A stretch of DNA of 44,890 bases from an uncultured Acidimicrobiia bacterium. Its GTDB lineage: Bacteria > Actinomycetota > Acidimicrobiia > Acidimicrobiales > SZUA-35. Position numbers and translations under genes: made by a program. The stretch covers positions 1 through 44,890 of the forward strand of contig CALACD010000393.1 in the NCBI GenBank assembly GCA_937890445.1, written 5' to 3'. Numbering within the stretch: position 1 is the stretch's first letter; each line of letters opens with the position of its first letter. Shown in pieces: positions 1-44,890 of the stretch. The notes under the pieces are model-generated. The model saw nothing but the letters and a program-made list of their open reading frames with translations, was not told where the DNA came from and made no database searches.

Positions 1-416
1 GCGACACCTTCGGTTCGTTTGCCCTTGATCGTGACCGGGGCACCGACCACCGCACGAAGGTTCGCCTGCATGACATCACGGTGCGGCGCAAGCTTGGGAC
101 GGTCCAGAATCAGGGTGCAGTCCACGTTCACCACCTCCCATCCTGCTGCCCGCACCTGCTCGATGGCCCGGGCCAGAAGCTCGAGGCTGTCCGCTCCGGC
201 CAGAGCGGCATCGGTGTCGGGAAACAATGTTCCGATGTCGCCCAGACCAGCGGCACCGAGCACGGCGTCGGCACAACAGTGAGCGACAACATCGGCGTCA
301 CTGTGGCCAGCCAATCCTGGATGGCCGTCGAACACCACGCCACCCAGGACCAGCCGCCGGCTCGGGTCATCGGACCAGGGGTGAACGTCGAAACCCTGTC
401 CAACCCGAAACGGCAT
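1..416 (-). CDS. ispF: 2-C-methyl-D-erythritol 2,4-cyclodiphosphate synthase; 3' end runs off the window
   Basis: My own translation of the minus strand from ATG 416-414: MPFRVGQGFDVHPW...LAGHSDADVVAHCCADAVLGAAGLGDIGTLFPDTD...VNVDCTLILDRPKLAPH. These are canonical IspF motifs. It is absent from the ORF track because there is no stop inside the window. It lies directly downstream of ispD. Confidence 0.9.
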   Translation of the reverse strand, partial: MPFRVGQGFDVHPWSDDPSRRLVLGGVVFDGHPGLAGHSDADVVAHCCADAVLGAAGLGDIGTLFPDTDAALAGADSLELLARAIEQVRAAGWEVVNVDCTLILDRPKLAPHRDVMQANLRAVVGAPVTIKGKRTEGV

Positions 417-450
417 CGGGGGCGTGGTCTCCACCGGTTCCGATGTTCGA

Positions 451-1101
451 TCAGCAGTCATGCAATACCTCGGCGACTCGTAGATCTTCCGGAGCCGTGA
501 TCTTCATGTTCGTGACTTCTCCCTCCACATGGACCACCACGCCGCCGATCGCATCGACGAGCGTTGCATCATCGGTGGCGTCGGCTTCGGCACCATGGGC
601 TCGACGCAGGGTCGCGACCGAGAATCCTTGCGGGGTTTGCACGGCCACGAACTCGCTGCGATCAACTGCCCCTCCAGTTCGACGACGAAGCGTGTCGGTC
701 AGCGGCACGACCGGCACCACGCCATCGGGACTGCCATCACCGGCCAATGCGGCGACCACTCTGCCGACGAGGGCATGCGAAGCCATGGGCCGAGCTGCAT
801 CGTGAACCAACACCCAGATCGTCGCCGGAGGAAGGGCTTCCAGACCCGCTCGCACCGAGGCGCTGCGAGTCGCTCCTCCCGCCACCACCACCTCGACGGC
901 CAGATCGGACGCTTCGCTCGTGCCCTCGACCAGATCGGAAGGCACGACGGCGACGATGCCTTCCACAAAGGGGCGCAGAGCGTCGATCGACCAATCGATC
1001 ACCCGACGTGACCCCAACCGGGCCAGTTGCTTGCGCCCTCCGAACCGGGTTCCGTTTCCGCCGGCCACCACAATGGCCCATGGCCGCGCACCGACGATCA
1101 T
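451..1101 (-). CDS. ispD: 2-C-methyl-D-erythritol 4-phosphate cytidylyltransferase
   Basis: ORF track 451..1143. IspD motifs are present: WAIVVAGGNGTRFGG, VLVHDAARP, VQTPQGF. I set the start to ATG 1101 (MIVGARPW...), which has a TAGGGT hexamer 8 nt upstream. 1143 is the longest alternative. Confidence 0.87.
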   Translation of the reverse strand: MIVGARPWAIVVAGGNGTRFGGRKQLARLGSRRVIDWSIDALRPFVEGIVAVVPSDLVEGTSEASDLAVEVVVAGGATRSASVRAGLEALPPATIWVLVHDAARPMASHALVGRVVAALAGDGSPDGVVPVVPLTDTLRRRTGGAVDRSEFVAVQTPQGFSVATLRRAHGAEADATDDATLVDAIGGVVVHVEGEVTNMKITAPEDLRVAEVLHDC

Positions 1102-1109
1102 GAGTATCG

Positions 1110-1115
1110 ACCCTA
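1110..1115 (-). promoter_or_regulatory. -10-like hexamer TAGGGT, 8 nt upstream of ispD ATG 1101
   Basis: Plus strand reads acccta. It is part of the recurrent TAnnnT-N6-8-start pattern in this window. Confidence 0.3.
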
Positions 1116-1158
1116 CCGTCGGCTCGTCGCAGACAAGTGACATGCACCACCCCGATTC

Positions 1159-1833
1159 ATGTACCTTTGCGAGGTGATCGAAACGGAACTCCTACGTTCG
1201 GTCGAACTCTTCAGCGGGTTCGACGAGTCGACCCTCCAGCTCGTTGCCAACGCAGCAGAGCTGCGGAAACTGACTCGGGGTGACGTTCTCTTCGCAGAAC
1301 ACGACGATCCCGACGAGCTCTACGTCACGGTACGAGGAAGAATCGCCATGGTGAATCGTTCCGTCGACGGCCGCGAGTCCGTGGTGGCGTTGATGGAAGA
1401 CGGCGACCTCTTCGGTGAGATGCCGCTGTTCGACCATCAGTCTCGCTCGACCGATGCCCGAGCCCTCGAAGCCTCCGACGTCGTCGCCATTCCCTACGAG
1501 CCACTTCGGGAGATCTATCAGAACGACCCTCGTCAGCTGTGGCGAGTCGTCGAGCTACTGACCAATCGCATTCGTGTCATCGACGGAGTACTGGCCGATT
1601 CGGTCTTTCTCGATGTGACCGGGCGAACGGCAAAGCGCCTCCTCGAAATCGCCGGCGACCACGACGACTTCTCACTGCCGGTCACGCAGGAGGAATTGGC
1701 AGGCATGGTGGGCGCCAGCCGCGAACGCGTCAACAAGGCCATCGCGAGCTTCATCCGACTCGGCTGGTTGGAGCAACACGAACGCAGATACGTGATCCTG
1801 AACCGGGCCCAGATGGAGATCCGCGCCAGCTGA
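1159..1833 (+). CDS. crp: Crp/Fnr-family cAMP-receptor-type transcription regulator
   Basis: Has a cNMP-binding domain (LFGEMPLFD, RSTDARA) and a C-terminal HTH (TQEELAGMVGASRERVNKAI). The layout is close to mycobacterial Crp. The start is ambiguous: ATG 1159 (ORF track) or GTG 1174. The latter is preceded by TACCTT + 6 nt and gives an N-terminus of Crp-like length. Confidence 0.85.
   Translation: MYLCEVIETELLRSVELFSGFDESTLQLVANAAELRKLTRGDVLFAEHDDPDELYVTVRGRIAMVNRSVDGRESVVALMEDGDLFGEMPLFDHQSRSTDARALEASDVVAIPYEPLREIYQNDPRQLWRVVELLTNRIRVIDGVLADSVFLDVTGRTAKRLLEIAGDHDDFSLPVTQEELAGMVGASRERVNKAIASFIRLGWLEQHERRYVILNRAQMEIRAS
1162..1167 (+). promoter_or_regulatory. -10-like hexamer TACCTT, 6 nt upstream of in-frame GTG 1174 of crp
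   Basis: TAnnnT followed by a 6-nt spacer and a start codon, consistent with a leaderless crp mRNA. Confidence 0.3.
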
Positions 1834-1834
1834 A

Positions 1835-2911
1835 TCAGGCTTCGTAACGGTCGAGAATCGAGTTCTCGGCCAATCGGGCAAGGCCTTCCTTGATGTTCTC
1901 GGCTTGGAATGAGGACAGACCAGACGCCTCTTGCAGGTCGACGCTGGTGGCTCGAAGCAACCGTTCCAGCGAGCCGAACCGATCGACCATGCGTTGGCTG
2001 GCTTGTTCCGAGACCCGGGGCAACCGATTGAGGAAGCGGAATCCACGAGGTTCCAACGTCTCGTCCAGATCCGTGACCGATGCTGCGAGATGCAGCGTCT
2101 TGGTCAGCACTTCCTCATCGAAGAGAGCCTCGTCGTCGAGCGCCGACAACCCGTCCATTGCTTCTTCGATGTGGAACGTGGCGTCTTCGTTGAAGTAATC
2201 GCGAATGATCAACCTACGATCGTCCACGACCCCGGCCATCAGTTCGTCCAGCTGGAGACGCACCAGACGCCCATCGGAACCGAGCTCGATCAGATTCCGG
2301 TTGATCTCGTCGGAGATGCGGACAACCATTTCGATGCGCTGCAACACCTCGATCACATCGCGGAGGGTCACGAGGTTCTCCACCTCGAGAGCGGTGAGGG
2401 TCTTGGTCACGGTGTTCAGGCGAGTGCGGTAACGTTCGAGCGTCTGCAGCGCCTGATTCGAGCGATCGAGAAGACGTCCCACCGGCTCGAGCGGATGCCG
2501 TTGATCGCCCACGTAGACCTGGATCTCCTTGCGAGACTCCGACACCGCGACCACGGGCACGTGCAGCGATCGGGCCACCCGTTCGGCGGTGCGATGCCGG
2601 GTACCGGTCTCGACGGTGGGCACGTTGGGGTTGGGCACGAGGTGCACGTTGGCACGGGCGATCCGGCTGGCGTCACCGGCCAGGATGATGGCACCGTCCA
2701 TCTTGGCCAGCTCGCCCAGCCGTTGAGGGGTGAACGCTGCATCGAGCAGAAACCCGCCGGAGCAGATGTTCAGAACGTCAGGTCCGTCGCCGATCACGAT
2801 CAGTCCACCGCGCCCCGACTGCAAGACTCGATCCAGACCATCTCGCAACGGCGAGCCCGGAGCCACTTGGGACAGCGAGCGAAGCAGCATGTTGTCGGCT
2901 CGACCGTCCAT
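1835..2911 (-). CDS. disA: DNA integrity scanning protein / diadenylate cyclase
   Basis: DAC-domain signatures GGLIVIGDG, MDGAIIL and GTRHRTAERV (the DGA/RHR pair), then a linker and a C-terminal HhH region. It sits immediately downstream of radA, as is typical in Actinobacteria and Firmicutes. Confidence 0.93.
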   Translation of the reverse strand: MDGRADNMLLRSLSQVAPGSPLRDGLDRVLQSGRGGLIVIGDGPDVLNICSGGFLLDAAFTPQRLGELAKMDGAIILAGDASRIARANVHLVPNPNVPTVETGTRHRTAERVARSLHVPVVAVSESRKEIQVYVGDQRHPLEPVGRLLDRSNQALQTLERYRTRLNTVTKTLTALEVENLVTLRDVIEVLQRIEMVVRISDEINRNLIELGSDGRLVRLQLDELMAGVVDDRRLIIRDYFNEDATFHIEEAMDGLSALDDEALFDEEVLTKTLHLAASVTDLDETLEPRGFRFLNRLPRVSEQASQRMVDRFGSLERLLRATSVDLQEASGLSSFQAENIKEGLARLAENSILDRYEA

Positions 2912-2917
2912 CGCTTG

Positions 2918-2923
2918 AGTCTA
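2918..2923 (-). promoter_or_regulatory. -10-like hexamer TAGACT, 6 nt upstream of disA ATG 2911
   Basis: Plus strand reads agtcta. The TAnnnT + 6 nt + ATG arrangement supports start 2911 and a leaderless transcript separate from radA. Confidence 0.4.
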
Positions 2924-2979
2924 CTCGCTGCCACAACTCGACTCAGCACCACCTTTCGGGCCGCGACGAGACCCCACGC

Positions 2980-4344
2980 TCAGACCGCGGTCGACGCCAC
3001 CAGCCTCGACGAAGCCAGTGCATCGACCATCGTCGAGCAGCGATGCAGGTGCAGCCCGGTCGGTCCCTCCGGCGAGTTGAGCGGCACCACGGCTTGACGA
3101 AATCCCAGTCGATACGCCTCCTGCAGGCGGCGGTCGAGCTGAGCAGGCAGGCGCAACTCTCCGGCCAGACCGATCTCTCCACACACCACCAGGTCGGGTG
3201 GGAGTGGCCGGTCGGTGCCCGCCGACAGCAACGCCAACGCAACTCCGAGGTCGAGGCCTGGGTCGTCACTCCTGGCACCGCCGGCCAACGAGGTGAAGAC
3301 ATCCCGGCCGTCCCAACGGTGACCGGCCCTGCGTTCGAGCACCGCCAGGACCAATCGGAGTCGGCTGGCCGACAGACCCTGAGCCCCGAGATGCGCGGGT
3401 TGGTCGCGCCGCTCACCAACGAGGGCCTGGACCTCGACGAGAACCGGCCGGTGACCATCGAGTACTGGCACGATGACCGAGCCGCTGGCGTCGACGGCCC
3501 TGTCGGCCAGGAACCACCGGCTCGGATCGGCCAGCGGCTGCAGGCCGACTCCTGTCATCTCGAAGACACCCACGTCGGCTGTCGGGCCGAAGCGATGCTT
3601 GACCGATCGCAGGAACCGCAGCTCGGTCGAGCGATCGCCGTTGAACGAGAGCACGGTGTCGACGACATGTTCGAGAAGTCGGGGGCCCGCCAGCGCGCCG
3701 TCCTTGGTCACGTGACCCACCAGCAGCACCGAAACGCCGAAGCCCTTGGCCAGATTCACGAGCCGGGACGCCACTTCCCGAACCTGCGACACCGATCCCG
3801 GGGCACTGTCGAGATCTACGATTCGAACGGTTTGGATCGAGTCCACCACGACCAATTGCGGCAGCTCACGACTGATCATCGCCGATACGGCGTCGAACGA
3901 CGTCGTATCGAGTACCGAAAGCGCCGGGGGCACGGCGCCAAGCCTCCGAGCCCGAGCCGCAACCTGGGTGGGGGCCTCCTCACCGCTGACCAGCACCACC
4001 TTCGACCCCGACGACGCGATCGACATCGCCACCTGGAGGGTCAACGTCGATTTGCCGATGCCCGGCTCGCCGCTGAGAAGCGTGACCGAACCGGGCACCA
4101 GGCCGCCTCCGAGGACACGGTCTACCTCGTCCAGACCGGTAGGGATCGGGACCGAACCGACGTCATCGATGGAGCACAACGCTTCGGAAGCTTCGCCACC
4201 GACGCCGTTGTTTCGCAGGGCCGAGGGAATGACCGGCTGCTCGTCGACGGTGGCCCAGCCGCCACACGACTGACATCGCCCCATCCAGTTGGGGAACTCG
4301 CCCCCACAGGCGTTGCAGATGTAGACGGGTCGGATCTTGGCCAT
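2980..4344 (-). CDS. radA: DNA repair protein RadA/Sms
   Basis: Zn-ribbon CNACGGEFPNWMGRCQSCGGW, Walker A GEPGIGKST, RadA-specific KHRFG (KNRFG-type) motif, and a Lon-like C-terminal domain. I chose ATG 4344 (MAKIRPVYIC). The ORF-track start 4446 adds 34 implausible residues. Confidence 0.93.
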   Translation of the reverse strand: MAKIRPVYICNACGGEFPNWMGRCQSCGGWATVDEQPVIPSALRNNGVGGEASEALCSIDDVGSVPIPTGLDEVDRVLGGGLVPGSVTLLSGEPGIGKSTLTLQVAMSIASSGSKVVLVSGEEAPTQVAARARRLGAVPPALSVLDTTSFDAVSAMISRELPQLVVVDSIQTVRIVDLDSAPGSVSQVREVASRLVNLAKGFGVSVLLVGHVTKDGALAGPRLLEHVVDTVLSFNGDRSTELRFLRSVKHRFGPTADVGVFEMTGVGLQPLADPSRWFLADRAVDASGSVIVPVLDGHRPVLVEVQALVGERRDQPAHLGAQGLSASRLRLVLAVLERRAGHRWDGRDVFTSLAGGARSDDPGLDLGVALALLSAGTDRPLPPDLVVCGEIGLAGELRLPAQLDRRLQEAYRLGFRQAVVPLNSPEGPTGLHLHRCSTMVDALASSRLVASTAV

Positions 4345-4351
4345 GCCGCTG

Positions 4352-4357
4352 ACCCTA
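4352..4357 (-). promoter_or_regulatory. -10-like hexamer TAGGGT, 7 nt upstream of radA ATG 4344
   Basis: Plus strand reads acccta. TAnnnT + 7 nt + ATG. Confidence 0.4.
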
Positions 4358-4393
4358 CGCAGGCCGTGTGACATCGGCCTGTGGGCCGACCGT

Positions 4394-5947
4394 TCAGGCC
4401 GGTCCGTCCTCGTCGGCGCCGACATCGAAACTGCGAAGGATGGCATGATGCCGAGCCTCCTCGGCCAGCCCCTCGGGGGCGAACCATGCCGTACGGAAAC
4501 CGAAGGAACGGGCGGCGTCGAGGTTGTCCAGATTGTCGTCGATGATCATGATCAGGGACGGATCCTCCCCCGTGACCCGTCTCAAGACCTCGTAGATCGG
4601 ACCGTCGGGTTTGCGAACCCCGACCGCGCCACTGACCACCCAGGGATCGATCAGCTTCTCCAGACTGTGCCGCACCCGAAGCTTGGTAGCCCAGGTCGTG
4701 GAGTCGTTGGTGATGCACGCCACACGAACGCCGCGGGCTCGCAGCGAACGGAGGAACTTGACCACGCCAGGGTTCAGCTGGAATCGGGACAGGTAGTCCT
4801 CGTCGATCTCGTTCGGGTCCCCGGCCACACCCACCGCGGTCCAGAAATCGGTGGGAGTGATCCGTCCCAGGCTGATGGACCGGGCTCTGGCCACGATCTC
4901 GTCGTGGGTGACCTCCGAACCGCGCTCACGTACGAAGGGCACGAGTATTCGATTGATGTCGTCGCCCTCGCGATAGAGCACACCCATACCGTCGAGGGCG
5001 ACGACCGTCGGGTTCTCCGGGATCTCGTCACCAGCGTCCTCGCCGGCCGGCGTCGACGTCGCGGGTTTCTTCGACACTGGCTTGTCCGACGCTGGCTTGT
5101 TCTTGGATGCCCGGGGCGACGAACGAGCGGTTCCCCCTCGACCTCGACGACGCTCGGGGCGCAGCAGACGCAGCAGGTGACCGAACATGACGAGGACGGC
5201 CAAGACGGCCGCCACGATGGACACCCCTCGCCAAACGAGCGCCTGCACCTCCTGGGTCGTCGAGTTGATGACCACGTCGACTGCCGACCCGTCCAGCGTC
5301 GTGGTCCAGGTTCGGACGGCCTGGTCGCCAGCAGTCAGGTCGACGACTCCGGTCGAAACCACGGGATCGACGGTGCCCGGCATGCGAACGACCAGCGAGA
5401 CCCGGACATCACCCCCGGTGGCTCCATAGGTCGCGCCGGCGATCTCGCTGACCATCCGACCCAAGGCTGCATCGAGCTCGGGATCACTGAACGCATCCAG
5501 GCCCGCCGGGCGCAGCGATCCATCGATCTGGTACTCGACTCGGGCGAAGGCCTTCGTACGCGTCAGTTCGAAATCGGAGAACAAGCCACCCGACCCGCTC
5601 AGTTCGTTCATGATCTCGGCGAACTGCTCGGGCGTCCCGAACTGTTTGATCGCCGTGGTCTGCACCGAGCCGTCCTCGGTCGACTCCGGCGGTTGGATCT
5701 CCCAGCCCGAGCGGAACAGATCGTCGAGGCGAAGTCCTTCGTCCTCGAGGTCCAGCAGCTGGCCGGCCGCCTCGCGATCGAGCACGACGGTGACGCCCAC
5801 TTGGCCCGAGCCATCCTCGGCTACGTCGACGGCGACATCGACATCGGTCTCACAAGCGGTCGAAACCACCACGAGGGTCGCCAGAGCGAGCACGTATGCC
5901 ATCGACCGAAGCCATTGTCGGAGAGCCCAAAACACTGCAGTCGACAC
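4394..5947 (-). CDS. Membrane-anchored fusion: lipoprotein-like extracytoplasmic domain + TM helix + cytoplasmic HAD-superfamily hydrolase domain
   Basis: Signal peptide with a lipobox-like LVVVSTAC, then a ~230-aa domain that resembles LppM/DUF3153-type lipoproteins (from memory, not searched). One TM helix (VSIVAAVLAVLVMFGHLL) and a basic disordered linker follow. The HAD motifs are: I LDGMGVL, II CITNDS, III VRKPD, IV IIDDNLDN. GTG start at 5947, with TAACCT 8 nt upstream. Confidence 0.7.
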   Translation of the reverse strand: MSTAVFWALRQWLRSMAYVLALATLVVVSTACETDVDVAVDVAEDGSGQVGVTVVLDREAAGQLLDLEDEGLRLDDLFRSGWEIQPPESTEDGSVQTTAIKQFGTPEQFAEIMNELSGSGGLFSDFELTRTKAFARVEYQIDGSLRPAGLDAFSDPELDAALGRMVSEIAGATYGATGGDVRVSLVVRMPGTVDPVVSTGVVDLTAGDQAVRTWTTTLDGSAVDVVINSTTQEVQALVWRGVSIVAAVLAVLVMFGHLLRLLRPERRRGRGGTARSSPRASKNKPASDKPVSKKPATSTPAGEDAGDEIPENPTVVALDGMGVLYREGDDINRILVPFVRERGSEVTHDEIVARARSISLGRITPTDFWTAVGVAGDPNEIDEDYLSRFQLNPGVVKFLRSLRARGVRVACITNDSTTWATKLRVRHSLEKLIDPWVVSGAVGVRKPDGPIYEVLRRVTGEDPSLIMIIDDNLDNLDAARSFGFRTAWFAPEGLAEEARHHAILRSFDVGADEDGPA

Positions 5948-6002
5948 TAGCGCTCAGGTTACGATGCCCGACGCAGACTCCGGACGTTGATCGGTGCCGG
6001 TA

Positions 6003-8537
<2,535 letters not shown>

Positions 8538-8712
8538 GGAGACTCCCGTAGGGCGTGAGTTCGGTGGTGGCCAAGTGTACCGCTGCCTTGGTTTGAAGGT
8601 CGGCTCCAAGGCGACGGTCGTGAGACATAACCACATTCGACCCACCGATATGCCGCGCCGAACCAACAGACAACCACCGACCGTGTTGGCTGGTTGAGGA
8701 TCAACGCGCGCC

Positions 8713-9726
8713 GTGACCTACCGTGGGGACGTGGCTGCCAACCCTCTCTCGCTGCTTCCCACTGGTCCTACCGACAAGGAACGGGTCGAAGCGACCCTTC
8801 TCGATGCGGTCAAGATCGCCGGCGATCCCTACCTCACCGAGATCGCGTCACACCTGATCCTCGCCGGCGGCAAACGACTTCGGCCGCTGTTCACCATTGC
8901 CGCCGCAGGCGCATCCCTTCCCGATGGCGCCGTCGTGGATCACGATGTCATTCGTGGCGGCGTCGCCGTCGAACTCGTCCACATCGGCTCGCTCTACCAC
9001 GATGACGTCATGGACGAGGCCCAGATGCGTCGCCAGGTCATCAGCGTCAACGCCCGTTGGGGCAATCTACGGGCCATCCTGGCCGGGGATTTCCTGCTGG
9101 CCAAGGCATCGGAGATCGCTGCCGGTCTCGGCACCGATGTTGCCGGGCTCCTGGCCTCGACGATCGCCAAGCTGTGCGAAGGTCAGGTCGGCGAGCTCCA
9201 GACCCTGTTCGACCTGGATCGCACGGCCGAGCAGTACTACCCCTCGATCGAGGGCAAGACGGCGTCGCTCTACGCCGCAGCCTGCCGCATCGGGGGCATC
9301 GTGTCGAAGCAGTCTCCCGAGGCCATCGACAATCTGACCGAGTTCGGTCGGCTCTACGGCATGGCATTCCAGGTGATCGACGACATCCTGGATGTCATCG
9401 CCACCGACGAACAGTTGGGCAAGCCGGCCGGCAACGACATGATCGAGGGCGTCTACAGCCTCCCGGTCATCCAAACGCTGGCCGGACCAGACGGGCTCGC
9501 GCTCCGGGAGTTGCTCACCGACGGCCTGACCCTCGACGAACGCCACAAGGCGATCGACATCGTACGCCGGGGGCCGGGAGTCGCGCAGTCCTTCGCAGTC
9601 GCAACCGACTTCATCGACCAGGCCAAGCAGGTGTTGTTGCACGTCGGCGACAACGCTGCTGCCACCGCCCTTGCCGGTGCCGCTGACCATCTCCTCGCCT
9701 CATCGACCCGCATCGCCACGGCCTGA
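8713..9726 (+). CDS. trans-polyprenyl diphosphate synthase (long-chain, menaquinone-type likely)
   Basis: Two Asp-rich prenyltransferase motifs, LYHDDVMDE and [11 protein letters not shown] start as in the ORF track. Confidence 0.87.
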
Positions 9727-9730
9727 AAGA

Positions 9731-9798
9731 CTCCGTTTTCCATCCCCGTTTTTCATCCCTGTTTTCCCTCCCCGTTTTCCATCCCCGTTGTTCTCCAT
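9731..9798. repeat. Five tandem copies of a ~13-bp C/T-rich unit (consensus CCCCGTTTTCCAT on the + strand)
   Basis: Read directly: ctccgttttccat / ccccgtttttcat / ccctgttttccct / ccccgttttccat / ccccgttgttctccat. The array lies between the polyprenyl synthase stop (9726) and the kinase start (9832). Confidence 0.9.
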
Positions 9799-9831
9799 CC
9801 GCGTCGACCCAGCGGGTAGCGTGATCGCCGA

Positions 9832-10989
9832 GTGAGCATCACCCCCTCTCTACTGGGCCAGCTGAACGGCCCCAGGATCTCACCTCCGACGCGGGCCACC
9901 CTCTTGCGAGGCATTCTGGCGTTCCGCTGGCTGGTCGGCATCTGGATGACCGTGGTCTTCCTGTGGGAGATCTGGGATCGAGGCCGTTCGGACCGCGTCC
10001 TCGACGTCGCCCACCCGGTTGCGGGAATCCTCCTGCTGGCGTGTGCCCTCTCGGTGACCGGTTGGCTCACCGTGCGCTACCGGCGAGACGTCGAGGCATT
10101 GGTGCTGCCCACACCGGTCCTGGTCGAGATCGCCGTCGGTGCTGTCCTGCTCTTCCTCGACACCTGGGTCTACGGATCGGTTCATTCCCAGGCGTTGCCC
10201 ACGATCTGGCCGGTGGCGGTGATCTTCACCGTCGCCATCGCAGCGGGTACCCGCCCTGCGGTCGCCACCGGGGTCGGTCTCGGATTGGCCCGGTATCTGG
10301 GTTGGCTGATCTTTCCGTTTCCCGACGTGATCAGCCCGTGGAGCCTGTCTCGCATCGCCAGCATCGTGCTGTTCGGCGTTGCCGGTTGGGTGGCCGGCTA
10401 CCTGTTGTCCCAGCAGGAGGCGGCGGACCGCGAGATCTCGACCTTCCGTGCCCGCGAAGAGGTGGCCCGCACCCTGCATGATGGCGTGTTGCAGACCTTG
10501 GCTGTCATCCAGCGTCGTAGTGACGACGCGGATCTCGTCACGTTGGCTCGGACCCAGGAACTGGAGCTTCGCGAGTACTTGTTCGGCACCGTCAAGGTCG
10601 ATGCCGACATCGCCAGCGCGCTTCGGGCCGCGGCCCGCCGAGCCGAGCAGCGCTATGGTCTGACCGTCCAGGTCGTGTGCGCTCCCGACCTTCCCCCCGG
10701 ATCTCCGGATTCCATCCACGCACTCGGCTCAGCAGTAGGAGAAGTGCTGAACAATGCCGTCAAACACGGAGGAGCGGACAAGGTGACCGTGTATGCCGAA
10801 CCGACCGACGACAAGGTTCCGTCCATCTTCGTGTCGGTCAAGGACAACGGCGCAGGCTTCGATCCGGCCACCGTCACCGAAGGTCAGGGTCTTCGTCGAT
10901 CGGTACGAGGGCGAATCGCCGATGTCGGGGGCCGGGTCGAGATCGATGGCCACCCCGGCCGCGGTGCCGAGGTGAGGATGTGGGTCTGA
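9832..10989 (+). CDS. Sensor histidine kinase, NarL/HisKA_3 class, multi-TM sensor domain
   Basis: About five N-terminal hydrophobic helices, the H-box ARTLHDGVLQTL, and HATPase boxes EVLNNAVKHG, DNGAGF, GQGLRRS. GTG start, with TAGCGT 9 nt upstream. Confidence 0.85.
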   Translation: MSITPSLLGQLNGPRISPPTRATLLRGILAFRWLVGIWMTVVFLWEIWDRGRSDRVLDVAHPVAGILLLACALSVTGWLTVRYRRDVEALVLPTPVLVEIAVGAVLLFLDTWVYGSVHSQALPTIWPVAVIFTVAIAAGTRPAVATGVGLGLARYLGWLIFPFPDVISPWSLSRIASIVLFGVAGWVAGYLLSQQEAADREISTFRAREEVARTLHDGVLQTLAVIQRRSDDADLVTLARTQELELREYLFGTVKVDADIASALRAAARRAEQRYGLTVQVVCAPDLPPGSPDSIHALGSAVGEVLNNAVKHGGADKVTVYAEPTDDKVPSIFVSVKDNGAGFDPATVTEGQGLRRSVRGRIADVGGRVEIDGHPGRGAEVRMWV

Positions 10990-10990
10990 G

Positions 10991-11623
10991 ATGAGTTTCA
11001 CCAGTCATGTCACCGTGGTGCTGGCCGACGACCACCCCATTTGGCGTAGCGGGGTTCGAGCCGACCTGGGTGACAATTTTCATGTGCTGGCCGAAGCCGG
11101 CGATGCCGATGAGGCCATCGCTGCGATCCACCGCCATCGTCCCGATCTGGTTGTTTGCGACCTCAACATGCCCCGGGGCGGAGGCATCAAGGTGGCCAAG
11201 ACCTGCGGCGACATGACCAAGATCGTGATGCTGACGGTGTCGGAAGCAGAACGCGATCTCCTGGACGCGGTCGCAGCCGGCGCCAACGGCTATCTGGTCA
11301 AGTCGACCCCGCCGCAAGAGCTACGAGACGCCTTGTGGCGAGCGGCGAAGGGGGAACCGGTGTTCTCGCCCGCTCTGGCCAGTCTGGTCCTCGGCGAGTT
11401 CCGCAAGATGAGCAAGGACAGCGGCGGCGTCCAGCCCCTGTCGGAGCGCGAACGTGAGGTCCTGCAGTACGTGGCTCGGGGTCACACCTACAAAGAGATC
11501 GGCGAACAACTCTTCATCGCACCCAAGACCGTGGAGAATCACGTGCGAAACATCCTGGGCAAGCTGCACCTGAACCGCAAGCAGGAGCTGATCCGCTACG
11601 CGTTGGAGCACGGCATCGAATGA
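10991..11623 (+). CDS. NarL/LuxR-family response regulator
   Basis: REC domain (VVLADDH, DLVVCDLNMP) plus GerE HTH (LSEREREVLQYVARGHTYKEIGEQLFIAPKTVENHVRNILGKL). It starts 2 nt after the kinase stop. Confidence 0.9.
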   Translation: MSFTSHVTVVLADDHPIWRSGVRADLGDNFHVLAEAGDADEAIAAIHRHRPDLVVCDLNMPRGGGIKVAKTCGDMTKIVMLTVSEAERDLLDAVAAGANGYLVKSTPPQELRDALWRAAKGEPVFSPALASLVLGEFRKMSKDSGGVQPLSEREREVLQYVARGHTYKEIGEQLFIAPKTVENHVRNILGKLHLNRKQELIRYALEHGIE

Positions 11624-12531
11624 CCGACCGGCTGACGATTCTGGGGTGTTCCTGGGTCGACGGCCTTCCGTTCGTACGTGTGATCGAGGCCGACTCCTCC
11701 AACTCGGAACTACGACCGCTGCTCGGTCTACACCTCGGCTATCGAACGGAACCGGAGGCGGTCCGAACATGCCTCGGCCATCGACCGTTCCGGGGTGATC
11801 GCACCTATGTCGATTGTCGGCAGCGGCCGCTGCCGGGAAAGCGCGTCTGCCGGTCCTGTGCCATCGTCGAGGCGACCTTCGCCTCGAACCTGCACCACGC
11901 CCACACCAAGGACGACGTCGGGCTCGACCCTGCCATCGCCGCCCATCTCCGGCAACCGAATCTGCTGTACCTGGCCGCCTTCCGTGACGGGTCGGTGAAG
12001 GTGGGCACCAGTACCGAGAATCGGCATCGCACTCGGCTCGCGGAGCAGGGGGCGTGGATGGCGCAGGTCGTTGCATGGGCATCGGACGGAATCACCGTTC
12101 GACTCCTCGAGGACTGGGTCACCGACAGACTGGGACTTGCCCAGGCCATCTCCTCGAACCGCAAACTCGAGGGGTTCGAACGACCCCGAACCGACGAGGA
12201 TCTCCAACACCTTTTGGACACCCATCGAGAGCAGGTTCATCGCCTGATGACCCTCGACCGTGACCCCGATCTGCTCCGCCCCCTCGAACGATCGTGGCGG
12301 CATCCTCGAGCCGATACCGAGCGCTGGTCGAGCCTGCATCGTTATCCGGCGGATCTTCGATCCGGATCGCACGATCTGGACGTGATCGATGCCTGCGGCC
12401 GGATGATCCTGCTGCGCCGACCTGGTGGGCCCGATCGATTCGTGGCTGATCTCCAACAGCTGTACGGCCGAGAACTCGAGTTCGGAGCGTTCGGTTCAGA
12501 ACCGCTGACCGTGCAGGACTCCCTGTTCTGA
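11620..12531 (+). CDS. Conserved hypothetical protein, DUF2797/T5orf172-like core with CxxC element
   Basis: ATGA start/stop overlap with the response regulator gene. A CRSC pair is followed by LLYLAAFRDGSVKVGTS...RTRLAEQGA, a block I associate with DUF2797 (from memory, not searched). GC3 is high. Confidence 0.6.
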   Translation: MTDRLTILGCSWVDGLPFVRVIEADSSNSELRPLLGLHLGYRTEPEAVRTCLGHRPFRGDRTYVDCRQRPLPGKRVCRSCAIVEATFASNLHHAHTKDDVGLDPAIAAHLRQPNLLYLAAFRDGSVKVGTSTENRHRTRLAEQGAWMAQVVAWASDGITVRLLEDWVTDRLGLAQAISSNRKLEGFERPRTDEDLQHLLDTHREQVHRLMTLDRDPDLLRPLERSWRHPRADTERWSSLHRYPADLRSGSHDLDVIDACGRMILLRRPGGPDRFVADLQQLYGRELEFGAFGSEPLTVQDSLF

Positions 12532-12545
12532 ACCAGACTGGCGTC

Positions 12546-13670
12546 ATGCCTGGTCTTCTTCCCGATATCGATCCGGACGGTTTGCTCGAGTATTCGGTCG
12601 TCTACACCGATCGCGCCGTCAATCACATGAGCCAGGCCTTTCAGCAAACGATGCGGGACATCTCCAGCACGCTGGCCGAGGTGTACCACGCCGAGGCGGT
12701 GGCCATCGTTCCCGGAAGCGGCACCTACGGCATGGAAGCGGTTGCCCGCCAACTGGCAACGGATGTCAAGGTGTTGGTCATCCGCAACGGATGGTTCAGT
12801 TTCCGCTGGTCGCAAATTTTCGAGATGGGATCGATCCCAGCCGAAGAGATCGTCCTCAAGGCCCGACGGGCCCACGCCGGACCCATGGAGCCCTTCCGTC
12901 CGGCCCCGATCGCTGAGGTAATGGCTGCGATCGCAGAACACCAGCCCGCCGTCGTCTTCGCGCCCCATGTCGAGACCTCGGCCGGAATGATCCTTCCCGA
13001 CGACTACCTCCGAGCCGTCGCCGACGCCGTCCACGGGGTCGGCGGATTGTTGGTCCTCGACTGCATTGCGTCCGGCACGGTGTGGGTCGACATGATCGCC
13101 ACTGGGGTCGACGTCCTGATCAGTGCACCCCAGAAGGGTTGGAGCGCATCTCCATGCAGTGCACTGGTGATGATGAGCGCAGCCGGAAAGGTGGCAGTCG
13201 AGGCCTCGACGAGCACCAGCTTCGCCTGTGACCTCGGCAAGTGGCTGCAGGTCATGCAAGCGTACGAGAACGGTGGTCACGCGTATCACGCCACGATGCC
13301 AACCGATGCCCTCATCTCGTTCTGTCGGGTCATGAACGAAACGAAAGCCTATGGCTTCGACAAGGTGCGAGACGAACAGATCGAACTCGGGGCCCGAGTT
13401 CGTCAGGTTCTGGCCGGCCGAGGATTCGTGAGCGTTGCCGCCGAAGGTTTCGGAGCGCCAGGCGTGGTGGTCAGCTACACCGACGACCCCGCGATCCAGA
13501 ACGGGAGCAAGTTCGCCGCTCAAGGTATGCAGATCGCGGCCGGGGTCCCGCTGCGATGCGACGAGGGGGACGACTTCGTCACGTTCCGGCTCGGTCTGTT
13601 CGGGCTGGACAAGCTCCACAACATCGACCGGACGGTCGAGAGCCTCGAGAAAGCACTGGCAGCCCTGTGA
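12546..13670 (+). CDS. Class V PLP-dependent aminotransferase (serine-pyruvate / alanine-glyoxylate-like)
   Basis: Fold-type I layout with the PLP-lysine context ISAPQKGW and Asp context LLVLDCIAS. It starts 14 nt after the preceding gene. Confidence 0.8.
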   Translation: MPGLLPDIDPDGLLEYSVVYTDRAVNHMSQAFQQTMRDISSTLAEVYHAEAVAIVPGSGTYGMEAVARQLATDVKVLVIRNGWFSFRWSQIFEMGSIPAEEIVLKARRAHAGPMEPFRPAPIAEVMAAIAEHQPAVVFAPHVETSAGMILPDDYLRAVADAVHGVGGLLVLDCIASGTVWVDMIATGVDVLISAPQKGWSASPCSALVMMSAAGKVAVEASTSTSFACDLGKWLQVMQAYENGGHAYHATMPTDALISFCRVMNETKAYGFDKVRDEQIELGARVRQVLAGRGFVSVAAEGFGAPGVVVSYTDDPAIQNGSKFAAQGMQIAAGVPLRCDEGDDFVTFRLGLFGLDKLHNIDRTVESLEKALAAL

Positions 13671-13754
13671 CCATGTCGGCTCCTCCGCAACGGGTCGACG
13701 CTCGTCGCCGTCGTCGGTCGCGAACGATCCCGACCTGAGCCGGATTCGCGGTTC

Positions 13755-14540
13755 TCAGCGCCGACGGGCCACGAAGCGACCGCCCCGGATGCCGCCCTGC
13801 TCGAAGCCTTCGAGAATCGTCTCGTTCATGTCGCGTACGATGCCGTAGACCCGCTCGCCGAACTGTTCGACCAGCGCGGCTCGTCGATCCGTCAACCGTT
13901 CGAAGATCGAGCAGTACTGCTGAGTGAAAACCGAAGAAAGATCGTCGAACTCCACGTTCTCGAAACCGTTGTCGGCCAGCAGCCCTCGATACTCGTCCGC
14001 CGTGGCGGCCCGAGTCGACAGGGCGGCCGACAACACCCGGTCTCGGTCAGCTGTCGACATGCCGTCACCGGCGAGCCAGTCGATGAACGCCATGACCCCA
14101 CCGGGCGCGGTGACCCGCGCGCACTCGGCGACGAGTTGGGCTTTGTCGGGGATGTGACACCATGCGTCCTGACCCCAGACGATGTCGAAGTCCCCGCTTT
14201 CGAACGGCAGGTCGGTCGCGTCACCGGCGACGAATCGAGCTCGGCCCGCCAGATCACGGGCGGCAGCTCGACGGTCCGCTTCGGCGATGCTCGACTCGAC
14301 CAGATCCAGCCCGGTCACGGTGCAACCGTACCGATCTGCGAGATGCAGCATCGGGCCGCCGACACCACAGCCAACATCGAGAACGTGGCTCTCGTGGCTC
14401 ACTCCTGCCCGCTCCGCCAACTCATCGGTCGAGGCAACTCCCCCCATCGACAGGTAGTCGGTCGAGTACATGGCCTGCATGACAGCGACACCGGTGACGC
14501 TGTAGTTGGACCGAAGAGCGTCGCCCACGGCATCGGTCAT
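13755..14540 (-). CDS. Class I SAM-dependent methyltransferase
   Basis: Motif I VLDVGCGVGGP and the acidic loop VTGLDL. It starts 3 nt downstream of the thiolase stop, so the two are probably co-transcribed. Confidence 0.8.
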   Translation of the reverse strand: MTDAVGDALRSNYSVTGVAVMQAMYSTDYLSMGGVASTDELAERAGVSHESHVLDVGCGVGGPMLHLADRYGCTVTGLDLVESSIAEADRRAAARDLAGRARFVAGDATDLPFESGDFDIVWGQDAWCHIPDKAQLVAECARVTAPGGVMAFIDWLAGDGMSTADRDRVLSAALSTRAATADEYRGLLADNGFENVEFDDLSSVFTQQYCSIFERLTDRRAALVEQFGERVYGIVRDMNETILEGFEQGGIRGGRFVARRR

Positions 14541-14543
14541 CGG

Positions 14544-15728
14544 TCAGATGCGCTCGATGAGGGTGCCGGTACCAAGACCACCACCACAGCACATGGTGAT
14601 GACGCCGTAGCGTCCACCCGTGCGCTGCAATTCGTGGACAGCCTTGGTGGTCAGGAACGATCCCGTTGCCCCCAGCGGGTGACCGAGTGCGATGGCCCCG
14701 CCGTTGGGGTTGATCTTGTCCCGATTGACTCCGAGCGTCTTCTCCCACGACAACACGACCGATGCGAACGCCTCGTTGATCTCGAAGACGTCGATGTCAT
14801 CGACCCCGAGTCCTTCTCGTTCCAGGATCTTTCGAGTGGCCGGAATCGGACCCTCGAGCATCAGTTCGGGATCGCAGCCGACCAGCGCCGTCTGAAGCAC
14901 CCGAGCAATCGGGGTCACGCCGAGTTCGGCAGCCTTGGCGGCGCTCATCATCAACACTGCGCTCGCCCCATCGGCGATCTGTGAGGACGTACCCGCGGTA
15001 TGGACGCCGTTCTCACGGGCCACCGGCTTGAGTTGAGCCAGCTTCTCCAAACTCGTGTCTCGGGGAATCTCGTCACGGGTCACGACGATGGTCTCGTCGG
15101 TCTTGTTGCCGTCGACATCGAGGACCGGGGCCTCGATGCTGATGATCTGCGTCTCGAAGCGGCCCTCGGCGATGGCCGTTGCGGCCCGCTCCTGGGAAAG
15201 CAGGCCGAAGACCTCGGTGTCGGCTCGGGAGATGTCGTACTTCTCGGCAATGCGCTCGGCGCCTTCGAACTGGCTGACGAACTCGTAATGCTCGAAATAG
15301 GTGCGACTCACCGGCTTGCCGAGGCCGGCTTTGGCTCCAGCGAAGGCATCCGACCCGATGGGAAGCAGGCTCATGGCCTCGACCCCACAGGCCAGGACGA
15401 CGTCCTCGACGCCCGAGGCGATGAGCGCATGAGCCGTGTTGACGGCGTGTTGCGACGAGCCGCACTGTGCGTCGACCGTGGTGGCCGCGACCTCCTCGGC
15501 GCCACCGTGGCTCAGCCAGGCAGTGCGGGTGATGTTCATTGCCTGGGCGCCGACCTTGTTGATGCAACCGCCCACGACCTGGCCGACGTCGGCCGAACGA
15601 ATTCCGGCCCGCTTGATGACCTCCATCATCACCGGCCCGAGCACGTCGGCGGGATGAGCTCCCGCCAGCGAGCCATTGCGCTTTCCGACCGGCGAACGAC
15701 CGGCTTCGACGATGACGACCTCGTTCAT
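14544..15728 (-). CDS. Acetyl-CoA C-acetyltransferase (thiolase)
   Basis: Nucleophile context VDAQCGSSQHAV and C-terminal NPNGGAIALGHPLGATG and MCCGGG motifs. An AGGAGAG SD lies 6 nt upstream of ATG 15728. ORF-track start 15776 is the longest alternative. Confidence 0.92.
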   Translation of the reverse strand: MNEVVIVEAGRSPVGKRNGSLAGAHPADVLGPVMMEVIKRAGIRSADVGQVVGGCINKVGAQAMNITRTAWLSHGGAEEVAATTVDAQCGSSQHAVNTAHALIASGVEDVVLACGVEAMSLLPIGSDAFAGAKAGLGKPVSRTYFEHYEFVSQFEGAERIAEKYDISRADTEVFGLLSQERAATAIAEGRFETQIISIEAPVLDVDGNKTDETIVVTRDEIPRDTSLEKLAQLKPVARENGVHTAGTSSQIADGASAVLMMSAAKAAELGVTPIARVLQTALVGCDPELMLEGPIPATRKILEREGLGVDDIDVFEINEAFASVVLSWEKTLGVNRDKINPNGGAIALGHPLGATGSFLTTKAVHELQRTGGRYGVITMCCGGGLGTGTLIERI

Positions 15729-15780
15729 GGGACTCTCCTGCTCGATGCGGCCTGACGATGGGGTCGAGACCGACAATAGG

Positions 15781-15826
15781 TTCAGTGCTTGGGCTGATTC
15801 AGTGCTTGGTCTGATTCATGCTGCGG
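15781..15826. repeat. Tandem 17-bp direct repeat TTCAGTGCTTGG(G/T)CTGA x2 plus a partial third copy
   Basis: Read directly: ttcagtgcttgggctga / ttcagtgcttggtctga / ttcatgctgcgg. The unit junctions create the inverted repeat CTGA-T-TCAG. It lies in the 249-bp divergent region between the thiolase and the membrane protein gene. Confidence 0.85.
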
Positions 15827-15977
15827 TTGGTTCCGCACTTGACTGACGATGCTACGCAGAGGTCGTCGATCGGTTCCATTCGCCGGGCCCAGCACCGGTG
15901 AGCAGGACCTGACCCCAGCGCCATCTGGGGGATTGTCCGGAGGTTCGAGAACTCCGAAGACGTCCACCCTGACAGGT

Positions 15978-18170
15978 ATGTCGAACGACCTCGTCAACCC
16001 CGATCCCGCGACCCGACGCACGGCAGCCACCGCGTTGGCCGCCATGGGCGCCGCGCTCGTCTTCAGTGCAGCCGGCGTGTTCATCGCGGTGAGATGGGAG
16101 CAGATGGGCCTCGAGAGCAAGGCTGCGATCATTGCAGGGCTAGCCCTGGCTTCCTTGGCAGGCGGACGACGCCTTCGGCCCCGACTTCCTGGTGTCGCCG
16201 TCGTCCTGTCCCATCTTGGGGCGTTCCTCCTTCCCTTGGACATCGGAGGTGTGGCAACGGCGATGGGAGCATCACGGCCAGTCGTGGGTGTTGTGGGCGG
16301 CCTCTCCGGTCTGATCGTGCTCTCGATGCTGGACCGTACGAGATCCCCCGTCATGAGCCTCGGGCGGGTGCTCTCGGCTGGTGGCGTCGGTCTGGGCGCT
16401 GGCGCCCTCCTGGAACTGCCAGCGGCCAGTTTGGTGATCGCCATCGGTTTGGCGGCGCTGGTCATCGACCGACGCTCCGATGCCCTCGGCCTCGCTGCTC
16501 TGGCCGGGCTCGGACCGCTGTTTGCCTGGGCCGGCCGTCTCGCTCGACCCGACAGTCTGGTCGATTGGCTCGGAGAACAAGCGGCTACGACCCCGATCCA
16601 GACCGTCGCAGCGGCGGTTGCGGCAGCATCGATCGCCCTGGCCAGCGGCCGCCACACCGTCGTTGCACCTGCGCCTCCCGATGGTTCGCGAAACCGGTTG
16701 CGACCCGAGATCTCCCTCGTGGTGGCGCTTGCGGTGTCCGTGCTGGCCTCGCCCGATGCGACCGCGTTGATCGGGCAGCATCAGGCGGTCACCGTGGTAC
16801 TGGCTGCGGCCACCGTCTTGGCCCTACGGGTGTTGGCACTCCGCCTGCCACACTGCGATTCGGGGCCCGTCATCGATGGCCTGGCGCTTGCGGTGGCCTC
16901 GCTGACCGCCCTGTACGGGCTCAGTGCCCAGCTCGGAACACCCAATCTTGTCTTCATGCCGGCGATGCTGTGGGCTGCAGCCATGCTGACGGCGAGCTGG
17001 CTGGTCGCCGACGTCGACCACGGTCGCCGCAACGATCCCGGCACCCGCGCCGCCCGGAGCCTCTGGCGTGGCGATTCCGGAAAGCTGTCGACCGTTGGCT
17101 TGATGACCTCGTTCACGGTGGCATGCCTGGCAACCGGCGACATGGCCATCGCGGCGCTGCTGCTGGCTGCAGCGAGCACCGTCATCGGCATCAGTGCTCG
17201 TCCCGGCGCCCGGACGACTGCCCGCATCGGACTACCCCTGGCGGTGCTCGTTGCATCCGGCGAGCCCGTGACCCTGGTCGTCGTGGGCATCGTCGCAGCA
17301 GTCGTCCTCCAGGCTCGTGCCATCCTCGATCTTCCGGCAGGACCACGCCGGGCTCGCCTCACTCAACTCGCCGGGGTCGCCTCGCTGGCGACGGCCTTGT
17401 TCGGATTCACCATCCAACAACGCGCCGGTTCGCTCGTTCCGGCGCTGATGGCATCCAGCGCTGCCGCTACCACGCTCGTGATGCTCGCGCTGAGCTCCGA
17501 TCGTCTCCGCGTTCCCGATCTCGGGCCTGCGCCTCGGGTGGCCTTGACCTTCTCGGTCCTGCCCTTGCTGTCGACGACGACCCTCGCCGGGACATGGCTG
17601 GTCGGCATCGGAGCACTGTTGTTCCTCGACCTGTTCCTCGACCTCTCCCGCCACGGGCTCCCGGCCCGTCAGCCCCAGCTCGAGATGCTCGCATCGTGTG
17701 CATTGGTACTCGGATCCTGGATGATCTGTGGTGGGACCCGGGTCGACGTGCTCGAGGGATGGATGCTTGCTCCCACCGTCCTCTTGGCCGGATTCGGAAT
17801 CCGGGCCATGCGCGATGGGGCCTCGTCGTGGCACGGCCTGGCACCGGCTGTCACGTTGTTGGGGGTGTCGGCCTTCCTCGAACGGATCGGCGGCGGCGGC
17901 GGGTGGCATGCCGTGGTGGCCGGCACGCTCGGTCTCGTCGCCCTCGGCGTCGGCGTCGAACGACGATGGGCCGGACCCAGCGTGATCGGGACCGTGCTGC
18001 TGTCGGCGACCGTCATCATCGAAGCTTCCGGCGCCATCCCTCGCCTACCGGTCTGGATGTTGTTGGCCGTCGGGGGAGCAATTCTGCTCGGAGCTGGAGC
18101 GCTTCTGGAACGACGGCAGGGGGTTGGAACCAGGTCCACCGTCGCGGCGGCGTGGGCCGAATTTCACTGA
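15978..18170 (+). CDS. Large polytopic integral membrane protein (~20 hydrophobic helices), function unknown
   Basis: Ala/Leu/Gly-rich helices throughout. GC3 is high in this frame, whereas the overlapping 712-aa and 291-aa ORFs are Arg/Pro-rich shadow frames. ATG 15978 was chosen because GC3 rises sharply after it. The ORF-track start is 15849. Confidence 0.7.
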   Translation: MSNDLVNPDPATRRTAATALAAMGAALVFSAAGVFIAVRWEQMGLESKAAIIAGLALASLAGGRRLRPRLPGVAVVLSHLGAFLLPLDIGGVATAMGASRPVVGVVGGLSGLIVLSMLDRTRSPVMSLGRVLSAGGVGLGAGALLELPAASLVIAIGLAALVIDRRSDALGLAALAGLGPLFAWAGRLARPDSLVDWLGEQAATTPIQTVAAAVAAASIALASGRHTVVAPAPPDGSRNRLRPEISLVVALAVSVLASPDATALIGQHQAVTVVLAAATVLALRVLALRLPHCDSGPVIDGLALAVASLTALYGLSAQLGTPNLVFMPAMLWAAAMLTASWLVADVDHGRRNDPGTRAARSLWRGDSGKLSTVGLMTSFTVACLATGDMAIAALLLAAASTVIGISARPGARTTARIGLPLAVLVASGEPVTLVVVGIVAAVVLQARAILDLPAGPRRARLTQLAGVASLATALFGFTIQQRAGSLVPALMASSAAATTLVMLALSSDRLRVPDLGPAPRVALTFSVLPLLSTTTLAGTWLVGIGALLFLDLFLDLSRHGLPARQPQLEMLASCALVLGSWMICGGTRVDVLEGWMLAPTVLLAGFGIRAMRDGASSWHGLAPAVTLLGVSAFLERIGGGGGWHAVVAGTLGLVALGVGVERRWAGPSVIGTVLLSATVIIEASGAIPRLPVWMLLAVGGAILLGAGALLERRQGVGTRSTVAAAWAEFH

Positions 18171-18239
18171 CCCTGGCGGACGGCGTGGCCCGTTGCCGGA
18201 GCCTCCCGTCCGTTACCGAACGCAGCAAGTGAGCACTCT

Positions 18240-20276
18240 GTGTGGCTACTAGCCTTCCCTTCCGTGGATGGAACAGCGCAGGAGTCGACGATCGGCGGTC
18301 GGTGGCGGTCTGAACCACCGTATCGCTTCGTCCTGACCCACCTCGGTGGACTCAGCGCCGGCCCTCGCTTCGGGCTGGGCCAAGGCACCCAGACCTTTGG
18401 CCCGGGCCCGCACGAGCACGGCGATCCATCGGTCGCCTTCTTCGACCTGACGATTCCTCCTGGCCATGATCGCGGCGGCCAGGTCGTTGTCTCGCCGGCG
18501 AAGGACCTACCCGAAGCGTTCCTCGACCGATGCCGACTCGATCACGTGTCCTTGACCGGCACCGAGCGGTTCGAGCCAGGGCAGGTGCTCACGGTGGGTC
18601 CCGACCAGTTCCTGCTCGAGTCCCCGGCCCCCGCCGACGTCGACCGACCGGCGCCGAGGGCACGGCCGGCCATTCCCGCTCGACCTCAACCACCAATGCT
18701 TCCGAGTCGGACCTGGCTCCTCGCCGGGACGGTCCCGCTCGTGGGTGCAGCGCTGGTCCTGCTTCTGGTCGATCGACGTTTCTGGATCCTGGCCGCCCTG
18801 GCTCTCTGCGCCGCAGCCGCCCTGTGGTTCGGCTACCGACGGGTCCGAACCCGTCGCGTCGAGCAATGGCGGATGGCCCGACAGCGGCGAGTCGACGACT
18901 TCACTCGTTCGCTGCAGTCGGCCAACCGCGCCGAAGCCGCCGAGCGCCGAAAGGGCGTCGGCCTCCCATCGGAGGTCATCGCCTCGGCGACCCATGGCTC
19001 ACTCCTCACGCTGACCTCGCCGCATACCATCGCCATCGGTCTGACCACCGATGCTGCCCCGACAACCTGGGCCCCCGACGAGTTGCACCACGTCGACACC
19101 GACCTACGCCGGGTCATGACCGGGAACTCGATGCTGACAGCCGTTCCCATCACCGTCGACCTGTCGTGCACGGTCATCGGGCTGAGCGGCCCGCGAGCCG
19201 CGACACTGGCGGTGGCCCGCCACCTCCTGACCGCCAATCTGCTCAGTTCCGAACCGCTTGGTGTTCATCTCGACGTGGCCGATTCGCCAGACTGGACAGC
19301 GTTCGATCTCGATGATCGACCGGCGGGGGATCTCTTCTACGTGACCGACCGACTCGACCTGCCCGCCCGGTTCGTGCGGGCGGGGCTCGTGGTGGCCGAC
19401 ACCGACGATCAGCTCCCCTCCTTTGCCACCGCTCGGGTGCGCCTCGATGATGCCGGTTACGCCAGCCTCGAGGACGAGGCCGGACGTGTCGTGATCGATC
19501 GTTTCGTTCCGCTGGGCATCACCGATGCCCAGACACGTTCCGTCCTGCACAACCGCATCCGCGTTCCGCCACTCGATTCCGCCACGATCGATCCCGAACA
19601 TCGGGCGACCGAGAAGCCATCGACCGGGGCCGGCGACGACGGAGCGATCGTGGTGATCAGCAGCGACCGCAGGACGAACGACGCGGTCCTGGCCAGTCTG
19701 GCCGTCGATCTGCTACGACGACCGGATCGGACACGGCTGTCCGTCTTCGTACTGGACGGTACGAGCCGAGGGCTCATTCGTCTCGCTCAGCTCGACCACA
19801 CCCAGGACTACGCAGCTGCCGATGACCCCGTCGGGGTCGAACGGGTGCTCAGAGCGGTGGAACACACGATCGGGGCCGGCACCCGACCGGCGCCACCGCC
19901 GGTGACCGCCGTGCTCCTCACCAGCGACATCGACGGCCTGATATCGTTCCTGGACCGAGCCGGCCGCGGCGATCTGATCGGTCGCCTGCTGCACATCGTC
20001 GACACCCACGATCGCATTCACCTGATGATGGCCGCCTCCCAACGGACCGAGACGGCCCTGGCACCGCCGTTCGGCGACCGATTCGCCACCCGGCTCCACT
20101 GTCGGGGTGACATCGGTGTCCTGGAGAGCGTCAGTGCTACCAGGACCATCTCGCTGACCGCCATCTCGGGCCGCGATCTCACCGGTGCCGTGGCCGACCT
20201 GCGGGGCCGACGAACTCGGCCTCAGAACTGCTCGGGGCGAAGCGTCGGGAACAACACCACATCGCGAATGGTGTGA
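18240..20276 (+). CDS. FHA-like N-terminal domain + 2 TM helices + two degenerate FtsK/SpoIIIE (EccC/EssC-like) NTPase-like domains lacking Walker A
   Basis: N-terminus YRFVLTHLGG...GQVLTVGPDQFLLE is FHA/EssC-like. TM helices lie at about aa 158-198. The post-TM segment (RRVDDFTRSLQ...LPSEVIASATHG) resembles the EccC stalk. The positions where GxxGxGK[ST] is expected read IGLSGPRAATLAVARHLL and IVVISSDRRTNDAVLASL. GC3 is high. The start is uncertain, and the 3' end overlaps lysS convergently by ~55 nt. Confidence 0.55.
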   Translation: MWLLAFPSVDGTAQESTIGGRWRSEPPYRFVLTHLGGLSAGPRFGLGQGTQTFGPGPHEHGDPSVAFFDLTIPPGHDRGGQVVVSPAKDLPEAFLDRCRLDHVSLTGTERFEPGQVLTVGPDQFLLESPAPADVDRPAPRARPAIPARPQPPMLPSRTWLLAGTVPLVGAALVLLLVDRRFWILAALALCAAAALWFGYRRVRTRRVEQWRMARQRRVDDFTRSLQSANRAEAAERRKGVGLPSEVIASATHGSLLTLTSPHTIAIGLTTDAAPTTWAPDELHHVDTDLRRVMTGNSMLTAVPITVDLSCTVIGLSGPRAATLAVARHLLTANLLSSEPLGVHLDVADSPDWTAFDLDDRPAGDLFYVTDRLDLPARFVRAGLVVADTDDQLPSFATARVRLDDAGYASLEDEAGRVVIDRFVPLGITDAQTRSVLHNRIRVPPLDSATIDPEHRATEKPSTGAGDDGAIVVISSDRRTNDAVLASLAVDLLRRPDRTRLSVFVLDGTSRGLIRLAQLDHTQDYAAADDPVGVERVLRAVEHTIGAGTRPAPPPVTAVLLTSDIDGLISFLDRAGRGDLIGRLLHIVDTHDRIHLMMAASQRTETALAPPFGDRFATRLHCRGDIGVLESVSATRTISLTAISGRDLTGAVADLRGRRTRPQNCSGRSVGNNTTSRMV

Positions 20277-21625
20277 ACATCGGTCAACAGCATGACCAGG
20301 CGATCGATGCCGATTCCGAGGCCACCCGTCGGCGGTAGGCCGTACTCCATGGCCCGTAAATAGTCTTCATCGACCACCATGGCTTCGTCGTCGCCAGCCT
20401 CACGCTGCGCCACCTGATCCTCCATTCGAGCCCGCTGCTCGGCCGGATCGATGAGCTCGCTGAAGGCGTTGCACAGCTCACGACCGGCAACGATGCCCTC
20501 GAAGCGTTCGGTGAAACCAGGCTTGGACCGGTGGTCGCGGGACAGAGGCGAGACTTCCTTCGGGTAGTCGGTGACGAAGACCGGTCCCCACAGTTCGGCT
20601 TCCGTGGTCTTCTCGTAGATCTCCAGGATGATCTTTCCCGGTCCGTAGGACGATTTCACGGGCACACCGAAACGTTCGGCGTGCGCCCGCAACTCCTTCA
20701 GGGGCATCTCGAGGTCGAGTTCGACTCCGGCGTGCTCGGCAATCAACTCCAACATGGTCACGCGTCGCCAGGGAGCGGCCAGATCGATCGAGCGATCGCC
20801 GTAGGCAAGCGTGGTGGTTCCGTGCAGCTCCATCGCGAGATGACTGACGAGCTGTTCGACCAACTCCATCATGTCGCTGTAGTCGGCGTACGCCTGGTAC
20901 AGCTCGAGCATGGTGAACTCGGGATTGTGCCGGGTGCTCATGCCCTCGTTGCGAAAGACCCGACCAATCTCGAAGACACGTTCCAAGCCCCCGGCGGTGA
21001 GTCGCTTCAGGTAGAGCTCCGGGGCGATGCGGAGGAACAGTTCGGTATCGAGGGCGTTGTGATGGGTCGTGAAGGGTCGGGCCAGGGCGCCGCCGGGAAT
21101 GGGGTGGAAGATGGGCGTCTCGACCTCGAACGAGCGATCCTCGAGCCAGCGACGAATCAGCGAAACGATGCGCGAGCGCTGGATGAACACTTCGCGGGCT
21201 TCGGGCGTTACCCAGAGATCGACATAGCGCTGCCGGTACCGAAGATCGGGATCCGAAATCCCGTGCCATTTGTCCGGAAACGGTCGACGGGCCGGCGCCA
21301 GGAGCTCCCACTGCTGGACCTTGACCGACAGTTCGCCTTTGCGGGTCTTCATGACCTCACCGGTCACCCCGATCCAATCACCCAGATTCAGTTCACAGAA
21401 GTCGGTGAACTCAGGAGTCACCTTGGCCGGCGCGAACAACTGGATCCGACCTCCGGAATCCTGGAGGGTGCCGAACGCCAGCTTGCCCTGCACCCGTCGC
21501 AGCATCAGCCGTCCGGCGATGGTGACCTCTGCCCCCGTCTCGGCGCCGTCCTCGATCGAACCGTGCTCGTGGCGAACCTGCGCCGAGGTGGCGGTGGGCC
21601 GAAACGTATAGGGAATCGGTCGCAT
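20222..21625 (-). CDS. lysS: Lysine--tRNA ligase (class II)
   Basis: OB anticodon-binding domain (VTIAGRLMLRRVQGKLAFGTLQD), motif 2 region (VFRNEG) and motif 3 (GGLGIGIDRLVMLL). ATG 21625 lies 1 nt after the upstream stop. GTG 21634 (ORF track) is the alternative. Confidence 0.95.
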   Translation of the reverse strand: MRPIPYTFRPTATSAQVRHEHGSIEDGAETGAEVTIAGRLMLRRVQGKLAFGTLQDSGGRIQLFAPAKVTPEFTDFCELNLGDWIGVTGEVMKTRKGELSVKVQQWELLAPARRPFPDKWHGISDPDLRYRQRYVDLWVTPEAREVFIQRSRIVSLIRRWLEDRSFEVETPIFHPIPGGALARPFTTHHNALDTELFLRIAPELYLKRLTAGGLERVFEIGRVFRNEGMSTRHNPEFTMLELYQAYADYSDMMELVEQLVSHLAMELHGTTTLAYGDRSIDLAAPWRRVTMLELIAEHAGVELDLEMPLKELRAHAERFGVPVKSSYGPGKIILEIYEKTTEAELWGPVFVTDYPKEVSPLSRDHRSKPGFTERFEGIVAGRELCNAFSELIDPAEQRARMEDQVAQREAGDDEAMVVDEDYLRAMEYGLPPTGGLGIGIDRLVMLLTDVHTIRDVVLFPTLRPEQF

Positions 21626-21626
21626 C

Positions 21627-22151
21627 TCAGCCACCAGCGAAGTCGGCGGCGCCGACCGTCCGCTCCGCGGCCGCGACCAGCGCTCGACCCGAAGGCCCCA
21701 TCTGACGCCCCAGGATTCGTTCGATCACGATGATGGCCTTGGTGGTGTCGGGCACCATGCCGCTCCATCGGAGATATCCGGCGAGCACGCCCGCGATACG
21801 ATCGCCCATTTCTTCTCCGTGCAACAGCAGGCGGTGCCCGGCCTGCAACAACGAACGGAGCTCGGGGTAGATCTGGCCCATTGCCACTTCGTCGTCGACG
21901 GTCGGAGCGAATGGCCAATGCTTCCAGGGCATACCCAGCTCGTCGTAGCTGTGCAGGTTGTGGTTGGACGGAATCAACGACACCACGAAGGCGAAGTCGT
22001 TCTCACGGATCCAGATGATCTCTTCCTGGCGGCGAACCCGCCGATGATTCATCCCGTAGCCGCCAGGCCGCTCGCAAACTCCCAACTGACCATCGATGAT
22101 CCAATGGAAGTGACGCGGCTTTATGCCTTGCGCCCACTTGCCCTTCGCCAT
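21627..22151 (-). CDS. Dual-specificity/Tyr-phosphatase-fold protein with Gly replacing the catalytic Cys (HGx5R)
   Basis: The layout ...VVSL...WKHWPFAPTVDDE...LLLHGEEMGDRIAGVLAGYL...AIIVIERILGR aligns to the PTP/DSP pattern D-loop ... VHCxxGxxR[ST] ... AI..vR. A GAGAGGA SD lies ~9 nt upstream of ATG 22151. Confidence 0.6.
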   Translation of the reverse strand: MAKGKWAQGIKPRHFHWIIDGQLGVCERPGGYGMNHRRVRRQEEIIWIRENDFAFVVSLIPSNHNLHSYDELGMPWKHWPFAPTVDDEVAMGQIYPELRSLLQAGHRLLLHGEEMGDRIAGVLAGYLRWSGMVPDTTKAIIVIERILGRQMGPSGRALVAAAERTVGAADFAGG

Positions 22152-22223
22152 GACGTCAGTCCTCTCGGAGTTGGGCCGAGACGATCGGCCACCGAACTCA
22201 TCTTGGAGCCCATTCGGTCCACT

Positions 22224-23153
22224 TCAACCCAGATGATCGTAGCCAGCCGTCTCCCCGGCCCACCCATCGATTCGGAGGACTCCCCGAGTGCGGGCCACTC
22301 GCCGACCGCCTCGGAGCTGACATGCAACCGCCCGACCCTCGACCACTTCGAGCACTCGAGCCATCTCTGCGGTCGAGGGTGGATAGCCACCCGCGTCGGT
22401 GAGCCAACGTCGAAGCACCATCGACCGAACCGCCGGAGCCACGGACCGAAGGGCCAACGTGTCCGTCGGATCGACACCGGCGGTGAACGTGTGCAGTGCT
22501 GCATCCGCAGCCCTGGCGTGATCGGCCATCCGGTTGATGAGCGGAACGGGGTCCCGATCACTGATCGATGCCATCAACGGCAGGAGTTCGTGTCGAATGC
22601 GGTTCCGCACGAAACGGGGGTCCTGGTTGCTCGGGTCGTCGATCACCACCAGCCCGAGCAATCGGCAGAGTCCTTGCGTCTGCCATCGGCGCAGACCGAG
22701 CAGCGGATGCGGTGGGCCCGGGGCCATGGCCCCGAGTCCGGTCACCCCCGTTCCCCGCAGCAGGTTGATCAGCACCGTTTCGGCCTGGTCGTCTGCGGTA
22801 TGCCCCGTGAGAGCATCGGGCCCCAACACCGAGCGTCGAGCCTCGCGACAGCGAGCCTCCAGATTGGCCCCATCGACGATCTCGACCCGCTCGGCCCGAA
22901 ACCGGGCACCGAAGCGCTCGGCGGCCGCCTGCACGATCAACGCCTCGTCCTGGGATCCGACCCGAAGTCCGTGATCGACGTGAATCGCCGTGACATCGCA
23001 TCCCGCACCGCACGCCAGCGCCAGCAGTGCCAGCGAATCGGCTCCGCCAGACACGGCGCACGCCACGGTGGTGCCTGCGGGGGGAAACGCACAGAGGGGG
23101 AGGAGCTCGCCGATCGACGGAACGGACGTTCTCGAAGCTGCAGGCTCAGCCAC
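22224..23153 (-). CDS. tilS: tRNA(Ile)-lysidine synthase
   Basis: PP-loop VACAVSGGADSLALL. GTG 23153 overlaps the upstream stop by 8 nt. ORF-track start 23303 lies inside the upstream gene. Confidence 0.87.
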   Translation of the reverse strand: MAEPAASRTSVPSIGELLPLCAFPPAGTTVACAVSGGADSLALLALACGAGCDVTAIHVDHGLRVGSQDEALIVQAAAERFGARFRAERVEIVDGANLEARCREARRSVLGPDALTGHTADDQAETVLINLLRGTGVTGLGAMAPGPPHPLLGLRRWQTQGLCRLLGLVVIDDPSNQDPRFVRNRIRHELLPLMASISDRDPVPLINRMADHARAADAALHTFTAGVDPTDTLALRSVAPAVRSMVLRRWLTDAGGYPPSTAEMARVLEVVEGRAVACQLRGGRRVARTRGVLRIDGWAGETAGYDHLG

Positions 23154-24267
23154 GAACCGGCGTGTCGACCCGAGCGATCCACAGCCCAGGATCTCGAATC
23201 TCGGCGATGTCGGGCAGCATGTCGGCGCTCTTCCAGACCTGGTCGAACAACTCTCGACCTCCGGCTGCCTCCACCGTCGAGACGAACTTCTCGCCCTCGG
23301 CATACTGCGCCAACTTGGCCTCGAACCCCAGCAGCTTCTGGAAGAACTTCGACGGACCAGAAGCTGATGAACGACGTTGACTCATGACCCGAGCGAATCG
23401 AGGTTGACCAGGGATCAGACCGCGGCCGGCCCGATCCATGGTGATGTCTCCATGTCCCTCGAGCAGGCTCATCAGACCGGTGATCCGATCGAGTACACGT
23501 TTCTGCTCGGGCGATGCCAGCAGGACGGAGAGTCCACCATCGAGCGACCCCTTCGAACCGCTGCGCCGAGCCTCGACCGCCTGTTTCAACGCGGCCACTA
23601 CTCGATCCGGATCCGGGTCGACCGAATCGAGAAGCTCGTTGACCAACGACAGGAAATAGGGTCGCAGCCACGGGACCCCGGTGAACTGAGCCCGGTGGGT
23701 GCACTCGTGGAGAGCGATCCACAATCGGAACTCGCGGGGCGCGAACCCATAGCGCTTCTCCAGGCCGAGCACGTTGGGGGCTACGTAATAGACCCAGTCC
23801 TGGTCCTCGGGCCGTTCGTCTTCGATGATGAGCAGGTCGTACTGGCCGATGACGCGAGTCGACATCCAACCGAGCATCGCGCCCATCTCGACACCAGCGA
23901 CCCGGGGGCCGACCGCTCTCCCGATCGGCTCGGTGACGCGAGCGAGGGGCTCGGTCAAGCGGGACAGTCGACCCGGCTCTCGATCGACGGGATCATCGTC
24001 CAACCGGCCCAACAGCGGTCGCATCAATCGATCGAAACTGGCCAGATTGGCATCGACCCACATCATTCGATCCGCTACCCGCGCCCGAGCCGGGCCGGCC
24101 AGCGAAGGAAGGCCGGTCTCGACGGCGACAAGTTCCTCGGCCTGACGGGTCAAGGCCTCCAGGTCCGGCTGGAGCGACTCGACGAGAACCTTGTCGGTGA
24201 CCGGCTCGCGACCAGAGACCTTGTTCGCAACCTTGCGAGCCAGGTCCCAGTCGACAGCGTTCGACAC
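23146..24267 (-). CDS. Zinc-dependent metalloprotease (HExxH; DUF2342-type, the family that precedes tilS in actinobacteria)
   Basis: HExxH in IALHECTHRAQF. The family-typical N-terminus VSNAVDWDLARKVA begins at GTG 24267. The ORF-track extension to 24372 has low GC3, while another frame there (the small ORF below) has high GC3. Confidence 0.8.
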   Translation of the reverse strand: MSNAVDWDLARKVANKVSGREPVTDKVLVESLQPDLEALTRQAEELVAVETGLPSLAGPARARVADRMMWVDANLASFDRLMRPLLGRLDDDPVDREPGRLSRLTEPLARVTEPIGRAVGPRVAGVEMGAMLGWMSTRVIGQYDLLIIEDERPEDQDWVYYVAPNVLGLEKRYGFAPREFRLWIALHECTHRAQFTGVPWLRPYFLSLVNELLDSVDPDPDRVVAALKQAVEARRSGSKGSLDGGLSVLLASPEQKRVLDRITGLMSLLEGHGDITMDRAGRGLIPGQPRFARVMSQRRSSASGPSKFFQKLLGFEAKLAQYAEGEKFVSTVEAAGGRELFDQVWKSADMLPDIAEIRDPGLWIARVDTPVRG

Positions 24268-24398
24268 TACGGCTTCTTCGGGTACCTCGGGTTCTCCACC
24301 TTGGAGAAGTAACCGACGACCAGCGAGACAACGAGCAGGATCGCACCGATGGTCAGGAAGAATCCGATCCACCAGTGCCAGATGACAGCCAAGAGCAT
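24267..24398 (-). CDS. Small hydrophobic membrane protein, 43 aa (not in ORF track)
   Basis: My own translation: MLLAVIWHWWIGFFLTIGAILLVVSLVVGYFSKVENPRYPKKP*. 38 of 43 codons end in G/C. A TACACT hexamer lies 6 nt upstream of ATG 24398. Its TAG stop shares a base with the GTG start of the metalloprotease (TAGTG). Confidence 0.6.
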   Translation of the reverse strand: MLLAVIWHWWIGFFLTIGAILLVVSLVVGYFSKVENPRYPKKP

Positions 24399-24404
24399 GT
24401 CCTG

Positions 24405-24410
24405 AGTGTA
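24405..24410 (-). promoter_or_regulatory. -10-like hexamer TACACT, 6 nt upstream of the small-ORF ATG 24398
   Basis: Plus strand reads agtgta. TAnnnT + 6 nt + ATG. Confidence 0.4.
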
Positions 24411-24444
24411 GAGGATCCGAGGCCCCGCCCCGATCTGCCGGTCA

Positions 24445-24463
24445 CCTCGATCACCATTCGAGG
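24445..24463 (-). terminator. Weak stem-loop after rsrA (CCTCGA-N7-TCGAGG)
   Basis: A 6-bp inverted repeat read directly, with no U-tract. Possible end of the sigH-rsrA transcript. Confidence 0.25.
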
Positions 24464-24498
24464 CGTCGACGACCCGCCATCAGACCGGTAGGACCGCT

Positions 24499-24801
24499 TC
24501 AGGAAGGCGGTTCTGGATCATCGAGGCAAGCCAGGATCCGCTCACGGAGTCCGACAGGAAGCTCACACCGACAGCCCTGTCGCACGACCGTTCGGAGACG
24601 AACATGGAAGTCGACGGCGTCGGCGCAGGGCGGGCACTCGACGAGATGGGCCCGCAGAACGGTGATCCGGGTCTCGGTCGAGGACTCGTCGACGATCGTG
24701 TACATCTCTGCGAACACCTCGGCACACAAATCTGGATGATGCAGATCCCGTTGCAACTCGGGTCCACCGGATGCTGGCTGATGCTCGTGTCGATCGGTCA
24801 T
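24499..24801 (-). CDS. rsrA: Zinc-associated anti-sigma factor (ZAS), RsrA/RshA type
   Basis: H-x3-C-x2-C motif (HLVECPPC) plus the N-terminal redox Cys (DLCAEVF). ATGA overlap with the sigH stop. Confidence 0.85.
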   Translation of the reverse strand: MTDRHEHQPASGGPELQRDLHHPDLCAEVFAEMYTIVDESSTETRITVLRAHLVECPPCADAVDFHVRLRTVVRQGCRCELPVGLRERILACLDDPEPPS

Positions 24802-25457
24802 GTCTCGGTCGTGATGGTCTCGGGGACTCCGGCTGCGTCGACGATGCCCTCATCGTCGTTGCGTTCGGACTCTGCTTCTGTTGGGGCCACCAGCCCTCGG
24901 GCCACGGCGAACTCGTACAACTCCTGTTGCAAGGCTTTTCTTCCCCGATGCAGCCTGCTCATGACCGTCCCGATCGGGACGTCCAGGATCTCCGCGATCT
25001 CCTTGTATGCGAATCCCTCGACGTCAGCCAACAACACCGCCATGCGATACGCCTCGGGGAGCGCCTCGACCGCGGCGATCACCTCCGACTCGGCGAAGAG
25101 TTCCATCATCTCGTCCTCGGCGCTCTGTCCGAACTGAGTCGGGTTCCGCAGGCGTCGATAGAGGTAGAAGTCCTCGAGATCGTCCAGGTCGGTCTCGTCT
25201 GGTCGACGTTGACGGGATCGAAACCGGTTGATGTGTGTGTTGGACAGAATGCGGAACAGCCACGCCCGCAGGTTGGTGCCCTCGGTGAAGGAGCCATAAC
25301 CCCGATATGCCTTGAGGAACGTCTCCTGCAAGAGATCCTCGGCGTCGGCGTCGTTCGCGGTCAATCGACGTGCTGTGGAGAAAAGCGACGCCATGAATGG
25401 CTCTGCGTCGGCCACGAAGGTCGCTTGATCTGCCACATTCGGAGGATACTGGGCCAT
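24798..25457 (-). CDS. sigH: ECF sigma factor SigH/SigR (thiol-oxidative/heat stress)
   Basis: DAEDLLQETFLKAYRGYGSFTEGTNLRAWLFRILSNTHINRFR (region 2) and MAVLLADVEGFAYKEIAEILDVPIGTVMSRLHRGRKAL (region 4), close to SigH/SigR. Start candidates are ATG 25457, GTG 25436 (with TATCCT 6 nt upstream) and ATG 25481 (ORF track). Confidence 0.9.
   Translation of the reverse strand: MAQYPPNVADQATFVADAEPFMASLFSTARRLTANDADAEDLLQETFLKAYRGYGSFTEGTNLRAWLFRILSNTHINRFRSRQRRPDETDLDDLEDFYLYRRLRNPTQFGQSAEDEMMELFAESEVIAAVEALPEAYRMAVLLADVEGFAYKEIAEILDVPIGTVMSRLHRGRKALQQELYEFAVARGLVAPTEAESERNDDEGIVDAAGVPETITTET
25443..25450. promoter_or_regulatory. Overlapping opposite-strand -10-like hexamers: TATCCT (minus, 6 nt before sigH GTG 25436) and GATACT (plus, 5 nt before VOC ATG 25456)
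   Basis: Plus strand reads aggatact. Both hexamers sit at leaderless-type distances from start codons on opposite strands. Confidence 0.35.
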
Positions 25458-25872
25458 GCCTCTTGGCCACCTCGGAATCAATGTCAGCGATCTCGAACGT
25501 AGTCGCGCCTACTACAACCGCCTGCTCCCACTCCTCGAGTTCGAGCGCTTCTTGGATCACCACGACGAGTTCGCGTGGCGTCCGGCCGGCGGAAAGTCCG
25601 GCACGTATCTGTTCTTCTACCCTGCGGCGCGGCTCGGCGCGCAAGGCCATGAACAGGCAGGATTGCAGCACCTGGCGTTCATGGTGAGGACCCGGGCCGT
25701 GGTGGATCAGGTACGTGACCTGGCAGCTGAACTGGGAAGCCCCATCGTCCACGAGCCGAAGGAATGGCCCGAATACCCGCCCCCCTACTACGCGACGTTC
25801 TGGCAGGACCCCGACGGCTTCTTACTGGAGGCGGTCTGCCATGCGAGCCCGGAACGAGAATTGAACTCGTGA
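25456..25872 (+). CDS. VOC-family (glyoxalase/bleomycin resistance/dioxygenase fold) protein
   Basis: MPLGHLGINVSDLERSRAYY...LQHLAFMV...DPDGFLLEAV is a typical VOC pattern. Its last 27 nt overlap tRNA-Thr on the other strand. Confidence 0.8.
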   Translation: MPLGHLGINVSDLERSRAYYNRLLPLLEFERFLDHHDEFAWRPAGGKSGTYLFFYPAARLGAQGHEQAGLQHLAFMVRTRAVVDQVRDLAAELGSPIVHEPKEWPEYPPPYYATFWQDPDGFLLEAVCHASPERELNS

Positions 25873-25918
25873 CCTACGCTTTACGAGAGCGTCGCTCTAC
25901 CAACTGAGCTATCCGGGC
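25846..25918 (-). tRNA. tRNA-Thr (anticodon CGT)
   Basis: Folded by hand: GCCCGGA-TA-GCTC-AGTTGGTA-GAGC-G-ACGCT-CTCGTAA-AGCGT-AGGTC-ACGAG-TTCAATT-CTCGT-TCCGGGC-T. It is 73 nt long and CCA is not encoded. Confidence 0.93.
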
Positions 25919-25930
25919 AGGTCTGCAAGC

Positions 25931-27010
25931 TTATCGCCTTCGCTCGGCTCCGAGGTCCAGCAGCAGCGCCTGCAGGAGAAGCACCTCATTGGGATTGCGC
26001 ACCAGTGCCTCCGCGGTCTGTTGGATTGCGTCGAGGGCTCCCAGCAGCTGCCCGTCATGCGACTCGACCAGCTGATCGCGATAGGTCCGAGCCAACGTGG
26101 CCAAGCCGAAACGGAGCTCGTCGATCCGCAGTCGGCGAATCTCCCGCTTGTGACGGGCCACCAGCGCCGCACGTCCGGCCCCCCGCTCCCCGGTTCGTTC
26201 GATCCGAGCTTCGAGCTCGACGAGTTCGGACTCCTGGCGTGCCACAAGTGGTTCCTGCGCCCCGTCCATGCTCTCTCGAACCTGATTGACCAGTTCCCAG
26301 ACGGTGACACCACGCCCATCGAGTCGAGGCGGGATCGAACGCCACAATTCGGCTCGGACGGCCACCGCCTCATCGGTCGACAACAGCCGGGCTCGGTCGA
26401 CATCACCACCAGAGGCATCGGCCGCGATCTTTGCCCGTTTGGGACTGGCTCCCTCGGCCACCAACAGTGCGGTGATCACCTGCGGCGCCACCGATCCGAA
26501 CTCGACGGTGACGCACCGGCTCGCGATCGTGATGATCTCGGGGGGAACGTGCTCGGCCAACAACACGAAGATCGTCGATGCCGGTGGTTCCTCGATCAAC
26601 TTCAAGAGGCGACCGACCGCGGCTTCTTGAATGAGATCGACACCGACCACGACGATGACCTTGCGGGGGCCTTCGACCGGTGACAACTGGGCGGCCCGAA
26701 GGATTTCGGTTGCCTCTTCGACCCGTAGAGCTGCACCCTCGGGTTCGATCACGACCACATCAGGGTGCAGGGCCTCGATCGCCAGCCGGCGGGCCCGCAC
26801 CGCGGCGACTCCGTCGAGGCCATCGGACAACACGAGCGCCGCGAATCCGAGCGCAGCGGCGTAGGTGCCGTTGCCTTGCCGCCCCTTCAGCAAGTAGGCG
26901 TGAACCGGAGCAGCCGCCGCCGCGGTCAAACGCTTGATGGCGGCCTCCTGACCGATGATGGACGCAAAGGCTCCGGGTTGTTCGTGGTCGGCCGTCAGCA
27001 CAGCGCTCAC
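25931..27010 (-). CDS. holB: DNA polymerase III subunit delta-prime
   Basis: Clamp-loader AAA+ layout (IIGQEAAIKRL..., HAYLLKGRQGNGT degenerate P-loop, KVIVVVGVDL). The GTG start overlaps the tmk stop (GTGA). Confidence 0.85.
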   Translation of the reverse strand: MSAVLTADHEQPGAFASIIGQEAAIKRLTAAAAAPVHAYLLKGRQGNGTYAAALGFAALVLSDGLDGVAAVRARRLAIEALHPDVVVIEPEGAALRVEEATEILRAAQLSPVEGPRKVIVVVGVDLIQEAAVGRLLKLIEEPPASTIFVLLAEHVPPEIITIASRCVTVEFGSVAPQVITALLVAEGASPKRAKIAADASGGDVDRARLLSTDEAVAVRAELWRSIPPRLDGRGVTVWELVNQVRESMDGAQEPLVARQESELVELEARIERTGERGAGRAALVARHKREIRRLRIDELRFGLATLARTYRDQLVESHDGQLLGALDAIQQTAEALVRNPNEVLLLQALLLDLGAERRR

Positions 27011-27618
27011 GGCTGAAAGCGGTGACCGACGGCATCCCAGACTGCCGCCGCCACCGCTTCGATCGATCCGCCGGCCGGCACCGTGTGCCAGCGCTGTCGA
27101 TCCCGTGCGGCCAGCAGGCGGAAGGTGTCGTCAACCCGTTGATGGAAGGCTTCGGTCTCCTGCTCGAGCCGGTCCAGGCGCCGATCGAGACGTCTCCTGG
27201 CTTCCTCCCGAGGCAGCTGAAGAAGCACCACGGCATCCGGCCAGCGCCCGCCGAGAGCCCAATCGTTCACCGTCTGCACCTCGTCGATCCCCAACTCTCG
27301 TCCTCCGCCTTGGTAGGCCAACGACGAGTAGGCCGAACGGTCCGAGACGACATGACGGCCGGCGGCAAGGGCGGGTAGCACGACCTCGTCCAGATGCTGG
27401 GCTCGATCTGCGGCCATCATCAACGTCTCGGCTCTGGCCCCGATGGTTGCTTGCTCCGGGTCGAGGACCAAGGTTCTCAGCGATGCTCCCAACGAGGTCG
27501 CTCCCGGCTCGAAGCTGACCAGACCCTCGACGCGCTCGGCCAACACGCGCGCCTGGGTGCTCTTGCCGGTTCCTTCACCGCCTTCGAAAGCGATGTACTG
27601 CGCGCCGAGCGAGGACAA
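27007..27618 (-). CDS. tmk: dTMP kinase
   Basis: P-loop [11 protein letters not shown] and the [12 protein letters not shown] motif. TTG 27618 lies 4 nt after the topA stop. The ORF-track N-terminal extension (Arg-rich) is the alternate frame of the topA Lys-repeat DNA. Confidence 0.83.
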
Positions 27619-27622
27619 CGTT

Positions 27623-30445
27623 CTAGAAGGGAGTTTCTTCGTCGGATGTGTCCACCGCCCGAGCCGGCGCCTTCTTGGCCGTTGCCTTCTTCTTGGCCGT
27701 TGCTTTCTTGGCCGTTGCCTTCTTCTTGGCCGTTGCTTTCTTGGCCGTTGCCTTCTTGGCCGTTGCCTTCTTCTTGGTTGCCTTCTTCTTGGCTGCCTTC
27801 TTCTTCGTGGCGGGCCCCTTGGCCCGTCGATCGGCCAGCAACTCCATGGCTCGTTCGATGGTGATCTGCTCCGGATCGTCACCCTTGCGAAGGCTGGCGT
27901 TGGTTTCGCCATCGGTGACGTAGGGACCGAATCGACCTTCCTTGAGCGTGACCTGCTTGTCGTTCGACTCGTCGACGCCCACGATCTTCAAGGGCGCTGT
28001 CGCCTGCTGACCTCGTCGCCGCTTGGGCTGGGCCATCACCTCGATCGCCTGATCCAGGGTGAGCGAGAAGAGCTGGGATTCGGCCTCGAGACTTCGGCTG
28101 TCGCTCTTCTTGCCCTCGGAGTTGTCGGTGACCTTCGTGATGTAGGGACCGAACTTGCCGTTCTGAGCCGTGATGACCCCGCCGTCGCCCGGGTCGACAC
28201 CGACCACTCGGGGCAGCGACAGAAGTTGCACGGCCTGATCGAAGGTCAGAGTCTCGGGCTCCATATCCTTGAACAACGAGGCAGTGCGCGGTTTCTCGAC
28301 GGTTTCGTCGTTGTGCTCCCCCATCGTGAGATACGGCCCGAAACGACCGGCCTTCAACAAGATGGGCAGTTGCGTCTCGGGATGAACGCCGACTTCACGA
28401 TCACCCTTGGGCGCCTCGAGCAGTTCGACGGCCTTGGTGAGGGTGAGCTCATCGGGAGCGATGTCATCAGGGACCGAGGCTCGATCCTCGCCCCGCTCGA
28501 GATACGGCCCGTAGCGACCGACCCGAGCGACGATGGCCACCCCATCGGCATCGACCCCGAGCGGAATCGAGTTGATGGCGCGGGCATCGATGTCGCCCAA
28601 TTGCTCGTTGACCTTGTCCCGCAGGCCTGGCTCGTCGTTCTCGCCGAAGTAGAAGGCTCGGAGGTACGGGATGGCTTCGGCATCACCGTCGGCGATGTGG
28701 TCGAGATCGCTTTCCATTCGGGCGGTGAAGGCGTAATCGACGAGATCGGGGAAATGGCTCTCGAGCAACGTGACGACTGCGAACGCCTTGAAACTCGGTA
28801 CCAGGGCCGTGCCCTTCTTCCAGACGTACTCCCGAGCCTGAATCGTGCCCATGATCGATGCGTAGGTCGAGGGCCGGCCGACGTCGAGTTCCTCGAGCTT
28901 GGCCACCAACGAGGCTTCGGTGTATCGAGCCGGCGGCTGGGTGTCGTGGCCGGCAGCCTCGATCTCACGCACGGTCGCCGCATCGCCCTGTTGGAGCGGG
29001 GGCAGGAGCTGAAGACTCTCGTCCTTGGGGGCAAGGCCATCCCCGGCCTCGACGTCATCATCGGTCGACTCGCGATACACGCTGAGGAAGCCCTGGTGGG
29101 TGATCACGGTGCCCGATGTCGAGAACACCGCGTGGTGCGCTTCGCTGGTCAGCCCGGTGCCGGGCGACGCCTCGGTGTCGACGCCCAGACGGAGGGTCAC
29201 CGTCTCCCCGGTCGCATCGGTCATCTGTGACGCAACGGTTCTCTGCCAGATCAACTCATAGGCCTTGAAATCCTGGGTCGAGAGTTCCGATTTGACCTGC
29301 TCCGGAGTTCGGAACGCATCGCCGGCTGGTCGAATCGCCTCGTGAGCCTCTTGCGCATTCTTCGATTTGCTCTTGTAGGTCCTCGGTTCGTTCGGCAGGA
29401 AATCCGAGCCGTACCGTTCGGTGATCTGGTTCCGGGCCGCGGTGACTGCCGTGTCCGACAGCGTCGTCGAATCGGTTCGCATATAGGTGATGTAGCCACG
29501 CTCGTACAGACCTTGGGCCACTCGCATCGCCTGAGCTGACGACATGCGGAGCCGGCGGCCGGCATCTTGTTGATAGGTCGAGGTGATGAAGGGGGCAGCC
29601 GGACGGCGACGGTACGGCTTGGCTTCTCGGCTCTCGACCGCGGCGGGGCGATCCTCGAGTGCCACCGCCAGCTGCTGAGCCGCAACCTGGTCGAGATGCA
29701 CCGCTTCGGTCCGAGCCAGCCGACCGGAACTGTCGAAGTCTCGTCCCGTGGCCGTCTTGTTGTTGTCCAGCTCCACCAGCATGGCCGTGAAGTCACCATT
29801 GGCTCCCTCAGCGGCGAACGTGGCTTTGAGATCCCAGTAGTTGGCCGACACGAAGGCCATCCGCTCGCGCTCACGCTCGACCACGATCCTGGTGGCAACC
29901 GACTGGACTCGACCGGCTGACAGGCCCGGCATGATCTTCTTCCACAGGACGGGGGACACCTCGTAGCCGACCAAGCGGTCGAGCATCCGTCGGGCCTCCT
30001 GCGCATCGACGACCCGACGATCGAGCTCACCAGGGCTTTCGATGGCCCGCTGGATGGCTTCCTTGGTGATCTCGGTGAACACGATTCGCTTCACCGGAAC
30101 TCTCGGATTCAGGACTTCGGTGAGGTGCCAGGCAATGGCCTCTCCCTCACGATCCTTGTCCGTAGCCAACACCAGTTCGCTGGCATCCTTCATCAGCGCC
30201 TTCAGTTTCCGTACCTGGTCACGCTTCTCGGTCGACACCACGTAGAGGGGCTTGAAGTCGTTGTCGACGTCGATGCCGAGGCTGGCCCACTTCTCGCCCT
30301 TGTAGGCCGCCGGGACATCTGCGGCATTGCGCGGCAGATCGCGGACATGGCCAATCGATGACTCGACCATGTATTCGGCGCCAAGATATTCGGCGATCTT
30401 TACCGCTTTTGCCGGCGACTCGACGATGACCAAGGGTTGTGACAC
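27623..30445 (-). CDS. topA: DNA topoisomerase I (type IA), actinobacterial type with Lys/Ala-rich C-terminal tail
   Basis: TOPRIM ([17 protein letters not shown]), catalytic Tyr region ([10 protein letters not shown]), Cys-less C-terminal repeats, and the tail [51 protein letters not shown] start at 30445. Confidence 0.95.
27671..27806. repeat. Imperfect tandem 12-15-bp DNA repeats (cttcttggccgttgc...) encoding the TopA lysine repeats
   Basis: Read directly from the sequence. On the minus strand it encodes (K)KKAT(A) units. Confidence 0.9.
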
Positions 30446-30452
30446 GTGGGGC

Positions 30453-30458
30453 AGACTA
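30453..30458 (-). promoter_or_regulatory. -10-like hexamer TAGTCT, 7 nt upstream of topA GTG 30445
   Basis: Plus strand reads agacta. TAnnnT + 7 nt + GTG. Confidence 0.35.
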
Positions 30459-30526
30459 CGAAGGTGAGCGCCGGTTTTGCGAGCATGCCCGTGTATTTCG
30501 ACGTCGGCGATGCCCTTCGAGGTACC

Positions 30527-31894
30527 TCAGTGAGTGCTGTTCTCGACTGTTGACGACGCCTTGAGATCGACATCTGGCGTGGTCCGCAAGAGTACCCAAC
30601 CAACGATCGTGGCCAGGACCGAAGCGGCCAGAATCCCGAGCGTGGCGTCATCTGCGAACTCCGGATTGTCAAAGGCCAGACCAGAGATGAACAGGGCAAC
30701 CGTGAATCCGATTCCGGCGACGGCGCCTGCGGCCAAGACGTGCCGGATCGAGACGCCGGCCGGAAGGTCAGCGATCTTCAGCTTGATCGCCAACCAAGAG
30801 AAGATCGTGATGCCGATGGGCTTGCCCACCACCAGGCCGACGAGGACGCCCCAGGTGATCGTGGACGAGAACGCCTTGCTGATGGCATCTCCGGACAAGG
30901 CGACTCCGGCGTTTGCCAGGGCGAAGATGGGCACGATGAGGAAGCTCGTCCAGGGACTCAACACGCCGATGAACCGTGACGTGATCGCTACGGTCTCCCT
31001 CGCCTTCCAGTTGGCGTCGCGGACCCGCCCGACCGAGCCCTCGCCGGAGAAGATGTCCTCGAGACCCTCGAAGGAACGGCCTCCCAGAAGCGGTACCGCG
31101 GGTGCAAGGAGCCCGAGGGACACGCCAGCGATGGTGGCATGGATCCCCGAACGGAACGTTGCGTACCATACGAAGACCCCGACCAGCACGTAGACGGGCA
31201 CGTACCACACTCGATAGCGACGCAGGGCAGAGGTGAGGGCGAGCCCGGCAACCGCTGCCAACATCCACCCCATGCTGAACCCGGTCGAATAGAAGACCGC
31301 GATCACGACAATGGCGCCGATGTCGTCGACGATGGCCAAGGTCAACAAGAACAACTTGAGACGCTGCGGCACCCTGGGCCCCATGAGGGCCAGTACGCCC
31401 ACGGCGAACGCAATGTCGGTTGCCATGGGAATTCCCCAGCCGCCGAAACCATCCTGGCCGAGGTTGAAGATCATGTAGATGGCAGCGGGCAGGACCATTC
31501 CGCCCAGCGCAGCAACGGCGGGGAGGGCCGCCACGCGCGGATCCTTGAGATCACCCACCACCAATTCCGACTTGATCTCCAGACCGACGACGAAGAAGAA
31601 GAGCGCCATCAGTCCGTCGTTCACCCACTGCTCGATGTTCAGCGGATGACCGTCGTGGATGAACGGTTGCCAGGCACCGATGGCGAAGTCGACCTCTGTT
31701 TCCCAGAAGTGATGGTAGGTGTCGCCACCGAAGTTGGCCCACAACAACGCAGCAGCGGTCGCGATCAACAGGAGAACGCCTGACGCCGTTTCCTGGGCCA
31801 GGAATCGAACCATGGGACGGGCCACGGCCCGAGCCAAGCGGGTATCGCCGCCACTCCAAGCTTCATCTCGCACCGACAGAGGGGATTCAGACAT
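30527..31894 (-). CDS. nhaA: Na+/H+ antiporter NhaA
   Basis: NhaA-typical N-terminus (FLAQETASGVLLLIATAAALLWAN) and the paired Asp region IVDDIGAIVVIA, with ~12 TM helices. It starts 12 nt after the upstream gene. Confidence 0.92.
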   Translation of the reverse strand: MSESPLSVRDEAWSGGDTRLARAVARPMVRFLAQETASGVLLLIATAAALLWANFGGDTYHHFWETEVDFAIGAWQPFIHDGHPLNIEQWVNDGLMALFFFVVGLEIKSELVVGDLKDPRVAALPAVAALGGMVLPAAIYMIFNLGQDGFGGWGIPMATDIAFAVGVLALMGPRVPQRLKLFLLTLAIVDDIGAIVVIAVFYSTGFSMGWMLAAVAGLALTSALRRYRVWYVPVYVLVGVFVWYATFRSGIHATIAGVSLGLLAPAVPLLGGRSFEGLEDIFSGEGSVGRVRDANWKARETVAITSRFIGVLSPWTSFLIVPIFALANAGVALSGDAISKAFSSTITWGVLVGLVVGKPIGITIFSWLAIKLKIADLPAGVSIRHVLAAGAVAGIGFTVALFISGLAFDNPEFADDATLGILAASVLATIVGWVLLRTTPDVDLKASSTVENSTH

Positions 31895-31906
31895 GAGGGC
31901 GGGAGT

Positions 31907-32326
31907 TTACTGCTCGAGTTCCATCCGCACCGTGGTGCCGGCCGAAGTCGTCTCGAACACGACATCGCTGCTGCTCAACAACTGCATCAGGGGAATGCCG
32001 AAGCCCCCCTCGAGTTGCAGGCGATCGGGGTCGGACATCTCGGGAATGACCACGGGGTCGCTCATACCCGGACCCTCATCACTGACAGAGATACGCACGA
32101 GATCCTCGGTGAGGCCGATCCGCACACGGACTCTCCCTGGCCTATCGGTCAGCAAGTTGGCCTGAATGGCGTTGGTCGTCGCTTCCGACGTGACCCAGCG
32201 AAGATCGTCCAACCGCTCGCCATCGAGAACGTCGAGGCAGGACGCGGCAGCGGCGACGACGATTCGAGCCACCGTCACCATGTCGAGTCGAGAAGGAAGA
32301 TCCAGCTCGACGAACGCCTCAGGCAT
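31907..32326 (-). CDS. RsbW/SpoIIAB-like anti-sigma-factor-type Ser kinase (HATPase_c_2)
   Basis: N-box SEATTNAI, G1 SDEGPGM, G2 EGGFGIPL. No STAS partner or sigma gene is adjacent. Confidence 0.75.
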   Translation of the reverse strand: MPEAFVELDLPSRLDMVTVARIVVAAAASCLDVLDGERLDDLRWVTSEATTNAIQANLLTDRPGRVRVRIGLTEDLVRISVSDEGPGMSDPVVIPEMSDPDRLQLEGGFGIPLMQLLSSSDVVFETTSAGTTVRMELEQ

Positions 32327-32333
32327 GGCGCTG

Positions 32334-32339
32334 AACGTA
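32334..32339 (-). promoter_or_regulatory. -10-like hexamer TACGTT, 7 nt upstream of the RsbW-like ATG 32326
   Basis: Plus strand reads aacgta. TAnnnT + 7 nt + ATG. Confidence 0.35.
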
Positions 32340-32396
32340 GCTCATCCGATCGGTCCGCAGGACATTGACACGGCCCCTCTGCCCACGGGTTCTCGG

Positions 32397-33611
32397 TCAG
32401 TCATGGGCCTTGAGCCAACTGCTGAACGAGAGCACGCTGCCGGGGTTCGGTCGACGTAGCCACGGCCAAGGATGAACGGCTACGGGACGGATCTGTTCGG
32501 CCCGAGTTCCGAAGCCGGGGACGGGAGCGAAGGTGACCGCTGTCTTGCGTCCGCCCAGCACCTCGACCGGTTGCCCGACATGCAGCTCGAGCTCGCGACT
32601 CTCGGCCAACTCGGCCAGGGTCTCGACCAAGAACACCAGGCGCTTGGACGACAGTTGAAGGCGGGCGAGCAAGGGCTGGTCGAACACGAAGACCACGGAA
32701 AGATCGGGGTGAGCGGCCAGTGCCGGGTCGTCTCGACCCAACGACTCCGCTGTCAGCCACACCAGTTCGGGGGCCTCCACCAAGGTCGGCTCCTCCGGTC
32801 CTCGACGCAGTGTCTCGAGCCGATCCGACCGCAAGTCGACCGGCTGTTCGGTCGGCAACAGTTCGGGTTCGTTCGGCCAATCCTCGATCGGGCAAGCGTG
32901 CACGAGGTCGCACGATGCACAGAGCCCGGGGGCCCGCTCCTCGACCTGCCAGCGACTGAAACCGTAGGACTTGGCGGCCCCGACGCCAGACGTCCACTGC
33001 CACCCGAGGCGATTGGCCGCTCTCGACCCATCGAGGAGATGCCGGAAGAAGTAGTCCTCACCGTCTTGCCAGCGAGCCCCCGAACGCACTGCCCAATGGC
33101 TGGCCAACCACATGCGCGACTGATTGACGAGCCACCCGTCGTCCTCCAGTTCGCCGACGGACAGTTCCAGGCAGGCCAGTCGGCGATCCCATTCGAGATG
33201 ATCCGCCACAGGCGGCGGGAGCCGGTGTCGCGTACCGGACGAGGTTCGAGCCCCGAGACGGGCATACCAGTGCCGGGCGTACTCCTGCCACAACAACTCG
33301 TTGCGGAACTTTGCGACATCGGCACTCGGGCCACCCTCGACCCGATCCCACACCCTCTGCAACGAGAGCAGTCCGTGACGGATGTAGGGAGAGAGTGCCG
33401 ACGAGGCACGACGGGGTTGGGGGTAGACCTCGTTGCGTCCCGCCGCGTATCCCTCGACGTCGAAACGATCCAAGATCGCCTCAGCCTGGCTCTGGCCACC
33501 TCGAAACCGTTGAGAGCCCCTCACGACATCGCTGACCAACGCACTCAGATGGTCGCTGACGAACGCCTCTGCGGAGTCGCGGCCTTGGGATGGGATGGGC
33601 AAACGGGTCAC
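32397..33611 (-). CDS. Cryptochrome/photolyase-family protein of the Fe-S (FeS-BCP/PhrB-CryB) type with inverted domain order (catalytic helical domain first, alpha/beta domain last)
   Basis: aa ~35-245: RGGQSQAEAILDRF...GRN...SSALSPYIRHGLLS, FRNELLWQEYARHWY, DGWLVNQSRMWLASHW...WQDGEDYFFRHLLDGSRAANRLGWQWTSG (FAD_binding_7-like). Four Cys, C147 and C231-x2-C234-x5-C240-P, are spaced like the PhrB 4Fe-4S ligands. aa ~282-395: ELVWLTAESLGRDDPALAAHPDLSVVFVFDQPLLARLQLSSKRLVFLVETLAELAES..LELHVGQP resembles the N-terminal alpha/beta photolyase domain. GTG start, with a GGAG SD 5 nt upstream. Confidence 0.65.
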   Translation of the reverse strand: MTRLPIPSQGRDSAEAFVSDHLSALVSDVVRGSQRFRGGQSQAEAILDRFDVEGYAAGRNEVYPQPRRASSALSPYIRHGLLSLQRVWDRVEGGPSADVAKFRNELLWQEYARHWYARLGARTSSGTRHRLPPPVADHLEWDRRLACLELSVGELEDDGWLVNQSRMWLASHWAVRSGARWQDGEDYFFRHLLDGSRAANRLGWQWTSGVGAAKSYGFSRWQVEERAPGLCASCDLVHACPIEDWPNEPELLPTEQPVDLRSDRLETLRRGPEEPTLVEAPELVWLTAESLGRDDPALAAHPDLSVVFVFDQPLLARLQLSSKRLVFLVETLAELAESRELELHVGQPVEVLGGRKTAVTFAPVPGFGTRAEQIRPVAVHPWPWLRRPNPGSVLSFSSWLKAHD

Positions 33612-33777
33612 TGACGCTCCAACACGACGAAGTCCTCCGGTATCTATCGGCGGCCGAGTCGCAGACCTGACTGGGTGATCTCACCATGTCGCCTGTGATG
33701 CACTCACCCGGGAGGCCCGCGAGCTGTGCACGCCATCCTGTTGCCGGCCCTGCCGTAGCGATAGGGGACAAAATGCC

Positions 33778-33783
33778 TACGCT
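33778..33783 (+). promoter_or_regulatory. -10-like hexamer TACGCT, 6 nt upstream of helicase ATG 33790
   Basis: TAnnnT + 6 nt + ATG, read directly. Confidence 0.35.
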
Positions 33784-33789
33784 TGGACG

Positions 33790-36078
33790 ATGGACGGGGT
33801 GGACCACATCGAGCACTTCCTGGACCTGCTCGATACCGAGGGCCGATTGGTGCACGTCGAGTCGATGGCGGAGCGTCTGGCTCGCCCCGGCCAACTCAGC
33901 ACGGCGCTCCCGGCCTCCATCGAACATGTGCTTCCAACCGGTGGACTCTGGTCCCACCAAGCCGAAGCCATCGATCACCTCCGGTCCCGACGTTCGGTGG
34001 TGGTGGCCACGGGAACATCGTCGGGAAAATCGCTGACCTTCCAGGTTCCGATCGCCGAGTCGATCGTGTCCGGGCTCCGAGCGTCGACGTCGCTGCTGCT
34101 GTATCCGACCAAGGCGTTGGCCCAGGACCAACGTCGAGCACTCGACCGCTTGGGAGTACCGGGGCTGGTCGCCTCGACCTACGATGGCGACACCGATCGT
34201 GACGATCGGAGTTGGGCTCGAGGCAACGCCAATGTGCTGCTCACCAATCCCGAGATGCTCCACTACGGCATCCTCCCTCACCACACCAAGTGGGCAACGT
34301 TCCTGAAGCGGCTGAAGTTCGTCGTGGTCGACGAGCTCCACGTCTTGCGGGGAATCTTCGGTACCCACATGGCCCATGTATTGCGCCGACTTCGGCGGGT
34401 TTGTGCGCTGTATGGGTCTGACCCGACCTTCGTGTTCTGTTCGGCCACGATCGGTACGCCCGAGGTGCTGGCCACCGAGCTGTGCGGCAAGGAGGTCGTT
34501 GCAGTCGTGGACGATGGTTCACCATGCGCAGAACGTCGCGTGGCCTTCGTAGAGCCAGCTCTTATCGACGTCGAACGCGGTCTTCGACAGTCACCGGCAA
34601 GCGAGACGATCCGCACCGTGATCGAGCTGGTGTTGTCCGGTCGGCGGGTCATTGCCTTCTGCGCCAGCCGATCCCTGACCGAACGCGTGGCGGCGGGAGT
34701 GGCTCGAGGCCTCCCGCCGGAACTGGCCGATGCGGTTCGCCCCTATCGCTCGGGATACCTGGCGTCGGAACGACGCGACATCGAAGCCGAGCTGGCGGCC
34801 GGGTCGCTGCGGGCCGTGATCTCGACCAGTGCCCTCGAACTCGGTGTGGACATCGGTGGGCTCGATGCCACGGTGCTCTGTGGCTTTCCCGGCACCATTG
34901 CCTCCTTCTGGCAGCAGATCGGGCGGGCCGGGCGCAACGGTCAGGAGTCGATTGCCGTCCTCGTGGCTGGTGACGATCAGCTGGACCAGTGGTTCGTCAA
35001 ACATCCGAAGGATCTCTTCGAACGTCCGCCGGAACCAGCCGTCATCAACGTCTCGAACACCGAGATCCAGGTGCCCCACCTCGGCTGTGCCGCCTACGAG
35101 ACACCGTTGTCAGCGGCCGACGAGAAGTGGTGGCCGGACCTCGACGAAGGAGTCCGACTCGGCGTTCAGCGCGACGACCTTCGAATTCGACGGGACCGAC
35201 ACCGGCTGGCCCGAGCGACATGGGGCGGACGAGGTATGCCCTTTCGACGGTTCGGTCTTCGTTCGGCGTCAGGAGGCGAAGTCAAGATCGTCTCCACCGA
35301 TGATGACCTCATCGGGACGGTCGAACGTTCACGAGCCGGGCACCTGGTGCACCCGGGCGCCGTCTACTTGCATCGTGGTCAGCCCTGGAAGGTGCTCGAA
35401 CTCGACAGCCACCTGGGTCGAGCGGTCGTGACCCCCGACGACGGCAACACATGGACCCAGGTCATTTCTCGAGTCGGGATCGGCGTCCTCGACGCCGATC
35501 GAACCGATGCTCCGAGCAAGGTCGTGGGTCGGGCAACCCTCCACCGAGGGATGGTGTGCGTCACCACGCAGGTCACCGGATACCAGCTTCGAGAAACGGG
35601 GAGTCGAACGCTCCTCGACACGGTCGAACTCGACCTCCGGCCCGAGGAACTGGTGACGACATCGATCTGGTACGAGTGGACCCCGGACGTCGTGAGCCTG
35701 TCCGGGGTCAGCGACTTCAACCTTCCCGGCGCCCTCCACGCAGCCGAACATGCGGCCATTGGCATCCTTCCGTTGTTCACGATCTGCGATCGATGGGACG
35801 TGGGCGGGGTGTCGATCGCAGCGGCACCTGCCACCGGCCTGCCAACGGTGTTCATCTACGACGGCTACCCGGGCGGCGCGGGGATCGCCGATTTGGCCTT
35901 CGACGCCGCCGACCGTCATCTGAGCGCCACCGCCGAGGTGCTGGCCTCGTGCCGTTGCACGACCGGTTGCCCGTCGTGTGTCCAATCCCCCAAGTGCGGC
36001 AACGGGAACGAGCCTCTGGACAAGTTGGCAGCCCGGGCACTGCTCGAGACCACCCTGGGTTTCGAGGACCCCTTCTGA
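33790..36078 (+). CDS. DEAD/DEAH-box helicase with C-terminal DUF1998 Zn-binding domain (MrfA/SftH type)
   Basis: Walker A ATGTSSGKS, VVDELH, CSAT, motif VI WQQIGRAGRNG, and the C-terminal CRCTTGCPSCVQSPKCGNGNEPLDK. Confidence 0.88.
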   Translation: MDGVDHIEHFLDLLDTEGRLVHVESMAERLARPGQLSTALPASIEHVLPTGGLWSHQAEAIDHLRSRRSVVVATGTSSGKSLTFQVPIAESIVSGLRASTSLLLYPTKALAQDQRRALDRLGVPGLVASTYDGDTDRDDRSWARGNANVLLTNPEMLHYGILPHHTKWATFLKRLKFVVVDELHVLRGIFGTHMAHVLRRLRRVCALYGSDPTFVFCSATIGTPEVLATELCGKEVVAVVDDGSPCAERRVAFVEPALIDVERGLRQSPASETIRTVIELVLSGRRVIAFCASRSLTERVAAGVARGLPPELADAVRPYRSGYLASERRDIEAELAAGSLRAVISTSALELGVDIGGLDATVLCGFPGTIASFWQQIGRAGRNGQESIAVLVAGDDQLDQWFVKHPKDLFERPPEPAVINVSNTEIQVPHLGCAAYETPLSAADEKWWPDLDEGVRLGVQRDDLRIRRDRHRLARATWGGRGMPFRRFGLRSASGGEVKIVSTDDDLIGTVERSRAGHLVHPGAVYLHRGQPWKVLELDSHLGRAVVTPDDGNTWTQVISRVGIGVLDADRTDAPSKVVGRATLHRGMVCVTTQVTGYQLRETGSRTLLDTVELDLRPEELVTTSIWYEWTPDVVSLSGVSDFNLPGALHAAEHAAIGILPLFTICDRWDVGGVSIAAAPATGLPTVFIYDGYPGGAGIADLAFDAADRHLSATAEVLASCRCTTGCPSCVQSPKCGNGNEPLDKLAARALLETTLGFEDPF

Positions 36079-36143
36079 GTACTGAACGACCCTGAGTACT
36101 GAACGACCCTGAGTACTGAACGACCCTGAGTACTGAACGACCC
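36076..36143. repeat. Perfect 4 x 17-bp tandem repeat TGAGTACTGAACGACCC; the first TGA is the helicase stop codon
   Basis: Read directly. The copies are at 36076, 36093, 36110 and 36127. Each unit contains the near-palindrome TGAGTACTGA. Confidence 0.95.
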
Positions 36144-36163
36144 AGGACACCTCGACGAGGCCG

Positions 36164-36189
36164 CCCCTGCCCTGTCTGTCAGGGTGGGG
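36164..36189. terminator. Stem-loop between convergent helicase and oxidoreductase genes (CCCCtgCCCTG-tctgt-CAGGGtGGGG)
   Basis: A 9-bp interrupted stem read directly, followed by the palindrome GAGGCGCCTC. No clear U-tract. Confidence 0.35.
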
Positions 36190-36230
36190 TGAGGCGCCTC
36201 GGGAAAGACGCCCAGGCAAAGCGCTGACGT

Positions 36231-37172
36231 TCAGTCGAACTCGATCACGCAGCGACCGCGGGTCCCGCCGGCCTCGAGGCGGGCATGGGCCTCGGAAGCT
36301 CGATCAACGGGAAAAGTTGCCGCAACCCGCAACGTCACGGCACCGTCTTCGACCAATTGTCGCAGTTCGTCCAGCTTCTGGTGCTCCTGGGAGTACTCGA
36401 CGACCCAGGTCGTGGTGAACGCAATGGCTCGCTGGGGTCGAGCCGAGAAACCCCGAATCGACGTGAACGCGCCGCCGTCACGCACGGCACCGATGACCAG
36501 ATCGTTCTGTACCGACCCGTCGGCGAGACCATCGACTCCCTCCGGAACGTGTCGTCGGATGGCTTCCGCTACGTCGTCACCTCGGGGGACCACGATGTCC
36601 GCTCCCAGCCGTGACACCAAATCGGAATCGGCCTCGGATGCATCGGCGATCACCGTGAGCCCGGCCACCTTGGCCAACTGCACGACATAGCCGCCGTAGC
36701 AGCCTGCGGCACCGGTCACGGCCAGGGTCTGGCCCGGTTCGAGACCGAGCAGATCGAGTGACAGCCGGGCAGTCAGCCCATTCATCGGCAGGGTGGATGC
36801 CTCGGCGTGGCTGGCATTCGCCGGTGCCCTCGCCACCGACGCCGCAGGCACCACCAGGTTCTGCCGATAGGCACCGTGGGCACCCTTGGGCACGACGACG
36901 GCCATCGCCCGATCCCCGACACGAATTCCGGTGGTGACCCCGGGCCCGACCTCGTCGACGACACCGGCGGCGTCCATGCCGGGAACGATCGGAAACCCGA
37001 ACTCCCTTTGCGCCTCCGCCCGCGAGCCGTTGCGAGCCAAGGTGTCCGTCGGATTCACGGTCGCGGCGTGCACTCGCAGTCGGACCTTCCCCGGTCCGGC
37101 ATGGACCTCGGGGAGGTCGATCGTCTCGAGAGCCTCAGGCCCTCCGTAGGCATGGACACCGATGGCTCGCAT
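36231..37172 (-). CDS. NADPH:quinone oxidoreductase / MDR-superfamily zinc-independent dehydrogenase
   Basis: MDR fold with the Rossmann motif [17 protein letters not shown] and no catalytic-Zn Cys/His set. Confidence 0.8.
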
Positions 37173-37178
37173 GCCCAG

Positions 37179-37184
37179 ACCCTA
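37179..37184 (-). promoter_or_regulatory. -10-like hexamer TAGGGT, 6 nt upstream of oxidoreductase ATG 37172
   Basis: Plus strand reads acccta. TAnnnT + 6 nt + ATG. Confidence 0.4.
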
Positions 37185-37191
37185 GCGATCC

Positions 37192-37587
37192 TCACTCCAC
37201 TCGCATCGTGACCGAGCCCGACACGGTGACGTCGCCGATCAGCCGTCCGACCAGCGGGACATCGGTCGGCGACCGATAACTGACCCGGGCCGTCGTCCGA
37301 TCGCCTCGCTCTCCACCTCCCGACAACGACACGGTCAAACGGTGTCGATCGAGATTGCTGGCACCCTCAGCGGCTCGTCGGGCGACCGCCGCATCTGGAT
37401 CGACTGCGGCCGAGCGAGCCGCCTCTCGGGCGGCGTGCTGGACCAGGAGTTGATCCTTGGCCACCAGCGCAGCCTGGATCAGGATCATCAGAAGCAGGAC
37501 AACGACGGGGAGCACCAGCGCCAACTCCACCGTTGCCTGACCTCGTTCGAGCCGGTTTCCGTCGTGCTGGCGCTCCCCGTCGCCCAT
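37192..37587 (-). CDS. TadE-like pseudopilin/pilus assembly protein
   Basis: ERGQATVELALVLPVVVLLLMILIQ is a TadE-type N-terminal segment. TGATG junction with the upstream flp-like gene. Confidence 0.7.
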   Translation of the reverse strand: MGDGERQHDGNRLERGQATVELALVLPVVVLLLMILIQAALVAKDQLLVQHAAREAARSAAVDPDAAVARRAAEGASNLDRHRLTVSLSGGGERGDRTTARVSYRSPTDVPLVGRLIGDVTVSGSVTMRVE

Positions 37588-37781
37588 CAGCCGACCTGCC
37601 CGATGACCGAGTCGAGCACGGCGTTCAGCAGCCGAGTGACTCGACCGGTGCTGCTGGCCCAGGCCAGAACGAGCCCGGCCAACGTTGCCGCTCCCAGGAT
37701 GACCAGGGCGTACTCGGCGGTGGCCTGACCTTCTTGGCGTCGACGCCCCTGTGTCGCGATCAGTGCATGAAGCATCTGCAT
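37587..37781 (-). CDS. Flp-pilin-like small protein (DUF4244 type)
   Basis: GQATAEYALVILGAATLAGLVLAW is a Flp/DUF4244 G-x4-EY processing-site-like motif followed by a hydrophobic helix. An AGGAAAGG SD lies upstream of ATG 37781. Confidence 0.65.
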   Translation of the reverse strand: MQMLHALIATQGRRRQEGQATAEYALVILGAATLAGLVLAWASSTGRVTRLLNAVLDSVIGQVG

Positions 37782-37851
37782 GGTGTTGTGCCTTTCCTGT
37801 TGTCGTGGTTCGGCAGCACGGCTGCGAGGTTTCCGGCCCGGGTCGTGCGGT

Positions 37852-38547
37852 TCACAGACTCCGGAACGAGAGCAGGAGGAGAGGCAGCACAGCCCCTACG
37901 AGGAGGGCGGGAAGCGAGCAGACGACCAGCGGGAACAGCAATTGAACGGGCAAGCGGCGGGCTCGGATCTCGGCCTGGATTCGCCGAGCGCTGCGTGCTT
38001 CGGCCCCGAGGCGAGTCAACAACAACGCCAGCGGCGCACCGTCGCGTTCAGAGGCAAGGAGCGCCGCCACCAGCGGCCGGTAGGTCTCACCGAGACGCTG
38101 GGGAAGCGTTTGCATCGCCTCTCGCAGTGGACGGCCGGCGCGAGCCTCCTCCAGCACGGCGCAGAGGTCTGCAGTCACCGTCTCGGGGCCAACGACCGAA
38201 GCCACCCGAATGGCCTCGTGGATGGTGCCGCCCGAACCAACGGTCACCGACACGAGGTCGATGACCTCCGGCAGCACGGCTGCCCGGGCGGCCCGGTGAC
38301 GTGTGGCCGCCACCGCGCTGAATTTGCGGCGCCCACCGACGACCAGAGCCGTCGTCAACAGGATCGAGGGCCACCAAACGATGGCGCCGACGACGATCGT
38401 GGGCCCGACGGCGAACCACGGATTCCACTGAGGTCGGCGGCGATCCGGCCGAGACCGGTTCGTCGAGCCTCGCGCCTCGAGCGCCGTTGACATCAACCCA
38501 AGGAAGACCGCTACGAACGAAGCGACGCCCATGACCGCAGCCATCAT
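37852..38547 (-). CDS. tadC: Type II secretion system F-family protein (TadC-like)
   Basis: T2SSF domain flanked by TM helices. ATG 38547 forms an ATGA overlap with the tadB stop. ORF-track start is 38622. Confidence 0.75.
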   Translation of the reverse strand: MMAAVMGVASFVAVFLGLMSTALEARGSTNRSRPDRRRPQWNPWFAVGPTIVVGAIVWWPSILLTTALVVGGRRKFSAVAATRHRAARAAVLPEVIDLVSVTVGSGGTIHEAIRVASVVGPETVTADLCAVLEEARAGRPLREAMQTLPQRLGETYRPLVAALLASERDGAPLALLLTRLGAEARSARRIQAEIRARRLPVQLLFPLVVCSLPALLVGAVLPLLLLSFRSL

Positions 38548-39332
38548 CGCCGTCTCCCCCACACCGCGAGATCGATCCAGATCCATCCCGCCGCCAGCAA
38601 CCCCGTCATCGCGATCAGACACCCCAGCCCTGGCACCGAGCGCAGATAGAAGTGAGCGGCATCGTCATCGATCAAGATCAGGACGAGGACGAAGGCGACC
38701 GGAAGAAGCGACAGCACGACCGACGATGCCAAGGCCTGTGACGACTGGGCCCTGACCTCGGCATCTGCTGCTGCGCTCGCTCGCAACGCCTCACCCAGTC
38801 GGTCGAATGCCGGTGCCGCCGGGCCGCCGTTGCTCACCAGTACGAGAGTGGCCGCCGTCACCATGCGAATCGCCGGCGTTCGGAGACCTCCAGCATGATG
38901 GCGAAGTGCGTGCTCGAGGCTCACACCGCCAGCCAGAGCCCCGGCGACGTCCCCCAGCGCAGCATCGACGCGGCGCCATCGAGCGATGCCTTCGACGAAT
39001 GCCGAGGGCAACGCTGCCCCCGAACGCAATTGCTGCACCAGATGGTCGACGAAGGCCAGCAAGTCGGTCTGGAGGACCTGCTCGGCCCGACGTTCGCCCC
39101 GACGCCGCCACAGCCTTCTGGCCGGCACGGCCAACCAGAGCACGAGGATCAGGATCGAGACGCTGCGTAGTGCGACCGCCGCAACCACCACCCCGAGGAA
39201 CGCCAACGAGACCCGAGGCGGTGGGGCCGGCCACGGGCGACCACGTTCAGCTCGTGGTGGCGGACGAGTCCAAAGCCAAGCGATCAGGAAACAGGTTCCG
39301 CACCAGAGGACGATCAAGAGGTCGACCTCCAC
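38544..39332 (-). CDS. tadB: Type II secretion system F-family protein (TadB-like)
   Basis: Only the C-terminal ~262 aa of the 567-aa track ORF look like a T2SSF membrane protein. GTG 39332 was chosen and overlaps the cpaF end by 19 nt, so the start is uncertain. Confidence 0.68.
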   Translation of the reverse strand: MEVDLLIVLWCGTCFLIAWLWTRPPPRAERGRPWPAPPPRVSLAFLGVVVAAVALRSVSILILVLWLAVPARRLWRRRGERRAEQVLQTDLLAFVDHLVQQLRSGAALPSAFVEGIARWRRVDAALGDVAGALAGGVSLEHALRHHAGGLRTPAIRMVTAATLVLVSNGGPAAPAFDRLGEALRASAAADAEVRAQSSQALASSVVLSLLPVAFVLVLILIDDDAAHFYLRSVPGLGCLIAMTGLLAAGWIWIDLAVWGRRR

Positions 39333-40390
39333 ACCGGTCGGAGCCGGTGCCTGGAGGACCCGGTTGGAGTGACGACCTCGGCCACCTCCACCACTGCGCG
39401 CCGGTTTCCTCGACGGGCCACTTGCACGACGACGTCCACCGCCGACATCAGCTGGTGTTCGACCGCAGCCGGTGGAAGATCGACGTCGCCCAACATGGCC
39501 AGGGTGAGCAGCCGATCCAGGGCAGCGGCACAGCTGTTGGCATGACACGTGGTCAGCGAACCCGAGTGCCCGGTGTTGAGGGCGAGTAGCAGATCGAGGG
39601 CTTCGGCCCCACGAATCTCCCCCACGACGATCCGGTCGGGTCGCATTCGCAGCGAGGACCGGACCAGATCGCGCAATGAAACCTCGCCCACACCCTCGGA
39701 GTTCGAGGACCGAGCTTCGAGGCGGAGCACGTGATCGCCCGAGAACTGCAACTCGGTGGTGTCCTCGAGAACGACCACACGTTCGCCCCGAGGAAAGTGG
39801 CACGCCATGGCGTTGAGCAGGGTCGTCTTGCCAGCACCGGTACCACCTGACACGACGATGGTCCTCCGTTGCTCGACGCAGGTTCGCAACAGACCTGCCA
39901 CCTCGACGGGACCGAAGTCCTCCAGCCGCAACGACATGACCGAGAACCGACGAATGGTGATGAACGGTCCTCCGATGGCCAGGGGCGGAATCGCGATGTG
40001 CACTCGGCTGCCATCGGCCAGGCGTCCGTCGACCAGGGGGCTCAGGCGGTCGACTCGGAGGCCGAGGGGATCGAGTACCCGTTCGATCAGGAGATCGATG
40101 TCGGTTCTTCCCAACTCGACATCCGTTTCGATCAGGTATCCGCCACGTTCGAGCCAGACCCGCCCTGGGCCATTGACCATCACTTCGGTGACCGTCGGAT
40201 CGTCGAGCAATGCGGCGATGGGGCCGAGCCCGTGCGCCCGCCTCCACGCCCGCTCGGCGACATCGACCACCGCGGTACCGGCCAGGAGCGGATCGGCTCG
40301 CCGGATTCGCTCCATGAGATCAGCCCGAGCAGCCGACGGCTCGTTGGCCAGGAGTTCGGCCAACTGCTCGTCCATCGAGTTCGGGCTCAT
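39314..40390 (-). CDS. cpaF: CpaF/TadA-family secretion ATPase
   Basis: Walker A VSGGTGAGKTTLLNAM, Asp box/Walker B VVLEDTTEL, His box TGHSGSLTTCHAN. ATG 40390 forms an ATGA overlap with the upstream stop. Confidence 0.9.
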   Translation of the reverse strand: MSPNSMDEQLAELLANEPSAARADLMERIRRADPLLAGTAVVDVAERAWRRAHGLGPIAALLDDPTVTEVMVNGPGRVWLERGGYLIETDVELGRTDIDLLIERVLDPLGLRVDRLSPLVDGRLADGSRVHIAIPPLAIGGPFITIRRFSVMSLRLEDFGPVEVAGLLRTCVEQRRTIVVSGGTGAGKTTLLNAMACHFPRGERVVVLEDTTELQFSGDHVLRLEARSSNSEGVGEVSLRDLVRSSLRMRPDRIVVGEIRGAEALDLLLALNTGHSGSLTTCHANSCAAALDRLLTLAMLGDVDLPPAAVEHQLMSAVDVVVQVARRGNRRAVVEVAEVVTPTGSSRHRLRPVWRSTS

Positions 40391-41031
40391 GAACCAAGTC
40401 CGAGCAACTGTTCGAGCGGGCGCAGCGCTCGCGGCAAGCGAGCACTCAGCAGGCCGGCATCGACGGCGCGTGCGATTGCCGGATCCCACCGGATCACCGG
40501 GCCGACCGCAACACCGACCGAAGCACCGACATCCTGGGGTCGCAACGCTCGGCCTGGTTCAGCCACCAGCACCACGGCGTCAGGGTCAGGGCCCCGTCGT
40601 GCTGCCCGCAACGCCAGGTAGCACGCCCGAGTAACGAGGATCGTTCGGCGGCTGGCGGCCAGGAGTGGGACGACGACCTGGGACTGCGTTCCTACGTCGA
40701 GGATCACCGTGCGCCCTTCGGCCGACAGCAGCCGAGCGAGGATGCGACTTTGGGGTGCGCTCGGGCGCATCCGCCCCTCCCCGGCCGTCAGGAGCGAGAG
40801 GCGATCGGTGATCGGCACTTCGATCCTGCGCAGCGCGTCCGGCAATGGCATCTCTGCCGCCAACCACTCCGCTAGACCGGGACGGTCATCGGTGTCGACA
40901 CCGAGCAACGCCGGCAGATCTCCGTTCAAATCCACCAACAGGGTCGGAGCCGCCGACGATGCCAGGAGGGCCGCCGATGCTGCGACGACAGAACAACCGA
41001 CGCCACCTTTGGCGGCGAAGAACGACAACAT
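40387..41031 (-). CDS. ParA/MinD-fold CpaE/Ssd-like protein with deviant Walker A lacking the GK[ST] lysine
   Basis: MLSFFAAKGGVGCSVVA has the KGGxGxS layout, but with Cys where the P-loop Lys is expected. A GGAGG SD lies 8 nt upstream of ATG 41031, and the track start 41046 lies in that SD. Confidence 0.65.
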   Translation of the reverse strand: MLSFFAAKGGVGCSVVAASAALLASSAAPTLLVDLNGDLPALLGVDTDDRPGLAEWLAAEMPLPDALRRIEVPITDRLSLLTAGEGRMRPSAPQSRILARLLSAEGRTVILDVGTQSQVVVPLLAASRRTILVTRACYLALRAARRGPDPDAVVLVAEPGRALRPQDVGASVGVAVGPVIRWDPAIARAVDAGLLSARLPRALRPLEQLLGLGS

Positions 41032-41058
41032 GGGAACAACCTCCACGACGAGCGATCA

Positions 41059-41128
41059 CATCGAGGGGGAAGCGATGAACCGGCACACCTTCGGGGGGAG
41101 AACGGGGCCGATCGAGAGGGATGCTCTC
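41059..41128 (-). ncRNA. 6C-like RNA: hairpins with C-rich loops upstream of the ssd/tad operon
   Basis: Hand-folded on the minus strand: CGGCC..CC-G-UUC[UCCCCCC]GAA-GG..GCCG (six consecutive C at 41098-41093) and CAUCG[CUUCCCCCU]CGAUG (41077-41059), preceded by GAGAG[CAUCC]CUCUC. The known 6C motif is defined by two C-rich loops and lies upstream of partitioning/pilus-assembly genes in Actinobacteria. The ends are not determined. Confidence 0.5.
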
Positions 41129-41136
41129 CACACCGA

Positions 41137-41142
41137 TAGGGT
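41137..41142 (+). promoter_or_regulatory. -10-like hexamer TAGGGT, 7 nt upstream of the selC 5' end
   Basis: TAnnnT at a TSS-compatible distance from the mature tRNA 5' end (41150). Confidence 0.3.
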
Positions 41143-41149
41143 GCCAGGT

Positions 41150-41245
41150 GGAGGTGTCCGAGTACCTGGTGGGCTCCCCCGCCTTCAAAGCGGGTGTGCG
41201 ATGTGATCCATCGTAGGCGGGTTCGATTCCCGTCCACCTCCGCCA
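41150..41245 (+). tRNA. selC: tRNA-Sec (anticodon TCA), 96 nt, CCA encoded
   Basis: GGAGGTG(T)...CCCGC-CTTCAAA-GCGGG (the same anticodon loop as E. coli selC), a long variable arm GCGATG-TGATC-CATCGT, the T arm (G)GCGGG-TTCGATT-CCCGT(C), then CACCTCC-G-CCA. The overall architecture parallels E. coli selC. Confidence 0.88.
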
Positions 41246-41265
41246 AACAAACTTCTTCGGATCAT

Positions 41266-42768
41266 TCACCGACAGAGATCGGTCAACGCCCTCCCGGCAT
41301 TCCGACGCCCCAGGTTCCAGTGGAGCAGACGATCCGAGTCGAGGGCAGACTCGTCCTCGCAGAGCCTGGTGCGCAGTTCGGCTCGCAGCTTCGGCTCGAA
41401 TCGATCGATGTCGGCGGCCAGTACGGCCCGTCCATCCTCGGTCAGCTTGTCGACGTGGAACAGGATCGAACGCTGCTCGGGCCGAGCCAGATTGTGCCTG
41501 GCGATGATGGCTTCGGGGTTGGCGACATTCAGCGCGAACAGTACGACCAGGCCCGACCCGACCAGGGCCGAGGTCATCCATGCCTGCCCGGACCGCCACC
41601 CACCGATCCGCAACGCCACCAACGCGAATCCGATACCGATCCACACGGAGAACACCGTGCTGTAGAAACGGAGCGGGGTGAGACCATTGTCATCGATGTA
41701 CAAGTGCAACCGACCGACCGCGACCATCACGATCACCAGGGTGAGCACCACCGCCGTCATCGATGAGGCGAGGAACAGGCGATCTCTTCGGGCCCAAGCC
41801 GCAGTCGACGACCGGAGTGCCAACAGCACGGTCATGGTGATGCTGGCCACCCAGAGTAGTTGGAAGAACCCGCCTCGGGCGTACGAGCGGTACGTCAGCC
41901 CCTCGGCCATCAGGAGAGCGTCGCCCGCGTCGGACCGAGCCAGCAACTGGGCGAACACGAACGATGCGAACAGCAGATCGAGTGTCACCAGCACGATCAG
42001 CGTCTCGACCCGCCCGAGGCTCCTCGTCGACAGCGGGCGAGGCGAGCCGACGTCACGATGGGCCAACCTCAGCACGGTGGCCATGCACCCGGCTCCGACA
42101 CCGAAGAGCAGGAGGTGACCAAGGATCGGGCTCAGCCCGAGGTGAGAGAAGAACGATGCGAACACCACGTCGGCCGATCCCAGGAGCGATCCCAAGACGA
42201 TGGCCAACGGAACCGCAATGGCGATCCCCCGCATCACGGGTAGAAGAAGTTCGCGACGCCCGTTCGCCTCCCGGCAGAACGCCGCTCGGAAGTAACCCGG
42301 GGTCTCCACGACCAGGAGCACCGGTTCGACGGCAGCTGCAGACGCCTGCGCCAGCACTGCCGACGGACGAAGATCCCCGACCCTCGACTCTCGCATCGTT
42401 GCCACCAACAACAACAGGCCGACTGCGGCGACGTTGAACATCGCCAACCGGGGATCGGTCCGAATCGACAACATTGCGGCCCACAGGACGGCCAAGCCGA
42501 TGAGGGTCCGGCCCTGGCAAGTGCTGATACGACCCCCGACGAGGAGACCGACGGCCAGCGCGATCAACGACATCGACGTGGCCAACGACGTGACCGTCAG
42601 CACCCGCAGCGCCAGATCGGCGCCTACCCCAGCGCCAATGAGCGCACTGATCCAACGCTTCTCGATGACGATGGGCCGCGCCGAGGAGGGAGGCGGGGGC
42701 GAGGATGTCCCCAACGGCGTGGCCAGTGAAGTTGGATGTTGCGGTGGAATCGGGGGTTGTGACGTCAT
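41266..42768 (-). CDS. Polytopic membrane protein (DUF4153/DUF4173-like), function unknown
   Basis: Pro-rich N-terminus, ~12 hydrophobic helices and a soluble C-terminal tail (ARHNLARPEQRSILFHVDKLTEDG). High GC3. Start is ATG 42768 or TTG 42777. Confidence 0.55.
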   Translation of the reverse strand: MTSQPPIPPQHPTSLATPLGTSSPPPPSSARPIVIEKRWISALIGAGVGADLALRVLTVTSLATSMSLIALAVGLLVGGRISTCQGRTLIGLAVLWAAMLSIRTDPRLAMFNVAAVGLLLLVATMRESRVGDLRPSAVLAQASAAAVEPVLLVVETPGYFRAAFCREANGRRELLLPVMRGIAIAVPLAIVLGSLLGSADVVFASFFSHLGLSPILGHLLLFGVGAGCMATVLRLAHRDVGSPRPLSTRSLGRVETLIVLVTLDLLFASFVFAQLLARSDAGDALLMAEGLTYRSYARGGFFQLLWVASITMTVLLALRSSTAAWARRDRLFLASSMTAVVLTLVIVMVAVGRLHLYIDDNGLTPLRFYSTVFSVWIGIGFALVALRIGGWRSGQAWMTSALVGSGLVVLFALNVANPEAIIARHNLARPEQRSILFHVDKLTEDGRAVLAADIDRFEPKLRAELRTRLCEDESALDSDRLLHWNLGRRNAGRALTDLCR

Positions 42769-42818
42769 GGCTGACAAGTGTCTTCCCCGACCGTTGTGGA
42801 AGGGGTCGCCAAGATGTG

Positions 42819-42842
42819 GAGATCGGGTGCAAGCCCGATCTC
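42819..42842 (-). terminator. Perfect 9-bp stem-loop GAGATCGGG-N6-CCCGATCTC after the thioesterase gene
   Basis: Read directly. It is followed on the minus strand by CACATCTTGG (a weak T-run), between two co-oriented genes. Confidence 0.45.
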
Positions 42843-42864
42843 ACCGGGTCCGAACCGGCCTGGG

Positions 42865-43332
42865 TCACCGACGAAGCTGCCTCCAGCGCGAGGTGGCTTC
42901 GGTCAGGGCCTTGCCGTCGGGGTCGACGATGGTGCCCCGCACGTACAGATCCCTGCCGTCGATCCGCTCGATCATGGCCCGTGCCACGACGATGCTGGCC
43001 ATGGGAACCGGAGCCCGATAGACAAGATGCATCTCGGCAGTCACACACGCCATGTCCGATGAGTCCTCCGGCAGAGCCAGCTGCGCGGCAACGCCCATCA
43101 CCTCATCCAGGATGGTGGCCTGAATCCCGCCGTGCACCACGGTGTCGAGACCGCAGTGGTGGGACGCAGCCTGGTGCCTCGTCTCGACCGTTCCATCGGG
43201 CCAACGAGCGAAGACCAGACGAAGGCCCTCGGCGTTGGCCTGACCGCACCCGAAACACCGGCTCACGCCCATTCGCTCGATCAACACCGGTTCGGGCTCG
43301 CCGCTCCGGTCTGTGCCCAACCGATCAGTCAT
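42865..43332 (-). CDS. PaaI-family hotdog-fold thioesterase
   Basis: VVHGGIQATILDEVMG core. ATG 43332 overlaps the SDR stop by 8 nt (ATGACTGA). The ORF-track extension to 43611 lies inside the SDR gene. Confidence 0.75.
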   Translation of the reverse strand: MTDRLGTDRSGEPEPVLIERMGVSRCFGCGQANAEGLRLVFARWPDGTVETRHQAASHHCGLDTVVHGGIQATILDEVMGVAAQLALPEDSSDMACVTAEMHLVYRAPVPMASIVVARAMIERIDGRDLYVRGTIVDPDGKALTEATSRWRQLRR

Positions 43333-44116
43333 GACTTCGCAGGCGACGACGGAATCGTCGCATGCCTCCGAGCCAACGGTCATAGTCGTCGGCCTTGCGC
43401 TGGAAGTACGTGGCCACTTCCGGATGAGGCAGCACCAGGAACCGCTCGGCTCGAATCGCCTCGACACAGGCATCGGCGACATCGTCGGGTTCGAGGATTC
43501 CATCGCCCGCCGCCTGGCGAGTGCTCGTGGCTTCCTTGGCTCTGGGTCCGAGGATGTTGGTCCGAACGGCTTGGGGGCACAAGACCGACACACCGATGCC
43601 CTCATCGCCATGGTTGATCAGGATCCACTCTGCCAAGGCGACGGCTGCGTGCTTCGATACCGCATAGGGCCCGGAGTCCATCTGGGTCAACAGTCCAGCT
43701 GCTGATGCGGTGTTGAGGAGGTAGCCGCCTCCCCGCTCGGTCATGCCCGGAATGACGGCCCGAGCCGCGGCCAGGTGCGACCACGTGTGGACGTTCATCA
43801 TTCGTTCCCACTCGTCGGTGGGCAGATCGAGCCCACCTCGCAGCCCGTAGCCAGCGTTGGACACGAACACGTCGAGCGCTCCGAGGTTTGCTTCGGTATC
43901 GACCACGAGCCGTTCGATGGCCCGATGATCGCCGACGTCGAGCTGGGCAGAAGTCGCCACATCACCGACCATGGCAGCCGTTTCCGCAGCGTTGTCGGCG
44001 TCGAGATCGGTGCACACCACGGCCCTGGCCCCTGCGGCCGCGAACTTCACGGCCAACGAGCGGCCGATACCGGAGCCAGCTCCGGTGATCACGGCGACCT
44101 TGTCGTTGAGTTCCAT
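43325..44116 (-). CDS. Short-chain dehydrogenase/reductase (classical SDR)
   Basis: TGAGSGIG, VSNAGY, and the catalytic YAVSKHA (Y-x3-K). Confidence 0.88.
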   Translation of the reverse strand: MELNDKVAVITGAGSGIGRSLAVKFAAAGARAVVCTDLDADNAAETAAMVGDVATSAQLDVGDHRAIERLVVDTEANLGALDVFVSNAGYGLRGGLDLPTDEWERMMNVHTWSHLAAARAVIPGMTERGGGYLLNTASAAGLLTQMDSGPYAVSKHAAVALAEWILINHGDEGIGVSVLCPQAVRTNILGPRAKEATSTRQAAGDGILEPDDVADACVEAIRAERFLVLPHPEVATYFQRKADDYDRWLGGMRRFRRRLRSHD

Positions 44117-44122
44117 TCCCAG

Positions 44123-44128
44123 ACCCTA
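44123..44128 (-). promoter_or_regulatory. -10-like hexamer TAGGGT, 6 nt upstream of SDR ATG 44116
   Basis: Plus strand reads acccta. Confidence 0.4.
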
Positions 44129-44160
44129 GGAGCAGGTCAGGGGTGCCGTCGATCCGCCGC

Positions 44161-44166
44161 TACCTT
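44161..44166 (+). promoter_or_regulatory. -10-like hexamer TACCTT, 7 nt upstream of hydrolase ATG 44174
   Basis: TAnnnT + 7 nt + ATG. Confidence 0.4.
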
Positions 44167-44173
44167 TCGCCCC

Positions 44174-44890
44174 ATGACCGATGCTCCGCGAACTGACTCC
44201 GACCATCCGGCGACGCTCGGGACCGACGTGCTCCCGGGTGCCGAACCGATGTCGGTTACCGCCGGACCAACCGGCGTTCTGTGTCTCCACGGATTCACCG
44301 GCAGCCCCGATTCCATGCGTCCCATCGCCCAGGCCATGGCCGCAGCCGGTCACAGCGTGGAACTCCCCCGTCTTCCCGGTCATGGCACGACGGTCGAGGA
44401 CATGATCACCACCGGCTGGGCGGATTGGACCGCTCACGTCGATGACACCTACCAACAGCTCGCAGCTCGCACCGAACGCGTCATCGTCGTCGGCTTGTCG
44501 ATGGGGGGCACGTTGACGCTCTGGCTGGCAGCTCGCCACCCCGAACTCGCTGGCATCGTTCCCATCAACGCGTCGGTCCTGCACGACGCCGACACCCGCG
44601 ACGGCATTCAGGCGTTCGTTGATTCGGGAGCCGAGGTGATGGACGCCATCGGTGGGGACATTGCCAAACCAGGGGTCATCGAGGTGGCCTACGACCAGAC
44701 ACCGCTGCGTCCGCTCCTGTCACTGTACGACGGAATCATCGAACTGAACGAGCGGCTCGGCGACATCAAGATGCCGTCACTCATCATCACCAGCGAGAAC
44801 GATCACGTGGTGCCACCTGCCTCGAGCGATCGTATTGCGGCAGCGGTCGCGGGTCCGGTGGATCGCCTCATCCTGACCGAGAGCTTTCAC
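44174..44890 (+). CDS. Alpha/beta hydrolase, carboxylesterase/monoacylglycerol-lipase-like; 3' end runs off the window
   Basis: My own translation: MTDAPRTDSD...VLCLHGFTGSPDSMRP...VVGLSMGGTLTLW (GxSxG nucleophile elbow). It is not in the ORF track because there is no stop in the window. Confidence 0.8.
   Translation, partial: MTDAPRTDSDHPATLGTDVLPGAEPMSVTAGPTGVLCLHGFTGSPDSMRPIAQAMAAAGHSVELPRLPGHGTTVEDMITTGWADWTAHVDDTYQQLAARTERVIVVGLSMGGTLTLWLAARHPELAGIVPINASVLHDADTRDGIQAFVDSGAEVMDAIGGDIAKPGVIEVAYDQTPLRPLLSLYDGIIELNERLGDIKMPSLIITSENDHVVPPASSDRIAAAVAGPVDRLILTESFH

Follow-up and report, generated by a model that had tools for sequence, protein, structure and literature searches.

The gene at positions 32397-33611 (minus strand) of the window, as we call the whole stretch of 44,890 nucleotides that was analysed, encodes a complete protein of 404 amino acids which is, with a probability of roughly 85%, an Fe-S-bearing member of the NewPHL/SPL class of the photolyase-cryptochrome superfamily. 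This assignment was made from sequence comparisons and structure modelling, and our confidence in the exact activity of the photolyase is somewhat lower. The NewPHL class was defined by Emmerich et al. in 2020 (PMC7736829), and the short photolyase-like (SPL) proteins of Xu et al. (2021, PMC8476157) are the same class. A preliminary description of this DNA had read the protein as a photolyase with its two domains in reversed order and had considered it a possible new topological variant. The reversed order was found again with independent searches; the architecture, in turn, is that of the NewPHL/SPL class (PMC7736829, PMC8476157), and since this subfamily has already been described and characterised, the novelty of the architecture falls. 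What was established here for the protein comprises the order of its domains, the conservation of its residues, its fold and the family to which it belongs.

The reading frame, as given in the ORF list, begins with a GTG codon and ends with a stop codon at 32397-32399. A ribosome-binding site, GGAG (33617-33620, minus strand), was read directly from the sequence 5 nt 5' of the GTG, and the start is further supported by the conserved N-terminus MTxLPxP of the homologues. All motifs quoted before were recovered in the 404-aa translation, i.e. GGQ (residues 38-40), SALSPYIRHG (72-81), ELLWQEY (105-111), RMWLASHW (166-173) and FFRHLLDGSRAANRLGWQWTSG (188-209). A protein that is 100% identical to the 404-aa photolyase is already contained in public databases.

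Homologues were searched among 5.8 billion proteins at E ≤ 0.001, with 8,000 candidates scored, and at least 4,384 protein clusters matched the full-length architecture of ~400 aa. The best 120 of these 4,384 matches have a length of 381-469 aa, with a query coverage of 91-100% and identities of 56-100%, and the source names found among them are Acidimicrobiales, Ilumatobacter and Actinomycetota. No Rhodococcus entry was present among the named homologue matches. The cluster names of the homologues comprised Acidimicrobiales and Ferrithrix only, and a plasmid search for family members returned only proteins of Deinococcus and of alphaproteobacteria. A scan of species-representative genomes revealed at least 544 loci, nearly all of them in metagenome-assembled genomes (MAGs) of Acidimicrobiia. 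Two alignments were used in the following, one of 33 close homologues (A1) and one of 44 diverse sequences with identities down to 25% (A2).

A misassembly, or a truncated photolyase gene that was fused to an unrelated downstream gene, could also give rise to such an open reading frame, and the unusual domain order is the one observation in favour of such an artefact. Thousands of homologues with the same domain order and full length (at least 4,384 clusters of ~400 aa with a query coverage of 94-100%) speak against it, as do the at least 544 genomic loci that encode the full-length protein, the conservation of both halves and of the junction in A1, and the AlphaFold2 (AF2) model, in which the two domains are packed together with confidence (pTM 0.93). 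Misassembly and fusion were thus ruled out, the residual probability being next to nil, and 32397-33611 is a genuine single gene.

Residues 1-260 (32832-33611, minus strand) make up the all-helical FAD-binding catalytic domain, which was delimited by Pfam, NCBIfam, phmmer against the PDB, Foldseek and residue conservation. The Pfam model FAD_binding_7 (PF03441) matched residues 154-215 (E 4e-11), and in NCBIfam and phmmer searches residues ~26-216 aligned to positions ~200-415 of canonical photolyases of ~480 aa, which places the helical FAD domain at the N-terminus and confirms the reversal of the domain order relative to canonical photolyases. Residues ~220-404 gave no match in the single-sequence Pfam, NCBIfam and PDB phmmer searches. 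With the whole protein as query, Foldseek retrieved photolyase structures with a probability of 1.00 over 190-275 aligned columns; the best matches were canonical photolyases with an identity of 18-25%, the PDB copy searched containing no crystal structure of a NewPHL/SPL protein. The closest relatives of the catalytic domain are class I/III CPD photolyases (E. coli Phr, 1DNP; S. elongatus, 1TEZ; A. fabrum PhrA, 4U63) with E-values of 3e-11 to 2e-8. They have substrate- and FAD-binding residues identical to those of the window protein, and their PF00875 N-domain is related to its C-terminal domain, but they have the opposite domain order, an antenna chromophore, a Trp triad, no Fe-S cluster and, unlike the window protein, a long linker between the domains that contains a phosphate-binding loop. 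The window ORF scored far under the respective NCBIfam cutoffs (48 versus 885 bits for TIGR03556 and 43 versus 506 bits for PRK10674).

The residues for substrate binding, FAD binding and electron transfer were compared using the list of EcCPDI equivalents in PMC8476157. The CPD substrate-binding set is present with E105, W108, N163, M167 and W206 (EcCPDI E274, W277, N341, M345 and W384), and so is the FAD-binding set with R166, D194, A199, N200 and G203 (EcCPDI R344, D372, A377, N378 and G381). The Trp dyad W204/W181 (EcCPDI W382/W359) is conserved, but the distal Trp is missing, as described for the NewPHL/SPL class: in the phmmer alignment, the position of SeCPDI W314 is taken by a Pro in the loop 129-133. 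Conservation of the substrate, FAD and electron-transfer residues extends to the majority of the 44 sequences of A2. In (6-4) photolyases, the positions corresponding to N163 and M167 are occupied by His. With Asn and Met at these positions the pocket is, judged by its residues, of the CPD type and not of the (6-4) type.

Besides these residues, the helical domain carries four cysteines. The codon of Cys147, the first putative Fe-S ligand, is located at 33171-33173 (minus strand), and the three further putative ligands lie in the motif C231-x2-C234-x5-C240-P241 (32892-32921, minus strand). All four are invariant in the 33 close homologues, and each of the four positions is retained in 40-41 of the 44 sequences of A2 (Cys147 in 41). 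The Fe-S signature including C240-P, which had been noticed before, is therefore present, and its spacing of 84/3/6 is identical to that of Cys155, Cys239, Cys242 and Cys248 of RfSPL, a pattern for which an iron-sulfur cluster was shown experimentally. By analogy, C147, C231, C234 and C240 are putative ligands of a [4Fe-4S]-type cluster.

The catalytic domain is connected by a variable linker (residues 261-281; 32769-32831, minus strand), the least conserved part of the alignments with a pLDDT dip to 81 at residues 261-270, to the C-terminal Z-domain (residues 282-404; 32400-32768, minus strand). The latter was recognised as a five-stranded beta-alpha domain by AF2, a profile search against the PDB, PF00875 and Foldseek. 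It carries the conserved motifs VWLTAESL, FVFD, SSKRLVFL, APVPGF and SFSxW, of which VWLTAESL, FVFD and APVPGF are invariant among the 33 close homologues, and it could still be aligned in the 44 sequences of A2 down to 25% identity. Z-domains of the NewPHL/SPL class measure ~125-150 aa. As had been proposed as a check, the structure was predicted: AF2 on A2 gave a model of the whole photolyase with a mean pLDDT of 95.3 and a pTM of 0.93, in which five beta-strands and helices alternate over residues 283-380 (pLDDT > 90) and the Z-domain is predicted to pack confidently on the catalytic domain. The Z-domain modelled alone adopted the same fold (pLDDT 93.3), so that the C-terminal part is predicted with confidence to be a five-stranded beta-alpha fold.

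From 35 isolated C-terminal domains a profile of the Z-domain was constructed, and of its matches among the sequences of the entire PDB the top 26 were without exception N-terminal domains of cryptochromes/photolyases (E 7e-4 to 0.14). PF00875 matched nine of the 35 isolated Z-domains (best E 2.4e-7), and the Z-domain of the window ORF itself stayed below the threshold (E 0.059). One member of the family, P0233, passed the curated Pfam thresholds with FAD_binding_7 at residues 100-221 followed by DNA_photolyase at residues 307-433 (28.2 bits, cutoff 26.6). Foldseek with the isolated Z-domain found no match at E ≤ 0.001; the highest probability (0.99) and TMq (0.56-0.57) were obtained with the N-domain of a class II photolyase, among generic Rossmann/HUP-like folds, so that the Foldseek result taken by itself supports the fold class only. 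In hhalign, the Z-domain was colinear with seven FeS-BCP N-domains over 136 columns (E 0.0023, probability 12%), and the Z-domain profile gave nothing against E. coli Phr (probability 0.1%), a single-sequence template that is too weak for such a test. Taken together, sequence profiles and models indicate homology of the Z-domain, in shortened form, to the alpha/beta domain of the PF00875 type that photolyases normally have at their N-terminus. The C-terminal part had been taken for the alpha/beta domain of the FeS-BCP class. Its homology to a photolyase N-domain was upheld by the profile search, PF00875 and AF2; the specific tie to FeS-BCP, with an hhalign probability of 12%, was not.

This bears on another reading, according to which the protein would descend from FeS-BCP proteins (PhrB/CryB), with its domains permuted, and act as a (6-4) photolyase. 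The FeS-BCP/CryPro proteins (A. fabrum PhrB, 4DJA; R. sphaeroides CryB, 3ZXS) share the superfamily fold with the window protein and have a similar four-Cys [4Fe-4S] pattern in the helical domain (C350/C438/C441/C454 in PhrB). In Foldseek, 262-275 columns were aligned with FeS-BCP structures versus ~200-234 with most class I photolyases, at a TMq of 0.44-0.47, and the colinear hhalign match described above, weak as it is, points in the same direction. On the other hand, FeS-BCP/CryPro proteins have ~500 aa in the canonical domain order, with a PF04244 (DPRP) N-domain and a DMRL antenna, whereas the order in the window protein is reversed and the window ORF has no match to PF04244 in Pfam; this model gives 163-186 bits for the FeS-BCP genes found beside SPL in related loci. 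Further, the (6-4) specificity of FeS-BCP/CryPro goes along with a His-based active site, but the window protein has the CPD-type residues N163 and M167. RfSPL did not repair (6-4) photoproducts, and the hhalign probability amounted to only 12%. We therefore regard FeS-BCP ancestry as very improbable, and the earlier label of a (6-4)-photolyase-like enzyme as unlikely in view of the CPD-type active site and the substrate range of RfSPL.

The assignment to the NewPHL/SPL class is best illustrated by RfSPL of Rhodococcus fascians (subgroup Ac, GenBank MK474076), a protein of 406 aa with Cys155, Cys239, Cys242 and Cys248 (PMC8476157). Like the window protein it is actinobacterial and of nearly the same length (406 versus 404 aa), begins with the FAD domain and ends with a C-terminal extension, and has four Cys spaced 84/3/6 and a Trp dyad instead of a triad. 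PMC8476157 names 20 residues of RfSPL; compared by residue numbers and the family-wide alignment, 19 of them map to the window protein with a constant offset of 7-8 (E105, W108, N163, Q164, R166, M167, W181, D194, A199, N200, G203, W204, W206, R220, Q222 and the four Cys). The remaining one, RfSPL K233, a proposed contact to the DNA backbone, corresponds to E225. The two proteins also differ in origin, the window protein coming from an Acidimicrobiales-type genome and RfSPL from the Mycobacteriales. FAD and an iron-sulfur cluster were demonstrated in RfSPL, which on UV-treated oligo(dT)16 repaired CPDs but not (6-4) photoproducts; its repair activity was weak, and a knockout barely altered photoreactivation (PMC8476157). 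With weak activity and a slight knockout effect, repair is perhaps not the main role in vivo. According to Xu et al., about a third of the SPLs, i.e. subgroups C and Ac, have the four conserved Cys (PMC8476157).

DsNewPHL and MmNewPHL resemble the window protein in their CPD-type active site, the two-Trp chain and the lack of an N-terminal antenna domain. They belong to subgroup A and have neither the four Cys nor an Fe-S cluster, in contrast to the window protein with its four Cys; their identity to the latter is probably ~25-35%, judging by the distant sequences in A2. NewPHLs have FAD as sole cofactor and a chain of two Trp, and they act on CPDs in ssDNA only; a figure legend points out that the Z-domain is similar to the antenna-binding domain over its first 125 residues (PMC7736829). 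Light-driven CPD repair in ssDNA was demonstrated for DsNewPHL, MmNewPHL and RfSPL.

Cofactors, substrate and activity of the window photolyase can be deduced by analogy with these characterised members. The N-terminal helical domain would bind FAD, and blue or near-UV light would photoreduce the flavin via the two-Trp chain from W204 to W181. The CPD-type pocket of E105, W108, N163, M167 and W206 would hold a cyclobutane pyrimidine dimer, which would be split by an electron from excited FADH-, most likely in single-stranded DNA. A [4Fe-4S]-type cluster would be ligated by C147, C231, C234 and C240. The Z-domain may serve as a shortened, antenna-less alpha/beta domain that lies packed on the catalytic domain, shielding the flavin.

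The gene neighbourhood, which had also been noted in the preliminary description, was analysed next to the protein itself. The photolyase gene is separated by a divergent intergenic region of 178 bp (33612-33789, from the ORF coordinates) from the gene of an MrfA/SftH-type DEAH helicase (33790-36078, plus strand; Pfam DEAD, Helicase_C, MZB and WHD_HRQ1; TIGR03817 with 810 bits). The gene of an RsbW/SpoIIAB-like HATPase_c_2 protein of the anti-sigma-factor type (31907-32326, minus strand; Pfam PF13581, E 9e-19) follows the photolyase gene after 70 bp in the same orientation; its product matched the NCBIfam anti-sigma F/B models with scores under their cutoffs. Both neighbours are thus as previously stated, on the evidence of the ORF list, Pfam and NCBIfam. 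A scan of 31800-33900 for promoters and terminators detected none, including no sigma-70-like promoter in the 178-bp region, such a scan being uninformative for a high-GC actinobacterium.

In 80 related loci, the block helicase/SPL/HATPase/NhaA/TopA is retained in ~25, which are the closest relatives. The helicase is found upstream of SPL in ~21 of the 80 at distances of 195-3765 bp. The HATPase gene is present in 24-25 loci, only in those that also retain NhaA and TopA, and an HMM search did not find it in the other 55. Several syntenic loci have an opposite-strand ORF for a small membrane protein between SPL and the HATPase gene. A STAS partner of the HATPase in this gap was considered and rejected, as the ORF there is the small opposite-strand membrane protein. 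Since the adjacency is restricted to ~25 of the 80 loci, the spacing to the helicase varies and an opposite-strand ORF intervenes in some loci, a functional link to the neighbours is not supported: the helicase/RsbW-like adjacency is lineage-specific inherited synteny and not evidence of functional coupling. Other genes recur beside the SPL genes of relatives. A DUF2256-DUF3253 fusion gene adjoins SPL in 27 of the 80 loci, usually directly upstream and on the same strand, and a gene of a PF04244 FeS-BCP-type photolyase in seven; SPL-FeS-BCP operons were also noted by Xu et al. (PMC8476157). With an FeS-BCP or DUF2256/DUF3253 gene beside the SPL of relatives, the gene context is of the photolyase type. 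In the window, neither a DUF2256/DUF3253 gene nor an FeS-BCP gene was detected.

These data also allow an assessment of the idea that the protein is a light or redox sensor. In such a scenario, a cryptochrome-like protein would signal the state of its flavin or Fe-S cluster to the RsbW-like kinase and thereby control a stress sigma factor, with no DNA repair. It would fit the HATPase_c_2 gene that follows after 70 bp in the same orientation, the adjacency of SPL and HATPase genes in 24-25 related loci, and the weak repair by RfSPL with its minor role in vivo; a function as a cryptochrome is also considered by Xu et al. (PMC8476157). The CPD-binding residues are strictly conserved, whereas NewCRY, a signalling-type bacterial PCSf, has lost the equivalents of E274 and N341 (PMC7736829), i.e. 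of E105 and N163 which the window protein retains. The occurrence of the HATPase gene only in loci with NhaA and TopA, and its absence from the other 55, points to block synteny by inheritance; the opposite-strand ORF separates the two genes in several of the syntenic loci, and the recurrent neighbours elsewhere are the FeS-BCP and DUF2256/DUF3253 genes. We consider a sensor without repair function unlikely. If it were true, illumination or oxidative stress would be coupled to a sigma-factor switch in an Acidimicrobiales lineage.

In sum, a confident annotation of the window gene is that of a CPD photolyase of the NewPHL/SPL class with a putative Fe-S cluster. Seven sequences were reported for SPL subgroup Ac (PMC8476157), a number greatly exceeded by the Fe-S-bearing branch of actinobacteria with its at least 544 species-level genomes, mostly of Acidimicrobiia. 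The DUF2256/DUF3253 and FeS-BCP genes that recur next to SPL genes may be of interest to photolyase specialists. The homology of the Z-domain with the canonical N-terminal alpha/beta domain bears on the question of whether NewPHL/SPL proteins are of ancestral or of domain-permuted origin. Both founding papers propose the class as a 'minimal ancestor' (PMC7736829, PMC8476157), and the discussion in PMC7736829 leaves undecided whether NewPHL is ancestral or arose from 'an early domain swapping event'. If the Z-domain is a genuine PF00875-type domain, NewPHL/SPL would have arisen by domain permutation from a photolyase with two domains, which would argue against the class as a 'minimal ancestor'.

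The SPL photolyase of the window carries a glutamate, E225 (codon 32937-32939), at the position equivalent to K233 of the characterised Rhodococcus fascians SPL (RfSPL), which was proposed to contact the DNA backbone (PMC8476157). Most close homologues have a lysine at this position (consensus VEKRAP) and not a glutamate as found here.

The genes around SPL code for TopA (27623-30445, minus strand), whose product has a long Lys/Ala-rich C-terminal tail, NhaA (30527-31894, minus strand), an RsbW-like HATPase (31907-32326, minus strand) and an MrfA-type DEAH helicase (33790-36078, plus strand), a block that is common to approximately 25 related Acidimicrobiales loci. The helicase contains the MrfA Zn-binding domain (PF09369) and scored 810 bits against TIGR03817 ("helicase/secretion neighborhood putative DEAH-box helicase"), slightly below the model cutoff of 874. 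A gene encoding a STAS partner was not seen adjoining the HATPase gene. The block resembles the topA/anti-sigma factor/helicase neighbourhood found elsewhere in the Actinobacteria, for example in the bldG region of Streptomyces.

In some syntenic loci, the intergenic gap separating SPL from the HATPase gene is occupied by a conserved small ORF of ~122-146 aa on the opposite strand (L002:7184-7624, L006:7175-7555, L014:4484-4888 and L004:1289-1657, all minus strand), with the motif WEQWDLxC...GC...LDQLLRA and hydrophobic stretches. Since this gap is only 70 bp in the window, the ORF is absent there.

Seven of the 80 related loci with SPL homologues have, beside SPL, a PF04244 gene of the FeS-BCP (bacterial (6-4) photolyase) type, coding for ~500 aa (L006:4077-5585, L007:4378-5904, L010:3993-5525, L012:260-1756, L017:336-1832, L044:4117-5613 and L076:2311-3795). 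Five of these seven also contain a DUF2256/DUF3253 gene immediately 5' of SPL.

This DUF2256 (PF10013)-DUF3253 (PF11625) fusion gene adjoins SPL in 27 of the 80 loci (for example L053:5636-5977, L012:2772-3101 and L043:5617-5943), mostly immediately 5' and on the same strand; tblastn revealed none within the 44.9-kb window. The DUF2256-DUF3253 protein may be an unstudied partner of NewPHL/SPL photolyases.
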